Shown: one piece after another, positions 1-64,000 of the stretch | Layout: every line of letters starts with the position of its first letter | Position numbering within the stretch: the first letter of the stretch is position 1 | From: a virus | Taxonomy: Duplodnaviria > Caudoviricetes | Virus record (IMG/VR): IMGVR_UViG_3300044259_000026 | Coordinates: 1 to 64,000 of that record | Length of the DNA stretch: 64,000 nt | Strand: one strand, 5' to 3' | Made by a program: the position numbers and the translations under genes | The notes under the pieces: generated by a model | The model's input: the letters and a program-made list of their open reading frames with translations, nothing else | Told to the model about the DNA's origin: nothing | Database searches by the model: none

Positions 1-6
1 TCCATC

Positions 7-771
7 ATGGGTACTAAAATTGTAGCTCGCGGTAGCCTTGCTCCTTGGGATAGCAAGGTCGTTGTTCCTGTAAACGATAAGTTGGAAGGTTGGTTCACCT
101 TCGACACGGACGCCCGCCGTCTGGCAGTTAACCGAGCCATTGGTAAGCCCAATGGTTCTGTAAGTGGCACTCCGACGATCTTCCCGGGCTATGCCCGCTT
201 CACGGGTAAGTCGAACTGGGTTCAGACCGAGATCGATGAAACTGAAGACATGACCATGATTGTCGTGTGTCGTGCTGTTGCCCCTGTTGGTACTCCGGCA
301 GAGAACGCCACGAACCCGTTCTACGTAGGTAACTACGATACTCCACCCAAAGATACCAGCCTTCCGTTCTCTACCCTGTACGGTGCCAGTATTTATACCG
401 GCTTCACTCAGTCGATCACTGCTACTGGTACTCGCTATACCGATGCAAACCAAACTGCCATTACCTCGGCAGGTGCTGCTGTTGCGGGTGCTCCGGAAAC
501 CAACTGGGCTCTGTATTCCTCGGTAATCTCGGACGCCAACGGCACCACTTCGAAGAACCACACCACTGGTATCTCGGCCCACCAGAACAACCACAGTAAG
601 CGTCTGGTTGGTTCTCGGAAGATGCGTATTGGTTCGGCATACCGTGACTTCGGCGGTCAGTGTGACATCTCGTTTGTAGGCTTCTACTCGAAAGCCTTGA
701 GCCCGGACGAGTTGGAACGTGTGATTGTCCCAATCCGTAAACGACTGGCCCGTCTTGGTATTGCCGCCTAG
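7..771 (+). CDS. Putative tail/virion-associated protein, beta-rich, possibly ConA/LamG-like
   Basis: 254-aa ORF rich in G/T/S/aromatics, on the late strand just upstream of the lysis cassette, followed by a terminator. Confidence 0.45.
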   Translation: MGTKIVARGSLAPWDSKVVVPVNDKLEGWFTFDTDARRLAVNRAIGKPNGSVSGTPTIFPGYARFTGKSNWVQTEIDETEDMTMIVVCRAVAPVGTPAENATNPFYVGNYDTPPKDTSLPFSTLYGASIYTGFTQSITATGTRYTDANQTAITSAGAAVAGAPETNWALYSSVISDANGTTSKNHTTGISAHQNNHSKRLVGSRKMRIGSAYRDFGGQCDISFVGFYSKALSPDELERVIVPIRKRLARLGIAA

Positions 772-786
772 TCCGTAACAAATAAG

Positions 787-811
787 AAACCCCACTTCGG
801 TGGGGTTTTTT
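787..811 (+). terminator. Rho-independent terminator
   Basis: AAACCCCAC-TTCG-GTGGGGTTT followed by a T run. Confidence 0.9.
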
Positions 812-870
812 GTGTCTGTTTGATATCCTTCTGGCCAGCAATACGACACTACAACTGCTGGGGAACTTCA

Positions 871-1200
871 ATGAATGAATCTGCTGACGTTCAGGTAGCG
901 CGACTCCAAGAGCAAGTAAAGACTCTCTTCAACGAGAGCAACGGAGTTGCGCAAGATCTGAAGGAGATCAAGGAGGCACTTGTTCAGCTGAACAAAGGAC
1001 TTCTGAACATGAATGCGCGAGTCGAGGGTGTGGAGAAGAGTCTGGCAAAAGCCTCCCCCACCATCGATGAGTTCATCGAAATCAAACACAAGGTTGTCGG
1101 AGCAGGTGTGGCTGGCAAGTATGTCTGGGCCGCAGGCTCCTGCCTGTTGACCTTGCTCGCTACTTCCCGCGAAGCAATCTTTGCATGGCTGTCTCGATAA
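871..1200 (+). CDS. Holin/antiholin-like membrane protein (coiled coil plus C-terminal hydrophobic helix)
   Basis: Start MNESADV at 871; heptad-rich N-terminus and hydrophobic C-terminus; first gene of the lysis cassette. Confidence 0.6.
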   Translation: MNESADVQVARLQEQVKTLFNESNGVAQDLKEIKEALVQLNKGLLNMNARVEGVEKSLAKASPTIDEFIEIKHKVVGAGVAGKYVWAAGSCLLTLLATSREAIFAWLSR

Positions 1201-1430
1201 TGGTGAAGCTCGATAAGAAGTCCCTCAAGTGTTCGTCTGTCTGGTTCCAAGCCATGGGCGCTTTGGTCATGGCCATCGACATTGCCACACAGACTTGGCA
1301 TTCCTTGCCTGATGAGATTCAGGACAAGATGCCATACGGTCCCAAGATTGCCTTGGGCCTTTTCCTGCTCGGTATTGTTGGCCGGGTAATGTCCCTGAAA
1401 GGAGGTTCTCGTGGCGACAATGAAACGTAA
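1200..1430 (+). CDS. Small holin-like membrane protein
   Basis: ATG overlaps upstream TAA; two hydrophobic segments with a WHSLPDEI linker; directly before the endolysin. Confidence 0.6.
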   Translation: MVKLDKKSLKCSSVWFQAMGALVMAIDIATQTWHSLPDEIQDKMPYGPKIALGLFLLGIVGRVMSLKGGSRGDNET

Positions 1431-2007
1431 GGTTGGGATTACCGGTTCCATCATTGCAGCCATCATCACTGGTGTGGTGACTGTCGAAGGTGGGTATGTG
1501 AATAACCCATTCGATCCGGGCGGTGAAACCAACCACGGGGTAACGGTCCAAGTTGCCCGGGATGCTGGGTACACCGGTTCCATGAAAGATCTTACGGTCG
1601 ATCAAGCCAAAGAGATCTACGCCAATGAGTATGTCTACAAAGTCGGCTTCGATGGTGTAGTGGAACTCTCTCCCGCTGTAGGCGAGAAGATTATTGATGC
1701 AGGTGTGAATGCCGGCACCGGTCGCTCTTCCCGCTGGTTCCAGACTTCCCTCAATGCTCTGAATCGGGGAGGTAAGGATTACCCTCCTATTCATGTTGAT
1801 GGTAAGATCGGAGCCGGTACTGTGGCTGCATACGCCAGTCTTCAGAAAGTTCGAGGAAAGGTGAAAGCCTGTGAACTGACCCTGAAACTGATGGATGCAC
1901 AGCAAGCCACTCACTACATGAGCCTGACCAAGCTGAACACTTTCACTGTTGGTTGGGTAGATCATCGAATCGGAAACGTTCCACTTTCCAAGTGTAAAGA
2001 GGGCTAG
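1420..2007 (+). CDS. Endolysin, GH108 N-acetylmuramidase with likely N-terminal SAR domain (N4 gp61-like)
   Basis: MKRK, then G/A/I-rich hydrophobic stretch, then EGGYVNNPFDPGGETNHG; C-terminal VDGKIGAGT peptidoglycan-binding-type region. Confidence 0.9.
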   Translation: MKRKVGITGSIIAAIITGVVTVEGGYVNNPFDPGGETNHGVTVQVARDAGYTGSMKDLTVDQAKEIYANEYVYKVGFDGVVELSPAVGEKIIDAGVNAGTGRSSRWFQTSLNALNRGGKDYPPIHVDGKIGAGTVAAYASLQKVRGKVKACELTLKLMDAQQATHYMSLTKLNTFTVGWVDHRIGNVPLSKCKEG

Positions 2008-2009
2008 GC

Positions 2010-2528
2010 ATGCCAATTCTCGACAAGCTTGGAATTCCTCTTCTGGTTGGTTCCTTGCTTGTCGGGAGTTCTATCCTCCTGTTCAAGTTCGGAGAATCCC
2101 AAGGTTCTGCTGCTGTGCAGAAGAAATGGGACCAAGCAGAGAGTCTGCGAGCCAAGGAGATCTCTCGACTCCAAGGTCAGCTGGCACTGAAGGAATCCCA
2201 GCACAAAGAACAGATGGAGAACATCACTTATGAACTGGAACAGAACCGGCAACGCTTTGAAATTCAGCGTACTGCTGATGAGCTTGTTTACACTGCTCGG
2301 TTGCAGCAATCGGAAATGCGAGCCAACGTATACCAACGTCAGTCCCGAGGTAGCGCCTCTGAGCGAGACCGTCTTGCAGAGCATGCAGCCCAACTCGACC
2401 GAACTATTGAAGAAGGCCGATCTCTGGTTAAAGAACTCCGAGCAACTATTGGACAACGTGACGGAACCATAAGAGCATTGCGCCTCATGGTTCTGAATGA
2501 TCGAACTCTCCTCAACAAATCCGAGTAG
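2010..2528 (+). CDS. i-spanin (Rz-like)
   Basis: N-terminal TM anchor then long coiled coil; follows the endolysin. Confidence 0.8.
2230..2472 (+). CDS. o-spanin (Rz1-like lipoprotein) embedded in the i-spanin gene
   Basis: Alternate-frame ORF with lipobox LLG-C followed by a Pro-containing segment. Confidence 0.8.
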   Translation: MNWNRTGNALKFSVLLMSLFTLLGCSNRKCEPTYTNVSPEVAPLSETVLQSMQPNSTELLKKADLWLKNSEQLLDNVTEP

Positions 2529-2533
2529 GCACA

Positions 2534-4822
2534 ATGGAAGATAATGCACCGCAACCGTCTGATGTAAGTCAGCGTCGCTTGACGGACTGGCCTGTAGAAC
2601 CTGACATCAAACTGATGAAACAGGATTTGGAATCTGGCCGCCAGTCTCACCAAGCCCAGATGACGAAAATCCAGCACTGGAATGACCTGATGTATATCCG
2701 CAATGGGGTGAAACCCAAGGCGGTAAAGGGACGTTCTCAAGTGCAACCCAAGCTGATTCGTCAGCAGGCTGAGTGGCGATACTCTGCGCTGACTGAGCCT
2801 TTCCTTGGTTCCAACAAACTGTTCAAGATCAGCCCGACTACCTTTGAGGATGCCGATGCTGCTCGCCAGAACGAACTGGTGCTTAACTGGCAGTTCCGAA
2901 CCAAGCTCAATCGGATCAAGCTGATTGATGACTTCGTTCGTTCCACTGTGGACGAAGGTACGTGCATTCTGCGTACTGGCTGGAAGCGCATCACGGTTCA
3001 AGTGATGGAAGAGGTTCCGGTTTACGAGTTCTTCCAAGTCACCAACGATCAGCAAATTGCTGAACTGCAAGCTGGTCTGGAAGCCCGTCAAGCTGACATC
3101 CGTCACTACAAAGAAAACACCCCTGAGCTGATCCAGCAGGCGGTGGAGTACTTTATCGAGAATCAGGTTCCGGTCTATGCCGTTCAGACTGGTACTGAGA
3201 AAGTGCCGACTGAAAAGGTCATCGAGAACCGTCCTACTGTTGATGTGGTCAACCCGAACAACGTAGTGATCGACCCGTCCTGCAACGGTGACATCGACAA
3301 GGCCATGTTTGCCGTCTACTCGTTCGAGACCAGCAAGGCTGCCCTGCTCAAGGAACCAAACCGCTACAAGAACTTGGACTTCGTGAACTGGGAAGGTGCT
3401 ACCCCTCTGGGTGAGCCTAACCACGATTCCACTACCCCCAACGACTTCAACTTCACCGACTCGCTGCGTAAGAAAGTCGTGGCCTATGAGTACTGGGGTT
3501 TCCAAGACATTACTGGCGACGGCAAGCTGACCCCGATTGTCTGTACTTGGATCGGTGATGTGATGATCCGCTTGGAGGAGAACCCATTCCCAGACGGCAA
3601 GCTTCCGTTTGTGGTGGTTCCTTACCTGCCGGTCAAGCGCGATCTGTATGGTGAGCCTGATGCTGAACTTCTGGAAGATCACCAGAAGATCTTGGGTGCT
3701 ATCACCCGAGGCATGATTGATCTCCTGGGCCGCTCTGCCAACAGTCAGCAAGGTACGCCGAAAGGCATGCTCGATGCTCTGAATAAACGTCGTTTCGACA
3801 ACGGTCAGGACTATGAGTACAACCCGAACATCAACCCACAGATTGGCCTGATCGAGCACAAGTACCCTGAGTTGCCTCAGTCTGCTCTGCTCATGTTGAA
3901 CCTTCAGAACCAACAGGCAGAAGCACTTACTGGGGTGAAGTCCTTTGGTGGCGGTCTGTCGGGTGAAGCTTACGGTGATGTGGCTGCTGGTATTCGTGGA
4001 GTATTGGATGCAGCGTCCAAGCGTGAGATGGCGATTCTTCGTCGTCTGGCCAAAGGCATGACGGATGTAGCTACCAAGCTGATTTCAATGAACGCTGTGT
4101 TCATGTCGGAAGAGGAAGTTGTCCGGGTCACCAACCAAGAGTTCGTCACGGTTCGTCGTGAAGATCTGGAAGGTAACTTTGACCTTGAGACGGACATCTC
4201 CACTGCTGAAGTGGACAATGCCAAGTCTCAGGATCTGGCATTCATGCTGCAAACCCTCGGTCCGAATGCAGATTCCAGCTTTGTCATGCTCATTCTGGCC
4301 GAGATTGCTGACCTCAAACGGATGCCTGAATTGGCTGAGAAGATCCGCAAGTTCCGTCCGCAACCGACTCCGGAAGAGCAGCGTATGCAGGAACTGGCCA
4401 TTCAGAAACTGGAGCTGGAGAACCAGAAGTTGCAATCTGAGATTCAACTCAACACTGCCAAAGCCAGCGAAGTTCAGGCCAACACTGACCTTAAGAACCT
4501 CGAATACGTTGAGCAGGAATCGGGCACCAAACATGCCCGTGAGATGGAGAAACAGAAAGCCCAAGCTCAAGGTAACCAGAATCTTCAAGTCACTAAAGCA
4601 CTCACTACTCCTACCAAGGAAGGTGAGAAGAAGCCTGATGTCGAAGCTGCAATCGGGTTCAACTATGCTAGTGATAAATTGGACGAAGCTGGACAGGGTT
4701 TGGGCAACACTAGTATGATCCAACGCGACCAAGCAGCATCTGTTGATCCAACTCGAAACCTTCGCTCTGCGAACTTCGATCCTCAACAAGATCCTGCACT
4801 CAACCCAGCAATTAATATCTAA
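2534..4822 (+). CDS. Portal protein (N4 gp59-like)
   Basis: 762 aa; [25 protein letters not shown] and [12 protein letters not shown] are typical of N4-like portals; synteny. Confidence 0.92.
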
Positions 4823-4836
4823 AGGACCAATCAGCC

Positions 4837-5199
4837 ATGTCTGAAGTCGAACAACGTATCTCTGCTCTCGAACGCCAGCTCAAGCAAGGTGAAGACCAAA
4901 TGGAACTTCGTGCAGCCGCTCAGCGACTGTACAAGAACCGAGACTTCCGCAAGCTGATCGTCGAGTGCTTCATGCGTGATGAGGCTGCTCGCTATGTTCA
5001 AGCTTCGTGCGATCCCGCACTGGACGAACGTAGCCGTGCGGATGCTCTCGCCATTGCCCAAGCATCCGGTCACCTGAAACGCTTCCTGTCGGTAGTCATT
5101 ACCATGGGCAACCATGCGGAAGACCAAGTACAGGCACTGAACTTCGAGCTGGATGAAGCTCGTGGTGTCGAAGAAGGTTCCGAGGAGGAGGCTGAGTAA
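4837..5199 (+). CDS. Conserved N4-like protein between portal and scaffold genes
   Basis: 120-aa helical ORF (LYKNRDFRKLIVECFMRDEAARYV); synteny. Confidence 0.7.
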   Translation: MSEVEQRISALERQLKQGEDQMELRAAAQRLYKNRDFRKLIVECFMRDEAARYVQASCDPALDERSRADALAIAQASGHLKRFLSVVITMGNHAEDQVQALNFELDEARGVEEGSEEEAE

Positions 5200-6350
5200 T
5201 GGAGCTGACTGGCGAGAAAATCCTCGGCATGTCCGATGATGACTTCTCCAAACTGCCGGTCCCGGAAGTAACCAAGGAGGCCGCCCCTGAGGCGGCTTCT
5301 GCCGTTACCGAAACGGAGACCCAACAGGAAGAAGTCAAAGCTGAACCTACGGTTACCGAGCCTGAAGTCAAAGAGGAACAGGAGCAGGAAACCAAGGAAG
5401 AGCAACCTCAAGAGGTTAAGACTGAACCAACTGCAACTACCGAAACTCCTGTGGAGAAATCGGAAGAGCCTTCCAAGACTGAAACTCAGGAAGAAGGCAA
5501 GCAGACGGAAGAGGCTCCTAACTACGAGGAACTCTATAAGGCCCTGCTCTCGCCTCTGAAAGCCAATGGCAAAGAGATCGAGATCAAATCCCATGGTGAG
5601 CTGATCCAGTTGGCTCAGATGGGTGCGAACTACACCCGTAAAATGCAGGAGTTGGCTCCCCAACGTAAGCTGTTGCGCATGCTGGAGAACAACCAACTGC
5701 TGGACGAAAGTAAGTTGGGCTTCCTGATTGACGTTCAGAACAAGAACCCTGAAGCGATCAAGAAGCTGTTGAAGGAAGCGAACATCGATCCTCTGGATCT
5801 GGACACTTCCACGGACCCGCAGTACAAACCCGGCAATCACCAAGTATCGGACAACGAGGTCGTCTTCCACGAAACTCTGAATGGGCTGCAAGCTCACGAA
5901 GAGGGTCAGAAGACCCTTCAAGCAATTCACTCGACTTGGGATCAGGCCAGTAAAGAGATGCTCTGGCAGAACCCTGAGATCATGACAATCATGCATGAGC
6001 AACGTGCTCAAGGTGTGTACGACAAGATCGCAGGTGAAGTTAACCGCCTGAAGACTCTTGGTCAGATTGGTTCCAACATTCCGTTTGTTCAAGCCTACCA
6101 ACAAGTAGGTCAACAAATGGCTGCTGCTGGCCAATTGGATCAAGTAGTTGAAAAGAAGAGCGAAGTTCCTCAAACTGCTGCTGTTCCTGTAGCAAAGAAA
6201 GTTGCTACTCCGAAAGCCCAAGTTGCAAACAGTGAAAAGGCTGCTGCTGCCGCTGCTTCGCCCACCACTGCAAAGAAAGCGCAGGAACTCATTAACCCAC
6301 TCGCCATGAAGGATGATGAGTTCATCAAATTTATGGAAGGCCGACTCTAA
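5199..6350 (+). CDS. N4 gp57-like protein (annotated tape measure / probable scaffold)
   Basis: E/T/P-rich acidic N-terminus; LKANGKEI...QMGANYTRKMQ; immediately upstream of the major capsid gene. Confidence 0.8.
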   Translation: MELTGEKILGMSDDDFSKLPVPEVTKEAAPEAASAVTETETQQEEVKAEPTVTEPEVKEEQEQETKEEQPQEVKTEPTATTETPVEKSEEPSKTETQEEGKQTEEAPNYEELYKALLSPLKANGKEIEIKSHGELIQLAQMGANYTRKMQELAPQRKLLRMLENNQLLDESKLGFLIDVQNKNPEAIKKLLKEANIDPLDLDTSTDPQYKPGNHQVSDNEVVFHETLNGLQAHEEGQKTLQAIHSTWDQASKEMLWQNPEIMTIMHEQRAQGVYDKIAGEVNRLKTLGQIGSNIPFVQAYQQVGQQMAAAGQLDQVVEKKSEVPQTAAVPVAKKVATPKAQVANSEKAAAAAASPTTAKKAQELINPLAMKDDEFIKFMEGRL

Positions 6351-6362
6351 GGTACTCGCCCA

Positions 6363-7595
6363 ATGCTGAACTACAACGCTCCCAAAGAAGGTCAGAAATC
6401 GTCCATCGACGGTGCTAACTCTGACCAGATGAACACCTTCTTCTGGATCAAGAAAGCCTTGATCGAGAGCCGGAAGGAACAGTACTTCATGCCTCTGGCC
6501 ACTGCCATCAACATGCCGAAGCACTACGGCAAGGCGGTCAAGGTCTACGAGTACATCCCATTGCTGGATGACCGAAACGTCAACGACCAAGGCATCGATG
6601 CCAACGGTGTCACCATCGCCAACGGTAACCTGTACGGTTCGAGCCGTGACGTGGGCACCATCACTGGCAAGCTGCCGGTCCTGACCGAGAACGGTGGTCG
6701 TGTGAACCGTGTTGGTTTCACCCGTGTGGAACTGGAAGGTTCCCTGCACAAGTTCGGCTTCTTCACCGAGTTCACTCAGGAAGCTCTGGACTTCGACTCC
6801 GACGACGGCCTGAAGGATCACCTGGCTCGTGAACTGCTGAACGGTGCCGTCCAGCTGACCGAAGCTGTCCTTCAGAAAGACCTGCTGGCCGCTGCCGGTA
6901 CTATCGTTTACGCCGGTGCTGCTACCCAAGACAGCGAGATCACCGGTGAAGTTGTTCCGGAAGTACCGGGTACTTCTCCTGAGATCCCGGCTTCGGTCCT
7001 GTCGTACCGCAACCTGCGTCGTCTGGATCAGATCCTGACCGACAACCGTACCCCTCGCCAGACCCGCATCATCACCGGCTCGCTGAAAACCGACACCAAG
7101 GTCATCGGCGCTGGTCGAATTGCCTACGTTGGTTCGGCTGTTGCTGAACTGCTGTACGACATGAAAGACCAGTTCGGTAACCCTGCCTTCATCAAGCCTC
7201 AGCACTACGCTGACGCCGGTACTCTGATGCAGGGTGAGATCGGTGCCGTTGGCGCCTTCCGCTTCATCCAAGTTCCGGAAATGCTGCACTGGGAAGGTGC
7301 TGGTGCTGCGGTTACCGACAACCCGGGCTACCACACCACTACCGTGGGTGGCACCGAGCGTTACGACGTGTTCCCAGTTCTGGTCGTTGGTGACGACTCG
7401 TTCTCCACCATCGGTTTCCAAACCGACGGTAAGACCGTGAAGTTCACCATCATCACCAAGATGCCGGGCAACGCCACTGCTGACCGTAACGATCCTTACG
7501 GTGAGACTGGCTTCAGTTCGATCAAGTGGTACTACGGTATCCTGATCAAACGTTCGGAGCGTCTGGCGATCATCAAAACTGTCGCCCCGGTCTAA
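6363..7595 (+). CDS. Major capsid protein (N4 gp56-like)
   Basis: MLNYNAP start; [41 protein letters not shown] motifs. Confidence 0.97.
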
Positions 7596-7610
7596 CCTAG
7601 ACCACAGAAC

Positions 7611-7640
7611 CAAGGGGAGTTAGACTCCCCTTGTTCTTTC
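7611..7640 (+). terminator. Terminator after the capsid gene
   Basis: CAAGGGGAGT-TAG-ACTCCCCTTG followed by TTCTTTC. Confidence 0.85.
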
Positions 7641-7665
7641 CTACTTACACTGCGAGATAATCAAG

Positions 7666-8292
7666 ATGTCCGACGACAACACTCAAAACGAACTGTCCGC
7701 CGAACTCGAAAGCGAACCAACTGAACTGGACCTGCTCAAGCAACGGGCTACCATGATGGGCGTATCGTTCTCCAACAACATCGGCATCGATACCCTGCGT
7801 GAGCGTATCAAGGCCAAGATGGAAGAGCGTGAACCTGAAGAAGTGGAAGGTGCAGAACCTAAGGAACCTCAAGTGAATCCGCTGACCGGCGACAAGCCTA
7901 CCGCTTCGGGCAAGACTCCTTCGCTGCGAGACTACCTGCTCCAGCGTGACACGGCCCTGATCCGTGTTCGTATCCAGTGTCTGGATCCGAAAAAGAAAGA
8001 TCTCAAAGGTGAGATCATCACCGTTGCCAACGACCACCTCGGCACTGTCCGCAAGTTCGTGCCTTTCGGTGAAGCCACTGATGAAGGCTTCCACATCCCG
8101 ATGTGCATCTACAAGATGATGAAGGAGCGTAAGTTCCTCCAGATCAAGACCTTCAAGAACAAGCAGAACGGTCAGGTGCAGGTTACCGAACAGTGGGTGC
8201 GTGAGTTCGCACTGGAAGTGCTGGACCCGCTGACTCCGAAAGAGTTGGCTCACTTGGCTGCAACTCAGGCCGCAGCTGGTAACATTGGCTAA
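7666..8292 (+). CDS. N4 gp55-like protein
   Basis: LIRVRIQCLDPKKKDLKGEIITVAN...VRKFVPFGEATD conserved in N4-like phages. Confidence 0.85.
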   Translation: MSDDNTQNELSAELESEPTELDLLKQRATMMGVSFSNNIGIDTLRERIKAKMEEREPEEVEGAEPKEPQVNPLTGDKPTASGKTPSLRDYLLQRDTALIRVRIQCLDPKKKDLKGEIITVANDHLGTVRKFVPFGEATDEGFHIPMCIYKMMKERKFLQIKTFKNKQNGQVQVTEQWVREFALEVLDPLTPKELAHLAATQAAAGNIG

Positions 8293-8309
8293 GGCCAACG
8301 GCAATAAAC

Positions 8310-8335
8310 AAACGGCCCACATGTTGGGCCGTTTT
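8310..8335 (+). terminator. Terminator
   Basis: AAACGGCCCA-CATGT-TGGGCCGTTTT. Confidence 0.8.
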
Positions 8336-8352
8336 CATTAGAGGAACATTTT

Positions 8353-9282
8353 ATGGCAGGGTGCGGTGCTGAACTCGAAGCAAATGATCTCATCAATCAA
8401 CTCACGACTGATGCGGCTTTCCCTATTCCCAACGTTAACCTCAATGGGGCTGAGTTCCAGTTTCCCGGTGGGACTGATGGGCCTTTGTACAAGACTCTTC
8501 AGCCCATTGCTGTAGAGGATCTGACTGATGGTCAAGTTACCGGTCCGGGTGTATTCGACGCTCTCATGCGGGGCTTCAAAGCCCACCTGAAAGAGGAGTG
8601 GGATGCCGGTCGCATCACTGGCAACGAATACACCAAGACCTACATTGCCCTCACTGAATCTGCCATGAACCAAGGGGTAGCATTCCTCTTGGGTAAAGAC
8701 CAAGCTTTCTGGCAGGCTCAGTTGGCTCAGGTGCAGGCATTCACTGCTCGTGTGGCACTGGAAACTACCAAGATCCAATTGGCTGCTACCCAGTTCGAAG
8801 CTGCGAACCAGAAGGCAAACTATGCCCTGACCAAGATGCGGATGTCTTCGGAGTCGGCACAGTACTGCATTTCTCAGTTCCAACTGTCCCAGCTGATGCC
8901 TCTGGAGAAAGCCGGTCAGGAATTGGCAAACGACACTGCGACCTATAACCTCGCTTCCATGCTGCCTCAGCAACTGGCTAACCTCGTGGCTCAGAACAAT
9001 ATGTTCAAGGAGCAGACCGAAGCCCAGCGTGCTCAGACCATGGACACTCGTGTTGATGGCACTCCGATTGTTGGTGTTCTCGGCAAGCAGAAGGATCTGT
9101 ACACCCAGCAGATCACTTCGTACAAACGCGATGCTGAGATGAAAGTGGCCAAGCTCTTCTCGGATTCTTGGATCACCCAAAAGACCATCGATGAAGGCTT
9201 GATCCCGCCAAACAGCTTCACCAATGCGGAGATCGAAAAGGTGATGGTGGACATTCGTCAGAAGAACGATATCGGGGTGTAA
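8353..9282 (+). CDS. Virion structural protein (N4 gp54-like)
   Basis: GPGVFDALM, GRITGNEY, QTMDTRVDGTP..GVLGKQKDLYTQQI motifs. Confidence 0.85.
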   Translation: MAGCGAELEANDLINQLTTDAAFPIPNVNLNGAEFQFPGGTDGPLYKTLQPIAVEDLTDGQVTGPGVFDALMRGFKAHLKEEWDAGRITGNEYTKTYIALTESAMNQGVAFLLGKDQAFWQAQLAQVQAFTARVALETTKIQLAATQFEAANQKANYALTKMRMSSESAQYCISQFQLSQLMPLEKAGQELANDTATYNLASMLPQQLANLVAQNNMFKEQTEAQRAQTMDTRVDGTPIVGVLGKQKDLYTQQITSYKRDAEMKVAKLFSDSWITQKTIDEGLIPPNSFTNAEIEKVMVDIRQKNDIGV

Positions 9283-9285
9283 TGA

Positions 9286-11955
9286 ATGGGCCTCTTCAGT
9301 AGCAAAAAGAAGATCAAGGTAAGCTCCACGGTCTACAACTTGGCAGGGGATGTGAAGGACCGTGTTCAGTATCTGCCGACCACGATCTCTACCAAGATCA
9401 TTGCAGATACTGCCCCGTCTATTGGGGAGGCTATTCAGGACTCTTTGATTCGCGGGCCGGGTATGCGGATTCGTTCGTATGCCCGCTGGTGCCGAACTCA
9501 AGGCTACTCTGAGCGGATTGGTATGCTGCCGGGTCAGATGGCGGTTGGTAAGGATATCGACTACAACGCCATCATTGACTCCATCAGCCATGCCCCAAAT
9601 CAGACTGTTACCGTGCAGACTGCTGACATTGGCATTGCTGATTACGGCTACTGGGCTGACCGGTGGATGCTGGAGAATCACCCTACTCGGGTGAACGATG
9701 AGTACGAACTGGACTTCAAGGAAGAAGCCAACCTCATTGAACTGACGTTCCCCAGTGGTGAAGTTCTTTCCTTTACCCCGGTGGGTTTCAATCCGGATGG
9801 GCAGTACCTGTATGTCAGCTACTTCCTGACCCAACGGAACCAAGAAGATCCTGTGGTCCAAGGTCCCGTTGTTTCTGTTGGTTCTGAATCGGCTCTGCCG
9901 GATACCGGTAATTACGACGTAGTGGGTAGCACGGAAACTCCGGGGACCATGGCTCTGGTAGATACCACCGTGGTCGAAGTGACCTACTCCGACCTTCGTC
10001 CACCGACCAGCAACACCACGACTACCGACCACACTGATCCATATACGGATCGGGAAGATGCATTCACTCTGATGGAGTATCACGGTGCGAATACTGATGG
10101 CAGTGCCACCACGGCTACTCGCCATTTCCAAACCAACTTCAAGACTCACAAGAAGAAGAGTGTCACCACTGAAAACACTGTGACTGAGACCATTGAAGGT
10201 GGTGTGACGAAGACGACCAAAACCACTACCACTGTGGAATCGGTTGATTATGCCTACGCCTACCGCAAAGACACCCAGCACATTGTGGTTAGTGCTTGGG
10301 GTCCGATGCAGGTCATCATCTATGAGCAGGGTTCCGGTAACCCTGTCTTTGATGCAATGTTTGAGAGCCCGGTGGATATGGGAACGTTTGTCCCCCCCAT
10401 TCCTCTGCGTCGATGGGCACGGATGATCGGTCCGGATTACCAACCGTCCCTCTACGAGTGGACGACTAAAGCCGTGAAGCGATCCATGGATAAAAAGATC
10501 ACCCAGATCAATGCTGCCTTGGAGGACAACGACAATCTGAGTGACATTGACTTTGCGTACCTGTCGTTTGGAGTATCCCTGAACACTCCTGAGAACTCTG
10601 GGAAAAAGTACATCTACAAGTTCTTCCAGATGATTAACGAATACGGTGCAGGTGGTGCAGCGGAATACAACGCTTGGGTGCTGGCATGGAAAGCCGCAGA
10701 TGAAGCTCAGAAGGTCTGGGCAGACTGGAAGATTGCACAGTCTGACCCTACCAATGTTCTTTTTGGCTCTGAAGAGCCGCCTATCGTGGCTTACCCTAAA
10801 ATGCCGACCAAGCAGATCAAGGTCTTCTGCGAGAAGATCAACTATAACATGACCGTTAACTGGACAGGCATTGCAGAGACTGCCCTTCCCGGCTTGGGTA
10901 AACCTAATGCCCGTGTGGGTGAGGTTTGGTTTGAGGGTGGGGGTACTGAGGAATTCAATGAGCTGCTGCTCTCCTCGGGGATCATTGGTGACCGTAACCT
11001 GACTGGCGATACCGTTCGGATGTACTGGCAGGACAAGGCAGATTCCTACCGTGTGATGGTGGTTACTGGACTGTGGCACACGAACATTGTCTATAAGGGC
11101 AAGGGTGTCGATGTTCACGGTGAAGAAGCTTTGCGTGACCCAGAAGAGTCTGGGTTCATCATTCCGCTGCATGAGGGAATCTACCGATCGATCTCCCTGA
11201 AGGATGCAACGCAGATGGCGACTTCCTGCTGCTACATGGTCCTGAACTGCTATCAGGTCACCAAGCAGAAGTGGTATCAGTCTTCTTGGTTCAAGATTGT
11301 GCTGATCGTTGCGGTGATTGTGGTCACCATTGTGACCTGGGGGGGTGCAGCTCCAGCGGGTGCTGGTGTGTTGGGTACGGCAGCTTCTGTAGGTACGGCC
11401 ATTGGTTTGGCCGGTACTGCTGCCATCATTGCAGGTGCAGCGATCAACGCCTTGGCCGGTATGATTATCGCCCAGCTCATCATGGCTGCATCGACTGCCC
11501 TGCTCGGTCCGAAGATCGGAGCAATCGTAGGCGCTATCGCTTCGGTAGCAGTTCTGTCTGTTGGTTCCTCTCTGGCCAACGGCGGTACTGCTGCACAGGG
11601 TCTGACCAACATGGCCACTGCCCCTAACCTCCTGAAGATGAGTGTGGCAGCGGGGAACGGCATCAGTGGAGCAATGGATTCTGAACTGGCTGAAATCCAA
11701 AAGGATATCCAGAAAGTTCAAGAGAACTACAAGACTGAGTTGTCTTCTATTTATGAAGCGTGGGCTAACAACCTTGGCTTCAATAACAGTACCATTGACG
11801 TTACTCAGCTGACTGATGCCATTGGTGCTCAGTATGAGAACTTGGATACCTTCCTTGGAAGGACCCTTATGTTGGGCAGTGACATTGCCGAACTGACCAA
11901 TGGCTTGATTGGTTCGATGATGGACCTTACCTTGACTACAGATCTACCTGCTTGA
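9286..11955 (+). CDS. N4 gp53-like protein, 889 aa, with hydrophobic G/A-rich C-terminal helices
   Basis: MGLFSSKKKIKVSSTVYNLAG start; KQKWYQSSWFKIVLIVAV; synteny. Confidence 0.85.
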   Translation: MGLFSSKKKIKVSSTVYNLAGDVKDRVQYLPTTISTKIIADTAPSIGEAIQDSLIRGPGMRIRSYARWCRTQGYSERIGMLPGQMAVGKDIDYNAIIDSISHAPNQTVTVQTADIGIADYGYWADRWMLENHPTRVNDEYELDFKEEANLIELTFPSGEVLSFTPVGFNPDGQYLYVSYFLTQRNQEDPVVQGPVVSVGSESALPDTGNYDVVGSTETPGTMALVDTTVVEVTYSDLRPPTSNTTTTDHTDPYTDREDAFTLMEYHGANTDGSATTATRHFQTNFKTHKKKSVTTENTVTETIEGGVTKTTKTTTTVESVDYAYAYRKDTQHIVVSAWGPMQVIIYEQGSGNPVFDAMFESPVDMGTFVPPIPLRRWARMIGPDYQPSLYEWTTKAVKRSMDKKITQINAALEDNDNLSDIDFAYLSFGVSLNTPENSGKKYIYKFFQMINEYGAGGAAEYNAWVLAWKAADEAQKVWADWKIAQSDPTNVLFGSEEPPIVAYPKMPTKQIKVFCEKINYNMTVNWTGIAETALPGLGKPNARVGEVWFEGGGTEEFNELLLSSGIIGDRNLTGDTVRMYWQDKADSYRVMVVTGLWHTNIVYKGKGVDVHGEEALRDPEESGFIIPLHEGIYRSISLKDATQMATSCCYMVLNCYQVTKQKWYQSSWFKIVLIVAVIVVTIVTWGGAAPAGAGVLGTAASVGTAIGLAGTAAIIAGAAINALAGMIIAQLIMAASTALLGPKIGAIVGAIASVAVLSVGSSLANGGTAAQGLTNMATAPNLLKMSVAAGNGISGAMDSELAEIQKDIQKVQENYKTELSSIYEAWANNLGFNNSTIDVTQLTDAIGAQYENLDTFLGRTLMLGSDIAELTNGLIGSMMDLTLTTDLPA

Positions 11956-11964
11956 GGAAACTCT

Positions 11965-12396
11965 ATGCTCTCTCTCGAAGATATCTTGGGCCAACTTGGC
12001 TCCCTGTTTAATGGTGGAGACTACCAAGGCAACGGGGCTACCACCTTCGCTGCTCCACAACTGGGTGGTCCTTCGGTGGTAGGAAGTTCTGCCTCTTTCC
12101 CGGCTCTGGGCGGTGCTGCCTCGGGTGCCAGTGGACTGGGCTTCAACTTGGGAACGGGCCAACTGGCCTTGGGCGGCTTATCTGCCTTGAACAGTATCAT
12201 TGGTGGTAACAAGGCTCTGAACCTTGCTCAAGACCAGTTCAAGTTCCAGAAGGGCTTGGCTAACACCAACCTGAACAACCAGATCAAGTCGTATAACACG
12301 GCTCTAGAAGATCGACTCACGGCTCGTGGTGTCGCTCAAGGTCAGGATGCTGCAACTGTGGCTGCTGCCATTGAACGTAACCGCCTGTCTCGCTAA
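11965..12396 (+). CDS. Virion/ejected protein (N4 gp52-like)
   Basis: G/A/N/Q-rich, no Cys; ANTNLNNQIKSYNTALEDR. Confidence 0.8.
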   Translation: MLSLEDILGQLGSLFNGGDYQGNGATTFAAPQLGGPSVVGSSASFPALGGAASGASGLGFNLGTGQLALGGLSALNSIIGGNKALNLAQDQFKFQKGLANTNLNNQIKSYNTALEDRLTARGVAQGQDAATVAAAIERNRLSR

Positions 12397-12402
12397 GAGG
12401 AT

Positions 12403-14244
12403 TTGCCAATGGCTACTCTGACTTGGCGTAACGTGGACGCACCCACCATCAATGCTGCTGCTGGTGTGCGGGACGCTACTGCCCTGTTCGACAACGGACT
12501 CAACCGGATCAGTGAAGCACTCTCCGGTTTCCGTGCTGAACAACAACGCGGAGCCAACCAGCAAGTAATGCTGAATGCTCTGCGGTTTACCGACCCTAAG
12601 CAGTATCAGGAAGCTTTGGCTTCTGGTGCTATTACTGGGGGTGTCGATCCAACGGCTATTGATGCCCGGACTTTGGCTGCTCTTGGTTCCCGAACCAGCG
12701 ACCTTCAGAGCCAGCGGGCAAACAACCAACGGTTCGATACTAACCAGTACACCTTTGATCGTACCCGACAATTGGATACGGCAACGGACGCTGCTCGCCC
12801 TGCTGCTGCTCGGCAGTTTGGGATCTCCGATCCTGCACTGGCTGCTCTGCAACCTGAAGATCAATTGCGCTTTGCCCAAGGCTCTCGACAACTGGTCGGT
12901 GCGGATTTGGCCAACGAGTACAACCAGTTCCGCAACCTGACTACTAAACGGGATGACCGTGATCGTCAGGAAGGTTTGGCTTTGGCTGGTGAACTCAATG
13001 ACCAAGCAATTGATCCGGTCTCTGGTCGTGAAGTGGCTGCTACTGCTTCGTCCCCGGGTGCCCGAGCCATTGCTGACCAAGCCCTGTCTCGCCTGTTCCC
13101 CAATGCCTATGGTGCTGGCTCCGTGGCTGACACTACCTTTGGTTCCATGCTGCAAGCTGAGTCGTCTGGTCGCCAGTTCACCAAGGACGGCAAGACGGTC
13201 ACCAGCCCTAAGGGTGCTCTGGGCATTGCCCAGATCATGCCGAGTACTGGTCCGGAAGCGGCTGCTTTGGCCGGTCTGCCGTATGATGCCAACCGTTTGA
13301 AGAACGATGCTCAGTACAATGCCACCTTGGGCAAGGCCTACTTTGATAAGCAGATGGAGACCTTTGGCGGTGACCCTGCCAAGGCAGCTGCTGCCTACAA
13401 CGCAGGTCCGGGAGCTACCCAGAAAGCAATTGCCGAGGCTGCTGCTGAAGGTAATCCTGATGCCTGGCTGTCGAAACTGCCGAAGGAAACTCAGAACTAT
13501 GTACCGAAGGTGACTCGGGGTCAGGTGGATGCAGCGGCTGCTGATCTCGGTGTTCGTCAGATGCAGAACGTCGGTCAGCAAGGTGCTACTACTGACCTGT
13601 TCTCCAACCTCTCGAACACGGACACTGTAGGTACTGTCGCTGACACCCTGCTGGAGTCTGACTTCAAGGGTGCTGATCGTCAGTATGTGATCCGTGCCTT
13701 GAACGATGTGGTGAAGCGAGCCAACACCAGTCCAGCTCAGGCTGGTGCAATCCTTCGCCGTAACATCTCGGGGGCCAGTAACAACCCGTTCAGCGGTGAC
13801 TTCTCTGGGACCACGAACTTGGGTGGGAATATTGGTTTCCGTGACCAAGGTGTGGAAGGGGATATCCGGGCACAGCAAACTGGTATCAACATCGACCAAG
13901 CACTGACCAATCAGAATGCTGGACGTATTGCTGCTAGCCTGAGTTCGGCCTATGAGAAAGCTCAGCAAGCTGGCACCGAGTTGGCCCAGTTGGTTCAAGC
14001 CAGTCAGTCTCGACCTGAGTTGGCTCGCCAGATCCCACGTTATCAGGCTCGGGCACAGCGTGCTCAACAAGCACTCCAAGCTTTGACTGATGCTCAACGT
14101 ACCACTCCGGCTTACCGTGCTCAGCGTGAAGCGGCCAACGTTCCTCCGGAAGAAGTGAACCGGGAATTGAATAAACCGGAAGTCACTCCGCCAACTGCCC
14201 GAGTACTTACTCGACGCGATTTGGAATTCGGTCTGTACGACTAA
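12403..14244 (+). CDS. Virion structural protein with an SLT lytic transglycosylase domain
   Basis: LTWRNVDAP N-terminus; QAESSG, SPKGALGIAQIMP and AAYNAGPG are SLT motifs; no Cys. Confidence 0.88.
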   Translation: MPMATLTWRNVDAPTINAAAGVRDATALFDNGLNRISEALSGFRAEQQRGANQQVMLNALRFTDPKQYQEALASGAITGGVDPTAIDARTLAALGSRTSDLQSQRANNQRFDTNQYTFDRTRQLDTATDAARPAAARQFGISDPALAALQPEDQLRFAQGSRQLVGADLANEYNQFRNLTTKRDDRDRQEGLALAGELNDQAIDPVSGREVAATASSPGARAIADQALSRLFPNAYGAGSVADTTFGSMLQAESSGRQFTKDGKTVTSPKGALGIAQIMPSTGPEAAALAGLPYDANRLKNDAQYNATLGKAYFDKQMETFGGDPAKAAAAYNAGPGATQKAIAEAAAEGNPDAWLSKLPKETQNYVPKVTRGQVDAAAADLGVRQMQNVGQQGATTDLFSNLSNTDTVGTVADTLLESDFKGADRQYVIRALNDVVKRANTSPAQAGAILRRNISGASNNPFSGDFSGTTNLGGNIGFRDQGVEGDIRAQQTGINIDQALTNQNAGRIAASLSSAYEKAQQAGTELAQLVQASQSRPELARQIPRYQARAQRAQQALQALTDAQRTTPAYRAQREAANVPPEEVNRELNKPEVTPPTARVLTRRDLEFGLYD

Positions 14245-14263
14245 GTTGATGCGTATACAATGG

Positions 14264-14288
14264 AACCCCGCACCTGCGGGGTTTTGTT
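14264..14288 (+). terminator. Terminator
   Basis: AACCCCGC-ACCT-GCGGGGTTTT. Confidence 0.8.
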
Positions 14289-14353
14289 GCTTCCACGCAG
14301 CTTAACTATGAGGTACGATTGTTCCCTATTAATCTCTAACACAGGGTTTCTGA

Positions 14354-17300
14354 ATGGCCACTATCGATGAGTTGCTTGGCAAAGCGGCTTACCCAGACCA
14401 GATGATTCCGGAAGCTTCTGCTGATGCAGGACTCCCGAACCCTAACCCATACGTTCAACAGAAATCCCAACAGATCCTTCAAGCCGCCCCTGTGAAACAA
14501 GCACAGGTGGCAGCTGCTGCCGATCAAAAACGTATGGCAATGGGCGGTCTTCCTACTGATTACCAGATGGCCGTGGGCCGTGTCTTTGGTAACGGTGCTG
14601 AGCATGGCTCTCAACTGGAACAGGATATTCGAAACCTGTCTCCGGTAGATCTCTATGCCGAGTACGGTGCCCAAGCTCAAGACATGATCCGGGATCGTGC
14701 TGAAGCTGGTACTCAAGTTCTCAATGACTTCAAGACTCCGGCTGCTAGTGCTCCCGAGTTTGCCTATGACATCGCCTCCTCTTTGGGTGGCGGTTTCGTC
14801 AATAGCCTTGCTGGTCTGACCAACTTGGCAGTCGGTGCTGTGTCTCCGGAAGCTGGTGCTTCCTTGGCTCAAGGCATTACCGAAGCGAACCAATGGCTTC
14901 GCTCCACTCAGTCCGATGAACTGAACACAGCTCGTCGTGTGCAAGATGCTGCCAACTTCTTGGATGAACGGGACAACCGTGTTGCCCAAGCGGAAGAGTC
15001 TTCGGCAGGTGAGAGTGACTTCATCACTGGCCTGAAACGTATTGGTCGGGATGCCATGGACTCGGTAGCTAACGCTGCTCTTGCTCCTGCTCTGTTGGCT
15101 GATGGCACTGCAAATGCCACTGGTTCCCTGCTGGCTGCTGGCCCTCTGACCAAGGGTCTGGCTGCATTGGGTCGTGCTGTTGTTCCAGCTGCTGCCACCA
15201 CTTCCCGTGTGGGTGCTGCCGTTGCTGACAAGGCTCCGGTCCTTGCTGCCATTGGTGGCATGGAAGCGGGTGGTGCTTACCAGCAAGTGGTTTCGGACAT
15301 CATGGGTCGTAGCCATGAAACCCTGCTGCAGGAATCTCCTGAGTACCGTCGCCTGATCGCTGAAGGTGTGAGCCAAGAAGACGCTAAAGTCCAAGTGGCC
15401 AACAAGACCGGTCTGATCTCGGCAGGTATTACTGCGCCTCTCGCTGCTGCTACCGGTACTCTGGTATCCCGCTTCGAAGGTGATGCACTGGCTGCTCGTG
15501 GGGTTCGTGAGTCCTTGGGCAACCTTGGCCGTGAAACTGTTGAAGAGGGTATCCAAGGTGCTACTTCCCAAGTTGCTCAGAACTTCGCAGAAAGCCAAGT
15601 CGCCAACGAAAATAAAAACCTCACCGAAGGCGTTGGTCGCCAACTGGGTGAGGGTGCTCTGTTTGGTCTGGGCGCAGCTGGTGTCACGCAGTCTCCGCAG
15701 CTCGCTGGTCTGGCAGGTCGTACTACCCTTGGTGCTGCTAGTGCTGTTGGTTCCGCAGCTGTTGCAGCAACTGGAGATGCTCTTGCACGCCGGGCTGATG
15801 CAATTGCTGAACGCAATGCTGCTGCTTCCCCTATCTCTGATAGTGCAGTAGTGCAGGCCACGGCTGAGACCCAAGCCACTGCACCTCAGGCCCAACCAAT
15901 CGTTCAAGATGCCATCGACTCTCTGGATGGTACGCCTGAGCAGAAAGCCCAGATCCAAGACTATGCAGATCGACTGTTCACTGCTTCCCAGTTCGATGCT
16001 GGTGAAGTTCGTGCATCCATGGCTCCGGTTGTGGAAGGTGCTGCCAACCGTGTTGAAGCCATCCAGCGTCTGACTGATGTTGTGGCCAATGCTGAGGAGG
16101 ATTCCCCTGAGCAATTGCGTGCTGGTCTGGAAATGTTCGAACTGCTGGAGCCCTACTCCCGCTTGATCGAAGCTGATCCGGAACTGCTGAATCAGATCCC
16201 TGCCGATCACCAAGCTTCGCAGATCATCCAGCAATACGGCTCGCTGATGGATTCCATTGGTTCCAGCCCGAAGGTCATCAAGGCCATTCAAACCATCCAG
16301 CAAGCATTGGCTTCGCGTCAGGCTCAGCCTGTTACCGAACAATCCATTGCTACTCCGGAAGGTCAGGAAGAAGTCCGTGATGCTCTGACGGTGGCTGCTG
16401 TTGCACCTGAGAAAGCTGACTTGGCACAGAACGAGCAGATCCTGTACCAAGTGAGCCAAGGGAAACTTCAGGTAACCCCAGAACAGAAAGCTGCTCTGGA
16501 TACCTCTGTTGCTCTACTTCGTGCTGCCAAGGCAGCGAGCGATGAAGCGGTACGCCTTGGTGCCAGTGATCGTTCGGCACAGGTCACCCGTGAGATCGCG
16601 GTAGAGACTGGCAGCAAAGGGAAATCGGCGTTGGATCATGCCAAGGGCATCATGTCGGCGTGGAAGGCGGGTAACTCGGATCTCGCACGTAGCCGCCTGT
16701 TCCAGATGGGGCAGTTTGTTCAGCACATGCAGAACAAGGTCGGAGCTTTGAACGCCCACTTCGCTTCGGGGAACCCGGCAAGTGAAGCTGTCAAATACCA
16801 AGCTCTGTCCCCAACTGGGGAGTTCGTTGAGAGTGCCTCGGGTCTGAAAGTCCATCCGGCTAACGCACGGTCGGTTAAGTTTGCTCAGGATGTGTCGATA
16901 GAAGCTAAGCTTCTGTCGGATGTCTACAACGGACTCGTGTCCGCTTTTCCAGATCTTCAAGGTCAACATATTCAGGGTACTCAGTTGGATTCGGCACTGT
17001 CGAAGCCTGCTGCTGAGGTAGCGGCTGATGTCGCCAAACCTAAGGCAGCTGCTCCGACTCCTGTCACTACTACTGAGACCGTTCGTCAGGAACAAGTTCA
17101 AGAAACCCCTGCTGTGGAACAACCCACTGTTCAAGAAGAACAGGCTCCTGCTGTGCAGGAAGAACCTGCTCAACCTGAACTGAAGGGCATCCGTGCAGTC
17201 TTCCCGAACCTGTTGGGTGCAGAGAACAACCGCTTTGTGCAGTCGTTCGATCTGCCCACTGACCAACGTACTCGGACCCTCGGTGATGAGAATCCCCTTG

Positions 17301-20300
17301 GTTCCATTGTGGCTGCCCTGAAAGATTCTGCTGCCCTCACCCAGTACATCGGTAAATCCTTGGCTCACAACTACACCAAGGACATTGCTGCTGCTTACCA
17401 GACCTACCTCACTTCTGCTGAGAGCATCAAATCCGCATTGGAAGAAGGCCTTCAGGAATACCTGAACAAGCCATACTCCCGTTCGGACAAGCGCACTCAC
17501 CGTGAGCTGATTCTGGAAAATGGTGAAGTCACTCAGACCAATGGTCGTCTGCTCAAAGGTGTGGACCTGCAAGCTACTGTCCGTGGTAAGGCTCTGGCCA
17601 TTACTCAAGTGGACGGGGAACAGATCCAATACAACCCTGAGCTGCTCGAACCTGCGGTACTGGCTGGCATGCAATGGATGCTGACTGCTGACCAGTTTGG
17701 TTCGGTCCTTGATGCCAAGGACATTGCATCGATCACCGGCCTTCCGGTTGAATCTGTGTCCAAAAGCATGATCGAAGATTTGAACCAAGGGATGAGCGTC
17801 ATCGAAGCCAAGCGTACCTTGGCCCAGAAGATCAAATCCTACTGGGGTGTGGGTAACAACCCTAACGGGTTCATCGGTAACCAAGAGGGTATCCCGGAAG
17901 CCATTGCTGCCGAGATCCTCCGTGTGTTCCGTGACAGTGACTTGCTGGAAGAGAAGTCGTTCTATGTGTCTCAGGAAGGTTTGTTGATCGAGTACGTCAA
18001 GGGGGAAACCAAGCCTCCGAAGTCGGCTCGTACCATTGACCGCCTGATCCCTGTGCAACTCCCTAAGGAATCCCCTCTGAAGGAATTCCCATCGGCAATT
18101 GAACAAGCTGTGATGATTGAGCCGGAAGGCATCAACTACATCGGCGGTGCTATGCCCCCTGTGGCCCGCACCCAGCTTCGTCAACCGCTGGTGGAGAACA
18201 CCCCTCAACAGCTGGAAGCCATCAAGAACGAGCAAGAGACTCCATACTTCGTTAACCCGAACATGGCTGGATTCTACTCGGCACTGGGTATCGACAATAT
18301 CCTGAAGCTCTTTGCTGCCGGTTCGTTCGACCCTGATAGCATGAACGTCAACCATGCCAAGTCTCTGGACGGTCAGAACCGTGGAACCGTTGCTGCCTTC
18401 AACCACCTGATGGGTGTTCTGGCAGAGACCGGCAACGTAGGCCAGAAGGCTGGGACTGCATTGGATCAAACTCCAATTCGCTATGCCTTCAACATGACCC
18501 GGGTTGCCCGTCTGCAAATGCTGGGTAAGTACAACCCTCAGGCAAACAAGCTTGTCCGTGAGGCCATCCTGCCTAACCGTTCTACCTTGGATCTGTCGAG
18601 CCAGAACAGCCAAGACTGGACCCGATTCGCATTGGGTGCTGGTCAGCTGCTGGGTATCAAGGTTCACAAGATGACTCAGGATATGGCCAAGGCCAAACTG
18701 CAAGCCATGTTCGACGGCGGCCTGTCCCGTACTGTGGAAGCACTGCGTGACTGGACCCGTGACTTTGATGTGTCGAATGTCATTCAGCCTGCTGCCATGC
18801 TGCCGGATGATCTGGTGAACAACCTGATCGAAGATTTCAAGGCTGCTGGTGCTGATCTGACTCCGATGGGTCTGCATGCTGTCATGGAATACGCTCGCTA
18901 CCTGAATAGCGAAGACCGTTCCAAGTTCGAGACTACCCTGTACCTCGAAGCTGACGGCGTGACCAACGGTCCGATCAACGCCATGGTCCTGTTCACCACC
19001 GGCAAGTTCACCCCTCGTTGGATCAAGAACATTGCCAAGGGCGGTCTGTTCTTCAACCGTCCGGGTGCCACCGTCAACAGCAACAACGTTGAAGTGGATA
19101 ACCGTGACCTGTACCAAGCGACCACTGACCAGCTCCAAGTGAACTTGGATATGCTGCGTCAACGCATGGCCGGTAACCCTCAAGCCAATGAGCAACTGAA
19201 TCACCTGTTCACCCTGATGGATGAATTCCTGGGTGGTGATCTGACTCTGGATGAAGAGGGTAACCTGACCCTGCAACGTGGCATTGCCAAGAACCCACTG
19301 ACCATTACTATCTATGGTTCGGGTGCTGGTGGTATCGCTGGCAAGATGGTCAAAGCCATCACTGATGCTGTCTACGAGCGCATGTCTGACATCGCTATCA
19401 ATGGTGGTCGTCTGCCTACCAAGGCTGCTGCTGCATTGAACCAACTGCTCTCGACTGAAGCTTCTGTGGATAGTGAAGGCAACGTTCGCTTCAAGCCTAC
19501 TCAGTCTGACCGCGAAGACAAATACGATCCGAAGACCTTCACCTTCACCAAAGGTGAGTTGAAGAACATGCAGTCCAATATGCTGCACATGTTCGTCAAC
19601 CCGATGCGTGAAGCAATTGAAGAGACTGTGGGTCAGCCTCTGACCGGTACTGCTGAGATGCTGCGTCAAGCCACTCAGGTTCAGTCGATTGTGATGGAGC
19701 ATGCCTTCAAGCAACAGGTCGAAGCTGAGCTGGAGAAGAAGCGTCAAGATCCTAACTGGCGAGAAGGTGACTTCCTGACCCAGAAGGAAATGGCCTCCAT
19801 CTACAAGAAGCTGGAGCACTTGGCTCCGTATGTGAAGACTGGGACTCAAACCTTCTTCATCGCCGGTAGTCAATCTGTGGATGTTGGTTCGACCAACTTC
19901 GGTCATGCTTTGAACGACCAGTTCCGTACCCCTGCCTTTGTGCATGGTCCGGCAGATGCTGGTGTTGCGGGTATCCCGTTCATGAACATCGGTGCTGGTG
20001 ACGGCCAGATGATGCAGAACATCTCCGTGGCTGATGGGGCGCCTACTGGCACCCTCAAGATCTTCGACGGTATGAACATGCGTCTGGATCAGATCGAGTC
20101 CGGTTCTCTGGTAGCCAACAAGGCTGTCTATGACAGCTGGATGGGTAACCCACTGAAGGCTGTCTTCGAGTCCTACGATCAGTTCCTGCGTAATGCTGAC
20201 CTGTCGAAGTTCCCGAAAGCTACTCAGGAACAGCTGAGCCGTGCCTTGTTCGGTCTGGATACTAGCGATGCGTCGTTGGACGATATCCGCACCGCCATGT

Positions 20301-23300
20301 CGAATCTGGTTGGTTCCCTGAACAATGCCCAGCAACAGATCGAAGCCCGTCACCGTGTGATGAGCAAGGTCTCGATCTCGGTTGACCAAATGGCTGCTGC
20401 CTCTACCCCTTACGTGCGTGAGGGTGAAATCTTCCTGTCGGGAACCAATGAGGAATCCTTGGCCGATCAGCTGAACACCCTGTACGTCAAAGAGCTGGCT
20501 GCTATCCAAACCGAGTCCCGTACCCAGACTGAGATTGGTGCTGAGATCGAAGCTCTGGCTACCAAGCACTCGACTGGCGTATCTCTGCTGAGCACTGCTG
20601 ATTTGGGTTCCTTGGCTCAAGCTGTTAAGTTGCCTGTTGACCAGACTCAAGTTCTGGAGTCGATCAACAAGTCTCTGGCTGCTGAGGGATACTCCATTGT
20701 TTACGGGACTGCTGAGCAGATTGCGACCTACGCCATGGAAACTGGCCGTACTGTTCCTGATGCTCCGGGTGGTGATGTACGTGGCTACACTACTGTGGGT
20801 GATAAGACCATCTACCTGATCTCGCCAACTGCTGAGACTCTGGTGCATGAGCTGATTCACGCTGCCACCTTCGAGCGGGTGAACGCGGTTTACTCCGATC
20901 CTTCCTTGGCTCGTAGCCAAGTAGGTGCAGCTGTTGTTCGTACCGAAGCTCTGATGGACCAGTTCCTGAACATCGAACTGAGCCAAGTGAATCCGACTGT
21001 GATGCAGGCGTACAACGATGCTACTGCAACCATCCGCAATCACTTGAACGCAGGCAACAAAGCTGCTGCTCTCAACGAGTTCATGGCTTGGGGTCTGTCC
21101 AACCAATCTCTGGTTGACCTCGGTAAACGCACCAAGGCCAGCAAGCTGTCTCAGATTGCTGCCGGTGTGGTGAACTTCATCAAGGACCTGTTGGGTGTGA
21201 AGAAGGCTGGATCTGACCTGTTCAGCAACCTGCTGTTCAACAGCCAGATCATCATGTCCACTCAGCTGACTACTGGCCAGAAGTCTTCGGCCTCTACCCT
21301 GTTCCAGAATGAGAACTACGGTACTGATGACCGCCTGTCTCGCATCTCTGATGCGTTCGACAAGACCATTGCCCGTCACCTGAACAATCCTCTGGAATTG
21401 GGACGTGTTGCTCCGAGCACTGCTGTGTCGGAAGCGATCATGTCTTCTTTCCGTATTGGTCAGATGGTTCAAGCCCACGGCTTCCAAATGAACATGCAGG
21501 AAGCTTCGACCTTCAACAACATCCTCACTGCTCTGGCTACTGAGGCGAAGATCGATCCTAACAGCATGTCTGCTGCCCAGCGTCTGTACTCCCACGTTGT
21601 GAAGAACCTGTCGGTTGAGGACTTCATGACCAACCCGGATGACGATGCTGAACGTTACTACGCCCAAGAGAAGTTCGGTTCCATTGTCGGCAACTTCGGC
21701 ACTGAGACTGACTCCTTTGGTCGCTCGTCCTTGCTGCCTACCTTCATTGCTCTGGCTACCGTGAACCAAGAGTTCCGGAGTGTGTTGGCTCGCATGGAGC
21801 TGCCTCGTGGTGCGAAGAACGAAGACGGTACGCTTGATGCTGTGCTGGAGAACTTCGGTAACCAGCTGATGGACAAGCTGTCGGATCGTATGGCTGGCAC
21901 TGCCAAAACTGCAAACGTGCAAGAAGCCATCGATGCCTTGAACGCCCACATTGCCTCGCAGATCAATGCCCGGGAAACCTTCATTGACCAAGTGGCTTCC
22001 AAGTCTGGTGGCGTAGTGGACCGGATGAACGACATCGTTACCGAGGGTGTCGAGCGTCTGTCCCAGAAACTGCTGGAGACTGATGCCAAGGTCCGTAAGT
22101 CCGGTGCCGGTAAGGTAACCCGGATGATCTCCGGATTCGGTGCAGGTCTGGGTGCCGTGGTGAACGAGGCTTCTGGCCAGATCGTTTCCCAAGGTGTGAT
22201 GAAGGCGGTCAACCGTCTGGACGGCTTCAAGCCACTGCATGATCTGATCAACGACCTGATTGGCCGTACTGAATCCAACGCCAACATCTATGACATGATC
22301 AAAGGTGTTCGCTCCATGGTTCAACAAACTCGCCAGCAGTTCCGCGAACATCTGCCGGAAACCATTGCCTCCAAGTTCAGCCGTGAGCTGACCAAGGAAG
22401 AGTGGGCCAGCCTGCACACTTCGATGGGCAAGACTGACTTGGCTGTACTCCGTAACGGCTTCAACCGTAAAGAGATCGAGGGGATGCTGACCAGCTCCAC
22501 CAAGCTGAATGCTCAGGTGAAGAAACTGGAAGATGAATTGAAGTCGGTAGACTCTGCCAACTTCAACACTCTGAAAGCCAAGGCGAACCAACTGGCCAAC
22601 TACATGCTGACCGGCAAGCCAGGCAACAACCTGCTGCGTAACGCCACTGCTGTAGCTCAGCTGTTTGGTGAGACGAAGTCCCGTAACTGGGCCGCCAAGG
22701 ATTCGAAGTTCATTGGTTCCTTGGATCAACTCATCACCCTGTATGCCTTGCAGCAAATGAAAAACGAAGACAAGGAAATCCTGTCTTCGCTGGTGAGTGA
22801 GGAATCTGCTGGCATCGACTTTGCTCTGTCTTACTTGGTAGGTCAGCGTGTAGATGAACAGCTTAAGGTGAACAACTCGGCTACCCGATACAACCACTTC
22901 AAGGGTTACATCCCTTCGAAGAACGTTGAAGGTGTCTCGATGTTGACTGCTCACCAATCGGACTTCCCGAAACTGGTAGCCCAGTCCTACGTGAAAGTGG
23001 ACGGCTACACCGGTTCCAACTTGGACCGTGGTGCTCGCAACATTGCCTACTTCTATGCTCCGGTAGCTGCTCGTGCAGGCTTTGAGCAGGGGATCATGCA
23101 GAACGTTCGCCAGACTGCTTCGGGCGTGGATGCCACTACCGGATACAGCTTGGCTCCTACTGCTGGTGTCATCACTGAAGAAGTGGCTGTGGCCAACATC
23201 GCCAAGGCTTTGAAGAACGAGCGTTCGCCTGATGAGAACCTGCTGCCGGTCTACGGTGCAGACGGTAAGGTCGTTGCCTTCGAGCGCAGTCTGAACCCGG

Positions 23301-24649
23301 AGATCATGGCTCGCGTTCAGGGCGAGCAGCATTTGGGCGAGATGATTGGTAACTGGCGTGGTCGTCAGGTGGAAGAGGCCATGAGCCAATCCGTCAATGA
23401 ACGCCTGATCGACAACCTGAAAGCTATGTACGACAAGGACTTGAAAGAGTCCAAGTCGAACCAAGCCCAGTATGTCAACGTGTTCGATACCAAGGATCCG
23501 GTAGTTCGGGATGCAGCTAAGCTGTTCAACCGAGAGACCCTGTCGTACTTGGAGTCTACCTTCGGTGAAGAGACTTTCTGGGTACGCAAGGACATGCTGA
23601 ACGATGCTCTGGGTTACCGCTCTGCAACCATTGGCGATGCTTGGACCGGCAACACTCGCTGGAGCCAGAAGACTCAGGACACTGTGAAGAATTTGGCCAT
23701 CTCTGCTTTTGGCAACAAGGCTTTCCAGTACCTGTCTAACGCTGAGCGAATTGTCCAGAACGTGGTTTCCGATGCTCGGGTACTGATCGTGGTCAAGTCT
23801 GTGGTGGTTCCGGTTACCAACCTGATCTCCAACGTGTATCAGTTGGCAGCTCGTGGTGTACCTCTGACCAGCATTGCTCGGACCATGCCGAAGAAACTGG
23901 CTGAGATCGATGCCTATACCAAGTCGCGTGTTCGTCAGGTAGAGGCCGAGGCTGAGCTGCGTGCTTCGACTGACAACCCGATTGCCACCCGTAAGCTGAC
24001 TGCCGAGATCCAATCGATCAAGGACAGCCACCGTCGCATGAGCATCTGGCCTCTGATCGAAGTTGGTGAATTCAGCTCGGTATCGGATGCTGGCGTGACT
24101 GCCCGTGAACTGTCGTTCACTGAGGGCCGACTGCACTCGTTCATCGAGCAACAGGTGGATAAGCTTCCGGGCGGTCTGCGTACCTTTGGTCGCTATGGTC
24201 TGATTACCCGTGACACTGCTCTGTTCCAAGGTCTGCAACGTGCTGTCGAGTACGGAGACTTCTTGGCCAAGGCCGTCTTGTTCGAGGATCTGACTGTTCG
24301 CCAGAAGCGTGACCAGAAGTACGCACTGACTCGGATCACTGAAGAGTTTGTGAACTATGACCGTCTCTCGGGCCGGTTCCGTGGAACCATGGAAAACCTT
24401 GGTCTCCTCTGGTTCTACAACTTCAAGATCCGTTCGGTGAAGGTGGCTGCTTCGATGATCCGCAACAACCCGGTCCATGCACTGTTGGCTACCTTGGCTC
24501 CGGCACCTACTCTGTTTGGTTCCGTGGGTCTACCTACCAGTGACAACATGATCTCCAAGTTGTTGGACGGTTCGTTGGACAACTCGATGGGTATTGGGAT
24601 GGGGCTGCGTGCTCCTGAACTCAACCCTTGGGGGGCCATGATTAACTAA
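14354..24649 (+). CDS. Virion-encapsidated RNA polymerase (N4 gp50-like vRNAP)
   Basis: 3431 aa; motif A YLEADGVTNGP, motif B RGIAKNPLTITIYGSG, motif C KIFDG; no Cys found on reading. Confidence 0.98.
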   Translation: MATIDELLGKAAYPDQMIPEASADAGLPNPNPYVQQKSQQILQAAPVKQAQVAAAADQKRMAMGGLPTDYQMAVGRVFGNGAEHGSQLEQDIRNLSPVDLYAEYGAQAQDMIRDRAEAGTQVLNDFKTPAASAPEFAYDIASSLGGGFVNSLAGLTNLAVGAVSPEAGASLAQGITEANQWLRSTQSDELNTARRVQDAANFLDERDNRVAQAEESSAGESDFITGLKRIGRDAMDSVANAALAPALLADGTANATGSLLAAGPLTKGLAALGRAVVPAAATTSRVGAAVADKAPVLAAIGGMEAGGAYQQVVSDIMGRSHETLLQESPEYRRLIAEGVSQEDAKVQVANKTGLISAGITAPLAAATGTLVSRFEGDALAARGVRESLGNLGRETVEEGIQGATSQVAQNFAESQVANENKNLTEGVGRQLGEGALFGLGAAGVTQSPQLAGLAGRTTLGAASAVGSAAVAATGDALARRADAIAERNAAASPISDSAVVQATAETQATAPQAQPIVQDAIDSLDGTPEQKAQIQDYADRLFTASQFDAGEVRASMAPVVEGAANRVEAIQRLTDVVANAEEDSPEQLRAGLEMFELLEPYSRLIEADPELLNQIPADHQASQIIQQYGSLMDSIGSSPKVIKAIQTIQQALASRQAQPVTEQSIATPEGQEEVRDALTVAAVAPEKADLAQNEQILYQVSQGKLQVTPEQKAALDTSVALLRAAKAASDEAVRLGASDRSAQVTREIAVETGSKGKSALDHAKGIMSAWKAGNSDLARSRLFQMGQFVQHMQNKVGALNAHFASGNPASEAVKYQALSPTGEFVESASGLKVHPANARSVKFAQDVSIEAKLLSDVYNGLVSAFPDLQGQHIQGTQLDSALSKPAAEVAADVAKPKAAAPTPVTTTETVRQEQVQETPAVEQPTVQEEQAPAVQEEPAQPELKGIRAVFPNLLGAENNRFVQSFDLPTDQRTRTLGDENPLGSIVAALKDSAALTQYIGKSLAHNYTKDIAAAYQTYLTSAESIKSALEEGLQEYLNKPYSRSDKRTHRELILENGEVTQTNGRLLKGVDLQATVRGKALAITQVDGEQIQYNPELLEPAVLAGMQWMLTADQFGSVLDAKDIASITGLPVESVSKSMIEDLNQGMSVIEAKRTLAQKIKSYWGVGNNPNGFIGNQEGIPEAIAAEILRVFRDSDLLEEKSFYVSQEGLLIEYVKGETKPPKSARTIDRLIPVQLPKESPLKEFPSAIEQAVMIEPEGINYIGGAMPPVARTQLRQPLVENTPQQLEAIKNEQETPYFVNPNMAGFYSALGIDNILKLFAAGSFDPDSMNVNHAKSLDGQNRGTVAAFNHLMGVLAETGNVGQKAGTALDQTPIRYAFNMTRVARLQMLGKYNPQANKLVREAILPNRSTLDLSSQNSQDWTRFALGAGQLLGIKVHKMTQDMAKAKLQAMFDGGLSRTVEALRDWTRDFDVSNVIQPAAMLPDDLVNNLIEDFKAAGADLTPMGLHAVMEYARYLNSEDRSKFETTLYLEADGVTNGPINAMVLFTTGKFTPRWIKNIAKGGLFFNRPGATVNSNNVEVDNRDLYQATTDQLQVNLDMLRQRMAGNPQANEQLNHLFTLMDEFLGGDLTLDEEGNLTLQRGIAKNPLTITIYGSGAGGIAGKMVKAITDAVYERMSDIAINGGRLPTKAAAALNQLLSTEASVDSEGNVRFKPTQSDREDKYDPKTFTFTKGELKNMQSNMLHMFVNPMREAIEETVGQPLTGTAEMLRQATQVQSIVMEHAFKQQVEAELEKKRQDPNWREGDFLTQKEMASIYKKLEHLAPYVKTGTQTFFIAGSQSVDVGSTNFGHALNDQFRTPAFVHGPADAGVAGIPFMNIGAGDGQMMQNISVADGAPTGTLKIFDGMNMRLDQIESGSLVANKAVYDSWMGNPLKAVFESYDQFLRNADLSKFPKATQEQLSRALFGLDTSDASLDDIRTAMSNLVGSLNNAQQQIEARHRVMSKVSISVDQMAAASTPYVREGEIFLSGTNEESLADQLNTLYVKELAAIQTESRTQTEIGAEIEALATKHSTGVSLLSTADLGSLAQAVKLPVDQTQVLESINKSLAAEGYSIVYGTAEQIATYAMETGRTVPDAPGGDVRGYTTVGDKTIYLISPTAETLVHELIHAATFERVNAVYSDPSLARSQVGAAVVRTEALMDQFLNIELSQVNPTVMQAYNDATATIRNHLNAGNKAAALNEFMAWGLSNQSLVDLGKRTKASKLSQIAAGVVNFIKDLLGVKKAGSDLFSNLLFNSQIIMSTQLTTGQKSSASTLFQNENYGTDDRLSRISDAFDKTIARHLNNPLELGRVAPSTAVSEAIMSSFRIGQMVQAHGFQMNMQEASTFNNILTALATEAKIDPNSMSAAQRLYSHVVKNLSVEDFMTNPDDDAERYYAQEKFGSIVGNFGTETDSFGRSSLLPTFIALATVNQEFRSVLARMELPRGAKNEDGTLDAVLENFGNQLMDKLSDRMAGTAKTANVQEAIDALNAHIASQINARETFIDQVASKSGGVVDRMNDIVTEGVERLSQKLLETDAKVRKSGAGKVTRMISGFGAGLGAVVNEASGQIVSQGVMKAVNRLDGFKPLHDLINDLIGRTESNANIYDMIKGVRSMVQQTRQQFREHLPETIASKFSRELTKEEWASLHTSMGKTDLAVLRNGFNRKEIEGMLTSSTKLNAQVKKLEDELKSVDSANFNTLKAKANQLANYMLTGKPGNNLLRNATAVAQLFGETKSRNWAAKDSKFIGSLDQLITLYALQQMKNEDKEILSSLVSEESAGIDFALSYLVGQRVDEQLKVNNSATRYNHFKGYIPSKNVEGVSMLTAHQSDFPKLVAQSYVKVDGYTGSNLDRGARNIAYFYAPVAARAGFEQGIMQNVRQTASGVDATTGYSLAPTAGVITEEVAVANIAKALKNERSPDENLLPVYGADGKVVAFERSLNPEIMARVQGEQHLGEMIGNWRGRQVEEAMSQSVNERLIDNLKAMYDKDLKESKSNQAQYVNVFDTKDPVVRDAAKLFNRETLSYLESTFGEETFWVRKDMLNDALGYRSATIGDAWTGNTRWSQKTQDTVKNLAISAFGNKAFQYLSNAERIVQNVVSDARVLIVVKSVVVPVTNLISNVYQLAARGVPLTSIARTMPKKLAEIDAYTKSRVRQVEAEAELRASTDNPIATRKLTAEIQSIKDSHRRMSIWPLIEVGEFSSVSDAGVTARELSFTEGRLHSFIEQQVDKLPGGLRTFGRYGLITRDTALFQGLQRAVEYGDFLAKAVLFEDLTVRQKRDQKYALTRITEEFVNYDRLSGRFRGTMENLGLLWFYNFKIRSVKVAASMIRNNPVHALLATLAPAPTLFGSVGLPTSDNMISKLLDGSLDNSMGIGMGLRAPELNPWGAMIN

Positions 24650-24651
24650 GC

Positions 24652-24680
24652 TTGACAGGAAGAGTGGTCATAGATAATCT
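24652..24680 (+). promoter_or_regulatory. Host sigma70-like promoter for the tRNA operon
   Basis: TTGACA (24652-57), 17-nt spacer, TAATCT (24675-80). Confidence 0.65.
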
Positions 24681-24729
24681 GTGACCTCTTTAGATCTGTA
24701 GGATCTGCCCAGCTTGGCGGCTGGGACTT

Positions 24730-24806
24730 AGAGGAATCGCCAAGTTGGTTAAGGCACTGGATTTTGATTCCAGCATTCGAAGGTTCGAATCCTTCTTCCT
24801 CTTCCA
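24730..24806 (+). tRNA. tRNA-Gln(UUG)
   Basis: Acceptor AGAGGAA/TTCCTCT, anticodon arm CTGGA-TTTTGAT-TCCAG, T arm GAAGG-TTCGAAT-CCTTC, encoded CCA. Confidence 0.92.
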
Positions 24807-24812
24807 CTTTCT

Positions 24813-24887
24813 TGGTGAGTAGCAAAGCGGTAATGCACCGGACTGTTAATCCGGGGATCACAGGTTCGAATCCTGTCTCACCAGCCA
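24813..24887 (+). tRNA. tRNA-Asn(GUU)
   Basis: Acceptor TGGTGAG/CTCACCA, anticodon arm CCGGA-CTGTTAA-TCCGG, G73, CCA. Confidence 0.95.
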
Positions 24888-24891
24888 CTTT

Positions 24892-24968
24892 CAGGAATTA
24901 GCTCAGTTCGGTAGAGCGCGTCGTTTGGGACGATGAGGTCGTGGGTTCGATGCCTACATTCCTGACCA
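24892..24968 (+). tRNA. tRNA-Pro(UGG)
   Basis: Acceptor CAGGAAT/ATTCCTG, anticodon arm CGTCG-TTTGGGA-CGATG, A73, CCA. Confidence 0.95.
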
Positions 24969-24970
24969 AA

Positions 24971-24999
24971 AATAAAACCCCTCTAATGAGGGGTTTTTT
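24971..24999. terminator. Bidirectional terminator where late and early/middle transcription converge
   Basis: AAAACCCCTC-TAAT-GAGGGGTTTTTT, A run on one side and T run on the other. Confidence 0.9.
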
Positions 25000-25391
25000 C
25001 ATTCCTGTTCTTCAAGGACCTTGACGGTTCTCTCAACCAGATAGCCGTACTTGATGAACAGCTTCTCGAACTCGGGTGGACGGCTGAAGCCTTTGTCCTT
25101 GTACGTCTGGTACATGTCCCAAGCTTTATCCACGATGCATTTCACAGTCGGACTGGAGAGCCAGTTGAGTACGCTGTATCGACCACAGAATACGTATTCG
25201 AGATCGTGAGTGTCCCGGGCAATGTAGAGGTTCTCTTTACAGAAACCCGTCAGGGACATCGAGAACCTGTTGCCGAACAGCTTTGCGGCACCTGCGGGGT
25301 AGTTGTTGGTCAGCTCAATGGTTCCGGTGTAACCCTCATTGACCAGTTGCTCGCACAGCTCTATAACCCCGGCAGTGACTTTAAGACTCAT
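24999..25391 (-). CDS. Hypothetical protein
   Basis: 130-aa ORF with GGAG RBS, ending at the terminator. Confidence 0.7.
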   Translation of the reverse strand: MSLKVTAGVIELCEQLVNEGYTGTIELTNNYPAGAAKLFGNRFSMSLTGFCKENLYIARDTHDLEYVFCGRYSVLNWLSSPTVKCIVDKAWDMYQTYKDKGFSRPPEFEKLFIKYGYLVERTVKVLEEQE

Positions 25392-25421
25392 TGAGTTGCT
25401 CCTAGATTAATGATCCCCAAT

Positions 25422-25448
25422 AAAAAAGCCCCCCTAGTGGAGGGCTTT
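25422..25448 (-). terminator. Terminator
   Basis: AAAAAAGCCC...GGGCTTT inverted repeat. Confidence 0.7.
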
Positions 25449-25452
25449 CTGT

Positions 25453-25686
25453 TTAGTGTGGGAGGCTTAGGATTTGAGTGAAAGGCAACCAGCCTCCGGA
25501 GTCAGTTTGAACTGCCCAAGTCTGGATTTCCTTCCCACCGTGGTAACTGATCTCAGGTTGCTCGGTAAGTTTGAACTGCCCGATCTGGCAGGAGACAAAG
25601 TCCCCTACTTGGATCCGTTCCCCGCCTGCCTTAATGAAGACACTCTTCCCGTTGGAAATGTGTTCCTCGAAGTCATCATGGATCAT
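25453..25686 (-). CDS. Hypothetical protein
   Basis: Start MIHDDF with GGAG RBS. Confidence 0.6.
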   Translation of the reverse strand: MIHDDFEEHISNGKSVFIKAGGERIQVGDFVSCQIGQFKLTEQPEISYHGGKEIQTWAVQTDSGGWLPFTQILSLPH

Positions 25687-25846
25687 CGTTCCGCTCCTTC
25701 CCCACATCAAACAGCCACATGGCTCCCAACACCAATGCAACCACGACCGATACTGCTATCGCTGGGGCTGCCGCAATGATGGCACTGGTGATTGCCGATA
25801 CCAATGCCAACAGTCCGAACCCCAGTAACAGGATTCGGACAAGCAT
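25676..25846 (-). CDS. Small membrane protein (56 aa), not in the ORF track
   Basis: MLVRILLLGFGLLALVSAITSAIIAAAPAIAVSVVVALVLGAMWLFDVGKERNDDP; ATG overlaps upstream TGA. Confidence 0.7.
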   Translation of the reverse strand: MLVRILLLGFGLLALVSAITSAIIAAAPAIAVSVVVALVLGAMWLFDVGKERNDDP

Positions 25847-26292
25847 CAGTTGTTGTTACGCTTCAGGCCGCTGAACAGGGAACCCTTCTTCGGAGCTTCC
25901 GGAGCCGGTTCGGCTTCAGCATCTTGGGTTTCTGGTTCGTCCGTGACAGGCACGTTTTCGGCTTCGTCTTCCGGCTCTGGGTCCGAGCTTACAGCCACGG
26001 AAGGTTCAGGGTCGGAGCTTTTCTCGACCTCCTGTGGAGGCTCGTCCTTGACGACTTCGGCCTTGGTCGCAGTGACCACACGCTTGGTCACCGGAGCAGG
26101 GACTTCTTTAGGAGCTTCGATGGTTTTGGCCTTGGTAGCCGGGAGGATGTCGATGATGGCGGTGGAACCATCAGCACCACGGGTAGCCTTCAGCTCGACG
26201 GTGATTTCGGTATCGCCGTTGATGGTCAGCAGGCTGTTGACGTAGTTCTTCAGGGCCAGCTCGATATCGTTTTGGGTCAGGATCAATTGCAT
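25846..26292 (-). CDS. N4 gp47-like protein
   Basis: MQLILTQNDIELALKNYV start, E/P-rich middle, C-terminal KKGSLFSGL. Confidence 0.75.
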   Translation of the reverse strand: MQLILTQNDIELALKNYVNSLLTINGDTEITVELKATRGADGSTAIIDILPATKAKTIEAPKEVPAPVTKRVVTATKAEVVKDEPPQEVEKSSDPEPSVAVSSDPEPEDEAENVPVTDEPETQDAEAEPAPEAPKKGSLFSGLKRNNN

Positions 26293-26293
26293 G

Positions 26294-26851
26294 TTATTGC
26301 ACCTTTTTGAAAAGGGTAATGAGTTGCTGGAACTCGGGTGTGAGTACCCCAGCATGGATTGCACCGATGGCATCAGCCCGGTGCTCGTTGTTGTCGGTGG
26401 GCTTGCCTCGGTGCCACGTCCACCCAGCATCTGGGTAGAGGTCCATGGCAGCTTCGATCATCTTGGCCTTGCTTGCGTTGGCATCGCCGGTCAGTGCCTT
26501 CTTGACAGCCTTGGCCTGCACCTCGATGACAATGATCCCACTGGCTCGCATTGCTCCGACAATGCCGTGGGCTACACCCACAGACTTCATCGCATTAGCA
26601 GACTGCGAACCAACGGGACACTCTGAGAAGGTGACCTTTACCCGACCAGCCACATCGAAGGCATGTCGGGCAAGGTCCTCAGTTCTCCTCAGGTCATCCG
26701 AGTTGACACGGACTTGTTTGTCCTTGCCCTTCTCGGTTCTCTGAAGATCAGTCGTCACGTCAGTGAGGAATCCGGTATCAAGGCACAGTTGGCCTACGGC
26801 AGTGCCCCAGTTAGTGAAACTGGGGTCCATGCCCGCTACCGGGATGATCAA
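26294..26851 (-). CDS. RuvC-like Holliday junction resolvase (N4 gp46-like)
   Basis: GMDPSFTNWG, ECP, HRADAIGAI acidic catalytic pattern. Confidence 0.85.
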   Translation of the reverse strand: MIIPVAGMDPSFTNWGTAVGQLCLDTGFLTDVTTDLQRTEKGKDKQVRVNSDDLRRTEDLARHAFDVAGRVKVTFSECPVGSQSANAMKSVGVAHGIVGAMRASGIIVIEVQAKAVKKALTGDANASKAKMIEAAMDLYPDAGWTWHRGKPTDNNEHRADAIGAIHAGVLTPEFQQLITLFKKVQ

Positions 26852-27610
26852 TTACTTCTTGCCGAACAACGACTTCTTCGGAGCGGAGTCCGCTGCCGGG
26901 GCACTGCCCGACTTCTGAGGGATGCCGCCCTTGGCCGGGGCCTGACCGTCCTTGATTTCACGCTCGTCACGGACGGTGCCCTTGTTCTTGTCCTGCCACT
27001 TCTGGAAGAATTCGGCTTCTTCCTTACCAGCACGAGCTTCCGGCACGGACAGCTTGACCTCGGCGTGGAACACCTTGTCGATGTAGTTCGACTCACGGGT
27101 GTCCGAAGTGGCCTCGTATTCGCCGGTGGCCTCGTTCTTGACGTTCTTGTTTTCGATCTTTTTCATGATGCCTGCGAGGATCTCCTGACCCTGCACCTCG
27201 ACGGCACACATGACCTTCTTCGGCAGCTCTTTCTTGGCGTCGAAGTCGTAGACGTTGACCACCTTCTCCTCGAACACCGTCTCGCTGAGCGGCTTCTCGG
27301 TGGTCAGCATGCAGATGTCGTCGATGGTGACGTAGCCCGGCAGTGGAACCTTCTTGGTCTTGTCCTGCTTGTTCAGGAAGAAGTTTTCACCCTTCTGGTT
27401 GGTGATGTAGATGGTTTCGCGGTACTCCTTACCGGTCTCCTTGATATCACCGATGATGGTGATGCTGTGAGCACCCTTCTGGGATTGGCCAGCGAAGAAC
27501 GCTTTGACCTTGATGGTGTACAGGTCGGAGTCGATGGCACCACCACCGCCACCCAGGCGGTCTTGAGTTTCTTCGAGGCCATCGGATTTCAGGTTTGCGA
27601 ACAGGCTCAT
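26852..27610 (-). CDS. Single-stranded DNA-binding protein (N4 gp45-like SSB, late activator)
   Basis: EETQDRLGGGG, YRETIYITN, PLPGY, C-terminal KKSLFGKK. Confidence 0.9.
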   Translation of the reverse strand: MSLFANLKSDGLEETQDRLGGGGGAIDSDLYTIKVKAFFAGQSQKGAHSITIIGDIKETGKEYRETIYITNQKGENFFLNKQDKTKKVPLPGYVTIDDICMLTTEKPLSETVFEEKVVNVYDFDAKKELPKKVMCAVEVQGQEILAGIMKKIENKNVKNEATGEYEATSDTRESNYIDKVFHAEVKLSVPEARAGKEEAEFFQKWQDKNKGTVRDEREIKDGQAPAKGGIPQKSGSAPAADSAPKKSLFGKK

Positions 27611-27664
27611 ATGTCTTTTCTCTCTTTGCTAAGTCTTTGAATTGCTTTGGGTTCTTTGAAGTTT

Positions 27665-28423
27665 TTAGCCTTCGTAGAACTCGTTCAGGTGATCGAGCAG
27701 CTTCTGGGCGTCGTTGTCCATGTAGGTCTCGGCCCGCTCGAACATGCCCATGGGGGAACGAATTCGTTCGCCAGTGGTGCCTTTGGTGATCCGGGTCTGG
27801 AATACGTGCTTGTAGCCAAGCTCGCGTTCCTCGTCGGTGATCTCCAGCAGGCTGCTGCCATACTTCTCCAGCTCCTTGATAGGAACCTTCTTTGCTGCCA
27901 CCACGGTCGTGAAGTATGCCTCCACGCCGTTGTTCTTGAGAGCACCTTTGATCGGGACACAGGTCTTGATCTCTTGGTTCTTCTCGTCCAGCTCATCCTT
28001 GACGTGAGCAATGATGATGACCGGTTTGCCGAATTGGGCGACCTTTTCCTGCATGACTTGCTTGAAGAACTGTTGGTAGTTCTGCCAGCCTGCCATGGTG
28101 TTAGCCGAACCCAGAACATACTGGGATTCGAACATGTCCATAAGGAAGGTCATCGAGTCGATGATGATCCCGTCAACATCGTCCTTGTTGGCGATGCACT
28201 CGTCGAAGTACTGGATGACTTCGTAGGGATCGGTCACGGTGACCCGGTTGAACTTGTTGCGGAACGGCAGTCGCTTGCCTGCTTCGGTGCCCAAGTAAAC
28301 CCAGCGTTCTTGGTTCCGGATGTTGCGCAGTGATGCGGATTTGCCCTGAGTGGAGTAGCCCACAATCAGCACAAGCTGATCGAGGCTACCTTCCAGATCA
28401 GAGACGTCGATGTCGTCAGACAT
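27665..28423 (-). CDS. AAA/Sak4-like ATPase (N4 gp44-like)
   Basis: Walker A GYSTQGKS, Walker B IIIDS, RIRSPMGMF. Confidence 0.88.
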   Translation of the reverse strand: MSDDIDVSDLEGSLDQLVLIVGYSTQGKSASLRNIRNQERWVYLGTEAGKRLPFRNKFNRVTVTDPYEVIQYFDECIANKDDVDGIIIDSMTFLMDMFESQYVLGSANTMAGWQNYQQFFKQVMQEKVAQFGKPVIIIAHVKDELDEKNQEIKTCVPIKGALKNNGVEAYFTTVVAAKKVPIKELEKYGSSLLEITDEERELGYKHVFQTRITKGTTGERIRSPMGMFERAETYMDNDAQKLLDHLNEFYEG

Positions 28424-28431
28424 GATTTCTC

Positions 28432-30603
28432 CTAAGCCCGCTGGAATTTCTTCGCAACGGTGACCATGACAGTGTTATCGATCTCGTCCGAAGGAAGCGA
28501 GTTGCTGAGCTTCTTGTTGAACGAATGGACCTGAGCTTGAACCTCAGGGTAGGACAGCCCACTGTCCACCAGAGCCAAGGCAAACTTGATCATCTGGTTG
28601 TTACGGTTCCCGCTGGCCATGCGTTGCGCAAACCAACGCTCCAGATTGTCGAGAGACTCGACCTTCTTGAACTCGTCCTGATACTCAGCATTGCGGCTGG
28701 TCCGTGGGATGAAAGGCAGGACATCGAGGAGTCCGCCTTCCATGTTCAGGTGGTAGGAACCACCAGAGAAGGTCTCCCACTTACGTTCTGCTTGGTTTGC
28801 ACCTTCGTCAGTCTTGAAGGGGAGCCAAGCCATGACGTTGTCCATGAATGCCTTGTAATCCTCAGCATCCAACTTCAGCTCGTAATTCATAGGAATCATG
28901 ATGCGGAAGCGGTCCTCACCTTCGGTCTGATGACGTTTGGTGGTGTAGGTCATGAACTTGTAGTCGGCCAGCAACTCGTGGGCAACATCGAGGGTGGTGC
29001 CCCCGTCCACGTCGATGACGATCATGTTGAAGCCCGGAACAACGTTCTCACGAGCCCGGTGACCGTTCTTGAAGTGGTGGTTGGCCCAGTGCATCCCTTC
29101 CGCTTGGGTCAGGTTGAACAGTTGATCGAACGGCACACGTTCGTTCGGGTTCTCCGGAGTACCTTGGTAGTGGTAGGCCCAGTGGTCGCTGTACGAGACG
29201 ATGATCTCATCGAGATTGGTCTCAGCCAGCTTCTCGCCGCTGAAGAACTCGATACCGTCCCGGAAAGCTTTCTTGATGATGACGTGGTGCTTGTATCCCC
29301 AACCGATGGCCATACCCATCTGCTCGTTACGTGCCCCTTGGCTCATTTTATAGAACGGCAGGGCTTCGTGTAGATCAGCGTGGGTCAGCTCGGTGCCCAT
29401 GTCTGCGATGTACTTGGCCAGCTTCACATAGGATTTCTCCCGGGTGAGGATGGTCTGGAAGGACTCGCCAGATTCTTCTACCAGCAGGATAGCCTGCTTG
29501 AGGTGCATCTCTTCGATCTCGCAGCTTTGATCGACGAATGCCAAAGCACCTGCCAATTTGAGAGCCTTGAAGTACCGGTGAGACATTTCCGCTTTGCGGA
29601 TCTCCTCGTGGTCCTTCATTTGATCGGCTGCCATTTCACAGGCGATCTTATACTCCCACAGCAGGATGCCCACCGGATCATCCACCGTCATTTTCCACCC
29701 ATAAATAGCCGGATCGGCCAACAGGTGGAAGTGATGCGCCCACTTGTCCACAACAACCGAGTTGCTTGGTTGAATCAACTTGCGGTAGATCTCTTCCGCC
29801 GACTGGGTGTTGTGAGCCTTCTCTTCTTGCTCACCCCAGCCAAACAAACACCGACGTGCATAACCAGTATCGAGGAAGCTGTAGAACAGGTCCTCGGTCT
29901 TGGCACCGTCCAGCAGTTTGCTTGGAGTACCGAACAGCAAGACGTTGGCTGGGGTACGCCCGTCCAGTTCTTCTGCCCGTTGGTTCTCGGCAGTGTTCTT
30001 GGTGATCTTCTGCTTGACCGAACCTAGGTCATACAGCTCCAAGAACAGGTTCATCAGTTCCGCAGAACCTTCAAGGTTGGAACCAACCTCGTCCATCTGG
30101 AAGTTGATGGCCCCACAGTTGCCCATCAGCAACTTGTGACGCAGCTGCTTCACAGCAGGTGCAGTGCCCGAGTCGAAGGTGAACGGGATTGCCCCGGCAC
30201 GCTTGAACTCGCCCAGCAAGCTGTCGTATTCAACTTGCTGGTCAGTACCATTGCGGATCGAACGCTCTTGGGCCAGCAGGTTGAGATGCTGATCCGAGAT
30301 GGTTGGGAAGGTCTCTTCCATGAACCGCTTTTTGAAGCCGGACAGGAAATCCCCTTCGAAGATGGCCACAGAGTGACCCTTACCGAAGCCCGAGGTGGCG
30401 AGAGCCAACACGTACATGTTGACTGGGATTTCACCACGGTCTTTGGTGACAATGGTTGCCCGCATGGAACTGGCCATCTTCCCGAGGAAGAAAGCCAACT
30501 CAGCGTGGAAGAATTTACGGTTGGTGTTCTGTGTTTTGGCGCAGAGCACGTCAGTAATCTCTTCGATTACCGGATGGTGAGTGACCCCAGTCAAATCGAT
30601 CAT
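28432..30603 (-). CDS. DNA primase / DNS protein (N4-like)
   Basis: ALATSGFGKG, FTFDSGTAPAVKQ, C-terminal prim-pol IVIDVDGG and YTTKRH, GNRNNQMIK. Confidence 0.88.
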   Translation of the reverse strand: MIDLTGVTHHPVIEEITDVLCAKTQNTNRKFFHAELAFFLGKMASSMRATIVTKDRGEIPVNMYVLALATSGFGKGHSVAIFEGDFLSGFKKRFMEETFPTISDQHLNLLAQERSIRNGTDQQVEYDSLLGEFKRAGAIPFTFDSGTAPAVKQLRHKLLMGNCGAINFQMDEVGSNLEGSAELMNLFLELYDLGSVKQKITKNTAENQRAEELDGRTPANVLLFGTPSKLLDGAKTEDLFYSFLDTGYARRCLFGWGEQEEKAHNTQSAEEIYRKLIQPSNSVVVDKWAHHFHLLADPAIYGWKMTVDDPVGILLWEYKIACEMAADQMKDHEEIRKAEMSHRYFKALKLAGALAFVDQSCEIEEMHLKQAILLVEESGESFQTILTREKSYVKLAKYIADMGTELTHADLHEALPFYKMSQGARNEQMGMAIGWGYKHHVIIKKAFRDGIEFFSGEKLAETNLDEIIVSYSDHWAYHYQGTPENPNERVPFDQLFNLTQAEGMHWANHHFKNGHRARENVVPGFNMIVIDVDGGTTLDVAHELLADYKFMTYTTKRHQTEGEDRFRIMIPMNYELKLDAEDYKAFMDNVMAWLPFKTDEGANQAERKWETFSGGSYHLNMEGGLLDVLPFIPRTSRNAEYQDEFKKVESLDNLERWFAQRMASGNRNNQMIKFALALVDSGLSYPEVQAQVHSFNKKLSNSLPSDEIDNTVMVTVAKKFQRA

Positions 30604-31586
30604 GGGAAGTATCGGTCCTTTTGCTTGCACGCATCGAAGGCGTCACAGTACTCACACCGTTTCGGTTGACCCGGCTCGGTGATGATGATGCCTTTACCGC
30701 CTTTCTCTGCGATGTGTTTACGGGCTTCGGCCAGACTGTCGAAGTTCTTGGTGGAGCGACCTGCTGTCTTTGCTGGATCAGCGTAGTACTTGTACTTCGG
30801 ATCCGACATCCACAGTTCGTCAGGCGTACACTCAGGTAACTCACTTTCGGGAGCCTCCATGAGCTTATCCACCAGAACAAGCTTGTCCTTCACCCAACGA
30901 TCAGTGACGATGATCGAGTCCAGCGGGATGTCCTTGTTGGCCATTCGCTGTTGTGGGTACTTGGGGTTGGTCTTGGCAAGGGATTTCTGCCAGTCGGTGA
31001 AGATGTATTCGATCCGAATGAAGTCTTCGGTGATCTTCTCCGGGTTGAGCCAGCGATACAGGGAACCCTGCATCTTGTGTTCGTCATCTCGACCACCGTG
31101 GACCCAGGTGTAGGCAGAGGTGGACTTGTTGTCGTGGACAATGCCCTCGGCAACCATGTCGAACTTACCGCCTACGGTGTAGGTCTTTCCGTTGATTGTG
31201 ATCTTCTTGAAAGCCCGCTGCTCCAAATAAATTGGGATGCAGTCAGGCATTTCCTTCAGCAGTTCATCGGTAGGGTTGATCCGAACCCGTTCAGCCACAT
31301 GCTTGGGATACCCCAAACGAATGAGGGACTTGGTTCGGACATGGTCGTTGGTCCAAGCCTTTTCGATGGAATCGTGCAGGGCAGTGCCCAACGCACGAGA
31401 CGCCAGCTCGCTGACATCCAAGACCCGACCTTCCAGAGGGATGCGTCGGGGCAAGATGATCTGACGAATGGGCTTCATCAGGGACGTGACCGAGATGTAG
31501 TTTTCCATCTGCTGGTAGTCGTACTCGTCGTGCAGTAGCCAGACCTGCATGGCGAGAGAGATACCGTGTTCGTTCGTGATCTTCAT
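30600..31586 (-). CDS. PD-(D/E)XK exonuclease (N4 gp41-like)
   Basis: SVTSLMKP, GTALH, EQR, GKFD, DNKSTS, C-terminal RCEYC..C. Confidence 0.85.
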   Translation of the reverse strand: MKITNEHGISLAMQVWLLHDEYDYQQMENYISVTSLMKPIRQIILPRRIPLEGRVLDVSELASRALGTALHDSIEKAWTNDHVRTKSLIRLGYPKHVAERVRINPTDELLKEMPDCIPIYLEQRAFKKITINGKTYTVGGKFDMVAEGIVHDNKSTSAYTWVHGGRDDEHKMQGSLYRWLNPEKITEDFIRIEYIFTDWQKSLAKTNPKYPQQRMANKDIPLDSIIVTDRWVKDKLVLVDKLMEAPESELPECTPDELWMSDPKYKYYADPAKTAGRSTKNFDSLAEARKHIAEKGGKGIIITEPGQPKRCEYCDAFDACKQKDRYFP

Positions 31587-31597
31587 AATCACTCCAT

Positions 31598-31626
31598 AAA
31601 AATGGGGACCACTCAATGTGATCCCC
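31598..31626 (-). terminator. Terminator
   Basis: GGGGACCAC...GTGATCCCC hairpin next to an A run (T run on -). Confidence 0.6.
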
Positions 31627-31631
31627 TTGGC

Positions 31632-32105
31632 TCAGACTTTCCGGAAGTGGGTGATGCGGGATGTTATCCCTTGGTTCCAGTTCCAACTACCAGCTCGACG
31701 AGCCCTTTCAGGTTCTTCTCCATCCGGGAAACGTACCTGAATCAGGTCATTTGCATTGATAGTTTTTGGGATTTCCCCACTACCCGTGTACTCAACCCAG
31801 TTAGGCTCCTCATTTGCCACTACAACTGACTGCCTTTGCTGCTCTTGACGTAGAGAGGCTTGTGCATAATGCACTCGCTTCTCGCAGTCATAGAGGGCCT
31901 TTTGACCGGGCTTACCATTACCCAGACGGGCAGCAGCAGTACGCCAGATGGCCTTGAATTCACAACCTTCATCGAAGGTCATGTTCAGTGCTCGTATGAT
32001 GTCCTCACACTCGGCCTGATAGGGCACCTGCTCTTCCCGCTGGGGATGGTCGATCTTGGCCAAGTAGTAATTGGTGAGACCACCAGTCAACTTGGCTTCG
32101 GTCAT
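31632..32105 (-). CDS. Conserved N4-like protein (DUF3310-like)
   Basis: GGLTNYY...AECEDIIRALNMTFDEGCEFKAIWR...YDCEK. Confidence 0.65.
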   Translation of the reverse strand: MTEAKLTGGLTNYYLAKIDHPQREEQVPYQAECEDIIRALNMTFDEGCEFKAIWRTAAARLGNGKPGQKALYDCEKRVHYAQASLRQEQQRQSVVVANEEPNWVEYTGSGEIPKTINANDLIQVRFPDGEEPERARRAGSWNWNQGITSRITHFRKV

Positions 32106-32425
32106 TTCTTGGCAGCCTTAGCAGCGGCGACAGCTTCGGCACCGTAGAACTCGGTGTCGGTCATGCAGCCGAGGTTGCTGATGTTGGCGAAGATCAGTTC
32201 CAGTACTTGCACTTCGACACCTTCGACCTTCTTGTGCAGGGAGATCTGCGCATGTTCCTGCATCTTCACCAGATCCGCACGGGACAGGAAAGGTTCTTTG
32301 GTGGCATGCACCACCTGTTCCTGAGTGGGGAATGGCTGCTCCGGGTTGTCCATCCGGACGGCGGTCAGGTTGACCATTGCCATCCAGAAGTGACGTTTGC
32401 TTTCTACTGCGGGCTTGTTGTTCAT
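32102..32425 (-). CDS. Hypothetical protein
   Basis: Start MNNKPAV overlaps the polymerase stop (ATGA); C-terminal NISNLGCMTDTEF. Confidence 0.7.
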   Translation of the reverse strand: MNNKPAVESKRHFWMAMVNLTAVRMDNPEQPFPTQEQVVHATKEPFLSRADLVKMQEHAQISLHKKVEGVEVQVLELIFANISNLGCMTDTEFYGAEAVAAAKAAKK

Positions 32426-35055
32426 GCTTTCTCCTGCGGGATTGGTGGCCAGACTTTGGGCCATCCGGCATCCAGTCTGGCGACGTGATTTTGGATAACA
32501 CCTCGGATCTGGTCCTCGGATGCATTGTTGGGGATCTCTGCCTCGTACTCCCACGAGGGATAGAACAAGGACAGTTCCCCGCCCAGTCCGACATCGGGAT
32601 GCCGAATGTCGTCATGGTCTTGCCAGTTCACAGCCTCCACCAGATGCTGGTTCACGAACCGAACCACATCGATGTCATCACGAACCAAGAAATACTGGGC
32701 ATCGTGGATCTGGGCACATGGACGGATGTCCAGTCTGAACTTGGAAGCTCGGACCTTGCCCATGAACTCACTGCCAGCACGGCTGTTCAAGAGACACCAG
32801 CTTTGACCCAAGGCGTTACCTGCGGTACGGCCCTCGGCTTCAGCTTGGAATGGGGTTTTACTGGTTCCACGGATGACCTGATGCAGCAGTGGGGTTCGAA
32901 CCCGCAGCCCGAAGGCGGCAGTAATGTACCCGTCTTTGCTGGCCTGATCCAATTTACTCTGTATCCATTCGTCGGAGACGTGGTAGAGCACGTGGTAGGC
33001 CGACTCAACCTCTTTGGCTTCCGTTTCCGAGAAACCACAGTTGGTCATCAAGGTCTTGTAGGTCCCTTGGTAAGTCAGTGCAAAGGTCGGAGCCTTCGAC
33101 TCGCCACGTAGGTCCTTGTACAGCTTTTGGATCGAGTTGATGCTCTCCACCGTGTTCACGATGTCGGGCATCTTGTGTGGCCAGTAGCTGTAGGCTCGCA
33201 GCGAGTGACCGTCATAGCCATCTGTGTACACCTTCAGCTTGTTTGGGTCCTTTGTTGTCAAGGCCGAGATCCGGTCTTCCAGCGAAGCGAAGTCCAGACC
33301 CATGAACAACCAGCCTGGAGGGGCTTGGAAGCACGACTTGATGAGCTTGGCATATCGACTGCTGGCAGGCAGGTTCTGGAGGTTGGGCTTGCTGGACGAC
33401 AAGCGACCAGAGACCGTACCCCCAAGGTTGAAGTTCCCGAACAGATACCACCATCCGTCAGGACCTTGGGCTGCACCGAGCAGGGCAGGCAAGAACGTCT
33501 GGATGATTGTGGTCACACTGGCGAAGTCCAACAGGGCATCCAGTAGGTCTTTGACCTCCTGTTTGTCTGTGTGGTTCTTCAGAGCTTTCAGGGTGTCGGC
33601 ATCCGCCGAAGGCTGCTTGGAGTCTGTCAGTGCAATGACTGGCAGAGCCAGCATGTCATAGAGCAGAGCCTGAACTTGCGGGTTGGAGTTTGGGTTGAAT
33701 TCCTGATTGGCTTCAGCAGCGGTAATCCGCTTCTTCTTCCACTTGGCATTCATCTTATCGGCGTACTGCTCATTCAGCTGATAAGTAAATCGCTGAACCA
33801 AAGGGGATGCTTGGAGTCGTGTAACAGCATCTTCCCGATCCTTCATCAGGATCTTTTCAACTTCCAGCACTCGATGCATATTCACCGGCATACCGGTTAG
33901 CTGCATCTGCACCACATCGAGTGTGGCAGGCTGGAAGATGTTCTTGTAGAAGTCCTCTTGGTTGTCTTGGATCATCTTCGGCAAATTCTTGCCTCGGACA
34001 TACCAAGTAGCCAGACCGTCCACCAAGTTGTATTCCAATAGAGTATCCATCGGGATCTTGGTGATGTCTTTGATTTCTTCTTGAGCGTAGTTGCCAGCAA
34101 ACTCCTGAGACTGGTCTTTAAGACCCAGCTTGTTACCGGCACAACTGTTGGTCGCCAAATAGGAGATCAACTTGGTGCAGTCCCAGTTCCTGAGCATGAC
34201 ACTCAGACCTTCCAACAGCCCTTCAGTGTCGGTGAGATCTTTCATAAACAACTGATAGATCAACACATACACGTCAAAGGCGATGTTGTGGTAAATGCCC
34301 TTCTGACTCAGCTTAATGAAGAAGTCCTTAAGCAGCGCTCGAACAGGATCATTCCTTACATTTCTGAGATACGGGGCTTCCGTGGCTCCAACAATTTCTT
34401 CGCAATCCACGGGGAAGGCGATACCTTCATGCTTATTCCAGCAGAAGGTGATTGTGCCGATGCCGCACTTGTGGTGCTTCAGGTCAAAACCTTCAATGTC
34501 CACTGTTAGCGGGCAGTCCATAGCCAACAATTTTTCCAGCCATGCTTTGATTGCCTCGTAGGTACGAGGGTACTCGGCAAAGTGGATGATGTTGGCTCCG
34601 GGATCTTCATAACTATCCGAGCAAGCATTGACCAATGCATCCATGGTCTGCTTGATCCCGGCAGCCACTTTGATCGGGTTGTAGAACATCTGCCGGTAGT
34701 TGGGAATATAGAGAACCTTGAAGTCTCCATATTCACTGTCCACCACATAGCCCAAGTAGGGCTCTGCTTTTGGCAGTTTGGTCAGGGCCTTGAAGTAGTC
34801 CCCATCCGAGACCAAGACATATTGCGCCTTGGCAGTTTTCAACGCAGGCACTACAACTTCGTCCAAGTACTGACGCATTTCTGCGACAGAGGTCTTCTTG
34901 GTGGTCTGGGAGTAGTGCAGTTGGATCGCCAACAAGTCTTCTTCATCCAGCCCATGAGGTCGGAAGTAGCAGTTGACGATATCATCCTTGCGGATGTTTT
35001 GGGTCAGCAGGACTAGAGGGTACTCCTCCCGATCTGCCCATGTCGCGTGATACAT
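32422..35055 (-). CDS. Family A DNA polymerase with 3'-5' exonuclease (N4 gp39-like)
   Basis: ExoI VDIEG; motif A GLDFASLEDR; motif B SKAPTFALTYQG; motif C QIHDA. Confidence 0.97.
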   Translation of the reverse strand: MYHATWADREEYPLVLLTQNIRKDDIVNCYFRPHGLDEEDLLAIQLHYSQTTKKTSVAEMRQYLDEVVVPALKTAKAQYVLVSDGDYFKALTKLPKAEPYLGYVVDSEYGDFKVLYIPNYRQMFYNPIKVAAGIKQTMDALVNACSDSYEDPGANIIHFAEYPRTYEAIKAWLEKLLAMDCPLTVDIEGFDLKHHKCGIGTITFCWNKHEGIAFPVDCEEIVGATEAPYLRNVRNDPVRALLKDFFIKLSQKGIYHNIAFDVYVLIYQLFMKDLTDTEGLLEGLSVMLRNWDCTKLISYLATNSCAGNKLGLKDQSQEFAGNYAQEEIKDITKIPMDTLLEYNLVDGLATWYVRGKNLPKMIQDNQEDFYKNIFQPATLDVVQMQLTGMPVNMHRVLEVEKILMKDREDAVTRLQASPLVQRFTYQLNEQYADKMNAKWKKKRITAAEANQEFNPNSNPQVQALLYDMLALPVIALTDSKQPSADADTLKALKNHTDKQEVKDLLDALLDFASVTTIIQTFLPALLGAAQGPDGWWYLFGNFNLGGTVSGRLSSSKPNLQNLPASSRYAKLIKSCFQAPPGWLFMGLDFASLEDRISALTTKDPNKLKVYTDGYDGHSLRAYSYWPHKMPDIVNTVESINSIQKLYKDLRGESKAPTFALTYQGTYKTLMTNCGFSETEAKEVESAYHVLYHVSDEWIQSKLDQASKDGYITAAFGLRVRTPLLHQVIRGTSKTPFQAEAEGRTAGNALGQSWCLLNSRAGSEFMGKVRASKFRLDIRPCAQIHDAQYFLVRDDIDVVRFVNQHLVEAVNWQDHDDIRHPDVGLGGELSLFYPSWEYEAEIPNNASEDQIRGVIQNHVARLDAGWPKVWPPIPQEKA

Positions 35056-35063
35056 AGGCTCTC

Positions 35064-35573
35064 CTAATACAGCAGCCGGGTGGCTGCGTAAAATTCGATT
35101 TTGGGAATCATGGCCTCGATCTGCCGAAGTGTCCGATTGTCGCTTTGCCAGAGTATTCCCTCAGGAAGCTTGCGAGGGATCTTTGCCAAAGCTGGAACCA
35201 GATTGGCTACACAATCGGGCAGAGCATCTCGGATTTCCTGCGCATCAGCACACTGAAACAGCATCTTGTAGAAGGTCTGCTTGATGGACTGTTTCTCCCA
35301 CTGGATCACACGGCACTCGTTGACCAAATGGTTACCCTCTTTCAACAGAGAGAAACACAGTGGTTTGAACATCGTATGGGATGTGGGCTTATAAACTCTC
35401 TGGGTTGGGATATACACCGCCCCCTTGAAGGTAAAGCCCTCCAGTTTGTGTCCTTGGATCTCACGGTTCTTCTTGTCCAGCTCAGTGACTAGCCCGTCGA
35501 TACGCCGAGTTTCGGCTTCAAACAGGACTGTCACCAGAGCATCCAACAGCTCTGGCAGTTCAGCAATGGCCAT
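35064..35573 (-). CDS. N4 gp38-like protein
   Basis: 169 aa between helicase and polymerase; DALPDCV, C-terminal FYAATRLLY. Confidence 0.75.
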   Translation of the reverse strand: MAIAELPELLDALVTVLFEAETRRIDGLVTELDKKNREIQGHKLEGFTFKGAVYIPTQRVYKPTSHTMFKPLCFSLLKEGNHLVNECRVIQWEKQSIKQTFYKMLFQCADAQEIRDALPDCVANLVPALAKIPRKLPEGILWQSDNRTLRQIEAMIPKIEFYAATRLLY

Positions 35574-35583
35574 GATCTCCTCC

Positions 35584-36900
35584 TTACAGGATCAGCTCGC
35601 CATACTTGGGAGCCAACTCACCAAAGAACACAATCCGGTCGGTTGGTCGGGACACTGCCACGTACATCGAACGGGCAGCCTGTGCCGGATGGCGGATCTG
35701 GCTGAAGTCCGTGAGGTCAATGTAGGTGGTGTGCATGGTAGAACCCTGTGCCTTGTACGTGGTGCAGGCATCACGTTGGCGAAGATCCGGGAAGTTGCCC
35801 TTTAGGAAGAAGTAGCGTTCCCAGTTCTTGCACTTGGCGAAGTACTTGATGAGCTGGGTGTAGTGGTCCCGGTCCTGTACGATTTTGACATCATGCAGGA
35901 TCTCACCCCGAGTGGTTTCCAACTCAGCTCGTCGAATTGTCAGGGATGCTCCCGTAACGATTTCGTACTCTTCGTCAATGCTGCTCAGGTGGCGGATGTA
36001 CACCTCGTCCTCAACGGACAGCTGCACCTTGCCGATTCGTACAGCGCTGTTGTTGACCACGTACTCACCGGCTTGGAACTGGCCAGGCAAACCACGAACA
36101 TCTCGGATGAACTGGTTGTAGGCAATAGCTTGACGGTTGGTGTAGGTCAGGATGCGAGCATTGTAGAGCGGGTCTGCAAATAGGCGGGTGACCTCTTCCT
36201 CCATTTGCTCTGCATCCAGCCAATCAATCACCCCGGGAACCAATTGGATTGGGTTCCACTGCTGGGTTTCTACCGTATTACGGAACTGGTTACAGATAGC
36301 TTGCAGGGCAGGCTGACCGGCGTTACGCATTGGGATGGTCAGGTCGAAGGAGGGCATTGGGTCAGAATAGACCTGAGACACCTCTTCACCTACTGGGGCC
36401 AACTGGCACTTGTCGCCCACGTAGACGATCTTGCTCTTCATGGTGCCTTCCCGGATGAACTCCAAGAGTTTACGGTCAACCATGGAAGCTTCGTCCACGA
36501 ACAGAATGATCCCTTGATGGATCTCCCACTGTTTGGTCTTGGTGATACGAGCCTTACCAGTCTCGAAGTCTTCGATGACCTTGAGATTCATCTGGCTGTG
36601 TACGGTGCTGGTTGGTCGGCCAGTGTTCTGTCCCAGCACTTCAGCCGCTTTGTTGGTGGTCGCTGTCATGTAGACATCGAAGTACTCCGGTTCAATGCCT
36701 GCCAACTTACAGGCGTCGAAATACTGCTGCATGATTCGGTCGATCAAGTAGCCCATCAGGTAGGTCTTACCCACACCGCCGGGACCGGAGATGCGGAGTT
36801 CTTTGTCTTTACTGAACAGGAATGCAAAGAAGCCATCAGCAGCTGCTTGCTGGTCCGCATTCAGTGGAAACTCTGGAAGACTCAATTGAGGATTCTCCAT
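35584..36900 (-). CDS. SF1 Dda/RecD-like DNA helicase
   Basis: GPGGVGKT, TATTNKAA, VDEASM, GDKCQLAP, KAQGST, YVAVSR. Confidence 0.95.
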   Translation of the reverse strand: MENPQLSLPEFPLNADQQAAADGFFAFLFSKDKELRISGPGGVGKTYLMGYLIDRIMQQYFDACKLAGIEPEYFDVYMTATTNKAAEVLGQNTGRPTSTVHSQMNLKVIEDFETGKARITKTKQWEIHQGIILFVDEASMVDRKLLEFIREGTMKSKIVYVGDKCQLAPVGEEVSQVYSDPMPSFDLTIPMRNAGQPALQAICNQFRNTVETQQWNPIQLVPGVIDWLDAEQMEEEVTRLFADPLYNARILTYTNRQAIAYNQFIRDVRGLPGQFQAGEYVVNNSAVRIGKVQLSVEDEVYIRHLSSIDEEYEIVTGASLTIRRAELETTRGEILHDVKIVQDRDHYTQLIKYFAKCKNWERYFFLKGNFPDLRQRDACTTYKAQGSTMHTTYIDLTDFSQIRHPAQAARSMYVAVSRPTDRIVFFGELAPKYGELIL

Positions 36901-36904
36901 TACG

Positions 36905-36930
36905 AAAAACCCTCCTGAGTCGGAGGGTTA
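36905..36930 (-). terminator. Terminator
   Basis: AAAAACCCTCC-TGAGTC-GGAGGGTT. Confidence 0.75.
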
Positions 36931-36945
36931 TTTGCTGCTGGTGCC

Positions 36946-37401
36946 TTAACGAACGTAAGGCGTGAGGTTGGCCTTGCTGTAGTTCGGTCCTTTGATAACC
37001 TTACGGTTCTCGTTATACAACGGCATGCCGTTGTCATCGAACTTGGAGAAGTTCGAACGGTTGACCTCGTTCATGGCCCCGATGATCTCGTAGCCACGAG
37101 TGTGGCCAACACCGGTCGCCGTCACGATTTGATCGCACAGCGAGTCCAAGAAAAGGACTTCGTCAGTCGGCTGTACTACATTGTCGCTGGCCTTCAGGTG
37201 CTCTGCCAGAAGGTGCAGATGCATTTCTGCTTGCGCAATGAGTCCGGTGGTATACGGATCTTTACCATCCAGTGCCTGCAAGGATTCCACCACCTCTTCG
37301 TAGTGGACGCCCAGCTGGGAATGGAAGTCCTTACTGGAAGGATTCGGTCGAGCACGTTGGAACCACAGCAGGGTGTTTTGCAGCGTAGCTTGTGCGGTCA
37401 T
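36946..37401 (-). CDS. MazG-like nucleoside triphosphate pyrophosphohydrolase
   Basis: EEVVE, LDSLCDQIVTATG, EVNRSNFSKF, KVIKGPNY. Confidence 0.85.
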   Translation of the reverse strand: MTAQATLQNTLLWFQRARPNPSSKDFHSQLGVHYEEVVESLQALDGKDPYTTGLIAQAEMHLHLLAEHLKASDNVVQPTDEVLFLDSLCDQIVTATGVGHTRGYEIIGAMNEVNRSNFSKFDDNGMPLYNENRKVIKGPNYSKANLTPYVR

Positions 37402-37724
37402 ACAGGGTTTCCTTGATTCTGTCGTTGGTATTCTTGGATCAGCAGGTTTCGGACAAAGTCCTTGATGTTGCTGCCTTGCACGGCATCGGCAACCCATTCC
37501 TGCTGATCGACGTTGAGGGTGACAAAGATGTCTTCCATGAACGCTCGACGGGTATCCGCAGCGGGAACCTTCAACCGGACCAGTCGAGCCATCACCGAAG
37601 TGGGGTGAATACCCACCACAGCGCCAATGGTCTTGAGGGACAGACCGACACTGTTGAGTCGGGTGATGTCGTAATCGGATCCGATACGGTTGATGCGAAC
37701 ACAGGAAGCGTGGGTAGAAGACAT
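37398..37724 (-). CDS. Small HTH-like protein downstream of rIIB
   Basis: LNSVGLSLKTIGAVVGIHPTSVMARL resembles a helix-turn-helix; conserved position in N4-like phages. Confidence 0.65.
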   Translation of the reverse strand: MSSTHASCVRINRIGSDYDITRLNSVGLSLKTIGAVVGIHPTSVMARLVRLKVPAADTRRAFMEDIFVTLNVDQQEWVADAVQGSNIKDFVRNLLIQEYQRQNQGNPV

Positions 37725-37739
37725 GGATTGTTCCTCCAA

Positions 37740-37775
37740 TAAAAGATGCCCACAGTCTAATAGACTATGGGCATC
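37740..37775 (-). terminator. Terminator after rIIB
   Basis: GATGCCCA-C-AGTC-TAATA-GACT-A-TGGGCATC next to an A run. Confidence 0.8.
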
Positions 37776-37788
37776 AGTTGAAGCGGTG

Positions 37789-39606
37789 TTACTTGGAGCG
37801 GTAACGTTCGATCGTCTTCTCTTCAGCCTCGCTGACCCCGAGAGCCGACCAACCTTTCTTGGCAGCTTTCTTGATCTTGAGGATGGAATCCGCTGTGTTC
37901 ACATCCATCTTGCCGTTGAGCAGGGATCGGATTCGATCACGAGGCGTACCAGTACCACCGGCAGGTGCAGCCTTGGCAGGCTTCACTGCTTTGACTGGGA
38001 TGACTTTGTCGTCATTGCGCGGGGCCTCCTTAGGAAGAGTCTTTGCAACAGCCTCAACGCCATCAGCCTTGGCGATGAGAGCCAATGCAGCTTCAGCCAC
38101 TTCCGCAGCTACGCCCAGCTTGTCCCACGACTTTTTGGCCGACTTCTTGAACTGCACGAGGTTACGGGCACGAGCCAAACGATCACCATCAGTCTCGGCA
38201 GTCAGGAAGGATTCGACCAGAACTTCGACCGGCTTCTTGATTGCTACCGGGGCTGCCTTGGACAGGCCCTTGGTTGCCACAGCAGCGGCATCGACCTCGA
38301 CATGCATGGTCTCGTCCGTATCTTGCAGGTGCTCGATGGACTCAGCATGCACGTCTTGCAGTTCGACCTCCTCGGCATCCTGCACCTTGGTGATCCGCAG
38401 ATCGGCACCGTAATGCCCACCGATCTCCACGGTCTCCAGAACTGGAGTGTGGTTACCGGCCACAGCATTCCCCAACAACTTCGTATCCTTGAGTGGGCGG
38501 TTGCAGGTCACGTTGTCGTGATCCTCCTGGCTCAGCTCAGCGATGATGAAGTAGCCCTTGGCACGCAGCTTACGGGCGTCCGAGTGCGGTACGGCGATGA
38601 CATCTTCCGGTGCCAGCTTGGCCAGCACACAGACATCGCCGCTGAAGCTCGACAGGTAGTCCCGGCGAGCCACATGCAGACCGTTGGAGCAGTCACGAGA
38701 CCGGTTTGGATCGACCAGCTTCTCGTCCATGAAGACGTGAGAGCCGACCTTCTGCTTCACCTTACCCGAGTGGCAATCGACGTAGTAGTCGTCTTTTCGG
38801 CGCAGGCGTTTGTACACCAGCACGGTGCCATCGTCTGCAATCGGCAGCTCGCCCTTTTCCATGAAGGTCAGAAGATCCTTCAGAGAGTGGGCACGCTTGA
38901 CCGAGGCAGCACGGCGGAAGAAGTTGGCCATGCCGACTGGGGAGCCCAGCTTGGCAGCGATAGCCTTGACCTGAACATCGATTTGCTCGATGCCATCGAT
39001 GATGGTGCCGTCATCCAGCACTGCAACCACGGTGGTCTCTTCCTCTTCCGTCTCCGGAATGGCTTTGGTCATGCGGTCGAACTCTTCCGAACCCGCAGGT
39101 GCAGCGTGGGCCATGATTTCTGCCACGGCAGCTGCACTTTTGGTCAGAGGAGCCTGCTCGGCTTTCTGTTCTGGGGTTGGTTCAGCCTCTTCCAGACGCT
39201 CAACCACAACAGGTGAAGCTTCTTGGACAGGTACTGGGTTGGCTGGCTCAACCACAGGTACTTTGCCGACCATGGGACGGGGCTCCAGCGGATCGTCCAC
39301 GAAGTGGTTGATGATCTCTTTGGCCTTCTTCTTGAGCATCCGGAAGAAGCGAACAGCGCCATTGAGTTGCTTCTCGGTCTCGGCATAGTGGGCCGATTCC
39401 TTGATGTTGAGGAGCAGATCTTCGGGCAGTTCACAGACCGGAGGCAAACCGGCTTCAATGCAGGCCTCCAGTTCCGGGAACACCTTATCCACAAGATTGC
39501 GGATGCGGTGGTCACCTTGTTGAACAACGATGGATTCCCCGTTGTCCTTGTACAAGGTCAACTGCAGGCCATCCAAGTTCGCTGCAACAATACGAATGGT
39601 AGTCAT
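37789..39606 (-). CDS. rIIB: rIIB-like protein
   Basis: ELPIADDGTVLVYKRL, DCHSG, VDPNRSRDCSNGLHVA motifs. Confidence 0.9.
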   Translation of the reverse strand: MTTIRIVAANLDGLQLTLYKDNGESIVVQQGDHRIRNLVDKVFPELEACIEAGLPPVCELPEDLLLNIKESAHYAETEKQLNGAVRFFRMLKKKAKEIINHFVDDPLEPRPMVGKVPVVEPANPVPVQEASPVVVERLEEAEPTPEQKAEQAPLTKSAAAVAEIMAHAAPAGSEEFDRMTKAIPETEEEETTVVAVLDDGTIIDGIEQIDVQVKAIAAKLGSPVGMANFFRRAASVKRAHSLKDLLTFMEKGELPIADDGTVLVYKRLRRKDDYYVDCHSGKVKQKVGSHVFMDEKLVDPNRSRDCSNGLHVARRDYLSSFSGDVCVLAKLAPEDVIAVPHSDARKLRAKGYFIIAELSQEDHDNVTCNRPLKDTKLLGNAVAGNHTPVLETVEIGGHYGADLRITKVQDAEEVELQDVHAESIEHLQDTDETMHVEVDAAAVATKGLSKAAPVAIKKPVEVLVESFLTAETDGDRLARARNLVQFKKSAKKSWDKLGVAAEVAEAALALIAKADGVEAVAKTLPKEAPRNDDKVIPVKAVKPAKAAPAGGTGTPRDRIRSLLNGKMDVNTADSILKIKKAAKKGWSALGVSEAEEKTIERYRSK

Positions 39607-39616
39607 AACTTTCCTC

Positions 39617-42013
39617 TTACTTGAGCAGTTCGCGCACAATGGTTTGTGCAACTTTGGTTTTGGGATGGTCCACAGGCAATGTTTCAAGGCAATGCCCCAA
39701 GGAACTCAAATCCAAGAACGACTTCCAAGGAGATTGCTCGATCTTGGTTTTCAGCTCTTTGACTTTTGGGGATTCCTTCACTTTCTCGGCCACCTTTGCA
39801 CAGAGAGGCATCGCAGGGCGACGGTTCTCGTTGAAGAAGGTCAGCAACATTTCAGTCTCCCCGGAGATCGAGAAACGAATGCCCAAGTCCTTCATCAGCT
39901 CCTCATGCTGAAGCATGTTACGCAGGATGCGGTTCACATCCTCGTCCCGCCAGTAAGCCCCCTCTTCAACATATTTGCCGAAGGCAAGGTAACGTTTGAA
40001 GTCAGGGCGCTGGGACAAGTTACTGTCCACGTAGTTGGCAACGAAAGTTTTCAAGTCGGGAACCCCTTTGGCTTTGAGTGCAGATTTCTGAACGGAAGTA
40101 ACTACGGCAATTTTATCGCCCCAGAGTTTTTCAACAGCTTGGGACTCTTTTTCGGAGAACCAAGAGAACCAACGACCTTTGCAGTAGTGGGACTTGTTCT
40201 CCAACTCCACATAGGCGATTGGGTCCAACAGACCAGCCACGCTACCGTTCTCACGAGCGGTGCTGAGCAGGAAAGTTTCCCCATTGAAACTCTGAGACAG
40301 CGTGAGGTAACCCTTACGCTTAACTGCCGGTTTCTTCACCGCAGGCACAAAGTTCGGATCATCCGAAGGTTTGGCACGTTGAACCGGTTCAGGCACTTCA
40401 ACGGTCACGTCGAAGCCAAGGTCTTCGAAAGTCTTTTTGGCTTCCTCAACCCGGTCTGGGTGATGGTGGGAGACGTATACGATGTAACCGTCTGCACCCC
40501 AATCATCCGTTCGGCGAACGTTTTGCAGAAACTTCTCTGCGGCTTTCTTGGATCGAACAATCAACACCTGTTGGAACAAGTGACCGATAGCATGTTCATT
40601 GCTGGTCAGGGTGCGGTGCTTCAACCGCCCCAGTTCACCGTACCAGCCATTGGAGATCCACAGCCTAGACCTGTCCATCTTCTCGACAGCATCAATAGCT
40701 TGATAGACCGGGTAGGTAATGAACTTGTGAAAGACTGCGGTCATGCCGGTATAGCGACGATGCCCTCGGTAATCACGAATTCGTTCCTTCATCTGCTTGT
40801 ACATTGCCCGGGCAAGTTTCATGTCCGGGAATGCGTTCTTCTTCAGAGCCATTCGAATCCGAGGGAAGAACAACTTGTCTGGCTCGATATACGAACCTTG
40901 CTGACTCAACAAGAAGTTCAGTCGGGCTTGACGAAGTGAGAAAGCATAATGTCCAGTGTGATGACTCAGTTGAGGACGAGCTTGAGCAATTGAGATGTTC
41001 TTACGGAAGACGGTTGGGGAAGGTGTTTCCTCAGCCAGCTTTTCATTAACCAACATTGCCTTGGTTTGCTTTGCAGCAATCTCACAGGAACTCAGTTCTT
41101 TAGGGGAGAACTGAGCCAGCAGAGCTTTCAGCGTCTTCACCGTCCCTTCCGTGAAGTTCAGGGACTCCCGGTTGGGCGCAATCGAAATCGAGTCCGGGGG
41201 GGCCATGAAGATGATGACTTCATTGTGCAACTTGTTCATGTGGTCACGAACAAGTTTCCACTCGGTAGAGAAGCCGGTGTTCTCTGGCACTGGATATACC
41301 ACGTTGCCATAGCGAACATTGATTCGGCTCAGCAAAGTACCATTGAAGCCCGTGATGATGTAACCAGTTGGGGATTCCAACAATGGCAATGGCTCTTTGA
41401 CTTCTTGCCCGTTGACCGAAGCCAGAATGCCACCGAGCATTAATACTTCGTGGATAAGCCCGAGATATTCGCTACGCTCACCGGGCTTGATGGCGAAGGT
41501 GACAGTGATGCCAGTCTCTTCAGTAGGCAAAGACATGATCTTGTTGATCGAAGGTTTGCCACCCAGTTCCATCGAGGACTTGCTGACTCGGTAGATGGTC
41601 TTGGTTCCGTTGTGGCAGCTGTCCACTTGGAAGTTGTCTGTCACAGCGAACGGGGCTTTCGAACCAAGGCCGAAGCCACCAGTTTGGGTGGAGTCGGTAC
41701 GCTTGGTCGAGTTGCCGTAGGTCCCGTAGATCTCACCGATCTTCTCGTGAGGGATCCCCGGACCAAAGTCACGGATGGTAAGTTGGGTATCCGTGAGGGT
41801 AATTTGGAGTGGTACGTCGGTCTTGCCGACGACAATGTGCCCATCCCAACCGTTGCAGGCGACTTCACGTACAGCTGCCAGTTTGGGGTAGGTGTAGAGT
41901 GCCGAGGACAGGATGTGCATCAGTGCTGCACTATCGCTTACGCCCATCTCGACAGCTTCTTGATGGCCTACAAAGGCATGGGTTACACGGTCTGCTACTT
42001 GACTCACTTCCAT
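39617..42013 (-). CDS. rIIA: rIIA-like protein (GHKL/HATPase N-terminus)
   Basis: LSSALYT, AVREVACNGWD, IRDFGPGI, STQTGGFGLGSKAPFA. Confidence 0.92.
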   Translation of the reverse strand: MEVSQVADRVTHAFVGHQEAVEMGVSDSAALMHILSSALYTYPKLAAVREVACNGWDGHIVVGKTDVPLQITLTDTQLTIRDFGPGIPHEKIGEIYGTYGNSTKRTDSTQTGGFGLGSKAPFAVTDNFQVDSCHNGTKTIYRVSKSSMELGGKPSINKIMSLPTEETGITVTFAIKPGERSEYLGLIHEVLMLGGILASVNGQEVKEPLPLLESPTGYIITGFNGTLLSRINVRYGNVVYPVPENTGFSTEWKLVRDHMNKLHNEVIIFMAPPDSISIAPNRESLNFTEGTVKTLKALLAQFSPKELSSCEIAAKQTKAMLVNEKLAEETPSPTVFRKNISIAQARPQLSHHTGHYAFSLRQARLNFLLSQQGSYIEPDKLFFPRIRMALKKNAFPDMKLARAMYKQMKERIRDYRGHRRYTGMTAVFHKFITYPVYQAIDAVEKMDRSRLWISNGWYGELGRLKHRTLTSNEHAIGHLFQQVLIVRSKKAAEKFLQNVRRTDDWGADGYIVYVSHHHPDRVEEAKKTFEDLGFDVTVEVPEPVQRAKPSDDPNFVPAVKKPAVKRKGYLTLSQSFNGETFLLSTARENGSVAGLLDPIAYVELENKSHYCKGRWFSWFSEKESQAVEKLWGDKIAVVTSVQKSALKAKGVPDLKTFVANYVDSNLSQRPDFKRYLAFGKYVEEGAYWRDEDVNRILRNMLQHEELMKDLGIRFSISGETEMLLTFFNENRRPAMPLCAKVAEKVKESPKVKELKTKIEQSPWKSFLDLSSLGHCLETLPVDHPKTKVAQTIVRELLK

Positions 42014-42085
42014 GAGTGCGCTCCTTAGATCGAATAAGAGTGAAGCAACCCCCAAACATCTGAGGGTTGCAAACCAAACAAAGCC

Positions 42086-42994
42086 TTAACGGATGTACTC
42101 GTTCTTCAAGGTCTTGCGGAACTGAATCCAGCCCGGCAGATTGCCGTGCAAGCCGGGGTTTTCGAATGCATTGCACATGTAGGCATCGTCGTAGTACAAG
42201 ATGTCCGGAGTAGCCTGATGCTCGGTCGGGCTGGCATGGATGATTTCTGCCGTGACTAGCCGCTCGAAGAGTTTGATGTCCTCTTCGATGGATGGACGCT
42301 TACCTTCGTGGTTCAGGTAACTGACACGGGCACAGCGAGCAGCCGAGATCTTCTTGAGAACCTCATCGATCTCACTGTTCTTCGGCATGTCACGGGTGAT
42401 GCGACCTTCCTGACACAGCTGGGTTGCAGCCAGACGGTCTTGGGGATCAATGAACGGCAGATGCCACTCACCGATATCCAGTTTCTGAGCCCGGCTCATG
42501 GAGCGTTCTTTCTTCCAGACTTGAGCCAGAAGCTGAATGTTTGGATCAGCATCCGTGTGGTCGCGCAGTCCATCGAAGTTCGAGTGCTTGACTGTGGTGA
42601 CCACCACATGCATCCATTGGAAGGGTTCCAACAGTCGGTTGGCTACCTGCTTGTGCAGACCCAGCTCCATCAGAGTTTCAGCAGCATCTGCTGCCTTATA
42701 GGCTGCATCGATCCAAGTACCGATAGCCTCTTCTTTGAGATGGTAGGAAATCTCCCCACCCGCTTGCATCCCAGCTTGGTTGGCTCCCCAATGAACCGGC
42801 ATGGCCGGATCGTTACGAACCTGTTCGATGACTTTCTTGACGGGGATTGCCCGAGAGCTGGAAGCGTTACGGCTGAACTCGCGGTGGGTCATGAATTCAG
42901 CATGGATGAAACGGGGGTATTGCAGAACACTGGTGGTCAGGGTCTGACCAGATGGACCGACGCTATCCAGAATGACTTGGGCTTTGAACGGCAT
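42086..42994 (-). CDS. thyX: FAD-dependent thymidylate synthase
   Basis: HAEFMTHREFSRNASSSRAIP, HKQVANRLLEPF, ARCARVSY, HASPTEH. Confidence 0.9.
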   Translation of the reverse strand: MPFKAQVILDSVGPSGQTLTTSVLQYPRFIHAEFMTHREFSRNASSSRAIPVKKVIEQVRNDPAMPVHWGANQAGMQAGGEISYHLKEEAIGTWIDAAYKAADAAETLMELGLHKQVANRLLEPFQWMHVVVTTVKHSNFDGLRDHTDADPNIQLLAQVWKKERSMSRAQKLDIGEWHLPFIDPQDRLAATQLCQEGRITRDMPKNSEIDEVLKKISAARCARVSYLNHEGKRPSIEEDIKLFERLVTAEIIHASPTEHQATPDILYYDDAYMCNAFENPGLHGNLPGWIQFRKTLKNEYIR

Positions 42995-43020
42995 ATGAAT
43001 CTCCTGTTGATGGAATCTGA

Positions 43021-43053
43021 AAAAAGAAAACCCCTCACTAGGAGGGGTTTTCT
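43021..43053. terminator. Bidirectional terminator
   Basis: GAAAACCCCTC-ACTAG-GAGGGGTTTTC. Confidence 0.85.
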
Positions 43054-43068
43054 CGAACCGAAATGGCT

Positions 43069-43401
43069 TTAACTGAAGCCAGCACCGGCACCTACGCCGG
43101 TCTTGCCACTGGCCACCCCGCTGGTCAGGGTCGAGGTCAGGTCTGCAAGACGGAAGCCATTCGATTCAGCGGTCAACTTGGCCGAACTGCCCGTTCGTTC
43201 CGAGTCGATGGATTGCATGTGGGCCAGCTCAGCCTTCAGCTTGGCACACTCACCACCGTAGCTGCCCGAGGCGGCGACAGTGTAGCGCAGTTTCGAGATC
43301 AGATCGGGCCGTACATCGGCTTGAGCCGACAGGGAGAACCCGAGACAACTGGCCAGAGCCAGAGCAACATAACCTACCCAACGGTAGAGCGTACTTCGCA
43401 T
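43069..43401 (-). CDS. Putative secreted/periplasmic protein
   Basis: MRSTLYR, hydrophobic core, then AQA-D signal peptidase-like site. Confidence 0.6.
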   Translation of the reverse strand: MRSTLYRWVGYVALALASCLGFSLSAQADVRPDLISKLRYTVAASGSYGGECAKLKAELAHMQSIDSERTGSSAKLTAESNGFRLADLTSTLTSGVASGKTGVGAGAGFS

Positions 43402-43469
43402 AGTGTGATCCTCTTGGTTCACTGGTTTAGAGAATTGCAGCCTACCTCAAAGATAGACTGCGGTGCAAC

Positions 43470-43772
43470 TTACAGACGGCGAACTTTAAAGCTGACGCCC
43501 AGAGCTTCCAGCATGTCGGTCAGAGCCTTCAGCTCAGGAGGCAGCTCTACCGATTCCGATTGGGCTTCGGCTTCGCCGGTGGTCTTGTCCGAAGCCTGTG
43601 GCTCCTCTTCCTTGGCCTTCGGCAGCTGGACAAGGTTCAGCAGACGGTCCTCGACGGCCTTGATGACCGACGACGGGGAGTTGATCGAGTACAGGTTGAC
43701 CAGAGTCTGGGACAGGGCCAGAGCAGCTTGGGAGTTGATCTGGTTTACTTCAGCGTTGCAAACTTGGCACAT
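43470..43772 (-). CDS. Hypothetical protein
   Basis: Start MCQVCN; ORF in the operon. Confidence 0.6.
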   Translation of the reverse strand: MCQVCNAEVNQINSQAALALSQTLVNLYSINSPSSVIKAVEDRLLNLVQLPKAKEEEPQASDKTTGEAEAQSESVELPPELKALTDMLEALGVSFKVRRL

Positions 43773-43782
43773 AGGATTTCCC

Positions 43783-44028
43783 TTACAGTTGGGTTTTGGG
43801 TACAGACGATTTAGCTGTCTGATTGGGTTTGCACACAAACACCACTGGCTTGTTGAAGCCAGTTACGACAGTGTAAGCGTTCGATTGGTTCAGGTGGTTG
43901 GCAGAGATCTGACAGAACTCGGAGCCAGATGGACCATGGAACGGTGCCATCACAATCTCCCGACAACCATCAACAGCATTACAGTTGCTTGCCATCAGGA
44001 AAGCGACAACCGCTCCAGCGTAGTCCAC
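43783..44028 (-). CDS. Hypothetical protein
   Basis: 81-aa ORF tightly packed in the operon. Confidence 0.55.
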   Translation of the reverse strand: MDYAGAVVAFLMASNCNAVDGCREIVMAPFHGPSGSEFCQISANHLNQSNAYTVVTGFNKPVVFVCKPNQTAKSSVPKTQL

Positions 44029-44031
44029 TAC

Positions 44032-44286
44032 TTACTCCTCGTTATACCCCTCGGGTACTTTGTTACCTTCTTTCTCGAAGGCTTGGTTGATGTACTGCAC
44101 CACGTCTCCGTGTGCCGGACCGAAGTCCGCCTTCTGGAAGAAGTAGCGGAGATACTTCAGCTCTTCCTCTAAGGTGACATCCAATTCGACCAGTTTCGTC
44201 CCATAAGGGCAGGCCTTATTGAACTGAACGTAGCCTGTTTCACCGGCCTCGTGATCGGCAAGAGTTACTGCAAGTTCTTTGCTCAT
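44032..44286 (-). CDS. Hypothetical protein
   Basis: Start MSKELAV (ATGA overlap); LRYFFQKADFGPAHGDV. Confidence 0.65.
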   Translation of the reverse strand: MSKELAVTLADHEAGETGYVQFNKACPYGTKLVELDVTLEEELKYLRYFFQKADFGPAHGDVVQYINQAFEKEGNKVPEGYNEE

Positions 44287-44483
44287 GCTTTTCTCGGTTT
44301 TTGGCAATCTTCCAACCACTTCTCCAGATTCTCTGGAGTTACAGTTTGGTCGATACAATTGTTGATGAGGTAGGACGCGAACTTCTCCCAGATTTCGAGT
44401 TCTTTGATCCGCTCTACCTGTTTGAGGATGGTCTTGCGTTGACTTTCGTTACGCTCTTCCATCGTGTTCGTCGTCTCAGCCAT
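44283..44483 (-). CDS. Hypothetical protein
   Basis: 66 aa, abutting both neighbours. Confidence 0.6.
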   Translation of the reverse strand: MAETTNTMEERNESQRKTILKQVERIKELEIWEKFASYLINNCIDQTVTPENLEKWLEDCQKPRKA

Positions 44484-44993
44484 TTAGGCCTCCATCAACT
44501 CCTTCAGGGTGCTTTGCAGTTTGACGAGCTTCTCGCTCTTCTGACCTGCTTGGACCAGAGCTTCGTCCATTTCCAGAGCCAACATCTCCAGATCGTCTGC
44601 GAGGACGGTCAGGAAAGTGGCTTGGGTACGCAGTGCAGTAGCTTTTTGGGCCAGCCGATCCGACAACAGTTGTTTGCTTGGTTCTTCTTTGCTCACGGTA
44701 ACTTTTTCCTTTTTGATCGGCTCTGGTTTGACATTGCTTCGGAAGTTTTGCACGCCCGCCTCCGAGATCAGGCCACACTCTTTGAGTGTACGCAGGCAAC
44801 CTGCAATAGCACTCTTGGTGTGGTTGTGTGGTTCAACGCGGGCCATTTCCCGACTGATTTCATCGATGTTCCAATGCTCCTGCATTGGCACAGCGGCGAA
44901 CACTTTGCGGGCCAGGTTAGTCTGTCCAGACAGAATGTTCTCAGCACGAATACGATTCACACTACCTCCGGTCGTTCCGAATGAAGGGTTCAT
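44484..44993 (-). CDS. Putative winged-helix plus coiled-coil protein
   Basis: ARKVFAAVP...IAGCLRTLKECGLI wHTH-like; coiled-coil C-terminus. Confidence 0.6.
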   Translation of the reverse strand: MNPSFGTTGGSVNRIRAENILSGQTNLARKVFAAVPMQEHWNIDEISREMARVEPHNHTKSAIAGCLRTLKECGLISEAGVQNFRSNVKPEPIKKEKVTVSKEEPSKQLLSDRLAQKATALRTQATFLTVLADDLEMLALEMDEALVQAGQKSEKLVKLQSTLKELMEA

Positions 44994-45282
44994 TGTCTCC
45001 CATCATCCGGGAAACGGTATTGATGAACTCGATTGAGGCATCCACGATGTCCTCAGCTTCGAGTATGTCTTTGAGCTTCCGTTGATGCCTTAAAGGCACT
45101 TGCGGAACCAAAGAAACAACCAACTTACGGAGTTTCTCCGGGCAGTCATGGAGACGATGACTCAAAGCCAACCTCACCTGAACATTGTCCGGGGTCATTG
45201 TTCCTTCTGGTTCCTTGGCTCTCAGGTTCTGCATCCACTTTGGAAGCGTGAATACGTTAGAAGGCCCACGTTTGTGCTTCAT
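44962..45282 (-). CDS. Hypothetical protein
   Basis: Start MKHKRGP; operon packing. Confidence 0.55.
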   Translation of the reverse strand: MKHKRGPSNVFTLPKWMQNLRAKEPEGTMTPDNVQVRLALSHRLHDCPEKLRKLVVSLVPQVPLRHQRKLKDILEAEDIVDASIEFINTVSRMMGDNEPFIRNDRR

Positions 45283-45284
45283 GA

Positions 45285-45611
45285 CTACTCCCAACGGTCG
45301 GTAGGCATTTCGTTTGACGGCTTGATGGCAGACTTCATGGATCGTTTGAAGGTCTCTTTATGTACCCACACTGAGCTTTCTTGCCAGTTGCGGCATACAC
45401 TTTTGGGGACCCAAACCAAATGAAGATCTGTCAGTTCTAACTGAACAGCTTTTTCTGTCTCCGCCGTGATCCGGATAAACCGCACCTTCTGGTGATAGAA
45501 CAGGCTGTTTCTTGTGAAGGATCCTTGGGATGTACGACTGCAATCAGCATCGTCAAAACGACGATCATAGTCCTCCCAAGCATCCCCCTCGTGATCGAAT
45601 GTATCGCTCAT
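45285..45611 (-). CDS. Hypothetical protein
   Basis: Start MSDTFD with GGAG RBS; ETEKAV...WVPKSVC motif. Confidence 0.65.
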   Translation of the reverse strand: MSDTFDHEGDAWEDYDRRFDDADCSRTSQGSFTRNSLFYHQKVRFIRITAETEKAVQLELTDLHLVWVPKSVCRNWQESSVWVHKETFKRSMKSAIKPSNEMPTDRWE

Positions 45612-45661
45612 AGCGCACTCCAGAAAAAGAAATCCCAAGAACCGAAGTCCTTGGGAAATCA

Positions 45662-45862
45662 TTACTGGGTCACACGCAGTTCGTTACGGGGAACCCACTG
45701 ATTGTTGACCTTGACCATGCAGCCGACGAAGGCTCCATACTTGGTCTCACGATCAGTTTGTGCCCCGTAGATCTTGCAGGTGCCCACGTTCCAGACACTC
45801 ATGATAAGCATGACGCCCAGTACAGGTACGGCCAAGATGCCGAAGAGTTTCAACCATGACAT
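45662..45862 (-). CDS. Small membrane-anchored protein
   Basis: Start MSWLKLF; N-terminal TM; YGAFVGCMVKVNNQWVP. Confidence 0.65.
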   Translation of the reverse strand: MSWLKLFGILAVPVLGVMLIMSVWNVGTCKIYGAQTDRETKYGAFVGCMVKVNNQWVPRNELRVTQ

Positions 45863-45975
45863 GGCACTGCTCCTGCTTGGATCCATGCGATGAGTGAGTC
45901 CAGAAGGTCTGGTTCACCCACGCACATGATGATCAGAATCGTAAGGCAGATGCTGCCCACGGCGTCAGACGACAT
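45850..45975 (-). CDS. Small membrane protein (41 aa), not in the ORF track
   Basis: MSSDAVGSICLTILIIMCVGEPDLLDSLIAWIQAGAVPCHG; starts 3 nt after the terB stop. Confidence 0.6.
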   Translation of the reverse strand: MSSDAVGSICLTILIIMCVGEPDLLDSLIAWIQAGAVPCHG

Positions 45976-45978
45976 GGC

Positions 45979-46416
45979 TTAGGCCAAGAAGCTTTCGAGG
46001 CGCAGGCCGAACAGTTGAGCAACATCCTTCAGGATCTTCTCTTCCTTTTCGTCCATCTCACCGTCAGCCAGAGCGACAGTCAGGCCAGCCACGAGAACGT
46101 CTTCCATTTCGTGCTTGTCGCCTTGGCACTGGCCGATCTCACGCATGATCTGGCTACGACCAGCCAGCATACCTACGTCACGCAGCAGGCTGTCGAAGCG
46201 GGCGTAGGTGGCACCGACTTCAGCACCGTAGTTGGCCAGAGCCGGGGTGTTGTCCAGCAGCTTCTGGACCTTGGCGCGTTCAGCGTCCGAGGCGTCACCG
46301 TCGGCGTACATGACCAGAATGGCGATGCCTACGGTGGCTTCCATCAGGTCTTTCTTTTCGAACTTGGCGATGTCACGAGCGGCTGCTTTGGCTTTCTTTT
46401 TGAAGAAACCGAACAT
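45979..46416 (-). CDS. terB: TerB-family (tellurite resistance-like) protein
   Basis: Duplicated motif YADGDASDAER and LADGEMDEKEE; MFGFFKKK start. Confidence 0.88.
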   Translation of the reverse strand: MFGFFKKKAKAAARDIAKFEKKDLMEATVGIAILVMYADGDASDAERAKVQKLLDNTPALANYGAEVGATYARFDSLLRDVGMLAGRSQIMREIGQCQGDKHEMEDVLVAGLTVALADGEMDEKEEKILKDVAQLFGLRLESFLA

Positions 46417-46467
46417 TGGGTAGATCCTCTTTGATGACAGTGAAAAGGCACTGACTACCTATTTGAA

Positions 46468-46580
46468 TGGCGCCCGCAGAGTGGATTCGAACCACTGACC
46501 TTCAGCGACGGCGGATCTTTAACGGGAGCTACCCTAGATCCTGTGTGGCCGATGCTCTAACCGACTGAGCTACTTTGGGC
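46468..46580 (-). ncRNA. tRNA-like RNA with a 41-nt structured insert in place of the anticodon loop
   Basis: On -: GCCCAAAG-TA-GCTC AGTCGGTTA GAGC-A-TCGGC [41 nt] GCTGA-AGGTC-AGTGG TTCGAAT CCACT-CTGCGGGC-G-CCA. Confidence 0.8.
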
Positions 46581-46585
46581 ATAAA

Positions 46586-46666
46586 GCTGCATTGGTGGAA
46601 TCACTGAGTGATTGCCCCTAGGATTCCCGGCCTGTCTTCAGCCACCCAGTAATTCCCCAATGCAGC
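46586..46666 (-). ncRNA. Long hairpin (24-bp stem) immediately 5' of the tRNA-like RNA
   Basis: On -: GCTGCATTGG-GGAATTACTGGGTG pairs with CACTCAGTGATTCC-A-CCAATGCAGC (two G-U pairs, one bulged A); intergenic. Confidence 0.6.
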
Positions 46667-46701
46667 CTAGAAAACTAGGCTACATCTTGGTACTGCTAGC
46701 C

Positions 46702-46896
46702 TTAGGCCAGCATGGCACCGACTTCGGTCAGACGCGAGCTGATGGCTTGAATGCCCTCAGCGACCGGGATTTCTTCCCCGGAACGCATGGTGACGATGGT
46801 GTCACCGTCCGAGCCGATCACCGAGGAGATGTCGTCGACGTTGAACAGGGAGGATTTGCCGGTAGCGTTGTTCTTCAGTTTGATGAATTGCGACAT
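46702..46896 (-). CDS. Small protein, FlbD-like fold possible
   Basis: MSQFIKL...LFNVDDISSV...DTIVTMRSGEEIPVAE; GGAG RBS. Confidence 0.6.
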   Translation of the reverse strand: MSQFIKLKNNATGKSSLFNVDDISSVIGSDGDTIVTMRSGEEIPVAEGIQAISSRLTEVGAMLA

Positions 46897-46942
46897 TGTC
46901 TTACTCCAGTTGGTTAAGGGCGTCTTGCCCCCAGAAAAAGAT

Positions 46943-47185
46943 TTATGGGCAGCAGCGAGGACTGCCACCACAGTAGTACTTGTTCCCCTCGTAATTGACG
47001 GGGCCACGTCTCCCACAGCCACAGGTGGCTTGCACTTGGAAGATCCCATCTGCAAAGCAGATATCTTCCTTTCCACCCTCTGCACATGCTCCGCAGACCA
47101 ACTCATAAGCCGGATCGAGGATCATCCAGCTATTTGGTTCGCCGCAGCACATGCAGGTTGCTTGGATAGTTTGTTCAGTAGTCAC
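46943..47185 (-). CDS. Cys-rich putative Zn-binding protein
   Basis: GTG start coupled to the upstream gene; CMCC, CGAC, CGC, C..CC. Confidence 0.55.
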   Translation of the reverse strand: MTTEQTIQATCMCCGEPNSWMILDPAYELVCGACAEGGKEDICFADGIFQVQATCGCGRRGPVNYEGNKYYCGGSPRCCP

Positions 47186-47351
47186 TGCGCTTATCCCAGT
47201 GAGGGTTGTAGTGGACCATTGTGCTGGGAGAAGGTTGAACACCATTCTCCCGGCACAGTCTGGTCGCCTCGGCCATGGACCCTTTACGGGCAGCACAGCG
47301 GTAGACCCGCTGTTGCCAGTTCCGATTACTGATCCGTACCACTACGCTCAT
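47175..47351 (-). CDS. Small hypothetical protein (58 aa), not in the ORF track
   Basis: MSVVVRISNRNWQQRVYRC...DKRSDY; ATGA overlap with the dcd stop. Confidence 0.5.
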   Translation of the reverse strand: MSVVVRISNRNWQQRVYRCAARKGSMAEATRLCRENGVQPSPSTMVHYNPHWDKRSDY

Positions 47352-47800
47352 ACCGACTCCTTGGCCCGAACTGGTCGGTTTCCTTGGTTCTGGTATTTAC
47401 CATCGTAGCAAGCCTCTTCTGCGATTTTCTCGAAGATGACTTGGGCAATCCCACTACCGGCTTTGATCTTACGGGGCCAGAACCCCGAATAACGCAGCTC
47501 GATAGTCAGAAAGCCTTTCCACCCGGGCTCGATGTTGGTGGTCATGCTCGCGTCAATACCACGGCGTGCCCACGTCGATTTGTTCAACACCCGCCCCATC
47601 ACTGTGGTGGGCATATTGAATTCCTCAACGGAGGACGCCAACACGAAGCGACGACCCCAGAACATCCAGACATCTTGCTTGATGCGGATGTCATAGCCAC
47701 ACTCAGTCAGGCCCCACGAGGTGCCATGAGTGGTTTGTTTGGTTCTGACCATGTTCTTGATCGGGGCCAGCTTGAGCAGTCCCAGCTTATTGATGATCAT
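47348..47800 (-). CDS. dcd: dCTP deaminase (N4 gp26-like)
   Basis: GYDIR, NKSTWARRG, IEPGWKGFLTIEL, YDGKYQNQ. Confidence 0.92.
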   Translation of the reverse strand: MIINKLGLLKLAPIKNMVRTKQTTHGTSWGLTECGYDIRIKQDVWMFWGRRFVLASSVEEFNMPTTVMGRVLNKSTWARRGIDASMTTNIEPGWKGFLTIELRYSGFWPRKIKAGSGIAQVIFEKIAEEACYDGKYQNQGNRPVRAKESV

Positions 47801-47804
47801 TGGT

Positions 47805-48962
47805 TCAGCTCTTGATGTGAATTATGGTTCCGAACGGGACCGATCGATTGCGAGCATTCACGCCAATCCAGATAACTGGGGTTGGTGTTTCCAGCGGGTG
47901 CATCGGCGGGCAGTCCATATCCGAGAAGATGACGGCAGCAGTTGGCTTGAGCTTGTCAATCTCACGACGGACGCACTCAAAGGACGTACCCCCACGACCA
48001 GTGATGACCAGTTTCTCAAAAGGCTCATCTTCTTCGAAGACAAACGTCTCTTGAATCTTGGTATCGAACAGGCACAGGGTGAGCGTCTTAGGATTCAGCA
48101 CATCTTTGATGTACTTGATCTCGCTGTTGCATCGAACAACATCCGCATCAGAGACAGAGCCCGACACATCGATGAAGTAGGCCAGGTGTTCCAGCCTACC
48201 CTCACCGGGTTCCTGAGACGGCATGTACATGTCAGAGTAGCGACGGTTAGGTCGTCTCCAAGTGTACTCGTCATCATCCACAAGATCGGTCATGAACTTC
48301 ATGAGCAAGGTTTCCCACGGCACAATCGACTCAAGGAACTTGTCGAGAGTGGTCTTGGTGATACCGGGTATTTGCCCGGCACCGCCAGCCATGGTGGCTT
48401 GCTGAACAGCCCGCACCACGTTGCTGACAACAGCCTGCTTAGTGGCATCGGATGGGTTGTCACCCATGTCGCCGTCACCGGGTTGACCGGGTACACCTCC
48501 CCCCAGTCCGGTAGGGGGCTTCAGGCCTTTGGCTTCCAGCAGGTTGTAGATATCCTCTTCAACCATGATGCCGTTAGCATCCACCTCAGGCATGATCCAA
48601 CCGCTCTCGATACCCTTAAACGATTCGCCCTCACGTTTGAGGTCATTGTTAATCCGGATATCGCAAGCCCAGTTCCAGATCTCTGGATCCCGAGTGCCAC
48701 GCCGGATCATATGCAATCGCCCCGGGTGCCACAGTTCATGCTTCAGGATGGTCACCCGAGCTTCTGGAAGGAGGCTCATGAACCAGTGAGGGTTCCACCA
48801 GAGGGTCAGACCATCAGTACCAGCGGTTTTTACTTCTTCGGTCCAGACAAAGGTTAGGGTACACATGATCGAACCGAGGAAAGCAGAGTTGCTACCAAGG
48901 AAGACCTTGGCCATGGTTTTGTCCAGCTCACGCTGGAGTAACTGGGGGTCTAATTCAGTCAC
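47805..48962 (-). CDS. Metallopeptidase-like plus VWA protein (N4 gp25-like)
   Basis: TAGTDG, HELWH, WACDIRIN, IDVSGSV MIDAS, GRGGTSF. Confidence 0.88.
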   Translation of the reverse strand: MTELDPQLLQRELDKTMAKVFLGSNSAFLGSIMCTLTFVWTEEVKTAGTDGLTLWWNPHWFMSLLPEARVTILKHELWHPGRLHMIRRGTRDPEIWNWACDIRINNDLKREGESFKGIESGWIMPEVDANGIMVEEDIYNLLEAKGLKPPTGLGGGVPGQPGDGDMGDNPSDATKQAVVSNVVRAVQQATMAGGAGQIPGITKTTLDKFLESIVPWETLLMKFMTDLVDDDEYTWRRPNRRYSDMYMPSQEPGEGRLEHLAYFIDVSGSVSDADVVRCNSEIKYIKDVLNPKTLTLCLFDTKIQETFVFEEDEPFEKLVITGRGGTSFECVRREIDKLKPTAAVIFSDMDCPPMHPLETPTPVIWIGVNARNRSVPFGTIIHIKS

Positions 48963-49317
48963 GGTAAACCTCTTCTTTCTGGATTGGCTCCCCGATAAGC
49001 CCTAGGAGCATGTTTTGAACAGCCTCCAGCTTCATTTGGGATTGTCCACGGACAAAGATGTACATCCTTTCTACTACCAAAGGGATACTTTCCCGGTCCC
49101 GGACCCATGCACGGACGATATGCGTGGCAGAGGATTCTGCCACGGTCTCGATCTTGCCCAACTTATCCAATGAGATTCGTCGGTTGCTGGCAGTGATTAC
49201 CGATGCTTGGGTGTATCTGGCAGGGACCACTACTACAGTAACTCTCGGAGGGTTTCCCGGTTTTCCCGGCTGGAATAGCACACGGAAAATTTCGTTCGGA
49301 AAGTTGGGCTTTTGCAT
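48955..49317 (-). CDS. Hypothetical protein
   Basis: 120 aa between the AAA and VWA genes. Confidence 0.6.
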   Translation of the reverse strand: MQKPNFPNEIFRVLFQPGKPGNPPRVTVVVVPARYTQASVITASNRRISLDKLGKIETVAESSATHIVRAWVRDRESIPLVVERMYIFVRGQSQMKLEAVQNMLLGLIGEPIQKEEVYRD

Positions 49318-49319
49318 GT

Positions 49320-50360
49320 TTAACCTTTGAGGTATTGGGCCAGATTGCGCATTGCCCCTGCGAAAGCCGCATGGGAACGCAGGTCAGGGTGGTTGACCAT
49401 CACGGAGCGGTAGAACAGGACTTTGAAGGACATGTCGAACCGGTTGATGTATTCGGTTACAGGACCGAAGTTCTTCTCATCCACCTTTTCCATGATGGTC
49501 GAGATGGTTGCCCACTTGGTGGACACGTCCGAAGGCACCGGAGTACCCAGAGGATCCTTGAGGATCTGGGCCATGGTGACCAAGGAGGCGAACACTTTGG
49601 TGAACTGGATGAACTCGGTGGCTACACCGGAGGTGATGCAACCTGCGTACATCGGAGCATCTTCGTCCGAGACAACAGCCTCGTTACGAACCATGCGCTC
49701 CATGAATTCCCATGTCCGTGGGCAGCAGAAGGTTTTGTCCTTGTGGCTGGAGCTGAAGTCCATCAGCTTGCTTGGGAACTGGCTCAGGAAGCCAACGACC
49801 CGAGGATCGTATTTCTGCTTCAAGGCGACATCGTACAGCCACTCGTCGAAGTCGATCACCATTTCCAGATGAACGACACGCGACTGCATGGCCGTCGAGA
49901 GAGCATTGACGATGGCCTTGTCGGTGGACAGGTTACCGGCACAGACGATGATGACGTTGTCATGCAGCTTGTGCTGACCGACCATGCGGTCGAGGATCAG
50001 CTTGTACGAAGCGGCCTGAACCTGCTTGCTGGCCGAGTTGAACTCATCCAAGAACAGCAGCCAGCCGTCCTTGCCCGGTGGCAGTTCGTCACCTTGCAAG
50101 GGGAACAACTCACGGAACGGGGCGAAGGCAGCGAAGCCGTCCTTGAACCAAGGCAGACCGGTCATGTCCGTTGGTTCCGAGGTGGACAGACGGTGGTCGA
50201 TCAGCTCCAGATTGAAGTCTTCAGCGATGCTGCGGGTGATGGACGATTTGCCCATCCCCGGAGAGGATTGCAGGAACGGGACCAGACCTGCGGTGAGGAT
50301 CTTGGTCATCATGCGTTTGGCACCACGAGGGGTGCAGCGGTGAATCATGTGGTCAGTCAT
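49320..50360 (-). CDS. AAA+ ATPase (N4 gp24-like, MoxR-type)
   Basis: SSPGMGKS, LFLDEFN, CAGN, SRVVHL, CPRTW. Confidence 0.92.
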   Translation of the reverse strand: MTDHMIHRCTPRGAKRMMTKILTAGLVPFLQSSPGMGKSSITRSIAEDFNLELIDHRLSTSEPTDMTGLPWFKDGFAAFAPFRELFPLQGDELPPGKDGWLLFLDEFNSASKQVQAASYKLILDRMVGQHKLHDNVIIVCAGNLSTDKAIVNALSTAMQSRVVHLEMVIDFDEWLYDVALKQKYDPRVVGFLSQFPSKLMDFSSSHKDKTFCCPRTWEFMERMVRNEAVVSDEDAPMYAGCITSGVATEFIQFTKVFASLVTMAQILKDPLGTPVPSDVSTKWATISTIMEKVDEKNFGPVTEYINRFDMSFKVLFYRSVMVNHPDLRSHAAFAGAMRNLAQYLKG

Positions 50361-50367
50361 AACTGCC

Positions 50368-50712
50368 TCAGCAAGAACAGGAGAAGAAGTGAGATTCCTC
50401 TACTTCATCGAGGGATTTTCCTTTCAGGACGGCGTACTTTTCCCAAAACATGGGTTCAACGCCTTGACCTTCGAAGGCACCGCCTCGGGTGATGTAATCA
50501 CCACCCCAGCGAGAATTGCTTTCAGGTTGGTGAGAGTCTGCAGTGTCCAGAAGCTCGTCCACAGTGACCTCGCTGGAGGAGTATTCCTCATCCGCACACT
50601 GGTCAGACAGGTTCTTGGCATACGCCTTGATCCATTCATAGGCCAGAGCTTGAGGATCCCCACAGATCACACGAGCTTCGTGCTCGTCTTCAGGGTAAGG
50701 AAGATGGCTCAT
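50368..50712 (-). CDS. Conserved phage protein
   Basis: C-terminal FFSCSC, typical of N4-like neighbours. Confidence 0.65.
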   Translation of the reverse strand: MSHLPYPEDEHEARVICGDPQALAYEWIKAYAKNLSDQCADEEYSSSEVTVDELLDTADSHQPESNSRWGGDYITRGGAFEGQGVEPMFWEKYAVLKGKSLDEVEESHFFSCSC

Positions 50713-51050
50713 TACTTACCCTCAGGGAAATCCGGGTGCTCCCAGACGTGACGCAGGGACTTGACCATGCGAGGGGCCATGACGAACCAGAAGGATTCAT
50801 CCTTCTTTGGGCCTCTGGGCAGGAACGGATCGACGATGCCGTGGTATGGAACTTTGACCCCGAAGATCAAGCTCCCTGTCGGATAGGCAATACCTTCGAG
50901 GATGCCGATCTTCTCACCTACAATCAGGTTGGATCCGGCTTTGACAGGATCGACAGCCAAGTGAATGGCGTCACGGGCTTCAGGCTTGAAATGGATCATG
51001 CCCAAGGTTTCGAGGGCATCGGTTGCAACGGTGCGTTTGTCTGCGGACAT
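50712..51050 (-). CDS. Conserved phage protein
   Basis: RDAIHLAV...GIVDPFL...RHVWEHPDF. Confidence 0.7.
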   Translation of the reverse strand: MSADKRTVATDALETLGMIHFKPEARDAIHLAVDPVKAGSNLIVGEKIGILEGIAYPTGSLIFGVKVPYHGIVDPFLPRGPKKDESFWFVMAPRMVKSLRHVWEHPDFPEGK

Positions 51051-51104
51051 CTTTTCTGCTCCTAAGCATCTTGAAAGGGATTTAAAACCAAAACAGCTTT
51101 ACCG

Positions 51105-51602
51105 TTACTTGAAGAGCCCGTGGCGGTCGAAGTCACGGACCACACGTTCAACATCAGAGATCCACTCTCCAACGGTGAAAGCTTCCAAGATCTCTGCTCC
51201 GTTAAAGACGAAGGACTGACCAGCATCCGTCAAGCATTCGTAAGCCGGATACTCTCCGTAAGGGTTTTCTTCACAGACAAACTCCGGAGATTTGAGAGTC
51301 TTTACTTTGATGATGTGGGCATTGCCCGTACGACGACCGTCTTTGGTACACAACTGGGCGCCGGGGAGCATTTCATACCCCCAATTTCGGTCCTTAGCCC
51401 ATTCAGGGATAGGCCCACAAGATTGCTGGAATTCGTACATCGCACGCTTGGCTGCGACTACGCTTGGCTCGGAAGCGGCGTCTTTACAGCCTGCATCTTC
51501 GAGGAGCCCTTCGTAGTTTTCCATGATGTTGCGAAGAGCCAGATAGAGCTTGGTGTCGAGGTTCTGGAAGTCGAACTTCTCACCCGGTTCAGGTGTGTAC
51601 AT
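51105..51602 (-). CDS. Conserved phage protein
   Basis: GAQLCTKDGRRTGNAHI motif; GGAG RBS. Confidence 0.65.
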   Translation of the reverse strand: MYTPEPGEKFDFQNLDTKLYLALRNIMENYEGLLEDAGCKDAASEPSVVAAKRAMYEFQQSCGPIPEWAKDRNWGYEMLPGAQLCTKDGRRTGNAHIIKVKTLKSPEFVCEENPYGEYPAYECLTDAGQSFVFNGAEILEAFTVGEWISDVERVVRDFDRHGLFK

Positions 51603-51665
51603 AGTGGAACTCCTTGAGAATTTAGGGAGGGGAACAACCCCCAGCAAAAGCTGAGGGTTGTCTTA

Positions 51666-51848
51666 CTACTCTGAGGTCGCAGCCTTGAGGGCACCGAACA
51701 GCTTCATTCGGTTGGTTCGATCTTGGGGATCTTCCCGGTCCAACTCATCGGCATGCAGCGGGTTCTGCATGAGGGTTTGCAGCCACATGGCTTCCTCATG
51801 GGTCAGTTCCAGCTTGTAGACCACGGTCGTGTTTTTGATAACTTTCAT
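51666..51848 (-). CDS. Hypothetical protein
   Basis: Start MKVIK; LELTHEEAMWLQTLMQNP. Confidence 0.55.
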   Translation of the reverse strand: MKVIKNTTVVYKLELTHEEAMWLQTLMQNPLHADELDREDPQDRTNRMKLFGALKAATSE

Positions 51849-51849
51849 G

Positions 51850-52131
51850 CTACTCACCTGCGGAAGGGGCACCTTGATAGGGCCGAGTTTCAGGATATTG
51901 GTCGGTGAGGTCGGAGAACATCGAACCGAATCTCCAACTCATAAAGCCCGGACTCATGTCCTGTACTACTTCCACCAGACGACCTACGTCCTCCGGTTCA
52001 AAGGTGTAGTCGTACTGCCCCAAGTACATCTCTTGGGTAACCCCCACATCTTCTGCCTCAACGAGGAAGGCAATGCGGGAGGAATCGATGGGGTCTGTCA
52101 CATAGCGACGACCGTTGTTCAACTGCTTCAT
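51850..52131 (-). CDS. Hypothetical protein
   Basis: 93 aa, operon packing. Confidence 0.55.
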   Translation of the reverse strand: MKQLNNGRRYVTDPIDSSRIAFLVEAEDVGVTQEMYLGQYDYTFEPEDVGRLVEVVQDMSPGFMSWRFGSMFSDLTDQYPETRPYQGAPSAGE

Positions 52132-52511
52132 TACTTACCTTCCCAACAGTCGAGGCATACAGCTCCACGGATCGGCCCGCCCATACCACGGATGATTTTA
52201 TGGCAATTTGTACAGGACACGATTGCGGCGGTGGCGATCATACCTTCCTTGATTGGGTAGATAGCCTTGCCATCTACTCGATAGCCGAGAGCCTTTGGCT
52301 CGTTTGCTTCCTTTTTAGCATCCCGTGCTTGGTGGTCAGTCCACCATTGGGTAAGACCCGAGATCTCCTTACCCAAAACCAAACGGTTTTCTGGACTGAT
52401 CCGCTTCATCACAGCACACAGCATCTCTGCTACAGGGCTGTTGTGGGTGAAGCTTTCCAGAGCTTCTGCTCGGACGTTTTCCGAACTGTCACGCGGGTCA
52501 TAGCAAGGCAT
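52131..52511 (-). CDS. Hypothetical protein with C-terminal Zn ribbon
   Basis: MPCYDP start; CTNC...CLDC. Confidence 0.6.
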   Translation of the reverse strand: MPCYDPRDSSENVRAEALESFTHNSPVAEMLCAVMKRISPENRLVLGKEISGLTQWWTDHQARDAKKEANEPKALGYRVDGKAIYPIKEGMIATAAIVSCTNCHKIIRGMGGPIRGAVCLDCWEGK

Positions 52512-52861
52512 TATTGATTCTCCTTGGCTCGCTGTGCTCGGAGCCGTTGGTTGCGCAGATGGCTGACCATCTCCAGATGGTAAGGATTGCAGCACAGGCG
52601 CTGATTGCACTTGTGATCGATTTGCTTCTTGCCGGGTACATACCCAAAGAAATGGGTATAAACGACAATGTGGGTGGCTACCGTCTGTCCATTCAGAGAC
52701 ATACGTCCATAGCCACCACCACGACCTTGGCCAGAGTCAGCACCAGTCCAGATATGGCATGGGGTGTCATAACCCCGATCCTCCACGACAACACGTTCAT
52801 GGATGCGTAGCATGATTTCATCTCTTCGCCCCATGAGTTCGGTGGTGTCAATGTTGAGCAT
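52511..52861 (-). CDS. HNH endonuclease (N4 gp22-like)
   Basis: CHIWTG, GYGRM, IDHKCNQRLCCNPYHLEMVSHLRN. Confidence 0.88.
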   Translation of the reverse strand: MLNIDTTELMGRRDEIMLRIHERVVVEDRGYDTPCHIWTGADSGQGRGGGYGRMSLNGQTVATHIVVYTHFFGYVPGKKQIDHKCNQRLCCNPYHLEMVSHLRNQRLRAQRAKENQ

Positions 52862-53060
52862 TGCCGTCACGGCCAACCTCCACACGCTGGTCGAGGTCTA
52901 CGAACCAACGCTCCAGACGGCCAGTGTTGTCTACAACAACCCAAGCACCAGAATCGTCGATGTACTGGAAGTGGTGGTCACCCTTCTCGGAGTGAGTCAG
53001 GGTGTCGCCACGGGTGAGCTTTCCTTCCTCGTAAAGCTCTTTGAGGATGACGTGTGTCAC
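52848..53060 (-). CDS. Hypothetical protein
   Basis: GTG start with GGAG RBS. Confidence 0.5.
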   Translation of the reverse strand: MTHVILKELYEEGKLTRGDTLTHSEKGDHHFQYIDDSGAWVVVDNTGRLERWFVDLDQRVEVGRDGNAQH

Positions 53061-53073
53061 TTTCCTATCTCCT

Positions 53074-53104
53074 AAAAGCAGAAACCCCTGCACTAGGCAG
53101 GGGT
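53074..53104 (-). terminator. Terminator
   Basis: ACCCCTGC-ACTAG-GCAGGGGT. Confidence 0.7.
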
Positions 53105-53286
53105 CTGTGTTTGATTAAACCCAAACAAATCTAGCTTTGGGCTGGCGCTGCAATTTGTGGTGGAGCAATGGAAGCTGCCCAAGCCTGTACGAATTCGACA
53201 ATGGCCTTCTGTCCAGCCTCTGTCTCCATGAATGCCGGTAGCTCCTTGATCCGGCATGTGAAGATCACCTTCCCGCAGTAACCCCA

Positions 53287-53319
53287 GAAAAAAGAAGCCC
53301 TCCATAAGGAGGGCTTTTT
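53287..53319. terminator. Bidirectional terminator
   Basis: AAGCCCTCC-ATAA-GGAGGGCTTTTT. Confidence 0.85.
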
Positions 53320-53321
53320 CG

Positions 53322-53816
53322 TTACGAGGTAACTTTCGGGGTTACCGTCACCTTGGCCCATCGCCACAGGTGAGGAGCCGACAGGGACGTGACGCGAACA
53401 CGGGTTTCACCACGAGCCAGACCGCTGACTGCACCGTCGTGATCCACACGAGCAATCTTCTCGTTCTCGATGAAGTAGAGCATGCGGCTGTCACTGACAG
53501 CAGTTGGGGTGATGGTGCCTACTAGAGTCTTGGTCTCACCCTCTTTGACCGAAATGTCGTTGATGGTCATGGAAGTAGGGACTACCAGCCCCGGCCACGA
53601 GATCTTGATGCCTTGCATGTCTTCGACTTTCTGCGCGTACAGCTTTTCCTGAACGTGCTGGTAGATGACATGGCTGCCCATGTTGCGGGAAATGGCATCG
53701 GTGAGATCCGGGTGATCGAACGTGCCGATCAGAGTAAAACCTCCCGGGGTAGCTGCTGCAGCAGCCGCGACTTGTACTTCACGGGTGGAAGCTTTCCAGA
53801 ATACTTTGTATTGCAT
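53322..53816 (-). CDS. Capsid-decoration-like protein with one Ig-like (Big_2) domain (N4 gp17 position)
   Basis: GTFDHP...VIYQHV N-domain; C-terminal SVKEGETKTL...PTAVSD...IARVDHDGAVSGLARGETRVRV. Confidence 0.75.
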   Translation of the reverse strand: MQYKVFWKASTREVQVAAAAAATPGGFTLIGTFDHPDLTDAISRNMGSHVIYQHVQEKLYAQKVEDMQGIKISWPGLVVPTSMTINDISVKEGETKTLVGTITPTAVSDSRMLYFIENEKIARVDHDGAVSGLARGETRVRVTSLSAPHLWRWAKVTVTPKVTS

Positions 53817-53827
53817 TGGATTGACCT

Positions 53828-53860
53828 CAAAAAATAAAGGGACACTCCTAAGAGTGTCCC
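53828..53860 (-). terminator. Terminator after RNAPII
   Basis: GGGACACTC-CTAA-GAGTGTCCC next to an A run. Confidence 0.85.
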
Positions 53861-53867
53861 AAGTTTA

Positions 53868-55070
53868 TCAGCAGAGTGCGTAATCAGCTTCCAGAATCTG
53901 ATCGATCATGGTCGGGTCCAGTTTGCCGATCTCCACTTCTTGTCCCATGAGCTGAGACAAGATGCTCGACAGCAAGTTCGACTTGGCAATCAGATGCAGT
54001 TGCAGGTTGTACTGCTTACGCAGGTCGTTGCCGTAGTTAGGCAGGCAACGGAAGCAATCGTGAATCGAGATCACTTCGAACGGCTTTTCAGGCAGAGAGT
54101 CGATCAACTCACGCACTACGTCTTCATTCACCAGATGCACGTTCTCCGAGGCGAGGTGGTCCAGAATACGAGCAGACAGGTAGCCAGTCTTCTCGTAGTG
54201 GTTCCACAGGACACGAACCATGACAGCATTTTCATCCTCTGCATCGTAGTCCTCGGTTGCCGGGTAGGCGAATGCATTGAGGATGCGGATGATGGCAGCT
54301 CGGTCGTACATGCAACGGCGGGCCATTTCACGGACGATCATACCGTCGATGCTGTGAGTGGTATTGGCTCCCAGCGAACGGCCTTTTTCGGTTGGACGGT
54401 TGATCTGAGTGGTGATGTCGAACGGCATGCCGTCGAAATGCACAGTCTCAACTTCTGGCCCCATGACCTTGGTACGTACATGCCAGTTGTCTGGCAGTAC
54501 CCAGTTGTAGACCAGAGCCTCAGGGTTCCAGATCTGGAGGTAGAACTGGTTGAGGTCCCATGCACCCGGGCAGTGCAGCTGCATCATCTCGTAGAAGGTA
54601 TACAGCAGGATCCCTTCACCGAATACTTTCTTTGGTTCAGCTTCGGAGCCGTAGAGCGAGGTCATGATTGCAGTCTTGGTCTTCGACCGATCGATCTTGG
54701 CGCCTTCACCCAGCTTGTCTGCCATGAACTGGTAGATGGAGGTGTAGGCGTCTTCACGACGGCCAGTGCTGACTACGTTGCACAGCTCAGCCGAGCTACG
54801 GTCACAGGTCAATGCAGCAAGGATCTGCAAGCCAGAGCACGTAGCGTCCAGCGAGATCGGGTAACCCGAAGCCTTGCCAGCTTTGACATCTTCCCAAGCT
54901 TGAACGCCTGCGAAGAACAGGGCAGGTTCCTTGGCCTGAGGCAGCATGTCCATAAGCTCATGCTCGTGGTCGTTGAACCACTGTTGGCGGACAGACCACT
55001 CTTTGTTGTCCAGACCGAACGATGCTGCGATGTCCATTTGCAGGTAGGCTTTACCGGTGAACAGTTCCAT
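53868..55070 (-). CDS. RNA polymerase II subunit 2 (N4 gp16-like)
   Basis: SLDATCSGLQIL, KTAIMTSLYGS, ANTTHSIDG, IHDCF. Confidence 0.95.
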   Translation of the reverse strand: MELFTGKAYLQMDIAASFGLDNKEWSVRQQWFNDHEHELMDMLPQAKEPALFFAGVQAWEDVKAGKASGYPISLDATCSGLQILAALTCDRSSAELCNVVSTGRREDAYTSIYQFMADKLGEGAKIDRSKTKTAIMTSLYGSEAEPKKVFGEGILLYTFYEMMQLHCPGAWDLNQFYLQIWNPEALVYNWVLPDNWHVRTKVMGPEVETVHFDGMPFDITTQINRPTEKGRSLGANTTHSIDGMIVREMARRCMYDRAAIIRILNAFAYPATEDYDAEDENAVMVRVLWNHYEKTGYLSARILDHLASENVHLVNEDVVRELIDSLPEKPFEVISIHDCFRCLPNYGNDLRKQYNLQLHLIAKSNLLSSILSQLMGQEVEIGKLDPTMIDQILEADYALC

Positions 55071-55111
55071 GCGTCTTACTCCTAATGTGAGTTGCTTATT
55101 TGGAAAGGGGA

Positions 55112-55618
55112 TTATTCAGTTGGGTTGTAGAACCAGTGATACCACTTCCACTTCTTAGGTGGGTCCAGGTCGCAGCGGGCATCCATGGCAGCACGCTCGT
55201 CTGCCAAGCGTACTGCTTTATTGGTGTAATCTTCTCGCTGTTCCCATAGTTGAGTGAAACCTTCTCTGGAGTACTCTCCAGTACGCACTTTCATCATGTC
55301 TGTATTGAATCGATGCTCTCCTTTGTTGTCTTCAGAGAACAGATGCTTCCAGCGCTCCAGTTGCTCGTCATAGAAGGACGGATACCACTCTTCTATCCGT
55401 GCAAGCTCTAGTGCTTTATAGGCCTGATTGATCGCATTTTGCTTATCCTCCGAGTTGTATCGGGAGATGGACAACTTCCCCTCATTGGTTCGGGTAGTTA
55501 GCTCAGCTTCCCAGTAATCTGGACCATCTCCTCGAACTGTACGCCTCAGGGAGATAGTCTTGTGGATGTCCACTGGGGAAATCAATTTGATGCGGATAGT
55601 TGCTTTGGCAATACTCAT
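55112..55618 (-). CDS. Hypothetical protein between the RNAPII subunit genes
   Basis: 168-aa ORF with ATGA coupling. Confidence 0.6.
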   Translation of the reverse strand: MSIAKATIRIKLISPVDIHKTISLRRTVRGDGPDYWEAELTTRTNEGKLSISRYNSEDKQNAINQAYKALELARIEEWYPSFYDEQLERWKHLFSEDNKGEHRFNTDMMKVRTGEYSREGFTQLWEQREDYTNKAVRLADERAAMDARCDLDPPKKWKWYHWFYNPTE

Positions 55619-55818
55619 TCGACCACCTCAACAGTGATTTTGACGATACGTGCTTTACTGAAGCCACCATCCATACGGTTGGATGCTAGCTTATTAGCAG
55701 ACCGGAGGTAACTCTCGGCAGTTTTGAGATCAGGCAGATTTCGTTGCCATATTTGCCACTCACGCTTGCCTGTACTTCGGTTTTTATAGAATCCTTCGAT
55801 ACCGTAAGTTACGCTCAT
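55615..55818 (-). CDS. Hypothetical protein between the RNAPII subunit genes
   Basis: 67-aa ORF with ATGA coupling. Confidence 0.6.
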   Translation of the reverse strand: MSVTYGIEGFYKNRSTGKREWQIWQRNLPDLKTAESYLRSANKLASNRMDGGFSKARIVKITVEVVE

Positions 55819-56633
55819 TCGACCAACTCCTCGTTAGCAAAGACAATGACTGCTTTGTTCCAAGCAGTGCCTTGGTAGTTCACATGGTAGCCTTGGCTAT
55901 ATGTACGGCCACGTTTGCAGTACTTATGGCGAAGATGGAAGGCATCACTCTCTTTTGTGATGAGTCCCATAACTTCGTGAGCAGTGCGGTCATACTTTTC
56001 AAATGCTCGCTTACGCTTCTCGAAGTCTTCCTTAGTTTCACCTTCTTTAGGCTTATCCAAGTTACGCCATTCGTTCTTCACCATCTTGGCTACTCGCCAA
56101 TCGATTTTGAACTTGATCTTGTTGAGGCGGTTGATGTGGTCGAGACACACATCATCCTCGTGGTGATTCTTCTTGAGGATAATAGAGCTGAAGGTGGTGT
56201 ACATACCATCTTCACTGTTGCAGGTTACTTCTTTTGGTTCGATGATACTTGGCAGCGGGAATTGGAAACGGTCCAACTCTGCTTGCGTCTCATCACTGAT
56301 GGTGAATTTGACGATGAACTTCATGGTGGCCCTGTCCCAGTCCACCAGATCGGCCTCACAGGCCTTATCGATGGCTTCTACGCAATCCTGCATGTTCAGG
56401 AAGTGGTGCTTCAGGGAGCCAACAAGAGTATTAAGATCGCAGCGTTTATGCAGCGACATCTGTGCCAGAAGATCGATAACGAACTTTTCAGGCAAGCCTA
56501 CATGTTCGGCATACGCAGCGAAGTCAAAGTCTTCACAGTCTTTGAACTCTTCGCGGATACGTGCCATCAGTTGGTTTTTGTTGAACAGTTCTTCCAGTTC
56601 AATTTGACGCGCTTTCAATGCTTCTTGGCTCAT
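55815..56633 (-). CDS. RNA polymerase II subunit 1 (N4 gp15-like)
   Basis: QIELEELFNKNQL, FQFPLP, HKYCKRGRTYSQGYHVNYQG. Confidence 0.95.
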   Translation of the reverse strand: MSQEALKARQIELEELFNKNQLMARIREEFKDCEDFDFAAYAEHVGLPEKFVIDLLAQMSLHKRCDLNTLVGSLKHHFLNMQDCVEAIDKACEADLVDWDRATMKFIVKFTISDETQAELDRFQFPLPSIIEPKEVTCNSEDGMYTTFSSIILKKNHHEDDVCLDHINRLNKIKFKIDWRVAKMVKNEWRNLDKPKEGETKEDFEKRKRAFEKYDRTAHEVMGLITKESDAFHLRHKYCKRGRTYSQGYHVNYQGTAWNKAVIVFANEELVE

Positions 56634-56656
56634 GGCCTGCTCCTTAGAAAGTTAGT

Positions 56657-56992
56657 TTAGATCTCAAAACCCAGTTGCAGTTGCTGCATATCTTCCGGTA
56701 TCTCAGGGCAGGACTTATATTCCCACCATTCGCTACCGTCGTACTCACCGCGCTCAGACCAAGTGCCGTCCGTATACCAAATAGTTCCGTACAGGTTTTG
56801 TCTGCCGTAACCATCGTCGTATTCAACATCCAACATGTTAATGAACTGCTCATACTGCTCTTGGGTATGCCCTACTGGTAGACTGGCTACGCCGATATCG
56901 TCATTCCAAGTGGGGTCACCATTAGTCAAACGTATGCACTTGACTTGCTTGGTTCCAATTTCCTTGAGAATTTCTTCTTTAGCGTTAATCAC
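56657..56992 (-). CDS. N4 gp14-like protein
   Basis: LDVEYDDGYG, GTIWYTDGTW, RGEYDGSEWWEY. Confidence 0.8.
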   Translation of the reverse strand: MINAKEEILKEIGTKQVKCIRLTNGDPTWNDDIGVASLPVGHTQEQYEQFINMLDVEYDDGYGRQNLYGTIWYTDGTWSERGEYDGSEWWEYKSCPEIPEDMQQLQLGFEI

Positions 56993-57375
56993 TACATTGT
57001 GCCCCAGTAGTTGTGGTCGTCACCCAGAATTGGTCGCCATGCTTCATCGAAGTAGCAATTCTTGGGTGCATTGACGAACATTGGCGCAATGTCCTTATCG
57101 CGGTAACCGGCAAGTCCACAGCCAATGCGGGTTACTTGGAACAGCACTTTGCGGTGGTCAATTGCATAGGCAATAAAGCCATCCACGTACATCTTGATGC
57201 GATCCAATGGAAGAGTGAGGATGTCCTCGTTCTTGGTTGGGATAGCAAAGCTGTCACCGAAGTGACCATAGCCCTTACCATAGCGAGCACCCTTACTCTT
57301 CCAAGCGAACTTGGCTGCGCCTGCACCGTGGATACCAGCAGCGTTGCTGCCGAATACGAATACCATCTCCTTCAT
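56992..57375 (-). CDS. Macrodomain-like protein (putative ADP-ribose hydrolase)
   Basis: FVFGSNAAGIHGAGAA (loop 1-like) and VTRIGCGLAGY (loop 2-like). Confidence 0.7.
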   Translation of the reverse strand: MKEMVFVFGSNAAGIHGAGAAKFAWKSKGARYGKGYGHFGDSFAIPTKNEDILTLPLDRIKMYVDGFIAYAIDHRKVLFQVTRIGCGLAGYRDKDIAPMFVNAPKNCYFDEAWRPILGDDHNYWGTM

Positions 57376-57578
57376 TACAGACTCCCCCACGTTTGGTGAT
57401 CAGCTTCGGTCATGCGACCGCTATCTTGGTTTTCAAGTTCGTACTTCTTCAGATCTTCACGGTGCTCATCGCAAGCATGCTTGAACTGAAAGTTTCCTTG
57501 ACTACGCCATACTGCTCGTACCGTTTTTTCAGGACAAAACTTGCACCAAGGTTTGTGCTCTTCTTTGATCATCTTCAT
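57375..57578 (-). CDS. Small Zn-finger-like protein
   Basis: CKFC...ACDEH. Confidence 0.55.
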   Translation of the reverse strand: MKMIKEEHKPWCKFCPEKTVRAVWRSQGNFQFKHACDEHREDLKKYELENQDSGRMTEADHQTWGSL

Positions 57579-57587
57579 GTGATGCTC

Positions 57588-57800
57588 CTATCTGGTTCTG
57601 TAGTTATTGCCAACGATCTCCATACCTTGGAGATACTCAAGCATTTCTTGTTGAAGCTTTTTGACCGCATCTTCTCGATAAGCCCGAACCTCAATTCGTC
57701 CGTACCAAATACTCAGACCATCAGGCTCTGCGTAATCCAGCTCTGCGGTGTAAATTCCACAGTTTGATTCCGAGATTTCACCTAGTTTCCACTGGCTCAT
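57588..57800 (-). CDS. Small early protein (MSQWK paralogue 2)
   Basis: ATGA overlap with paralogue 1. Confidence 0.65.
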   Translation of the reverse strand: MSQWKLGEISESNCGIYTAELDYAEPDGLSIWYGRIEVRAYREDAVKKLQQEMLEYLQGMEIVGNNYRTR

Positions 57801-58000
57801 TCGTAGGTTACTCCACACATTTCAGCGGCCTGCAGCGATTGAAGAATGAAATCCCTAACTTGTGTAGCCTCTTCCTCGGTACTTCGGTGTACTTCTATAC
57901 ATTGAAACCAGCCAACCTGATTTATGCAGGCTGTCCAACATCCCCTATCGGTATTTCCATAGCGTTGGAAAGTGACGATTCCTGCTTTCCACTGACTCAT
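57797..58000 (-). CDS. Small early protein (MSQWK paralogue 1)
   Basis: GGAGG RBS just after a terminator. Confidence 0.65.
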   Translation of the reverse strand: MSQWKAGIVTFQRYGNTDRGCWTACINQVGWFQCIEVHRSTEEEATQVRDFILQSLQAAEMCGVTYE

Positions 58001-58016
58001 GGTTTCCTCCAGCCAA

Positions 58017-58044
58017 TAAAAAAGAGAGCCTTAGGCTCTCTTCT
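58017..58044 (-). terminator. Terminator
   Basis: AAGAGAGCC-TTA-GGCTCTCTT next to an A run. Confidence 0.8.
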
Positions 58045-58112
58045 TGGGTTTGGTGTGCCTGTACTCGGTTGGCGAGTGAGGGTTACACCGACTGCACCGG
58101 CACAGCACAATG

Positions 58113-58307
58113 CTAATACCGGTCGTCCGACATACCGCTGTCATTCTTGATACTCCTGCGGATTAGGTTGATCACCGTGAACAGCCCGGCGAGTATTACA
58201 CCGAGCGTCAGGACAAAGGCTTTGTCCATTGGTTCAAGGTGTTCCCACGAAACGACCATAGTGAATCCCACGACCACCGCAAGGATGGACAGCAGGATTC
58301 GGGTCAT
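58113..58307 (-). CDS. Small membrane protein with two TM segments
   Basis: MTRILLSILAVVVGF...AFVLTLGVILAGLF. Confidence 0.6.
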   Translation of the reverse strand: MTRILLSILAVVVGFTMVVSWEHLEPMDKAFVLTLGVILAGLFTVINLIRRSIKNDSGMSDDRY

Positions 58308-58311
58308 GATC

Positions 58312-58449
58312 TTAGCGATCAGTTTGATCATCGGATTCCTCGTTCTCTCGGGCTTGTCGATCAAGCTCCTCTTGCTCTTTACGGTACTGGACTTCTTCAG
58401 GCATTTCAGTGAAGTGACGATCCAGTTGACGATGGTTGAGCTTACTCAC
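58312..58449 (-). CDS. Small acidic protein (45 aa), not in the ORF track
   Basis: GTG start overlapping the NADAR stop; VSKLNHRQLDRHF...DQTDR. Confidence 0.45.
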   Translation of the reverse strand: MSKLNHRQLDRHFTEMPEEVQYRKEQEELDRQARENEESDDQTDR

Positions 58450-59194
58450 CTTGATACTCTCCGATTGCTTTCAGTAGGACTTGTTTGATGATGTCGCCAT
58501 GGCACTGCTTGGGGTAGCAGAAGCATTGCAGCCTCAGCTCACCTGTATCCATGGCAATGTTGCCGAGCCGATTCAGCTCGTCAATGATCTTTGGCTCATT
58601 CCGATTGATGGCATCAGCCAGGTAGATCCTGTACCTTCCGATGACAGCCTCACGACTGTCATTGACAGTGGTCCCTATTGGGAATGGGTTACCCAGCGGA
58701 CTACCACGACCAATGTACTCACCTTCCATCTTGTGATGTTTGTTCACCACTTGGATGTTTGGTTGTTGGATCTCTGCTCTGATTTTCATCAGAGTCTTGC
58801 CTAGCAGGTTCTGTCCTTGGTTCGTCTTCAGACAGACTCCCCAAATCTTGTCACCCCACCAGTTACCTTCGATCAATTCAGCATTGCCCGTGCTTCGCAG
58901 CATGTCACGCAGTTGAGGATGGCTGAACTTGGACCTGAGGATGGTCTCCATCAAAGAAACTTTGACAGATTCCCAATCCGGACGGAGTTTCAGCCTGCGG
59001 CCCAGCTTCTTAGCCTCTCCCGGTGTAGGACACTGGAGGATTGCTTGCTGTAACTCAGCATTGTGAGTCTTTGCTGCCATGTAGGCATGCTCACTGGATG
59101 GCCAAGTGGTCCCCATGAATTCCACGGGGGCCATGTAGAAGTTACTCAGGAATCGGTACTGCCCCTTGAACTCTTTGATCTGATTCAAGCTCAT
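58442..59194 (-). CDS. NADAR (YbiA-like) domain fused to DUF4326
   Basis: FLSNFY, SSEHAYMAAK, AKKLGR, RPDW, LIEGNWWGDKIWG, GQNLLGKTLM; then YIGRGSPLGNPF...CFCYPKQCHGD. Confidence 0.9.
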   Translation of the reverse strand: MSLNQIKEFKGQYRFLSNFYMAPVEFMGTTWPSSEHAYMAAKTHNAELQQAILQCPTPGEAKKLGRRLKLRPDWESVKVSLMETILRSKFSHPQLRDMLRSTGNAELIEGNWWGDKIWGVCLKTNQGQNLLGKTLMKIRAEIQQPNIQVVNKHHKMEGEYIGRGSPLGNPFPIGTTVNDSREAVIGRYRIYLADAINRNEPKIIDELNRLGNIAMDTGELRLQCFCYPKQCHGDIIKQVLLKAIGEYQGE

Positions 59195-59381
59195 CGCAAA
59201 TGTGCTCCATGATGTTGAGCAGTTCATGAACGTCATGGTCCTCAGGCAGTTCGAACTCCAATGGCCAGTTAGCCAACGTAGTTCTTGCCGCATGGACACA
59301 ATCCCGGAAAACATTACTCAGGTACTTCCTCCGCACATGCAGAGGATCGTTACCCGAGGTGAGTCGTCCTTTCTTGATCAT
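59142..59381 (-). CDS. Hypothetical protein
   Basis: 79 aa; overlaps both neighbours. Confidence 0.4.
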   Translation of the reverse strand: MIKKGRLTSGNDPLHVRRKYLSNVFRDCVHAARTTLANWPLEFELPEDHDVHELLNIMEHICDELESDQRVQGAVPIPE

Positions 59382-59544
59382 TGTCTTCCCGCCTCCCAGT
59401 CATGAAGTAGGGCAAATTCTTAGAGGAGTTCCAACCACAATGATAGTGGCCCGGTTCTCCTGCCTTAAGGCAATTGGCCCTTTCAAGGTCATCCTGTACA
59501 GGATCAGACCCTGTAGCTTTTCTGAACATCTCTGCAGTGATCAT
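59350..59544 (-). CDS. Conserved small phage protein
   Basis: QDDLERANC..AG..GHYHCGW motif. Confidence 0.65.
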   Translation of the reverse strand: MITAEMFRKATGSDPVQDDLERANCLKAGEPGHYHCGWNSSKNLPYFMTGRREDNDQERTTHLG

Positions 59545-59756
59545 TGCCCCTCCTTCAGGGGTAAGCAGCTGATTCCTTTCGTGGTCCTATAGCAGACATT
59601 GCCCAGTTCCCGGTCAATGCTTCTGAACCAACCATCCCCTATTTCTTCCTTGCCGGGTTCGTTGGCAGATAATCCCACCTTCTGCCCAATTTGGGCGATG
59701 CCAAGCAGCACTATCGCAGTAATCATCATTGCCAAAATCACAGGGTTTACTTGCAT
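59541..59756 (-). CDS. Small membrane-anchored protein
   Basis: N-terminal TM; DRELGNVCY...GISCLP. Confidence 0.6.
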   Translation of the reverse strand: MQVNPVILAMMITAIVLLGIAQIGQKVGLSANEPGKEEIGDGWFRSIDRELGNVCYRTTKGISCLPLKEGQ

Positions 59757-59766
59757 TGGTTCTCTC

Positions 59767-60309
59767 CTAGATATGCAGGGAAATATGGGCACGCTCTTTA
59801 CCAGCAGCCATGTCCCAAGTCATTTTGGTTCCACCATCCGCTGGCACATCACCAGTACCGAAGGTGAACGCCATCATGTGGGTACAGTCTCTTGCTACCA
59901 AGGCGTTACGGGTGGCCATAGCCTTGTAGCCTTTGGCTATTGGTTGGGTGGTGACAGTGCAGGTTTTCCTGTTCATGCACTCCCAGATGTGCCTCAATGA
60001 GTCGAATCCGAGATTGTTCGAGAACAGACAGTGGTAGTAGTGACAAGCATTGCCACTGGTTCCGTACTCACCATGGAACTGTCCATTGGAGAATGGTGCA
60101 GGCAGATGCAGGATCAGCTCCTTGCATAGTCCATTGAGATAGGCCCAGACGGCCACATGATCTGCCCATGCAGCACCACCGGATACCAGTATGTCTGTTG
60201 GTTCCACCTCAGCAGCCAAGGTTTCACACATGAAATCCCAGTGACTACCTGTCATGGGGATGCTTTTGTCACGCCCAGCAGTACCAATCACAGCGATTAC
60301 ACGGTTCAT
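59767..60309 (-). CDS. SLOG-superfamily protein (YspA/DUF2493-like)
   Basis: IAVIGTAGR, LVSGGAAWADH, RNALVA, DGGTKMTW. Confidence 0.75.
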   Translation of the reverse strand: MNRVIAVIGTAGRDKSIPMTGSHWDFMCETLAAEVEPTDILVSGGAAWADHVAVWAYLNGLCKELILHLPAPFSNGQFHGEYGTSGNACHYYHCLFSNNLGFDSLRHIWECMNRKTCTVTTQPIAKGYKAMATRNALVARDCTHMMAFTFGTGDVPADGGTKMTWDMAAGKERAHISLHI

Positions 60310-60406
60310 AACTTCTCCTAGATAGGTTGTTTCTGGCTCAGTTGCCCTTTAGGCATGCTTAGCGAAAATCAGTCGATTTTTCTACTTTGACATTTAGGTC
60401 AGTTGA

Positions 60407-60688
60407 CTACAGGTTTTGACTTTTCAACTCTTCAATCCACTGAAGGTAGAAGTCTTTACAGGCTTCGAAACCTTCAAGGTCGCTTGCCTCATCAGGCATC
60501 TGCCCAGTACACATCAGGGCAGAGAGCAAAGCAGAGCAGCACGGGTCCATTGAGTGAACCTTTTCCATCACAGCTGCCACATGCTCTCGGAGGCCTAAGG
60601 CTTTAAGGGCATGGCACATGTACACATGTTGCTCCCACGAGTACATCTCTGTATCGATTGCTTTCTGCAACGCTTCACTGAGTTTCAT
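60407..60688 (-). CDS. Hypothetical early protein
   Basis: 93 aa with ATGA coupling. Confidence 0.6.
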   Translation of the reverse strand: MKLSEALQKAIDTEMYSWEQHVYMCHALKALGLREHVAAVMEKVHSMDPCCSALLSALMCTGQMPDEASDLEGFEACKDFYLQWIEELKSQNL

Positions 60689-61107
60689 TGGTTCTGCTCC
60701 AAGTATTTGAGTCCTTTATCTGTCAGTTCGTAATCTCCCCGACAGCCGCAGTAACAACCATCCACATAACCTTTGAGAATCAGGTTACGCATCTTGGCTT
60801 GTACTAGTTTCTCAGGTGCTCCTTTGGGCATAGCCTCCTGAACAGAGTTAGTCCAATTAGGAAAGCAAGTTCCCCACTTACCATTCAGATTCTTCAGGAA
60901 CTGAAGTATTGGCAGTGTAGGAATGTCTTTGCACTGAGGCTTATCAGTACGCAGCTCATTGTCTAAGTAAGCCTTACCGCTCTCACCAATCTGGTGATAG
61001 TACTTAGCCATCTCAACGAGCCTATCCCTATCCAAATTGTTATGGATGGATTGGACACCCTCTTTGGCGATCCTATGTCTGATCCATTCTTGTACATGAG
61101 TGATCAT
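60685..61107 (-). CDS. Conserved phage protein with GCxCGCRGD motif
   Basis: KMRNLILKGYVDGCYCGCRGDYELTDKG resembles a winged-helix wing. Confidence 0.65.
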   Translation of the reverse strand: MITHVQEWIRHRIAKEGVQSIHNNLDRDRLVEMAKYYHQIGESGKAYLDNELRTDKPQCKDIPTLPILQFLKNLNGKWGTCFPNWTNSVQEAMPKGAPEKLVQAKMRNLILKGYVDGCYCGCRGDYELTDKGLKYLEQNQ

Positions 61108-61376
61108 TTGTTCAGCTCTCTGATGAATGCTTTTCTCTTTTGGCTACGCTGTTTGGAGTTACCATTGAAGTAGAGGTAACCCCTGTCTTGATGTTTACCA
61201 TCGGCCAGCATCCATCGAACATCCCCGTTGTTCAGAATGGAAACGTAGCAATAGAACGGGCCAGTGAAGTGCTCTCTGTACCACTCAGGTTTAAACATCT
61301 TTGGGAGCCTCGTGAATTCGTCGATCCAGATCATCTGGGCAATCTTTCCCTGCAGCCTCGGCTTCAGAACCTTCAT
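61104..61376 (-). CDS. Early protein with C-terminal GNSKQR motif
   Basis: Ends GNSKQRSQKRKAFIRELNK. Confidence 0.6.
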   Translation of the reverse strand: MKVLKPRLQGKIAQMIWIDEFTRLPKMFKPEWYREHFTGPFYCYVSILNNGDVRWMLADGKHQDRGYLYFNGNSKQRSQKRKAFIRELNK

Positions 61377-61391
61377 CGAGCACATCTTGGA

Positions 61392-61688
61392 TTACTCTTG
61401 GTTCAGTATTTCGAGGATACATTCCAGTTCAAACTCAGGGAGCTTGAACAGACCATTCTCTGGCCCACGCTTAAACTCGACATCATTGAGTCTGAGTACC
61501 CAAGAACTGTCACGGATAACAAACTGTCCGATGGGAGCATTGTTCGCATCAGTTAGCAGGCCATTACTGTCTACACGGAACAGTACTGTTTGGGTATCAC
61601 GGTCGATGTAATTGACGCTGTCGTCTTTGGTATCTAGTACCTGCAACAGCACACCATCTTTGTAGCGGGTATGGTGCATGGTGGTCAT
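61392..61688 (-). CDS. Hypothetical early protein
   Basis: 98 aa. Confidence 0.6.
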   Translation of the reverse strand: MTTMHHTRYKDGVLLQVLDTKDDSVNYIDRDTQTVLFRVDSNGLLTDANNAPIGQFVIRDSSWVLRLNDVEFKRGPENGLFKLPEFELECILEILNQE

Positions 61689-61701
61689 TGGTTCAGTTCC
61701 T

Positions 61702-61905
61702 TTAAGAGAGGATTATTCCGATTGCTGCCATTAGGCAGATGCCCATGATTACTGTGAGTATTGCCCAGCCGAATCCCCAAAGGATTGCCAGAGGGATACT
61801 TTCATCTTTTGGCCAACCATCTTTGTATTCACGGAAGCTCATTACTGCCCACACGATGATTGCCAAGATCATGAGGAGCTTAATTGCTAACATCATTTGG
61901 ACCAT
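61702..61905 (-). CDS. Small membrane protein with two TM segments
   Basis: Two hydrophobic segments. Confidence 0.6.
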   Translation of the reverse strand: MVQMMLAIKLLMILAIIVWAVMSFREYKDGWPKDESIPLAILWGFGWAILTVIMGICLMAAIGIILS

Positions 61906-62095
61906 CCTCTTTTAGGAACTCGGTTAGTTGAATCATCATCTTTCGGGCGTGGTGTTTACTGATCACTACATGGATTAATTTATCGTGTTGCCCGGTAGAC
62001 TCTTCTGCCGATACCACTAGGTAGTCCCTGTACTTATCGTCATCGATGATGATTGCTTTTTGAATACCAGAGTCACATGGGTACATAGTTTTCAT
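61880..62095 (-). CDS. Hypothetical early protein
   Basis: 71 aa. Confidence 0.55.
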   Translation of the reverse strand: MKTMYPCDSGIQKAIIIDDDKYRDYLVVSAEESTGQHDKLIHVVISKHHARKMMIQLTEFLKEDGPNDVSN

Positions 62096-62099
62096 TGGT

Positions 62100-62366
62100 T
62101 CAATCCCCTTTGAAGTTTGGGTAGACGGTCAGATCAGTTGCCTCAACCTCTCTTCCGGTTGGTTCTTGGTACCAATCCGGTTTGTTGTCTTCCCATGCCA
62201 GTTCGACAGCCTTTTCCAGACTGTCAGCATAGTAGCTACGTTGGCCTACATGGACAAACCAAGTACGGGTTACATCATCTTGATAGAAGCGGACAGAGCA
62301 ATCAGTTCCGTTCTCCACATAACCCGCGAGTTGACGCATTTTGGTGAACAGTGAAATGGTGTTCAT
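62100..62366 (-). CDS. Hypothetical early protein
   Basis: GYVENGTDCSVRFYQDDVTRTW motif. Confidence 0.6.
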   Translation of the reverse strand: MNTISLFTKMRQLAGYVENGTDCSVRFYQDDVTRTWFVHVGQRSYYADSLEKAVELAWEDNKPDWYQEPTGREVEATDLTVYPNFKGD

Positions 62367-62578
62367 CGGTTCAAATCCTTCAGAAGTTTTCTACGTTGCT
62401 GTCGGCGTTGTTTACTGTTTCCACTGAGTGGTGCTATGTAAACTGGACTATCACAGCAGTCGATAATCCAATCACGGGTGATGATTCCATTGTTGGACCA
62501 TTTAGATACCGTGAATGGGCCATCTTTTTTACGTGCGATGTATTCAACGGTTTTTGGGAATGAGCGGATCATGACCAT
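62363..62578 (-). CDS. Early protein with C-terminal GNSKQR motif
   Basis: Ends GNSKQRRQQRRKLLKDLNR; AAGGA RBS. Confidence 0.6.
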   Translation of the reverse strand: MVMIRSFPKTVEYIARKKDGPFTVSKWSNNGIITRDWIIDCCDSPVYIAPLSGNSKQRRQQRRKLLKDLNR

Positions 62579-62610
62579 CTTCCTTAGGAACTATCAGAAG
62601 GCGAAGCCAA

Positions 62611-62628
62611 CCAGCCCCGAAGGGCTGG
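62611..62628 (-). terminator. Hairpin after gp2, probable terminator
   Basis: On -: CCAGCCC-TTCG-GGGCTGG; weak U tract. Confidence 0.55.
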
Positions 62629-62642
62629 CTAGGTTCTAACGG

Positions 62643-63056
62643 TTAAGCACCGAACAGCTTGCGAGCGAATTGGTTTTCACCAGTTGGTGCAGGCGGTTCA
62701 CCACCGATGCGACGGAGTTGGATTTGCAGTTGGTCATCTGGGTTGATGATGACGGCATTGCCCGGTTCCAGTTGCTTGGCAGCTTCCAGCAGTTGGTCAC
62801 GCAGGTCGTTACGAGCTTGCATGAACTGGTTGTACTCGGCATTGCGACCAGTGGTCTTGAGGTCTTCGATCTGATCGAGAGGGATACCCTGACCGAGGGA
62901 GACGAACCAAGTTTCGCCGTCTTCTTGCTGGATGCCAGAGTCATAGCCGATGTTCAGCCAGAACTCAGCTTTCGGACGTTGAGCAGCAGGAGTGGTTGCA
63001 GCTTGAGCAGCAGCAGGAACACCGAAGGTACGAGTGAGACCGTTGATTTTCGACAT
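62643..63056 (-). CDS. N4 gp2-like ssDNA-binding RNAPII activator
   Basis: KAEFWLNIGY, FVSLGQGIPLD, QARNDLRDQL; directly downstream of a vRNAP promoter. Confidence 0.88.
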   Translation of the reverse strand: MSKINGLTRTFGVPAAAQAATTPAAQRPKAEFWLNIGYDSGIQQEDGETWFVSLGQGIPLDQIEDLKTTGRNAEYNQFMQARNDLRDQLLEAAKQLEPGNAVIINPDDQLQIQLRRIGGEPPAPTGENQFARKLFGA

Positions 63057-63091
63057 GGTAAAGCTCCTTAATAGATAGAATGGGATTATTC

Positions 63092-63111
63092 CCAAAAGGT
63101 GCGCAGCACCT
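63092..63111 (-). promoter_or_regulatory. vRNAP hairpin promoter (P2-like)
   Basis: Template (+) strand CC-AAAA-GGTGC-GCA-GCACC matches the N4 architecture CC-N4-stem-GNA-stem. Confidence 0.85.
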
Positions 63112-63184
63112 AGTAGATCAGGTACAGGTAGCAGAGGACTGCAGTGGTTAGACACACCAAGTACATGAAGCCTTCAAACGACAT
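63110..63184 (-). CDS. Putative 24-aa hydrophobic microprotein
   Basis: MSFEGFMYLVCLTTAVLCYLYLIY; ATG 3 nt after the upstream stop. Confidence 0.4.
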   Translation of the reverse strand: MSFEGFMYLVCLTTAVLCYLYLIY

Positions 63185-63187
63185 TAC

Positions 63188-63331
63188 TTAATCCTCAGAC
63201 AACCAAGTGATGATGAAGCCAGCGATTACAGTTGTTACACCCAACCAAGTTGGGATGATGTTCTCAACTATTGCGAAGCCAGTGATGGCGATGACAATGC
63301 CGAGGATGACCAACATGATTGAGCGATACAT
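63188..63331 (-). CDS. Putative 47-aa membrane microprotein with two TM segments
   Basis: MYRSIMLVILGIVIAITGFAIVENIIPTWLGVTTVIAGFIITWLSED; AAAGG upstream. Confidence 0.55.
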   Translation of the reverse strand: MYRSIMLVILGIVIAITGFAIVENIIPTWLGVTTVIAGFIITWLSED

Positions 63332-63426
63332 TTAGGTAACCTTTAGGTTGAGGGTATGGTTGGACTGGAGTTGAGGGAAGGGGAAATGCAATGCAGATTT
63401 ACTGCCCTAGCACTCCCCTGACTCAG

Positions 63427-63513
63427 TTACCTCATAAGGGCGATGACCAAACGTGGCATCAACCAGAAGTTGAGGACGTAGCTGATGTTGTACAGATTGG
63501 TTACACCCAGCAT
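63427..63513 (-). CDS. Putative 28-aa microprotein
   Basis: MLGVTNLYNISYVLNFWLMPRLVIALMR; GGAG RBS within the gp1 end. Confidence 0.4.
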   Translation of the reverse strand: MLGVTNLYNISYVLNFWLMPRLVIALMR

Positions 63514-63516
63514 GAG

Positions 63517-63843
63517 TTACTCCTTAGAGTCTTCAGGACGCAGCAGACTTGTGAAGCGCTGATAGGCTTCGTTGTAGTGAGCAGCATGACGCTCGGACTT
63601 CAGGCAGAACTTGTCGGCCTTGATGGCGAGAGATGCACGTTCCTCGGATTTCTCCATGATGAGGTTCTCGATGAAGGTCTCTTTGTCTGCGATCTGACGG
63701 ATGCGTTGGTTCTCAGCAGCTTGACCTACGAACGAGGTGGCCATGCCTACAGCAGTGGATACAGTATCCAGAGTTGCAGTCACGGTATTTGCAGTCGAGC
63801 TTACGGTGTTGAGCAGAGCGCTGAAGGTCATACGAGTGGACAT
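63517..63843 (-). CDS. N4 gp1-like early protein
   Basis: FSALLNTVSSTANTVTATLDTV...QRIRQ; first gene after the first vRNAP promoter. Confidence 0.8.
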   Translation of the reverse strand: MSTRMTFSALLNTVSSTANTVTATLDTVSTAVGMATSFVGQAAENQRIRQIADKETFIENLIMEKSEERASLAIKADKFCLKSERHAAHYNEAYQRFTSLLRPEDSKE

Positions 63844-63875
63844 AGGATGGACTCCATTGATTGAGGGCATGATTG

Positions 63876-63895
63876 CCATACGATGCGCAGCATCG
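63876..63895 (-). promoter_or_regulatory. vRNAP hairpin promoter (P1-like)
   Basis: Template (+) strand CC-ATAC-GATGC-GCA-GCATC-G; same spacing and GCA triloop as the P2-like site. Confidence 0.85.
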
Positions 63896-64000
63896 AAGTG
63901 TAATGAACACGGGGGTAGGGTCATGGAGTGTATCCAGTGTACCGGGGGGGTACTTGGCAATTGGGGCGGGGCGCCGGAGGTGTACAGTGCCTTGGAACAT

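Follow-up and report, generated by a model that had tools for sequence, protein, structure and literature searches.

Several RNAs carry tRNA-like domains which do not decode. Those of YrlA/Y RNA, mascRNA, the gammaherpesvirus TMERs and tmRNA recruit RNase P, RNase Z, CCA-adding or modification enzymes. tRNA is also the target of a range of immune systems, in a fast-growing field which takes in PARIS, PrrC/RloC, retrons, Schlafens, VapC and the MenT-type toxins, and the phage answers to these of which we know are replacement tRNAs which still decode. To our knowledge, no natural tRNA scaffold with exchangeable arms has been described so far. In the engineered tRNA scaffold a structured RNA replaces the anticodon arm behind a closing helix, and processing by the host gives the molecule its ends and its stability (PMC3753655). 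PARIS AriB cuts the anticodon arm at 40/41 (PMC12409363), bacterial Schlafen nucleases also cut that arm (PMC13056530), and phages answer tRNA-cleaving defences with variant tRNAs, as T5 does against PARIS (PMC11464382, PMC12409363). Irregular tRNA polycistrons, allo-tRNAs and tRNA-Sec-like tRNAs have been found in soil and phage sequence, with long acceptor stems and arranged in arrays; the irregular tRNAs combine a 12-bp branch (8/4 or 9/3) with long variable arms, retain true 7-nt anticodon loops and are suspected of non-translational roles, some being tied to toxin-antitoxin loci (PMC5389517; PMC7609411). The 8-bp acceptor stem of bacterial tRNA-Sec reduces its affinity for EF-Tu approximately 100-fold (PMC7609411).

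The element described here lies at positions 46468-46580, on the minus strand, of a 64,000-nt window, ie the whole stretch of DNA which was analysed, corresponding to positions 1 to 64,000 of IMG/VR record IMGVR_UViG_3300044259_000026. The complete record is 73.8 kb in length with terminal repeats, and is the genome of a soil Pseudomonas phage. Among cultured phages the closest to it are three Schitoviridae of P. putida, namely Zuri, Holyagarpour and Ebordelon, with a DNA identity of only about 70%. The 113-nt element reads, on the minus strand, GCCCAAAG-TA-GCTC-AGTCGGTTA-GAGC-A-TCGGC-(41 nt)-GCTGA-AGGTC-AGTGG-TTCGAAT-CCACT-CTGCGGGC-G-CCA, and all the tRNA features listed in the original prediction were present as read. 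The 8-nt 5' strand of the acceptor stem, GCCCAAAG (46573-46580), pairs with CTGCGGGC at 46472-46479, and U8-A9 stands between the acceptor and the D arm (46554-46570), which contains G18G19 in its loop, AGTCGGTTA. The variable loop AGGTC occupies 46497-46501 and the T arm 46480-46496, and a discriminator G with encoded CCA (46468-46471) was read from the sequence at the 3' end. Where a tRNA has its 17-nt anticodon arm, the element has an arm of 51 nt (46502-46552). It is closed by TCGGC (46548-46552) pairing with GCTGA (46502-46506), and within these strands a 41-nt insert takes the place of the 7-nt anticodon loop. The insert contains the nested hairpin GGATCT-A-GGG-TAGCT-CCC-GTTAA-AGATCC (46513-46541), which appears in both the MFE and the centroid folds from RNAfold, with the stems GGATCT/AGATCC and GGG/CCC both recovered.

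When the whole window was searched against all Rfam families, the element matched RF00005 end to end (model positions 1-71) with 41.2 bits, the gathering threshold being 29, and an E value of 2.6e-5, a match well beyond chance. The alignment to RF00005 placed an insertion of about 40 nt in the anticodon loop, which together with the fold confirms the nested insert that had been proposed. In its default mode ARAGORN missed the element and returned only the Gln, Asn and Pro tRNAs of the window (24730-24968, plus strand); it found the element in intron mode only, where an 8-bp acceptor stem was drawn.

The element had been thought to stand alone. This was not borne out, as homologues exist in four phages and two metagenome contigs. 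With the 113 nt as query, blastn found the 3' half nearly unchanged in other Pseudomonas N4-like phages, and the homologues are unannotated in the records of Meara, Littlefix, 98PfluR60PP and CRC2. These four, the window element and the contigs L026 and L027, which came from a pattern scan of metagenomes, make up the seven-member set used below. A further variant, on a contig of run X4, was obtained at read level and is kept outside that set. Scans with the 3' half returned few members, namely L023 and Littlefix from IMG/VR and L026 and L027 from metagenomes, and a scan of IMG/VR with a 5'-half pattern gave chance matches within coding sequence, plus Littlefix. All seven members and the X4 contig fit the pattern GCYCAMAG-TA-D arm...AGGTC-AGTGG-TTCGAAT-CCACT-CTGNGGGC around a hairpin which is not an anticodon arm, with R at position 26 and N following CTGNGGGC. 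As judged from these alignments, the element is a member of a small unannotated RNA family of Pseudomonas N4-like phages (Schitoviridae). A literature search found no description of such elements.

Pairwise identity of the core among the seven members was 83-100%. The T arm is invariant at 17 of 17 nucleotides, the D stem is paired in every member (100%, n=7), and the variable loop is AGGTC in six of the seven, Meara having AGAC. Compared with the window, the core halves were 90-97% identical, against 70-86% for the canonical tRNAs of the same phages and 65-78% for the coding flanks. Changes were found only at D-loop positions 16/17/20, at N26, at the discriminator, at acceptor pairs 5 and 6, or as C-to-U changes which preserve pairing by leaving a G.U pair. 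The discriminator is A in Meara and L026 and in the near-identical relatives from runs X3 and X4; in the X3 relative G73 to A is the only change, the 51-nt arm included. Alteration across the relatives was not spread over the gene but confined to the arm, and with the core conserved and its changes at variable or pair-preserving positions this is not pseudogene-style decay. The 8-bp acceptor stem, D arm, variable loop and T arm make up a whole tRNA upper half with its elbow, and these alignments show this core to be under constraint. Part of its high identity between genera could, however, stem from a recent horizontal transfer of the cassette instead of long-term selection, and in so small a family the statistics draw on few independent lineages.

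The arms behave differently. Between A26 and the variable loop their lengths are 13, 16, 18, 21, 28, 51 and 52 nt. The shortest, from Littlefix, is CUC-UUAGCC-GAG-A, with 3 bp and a 6-nt loop; CRC2 has a 16-nt arm, CCCAU-UUAGGA-AUGGG, L026 a perfect 9-bp hairpin of 21 nt with a GAU loop, and Meara 28 nt arranged as ACCCC-18 nt-GGGGU. A common arm of 52 nt is found in 98PfluR60PP and L027, identical at 50 of the 52 nucleotides. With the exception of that pair the arms cannot be aligned, forced global alignments giving 23-56% identity, while the cores of Littlefix and 98PfluR60PP are 100% identical despite arms of 13 and 52 nt. The most direct example of exchange came from run X4, in which one contig carries the 51-nt arm and in another exactly 46502-46552 is replaced by the 18-nt ACGCCCGUAGUGGGUGAU, a 5-bp hairpin, within flanks which are about 95% identical. 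The 41-nt insert belongs to one of at least seven interchangeable arms and is not a conserved module.

What the arms share is the helix at their base. In alignment A2 all five pairs of the closing helix (27-31/39-43) change on both sides and remain 100% paired; the covariation score was reached by none of 500 shuffles, and slid controls were 23-51% paired. Because all five pairs covary and stay paired while the controls do not, the closing helix is, on this alignment, under selection, presumably through stacking on the D stem. Arm content beyond the helix is not selected. Taken together, the comparisons show that the anticodon arm is exchanged freely, as a hairpin module of 13-52 nt whose sole requirement is a helix at its start. 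The 7-nt loop with U33 and purine 37 of a tRNA-type arm is absent in every member, the loop being 41 nt in the window and 6, 5, 3, 18 and 42 nt in the homologues.

The acceptor end also departs from the tRNA standard. An eighth pair, G-C, is present in seven of seven members, generating an 8/5 branch of 13 bp in place of the standard 7-bp acceptor and 5-bp T stem (12 bp). Pairs 1-4, 7 and 8 are invariant or pair-preserving, and pairs 5 and 6 are mostly mismatched: A6.G is found in six of the seven, and A5 stands opposite C, A or U. The 2x2 mismatch which had been noted is present in the window (pair 5 = A.C, pair 6 = A.G) but is not fixed in the family, CRC2 being fully paired by virtue of two substitutions and L027 having one mismatch. 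On the 3' side of the eighth pair there is one unpaired A or G, followed by CCA, ACC(C), CCC or CTT. CCA is thus encoded in only three of the seven members, the remainder ending ACTT, AACC or ACCC. A tRNA-His-like reading with G-1:C73 was rejected, since the extra nucleotide stands before CCA.

With canonical class I tRNAs (Met/Ile/Val/Arg type) the family shares the cloverleaf core, U8, A14, G18G19, TTCGAAT, AGGTC and NCCA; it differs in the 8-bp acceptor, the arm of 13-52 nt and the lack of a 7-nt anticodon loop in any member. Many ordinary bacterial tRNAs (for Val, Met, Ile and Arg) have exactly this variable loop together with the same T-arm 5' strand and T loop, and over the whole core the identity to phage tRNA-Met genes is about 82%. 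A scan of bacterial genomes with a 22-mer from the T arm gave ordinary Val, Met, Ile and Arg tRNAs from many phyla, so the T arm is generic and points to no particular mimicked host tRNA. The lengthened 8-bp acceptor stem is a likeness to tRNA-Sec and allo-tRNA, and the 8/5 branch of 13 bp resembles that of bacterial tRNA-Sec, but unlike tRNA-Sec the element has the 5-nt variable loop AGGTC, a D stem of 4 bp rather than 6, and no anticodon (UCA). From the irregular tRNAs and allo-tRNAs, as these have been described, it is set apart by its 8/5 branch (13 bp), 5-nt variable loop and replaced arm. YrlA/Y RNA, mascRNA, the TMERs and tmRNA differ from it in sequence family and setting, with no Rfam match to them at E<=1. 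A tmRNA was rejected in any case, as ARAGORN found none and RF00023 had no match in the window.

Group I is the only type of intron which we know in bacterial tRNAs, and requires more than about 200 nt, a P1-P9 core and a match to Intron_gpI. An insertion located in the anticodon loop is at the usual site of a tRNA intron, and for 98PfluR60PP and L027 ARAGORN has a solution in which removal of 33 nt at the canonical 37/38 position leaves a Thr(GGU)-like loop. The insert of 41 nt is nevertheless far below group I size, and an Rfam search for introns and ribozymes at E<=1 over 46300-46750 gave, besides tRNA, only a weak mir-33 match on the opposite strand. No excision inside the TCGGC/GCTGA stem of the window arm leaves a 7-nt loop with U33. 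The isotypes returned by ARAGORN -i vary with the form of the arm, being Ala(agc), Tyr(ata), Thr(ggt) and Arg(gcg); CRC2 was given a 2-nt anticodon and Littlefix none, and several of the solutions need non-canonical intron positions. Moreover, the members without an insert (CRC2, Littlefix, L026 and the X4 form) still have no 7-nt anticodon loop. Since no excision gives a consistent anticodon loop, an ordinary intron is unlikely, and a tRNA which decodes normally after removal of the insert is the least probable of all the readings considered, to the point of being highly improbable. Inconsistent isotypes, and members which lack both insert and loop, point to a family without a conserved decoding identity. 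A small self-cleaving ribozyme in the insert was also rejected for want of any Rfam match.

The location of the element upstream of terB and distant from the three real tRNAs was confirmed. It is intergenic, between a 134-aa ORF (46702-47106) and terB (45979-46416, minus strand; Pfam TerB, 1.7e-14), which starts 51 nt past the element; the genes are co-oriented, with a dCTP deaminase (47348-47800, minus strand) further upstream in the same row. In the relatives, members of the family sit in arrays of structured units, each with an acceptor-like closing helix and ending N-CC-N followed by a TTTTAT-type spacer. These arrays contain real tRNAs, a conserved element GGCUGAUGAGG...CCGCAGCGUUUCARRGKGUGGCC, long hairpins with a pair of T-arm-like hairpins inside them, and a second match to the tRNA model, in which the insert is 70 nt long. 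In Littlefix and 98PfluR60PP the unit ends a tRNA cluster which faces a convergent vRNAP gene, and in Meara it adjoins genes different from those in the window. A terB riboswitch or leader was therefore rejected, as the homologues lie beside other genes or none.

A TerB-anchored search of IMG/VR gave six loci, most of them without the family: L012 and L017 lack any RNA 5' of terB, and the AF-like phages have unrelated leaders. The syntenic relatives Zuri, Holyagarpour, Ebordelon and L007 have other T-arm-bearing units in place of the element, in which T-arm-like hairpins are visible although a search of these four loci with RF00005 gave no match. The presence of other units in these relatives, and the lack of any RNA in L012 and L017, indicate that the element is dispensable. 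At the syntenic site Zuri and Holyagarpour have different T-arm-bearing cassettes within near-identical flanks, which marks the locus as a hot spot of cassette turnover.

Part of the arm material seems to have arisen by unequal recombination among tRNA-like units. Within the insert, GTAGCTC---CCGTTAAAG-ATCCGCC aligns with positions 8-34 of the element itself (score 17, p about 0.011 by shuffling), a modest degree of support for the internal duplication suggested in the original prediction. Two other observations lead to the same view, ie the CTTAGCCG common to the Littlefix arm and the Meara D arm, and in L023 an orphan 5' half immediately after a complete unit. Recombination inside the conserved halves would also explain the exact boundaries of the swaps.

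The element is probably a non-decoding tRNA look-alike, neither a broken tRNA nor one which bears an intron. Five accounts of its role, or lack of one, were weighed, and the order in which we place them is a decoy for a defence enzyme, an RNase P punctuation signal acting in cis, then a natural scaffold and a functionless product on an equal footing, and lastly the spliced decoding tRNA dealt with above. That a non-decoding RNA with a tRNA core acts as a decoy for a tRNA-recognising defence enzyme is our leading candidate, held tentatively and at somewhat under an even chance; it is ranked above the others because several bacterial defences cut the anticodon arm and the arm is the part which turns over here. 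The doubtful second candidate is that the tRNA-like fold is a processing or stability signal, providing RNase P and 3'-end punctuation of a middle-operon transcript, and in one variant freeing the adjacent structured RNAs and defining the 5' end of the downstream mRNA, with the arm irrelevant. RNase P requires only an acceptor/T stack and an elbow, both of which the element has, and the co-oriented operon with terB close behind, the acceptor-closed units with their N-CC-N ends and spacers in the relatives, and an arm which is unconstrained past its first helix all agree with such a signal. In Littlefix and 98PfluR60PP, however, the convergent vRNAP gene leaves the unit without a downstream mRNA, adjacent units have acceptor-like ends of their own, and punctuation gives no obvious reason why the D arm, the variable loop and the 8-bp acceptor should be conserved almost perfectly.

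A natural tRNA scaffold, in which the core would see to processing and protect against nucleases and the variable arm would be the effector (an aptamer, a protein-binding hairpin or an antisense loop), different phages displaying different modules, we consider unlikely. Its architecture is that of the engineered scaffold, with foreign RNA where the anticodon arm would be (PMC3753655); the topology is identical, but that scaffold is man-made. Retention of the 52-nt arm in 98PfluR60PP and L027 although the surrounding spacers differ wholly would fit an effector, as would the nature of one of its two changes, a G.U to G-C in the closing helix, and the unchanged 51-nt arm in the X3 relative. UAG recurs in the loop at the tip of four simple arms (UAGCU in the window, GUAGU in X4, UUAGGA in CRC2 and UUAGCC in Littlefix), but this may merely stem from GUAGCUC D-arm debris and was treated as unexplained. 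Arms as minimal as those of Littlefix and L026 are difficult to see as effectors, the window and Littlefix arms resemble debris of D-arm duplication, and the sole substitution in a window-type arm, from X4, breaks a pair. Nor did a search of the window for antisense matches to the arm give anything significant, with one 12-mer complement, at 13409, where 0.3 was expected. Equally unlikely is a decaying pseudo-tRNA, a former gene of Met/Ile/Val type broken by unequal recombination of tandem units and now functionless. The partial repeat of the element's own 5' half in the insert, the orphan half in L023, the two acceptor mismatches in the window, the missing element in some terB relatives and a fold no more stable than that of shuffled sequence (z -1.17) would all be expected of such a remnant. 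Decay would, however, strike the core as well, and these phages conserve the core better than their functional tRNAs, its substitutions keep clear of every tertiary and paired position, and the closing helix is kept in every variant of the arm. Homologues with a conserved scaffold and a covarying base stem are thus the reverse of the random decay by which, according to the original prediction, a pseudo-tRNA would be recognised. Its proposal of a functional tRNA mimic is thereby much strengthened, but the mimic is neither a singleton nor built on a fixed insert, and the particular roles which it suggested, a decoy for anticodon nucleases or an RNase P/CCA tag, are candidates only.

For the decoy, the following course of events can be envisaged. 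The transcript would be excised by the tRNA maturation enzymes of the host, with RNase P acting at G1, followed by 3' trimming and CCA repair, and the product would accumulate as a stable L-shaped RNA. The 13-bp acceptor/T stack and the absence of an anticodon loop would bar it from EF-Tu and the ribosome. It could then act in trans through its acceptor/T/D half and elbow, occupying a protein which recognises the body of a tRNA. The likeliest such protein is a defence nuclease or toxin of the host which is directed against tRNA, and to it the RNA would be a decoy which cannot be cleaved or does no harm. The fast turnover of the arm might then represent either an arms race or a loosening of constraint where such nucleases cut. 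The T5 anti-PARIS tRNAs resemble the element in being phage-encoded with an anticodon arm unlike that of host tRNAs, but they are decoding replacements with normal loops; the family described here cannot decode and would be at most a decoy, not a replacement. A more detailed version, to which we attach appreciably less confidence than to a decoy as such, though a little more than to punctuation, has a conserved 8/5 core which is matured by the host and barred from translation, and on which arms are swapped by recombination. The RNA would serve in counter-defence, as a decoy or inhibitor of enzymes which cut the anticodon arm or bind the tRNA body, and would be one unit of the arrays of acceptor-ended RNAs.

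If the decoy or a natural scaffold should prove correct, the combination of a non-decoding tRNA body, an acceptor disfavoured by EF-Tu and an exchanged arm would amount to a distinct RNA-only strategy. The cultured members Meara, Littlefix and 98PfluR60PP make the idea directly testable. Even if only RNA processing is involved, the family amounts to a natural experiment which can show what maturation requires of a tRNA. Schitoviridae also carry arrays of irregular tRNA-like units which are not annotated and which standard tRNA finders overlook.

The surroundings of the element are themselves structured, with about 285 nt of structured RNA separating the 134-aa ORF from terB. On the upstream side (46586-46683, minus strand) the fold gave a 10-bp/TTTT hairpin followed by a long hairpin with the base GCATTGG/CCAATGC; the same base motif, with other interiors, is found in Zuri, Ebordelon, Meara and L027. 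A scan with the motif of the 3' flank produced a single chance match, in L010. This conserved flank, ATAGGTAGTCAGTGCCTTTTCACTGTCA (46435-46462, minus strand), forms a small hairpin ahead of the ribosome-binding site of terB, and its stem covaries, being CAGTG/CACTG in the window, CACTG/CAGTG in Zuri, AACTG/CAGTT in Meara and GACTG/CAGTC in L027.

Directly upstream of the tRNA-like element lie two hairpins (window 46586-46683, minus strand). The first has 10 bp and a TTTT loop; the second is a long hairpin of about 24 bp, whose base is GCATTGG/CCAATGC and which ends 5 nt short of the G1 of the element. The same base motif is found in the Pseudomonas putida phages Zuri and Ebordelon, in Meara, which carries a homologue of the element, and in the metagenome contig L027; the interiors of these hairpins are wholly unlike, yet complementary. 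Since this motif is present in three copies (CCAATGCA, TGCATTGG and CCAATGCA again), two folds are in competition. LUZ7 has GC-rich hairpins as its middle promoters, and a G start follows about 15 bp downstream (PMC9163698); by that analogy the 10-bp hairpin could be a promoter element. On the 3' side, a conserved flank beginning ATAGGTRGTCASTGCCTT contains a 5-bp hairpin (46435-46462, minus strand) directly ahead of the ribosome-binding site that serves the following gene. When the window is set beside Zuri, Meara and L027, the hairpin stem covaries; the gene that follows it varies, being terB or others.

The syntenic unit of Zuri (L001:2429-2528) has an acceptor-like stem, AGTCGGTA/TACCGGCT, with CCA immediately after it, and a T arm, GTGG-TTCGACT-CCAC. 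It also contains a nested hairpin, CCTC-T-GGCGT-AGGCC-ACGCC-TATT-GAGG, of the same build as the insert in the window, and the unit is predicted to fold into a five-way junction. In Holyagarpour, whose flanks are identical to those of Zuri, this unit gives way to a cassette of about 170 nt that is unrelated to it. At one common locus in different phages there are long hairpins or cassettes with two T-arm-like hairpins inside (L026:6077-6230, L007:1290-1420, L002:2325-2400 and L008:1325-1400), of which GGUGCGAGUCC and GGUUCGAGUCC are examples. The tRNA model does not recognise them.

Other irregular tRNA-like units were observed. Littlefix has a second tRNA match of 48 bits (L018:1243-1376), in which the acceptor stem, GGGTGGTT/AACCACCC, has 8 bp and 70 nt are inserted. 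Inverted repeats (AAAGATC...GATCTTT) form the ends of the insert, and the direct repeat AGAGCCA stands on both sides of it, a pattern that resembles a small insertion with duplication of its target. The second irregular match in CRC2 (35 bits, L021:1311-1386) has an anticodon-arm loop of 6 nt (CGCAGU); two tRNA-like genes there both have a 6-nt loop, which argues against sequencing error. The IMG/VR locus L023 (1540-1720, minus strand) has a tRNA-like unit that carries about 85 nt of insert and closes with the 3' half typical of the family. After it come CAAAA and a family 5' half that stands alone, GCCAAAGTAGCTCAGCTGGTAGAGCA, without a T arm beyond; the layout is a scar of recombination or else a permuted arrangement.

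A further conserved RNA unit is present at L018:1050-1140, L020:1237-1340, L021:1397-1487 and L027 46-173 (minus strand); the window lacks it. Its 5' part consists of a closing stem of 8-9 bp, GGCUGAUGAGG and a variable hairpin, and its 3' part reads CCGCAGCGUUUCARRGKGUGGCC ... GGACAAYYUGACA, with the terminus N-CC-N. It gave zero Rfam matches at E≤1.

Four simple arms carry UAG in the apical loop: UAGCU in the window (46527-46531), GUAGU in a public sequencing contig (run X4), UUAGGA in CRC2 and UUAGCC in Littlefix. Seven of the eight arm variants have UAG somewhere within the arm. The UAG may be left over from duplications of the D-arm sequence GUAGCUC, or may serve as a recognition motif. 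A 12-mer on the plus strand of the window, CGGGAGCTACCC (13409-13420), is complementary to the insert's apical hairpin. This is probably a coincidence, since chance alone would give about 0.3 matches of this kind.
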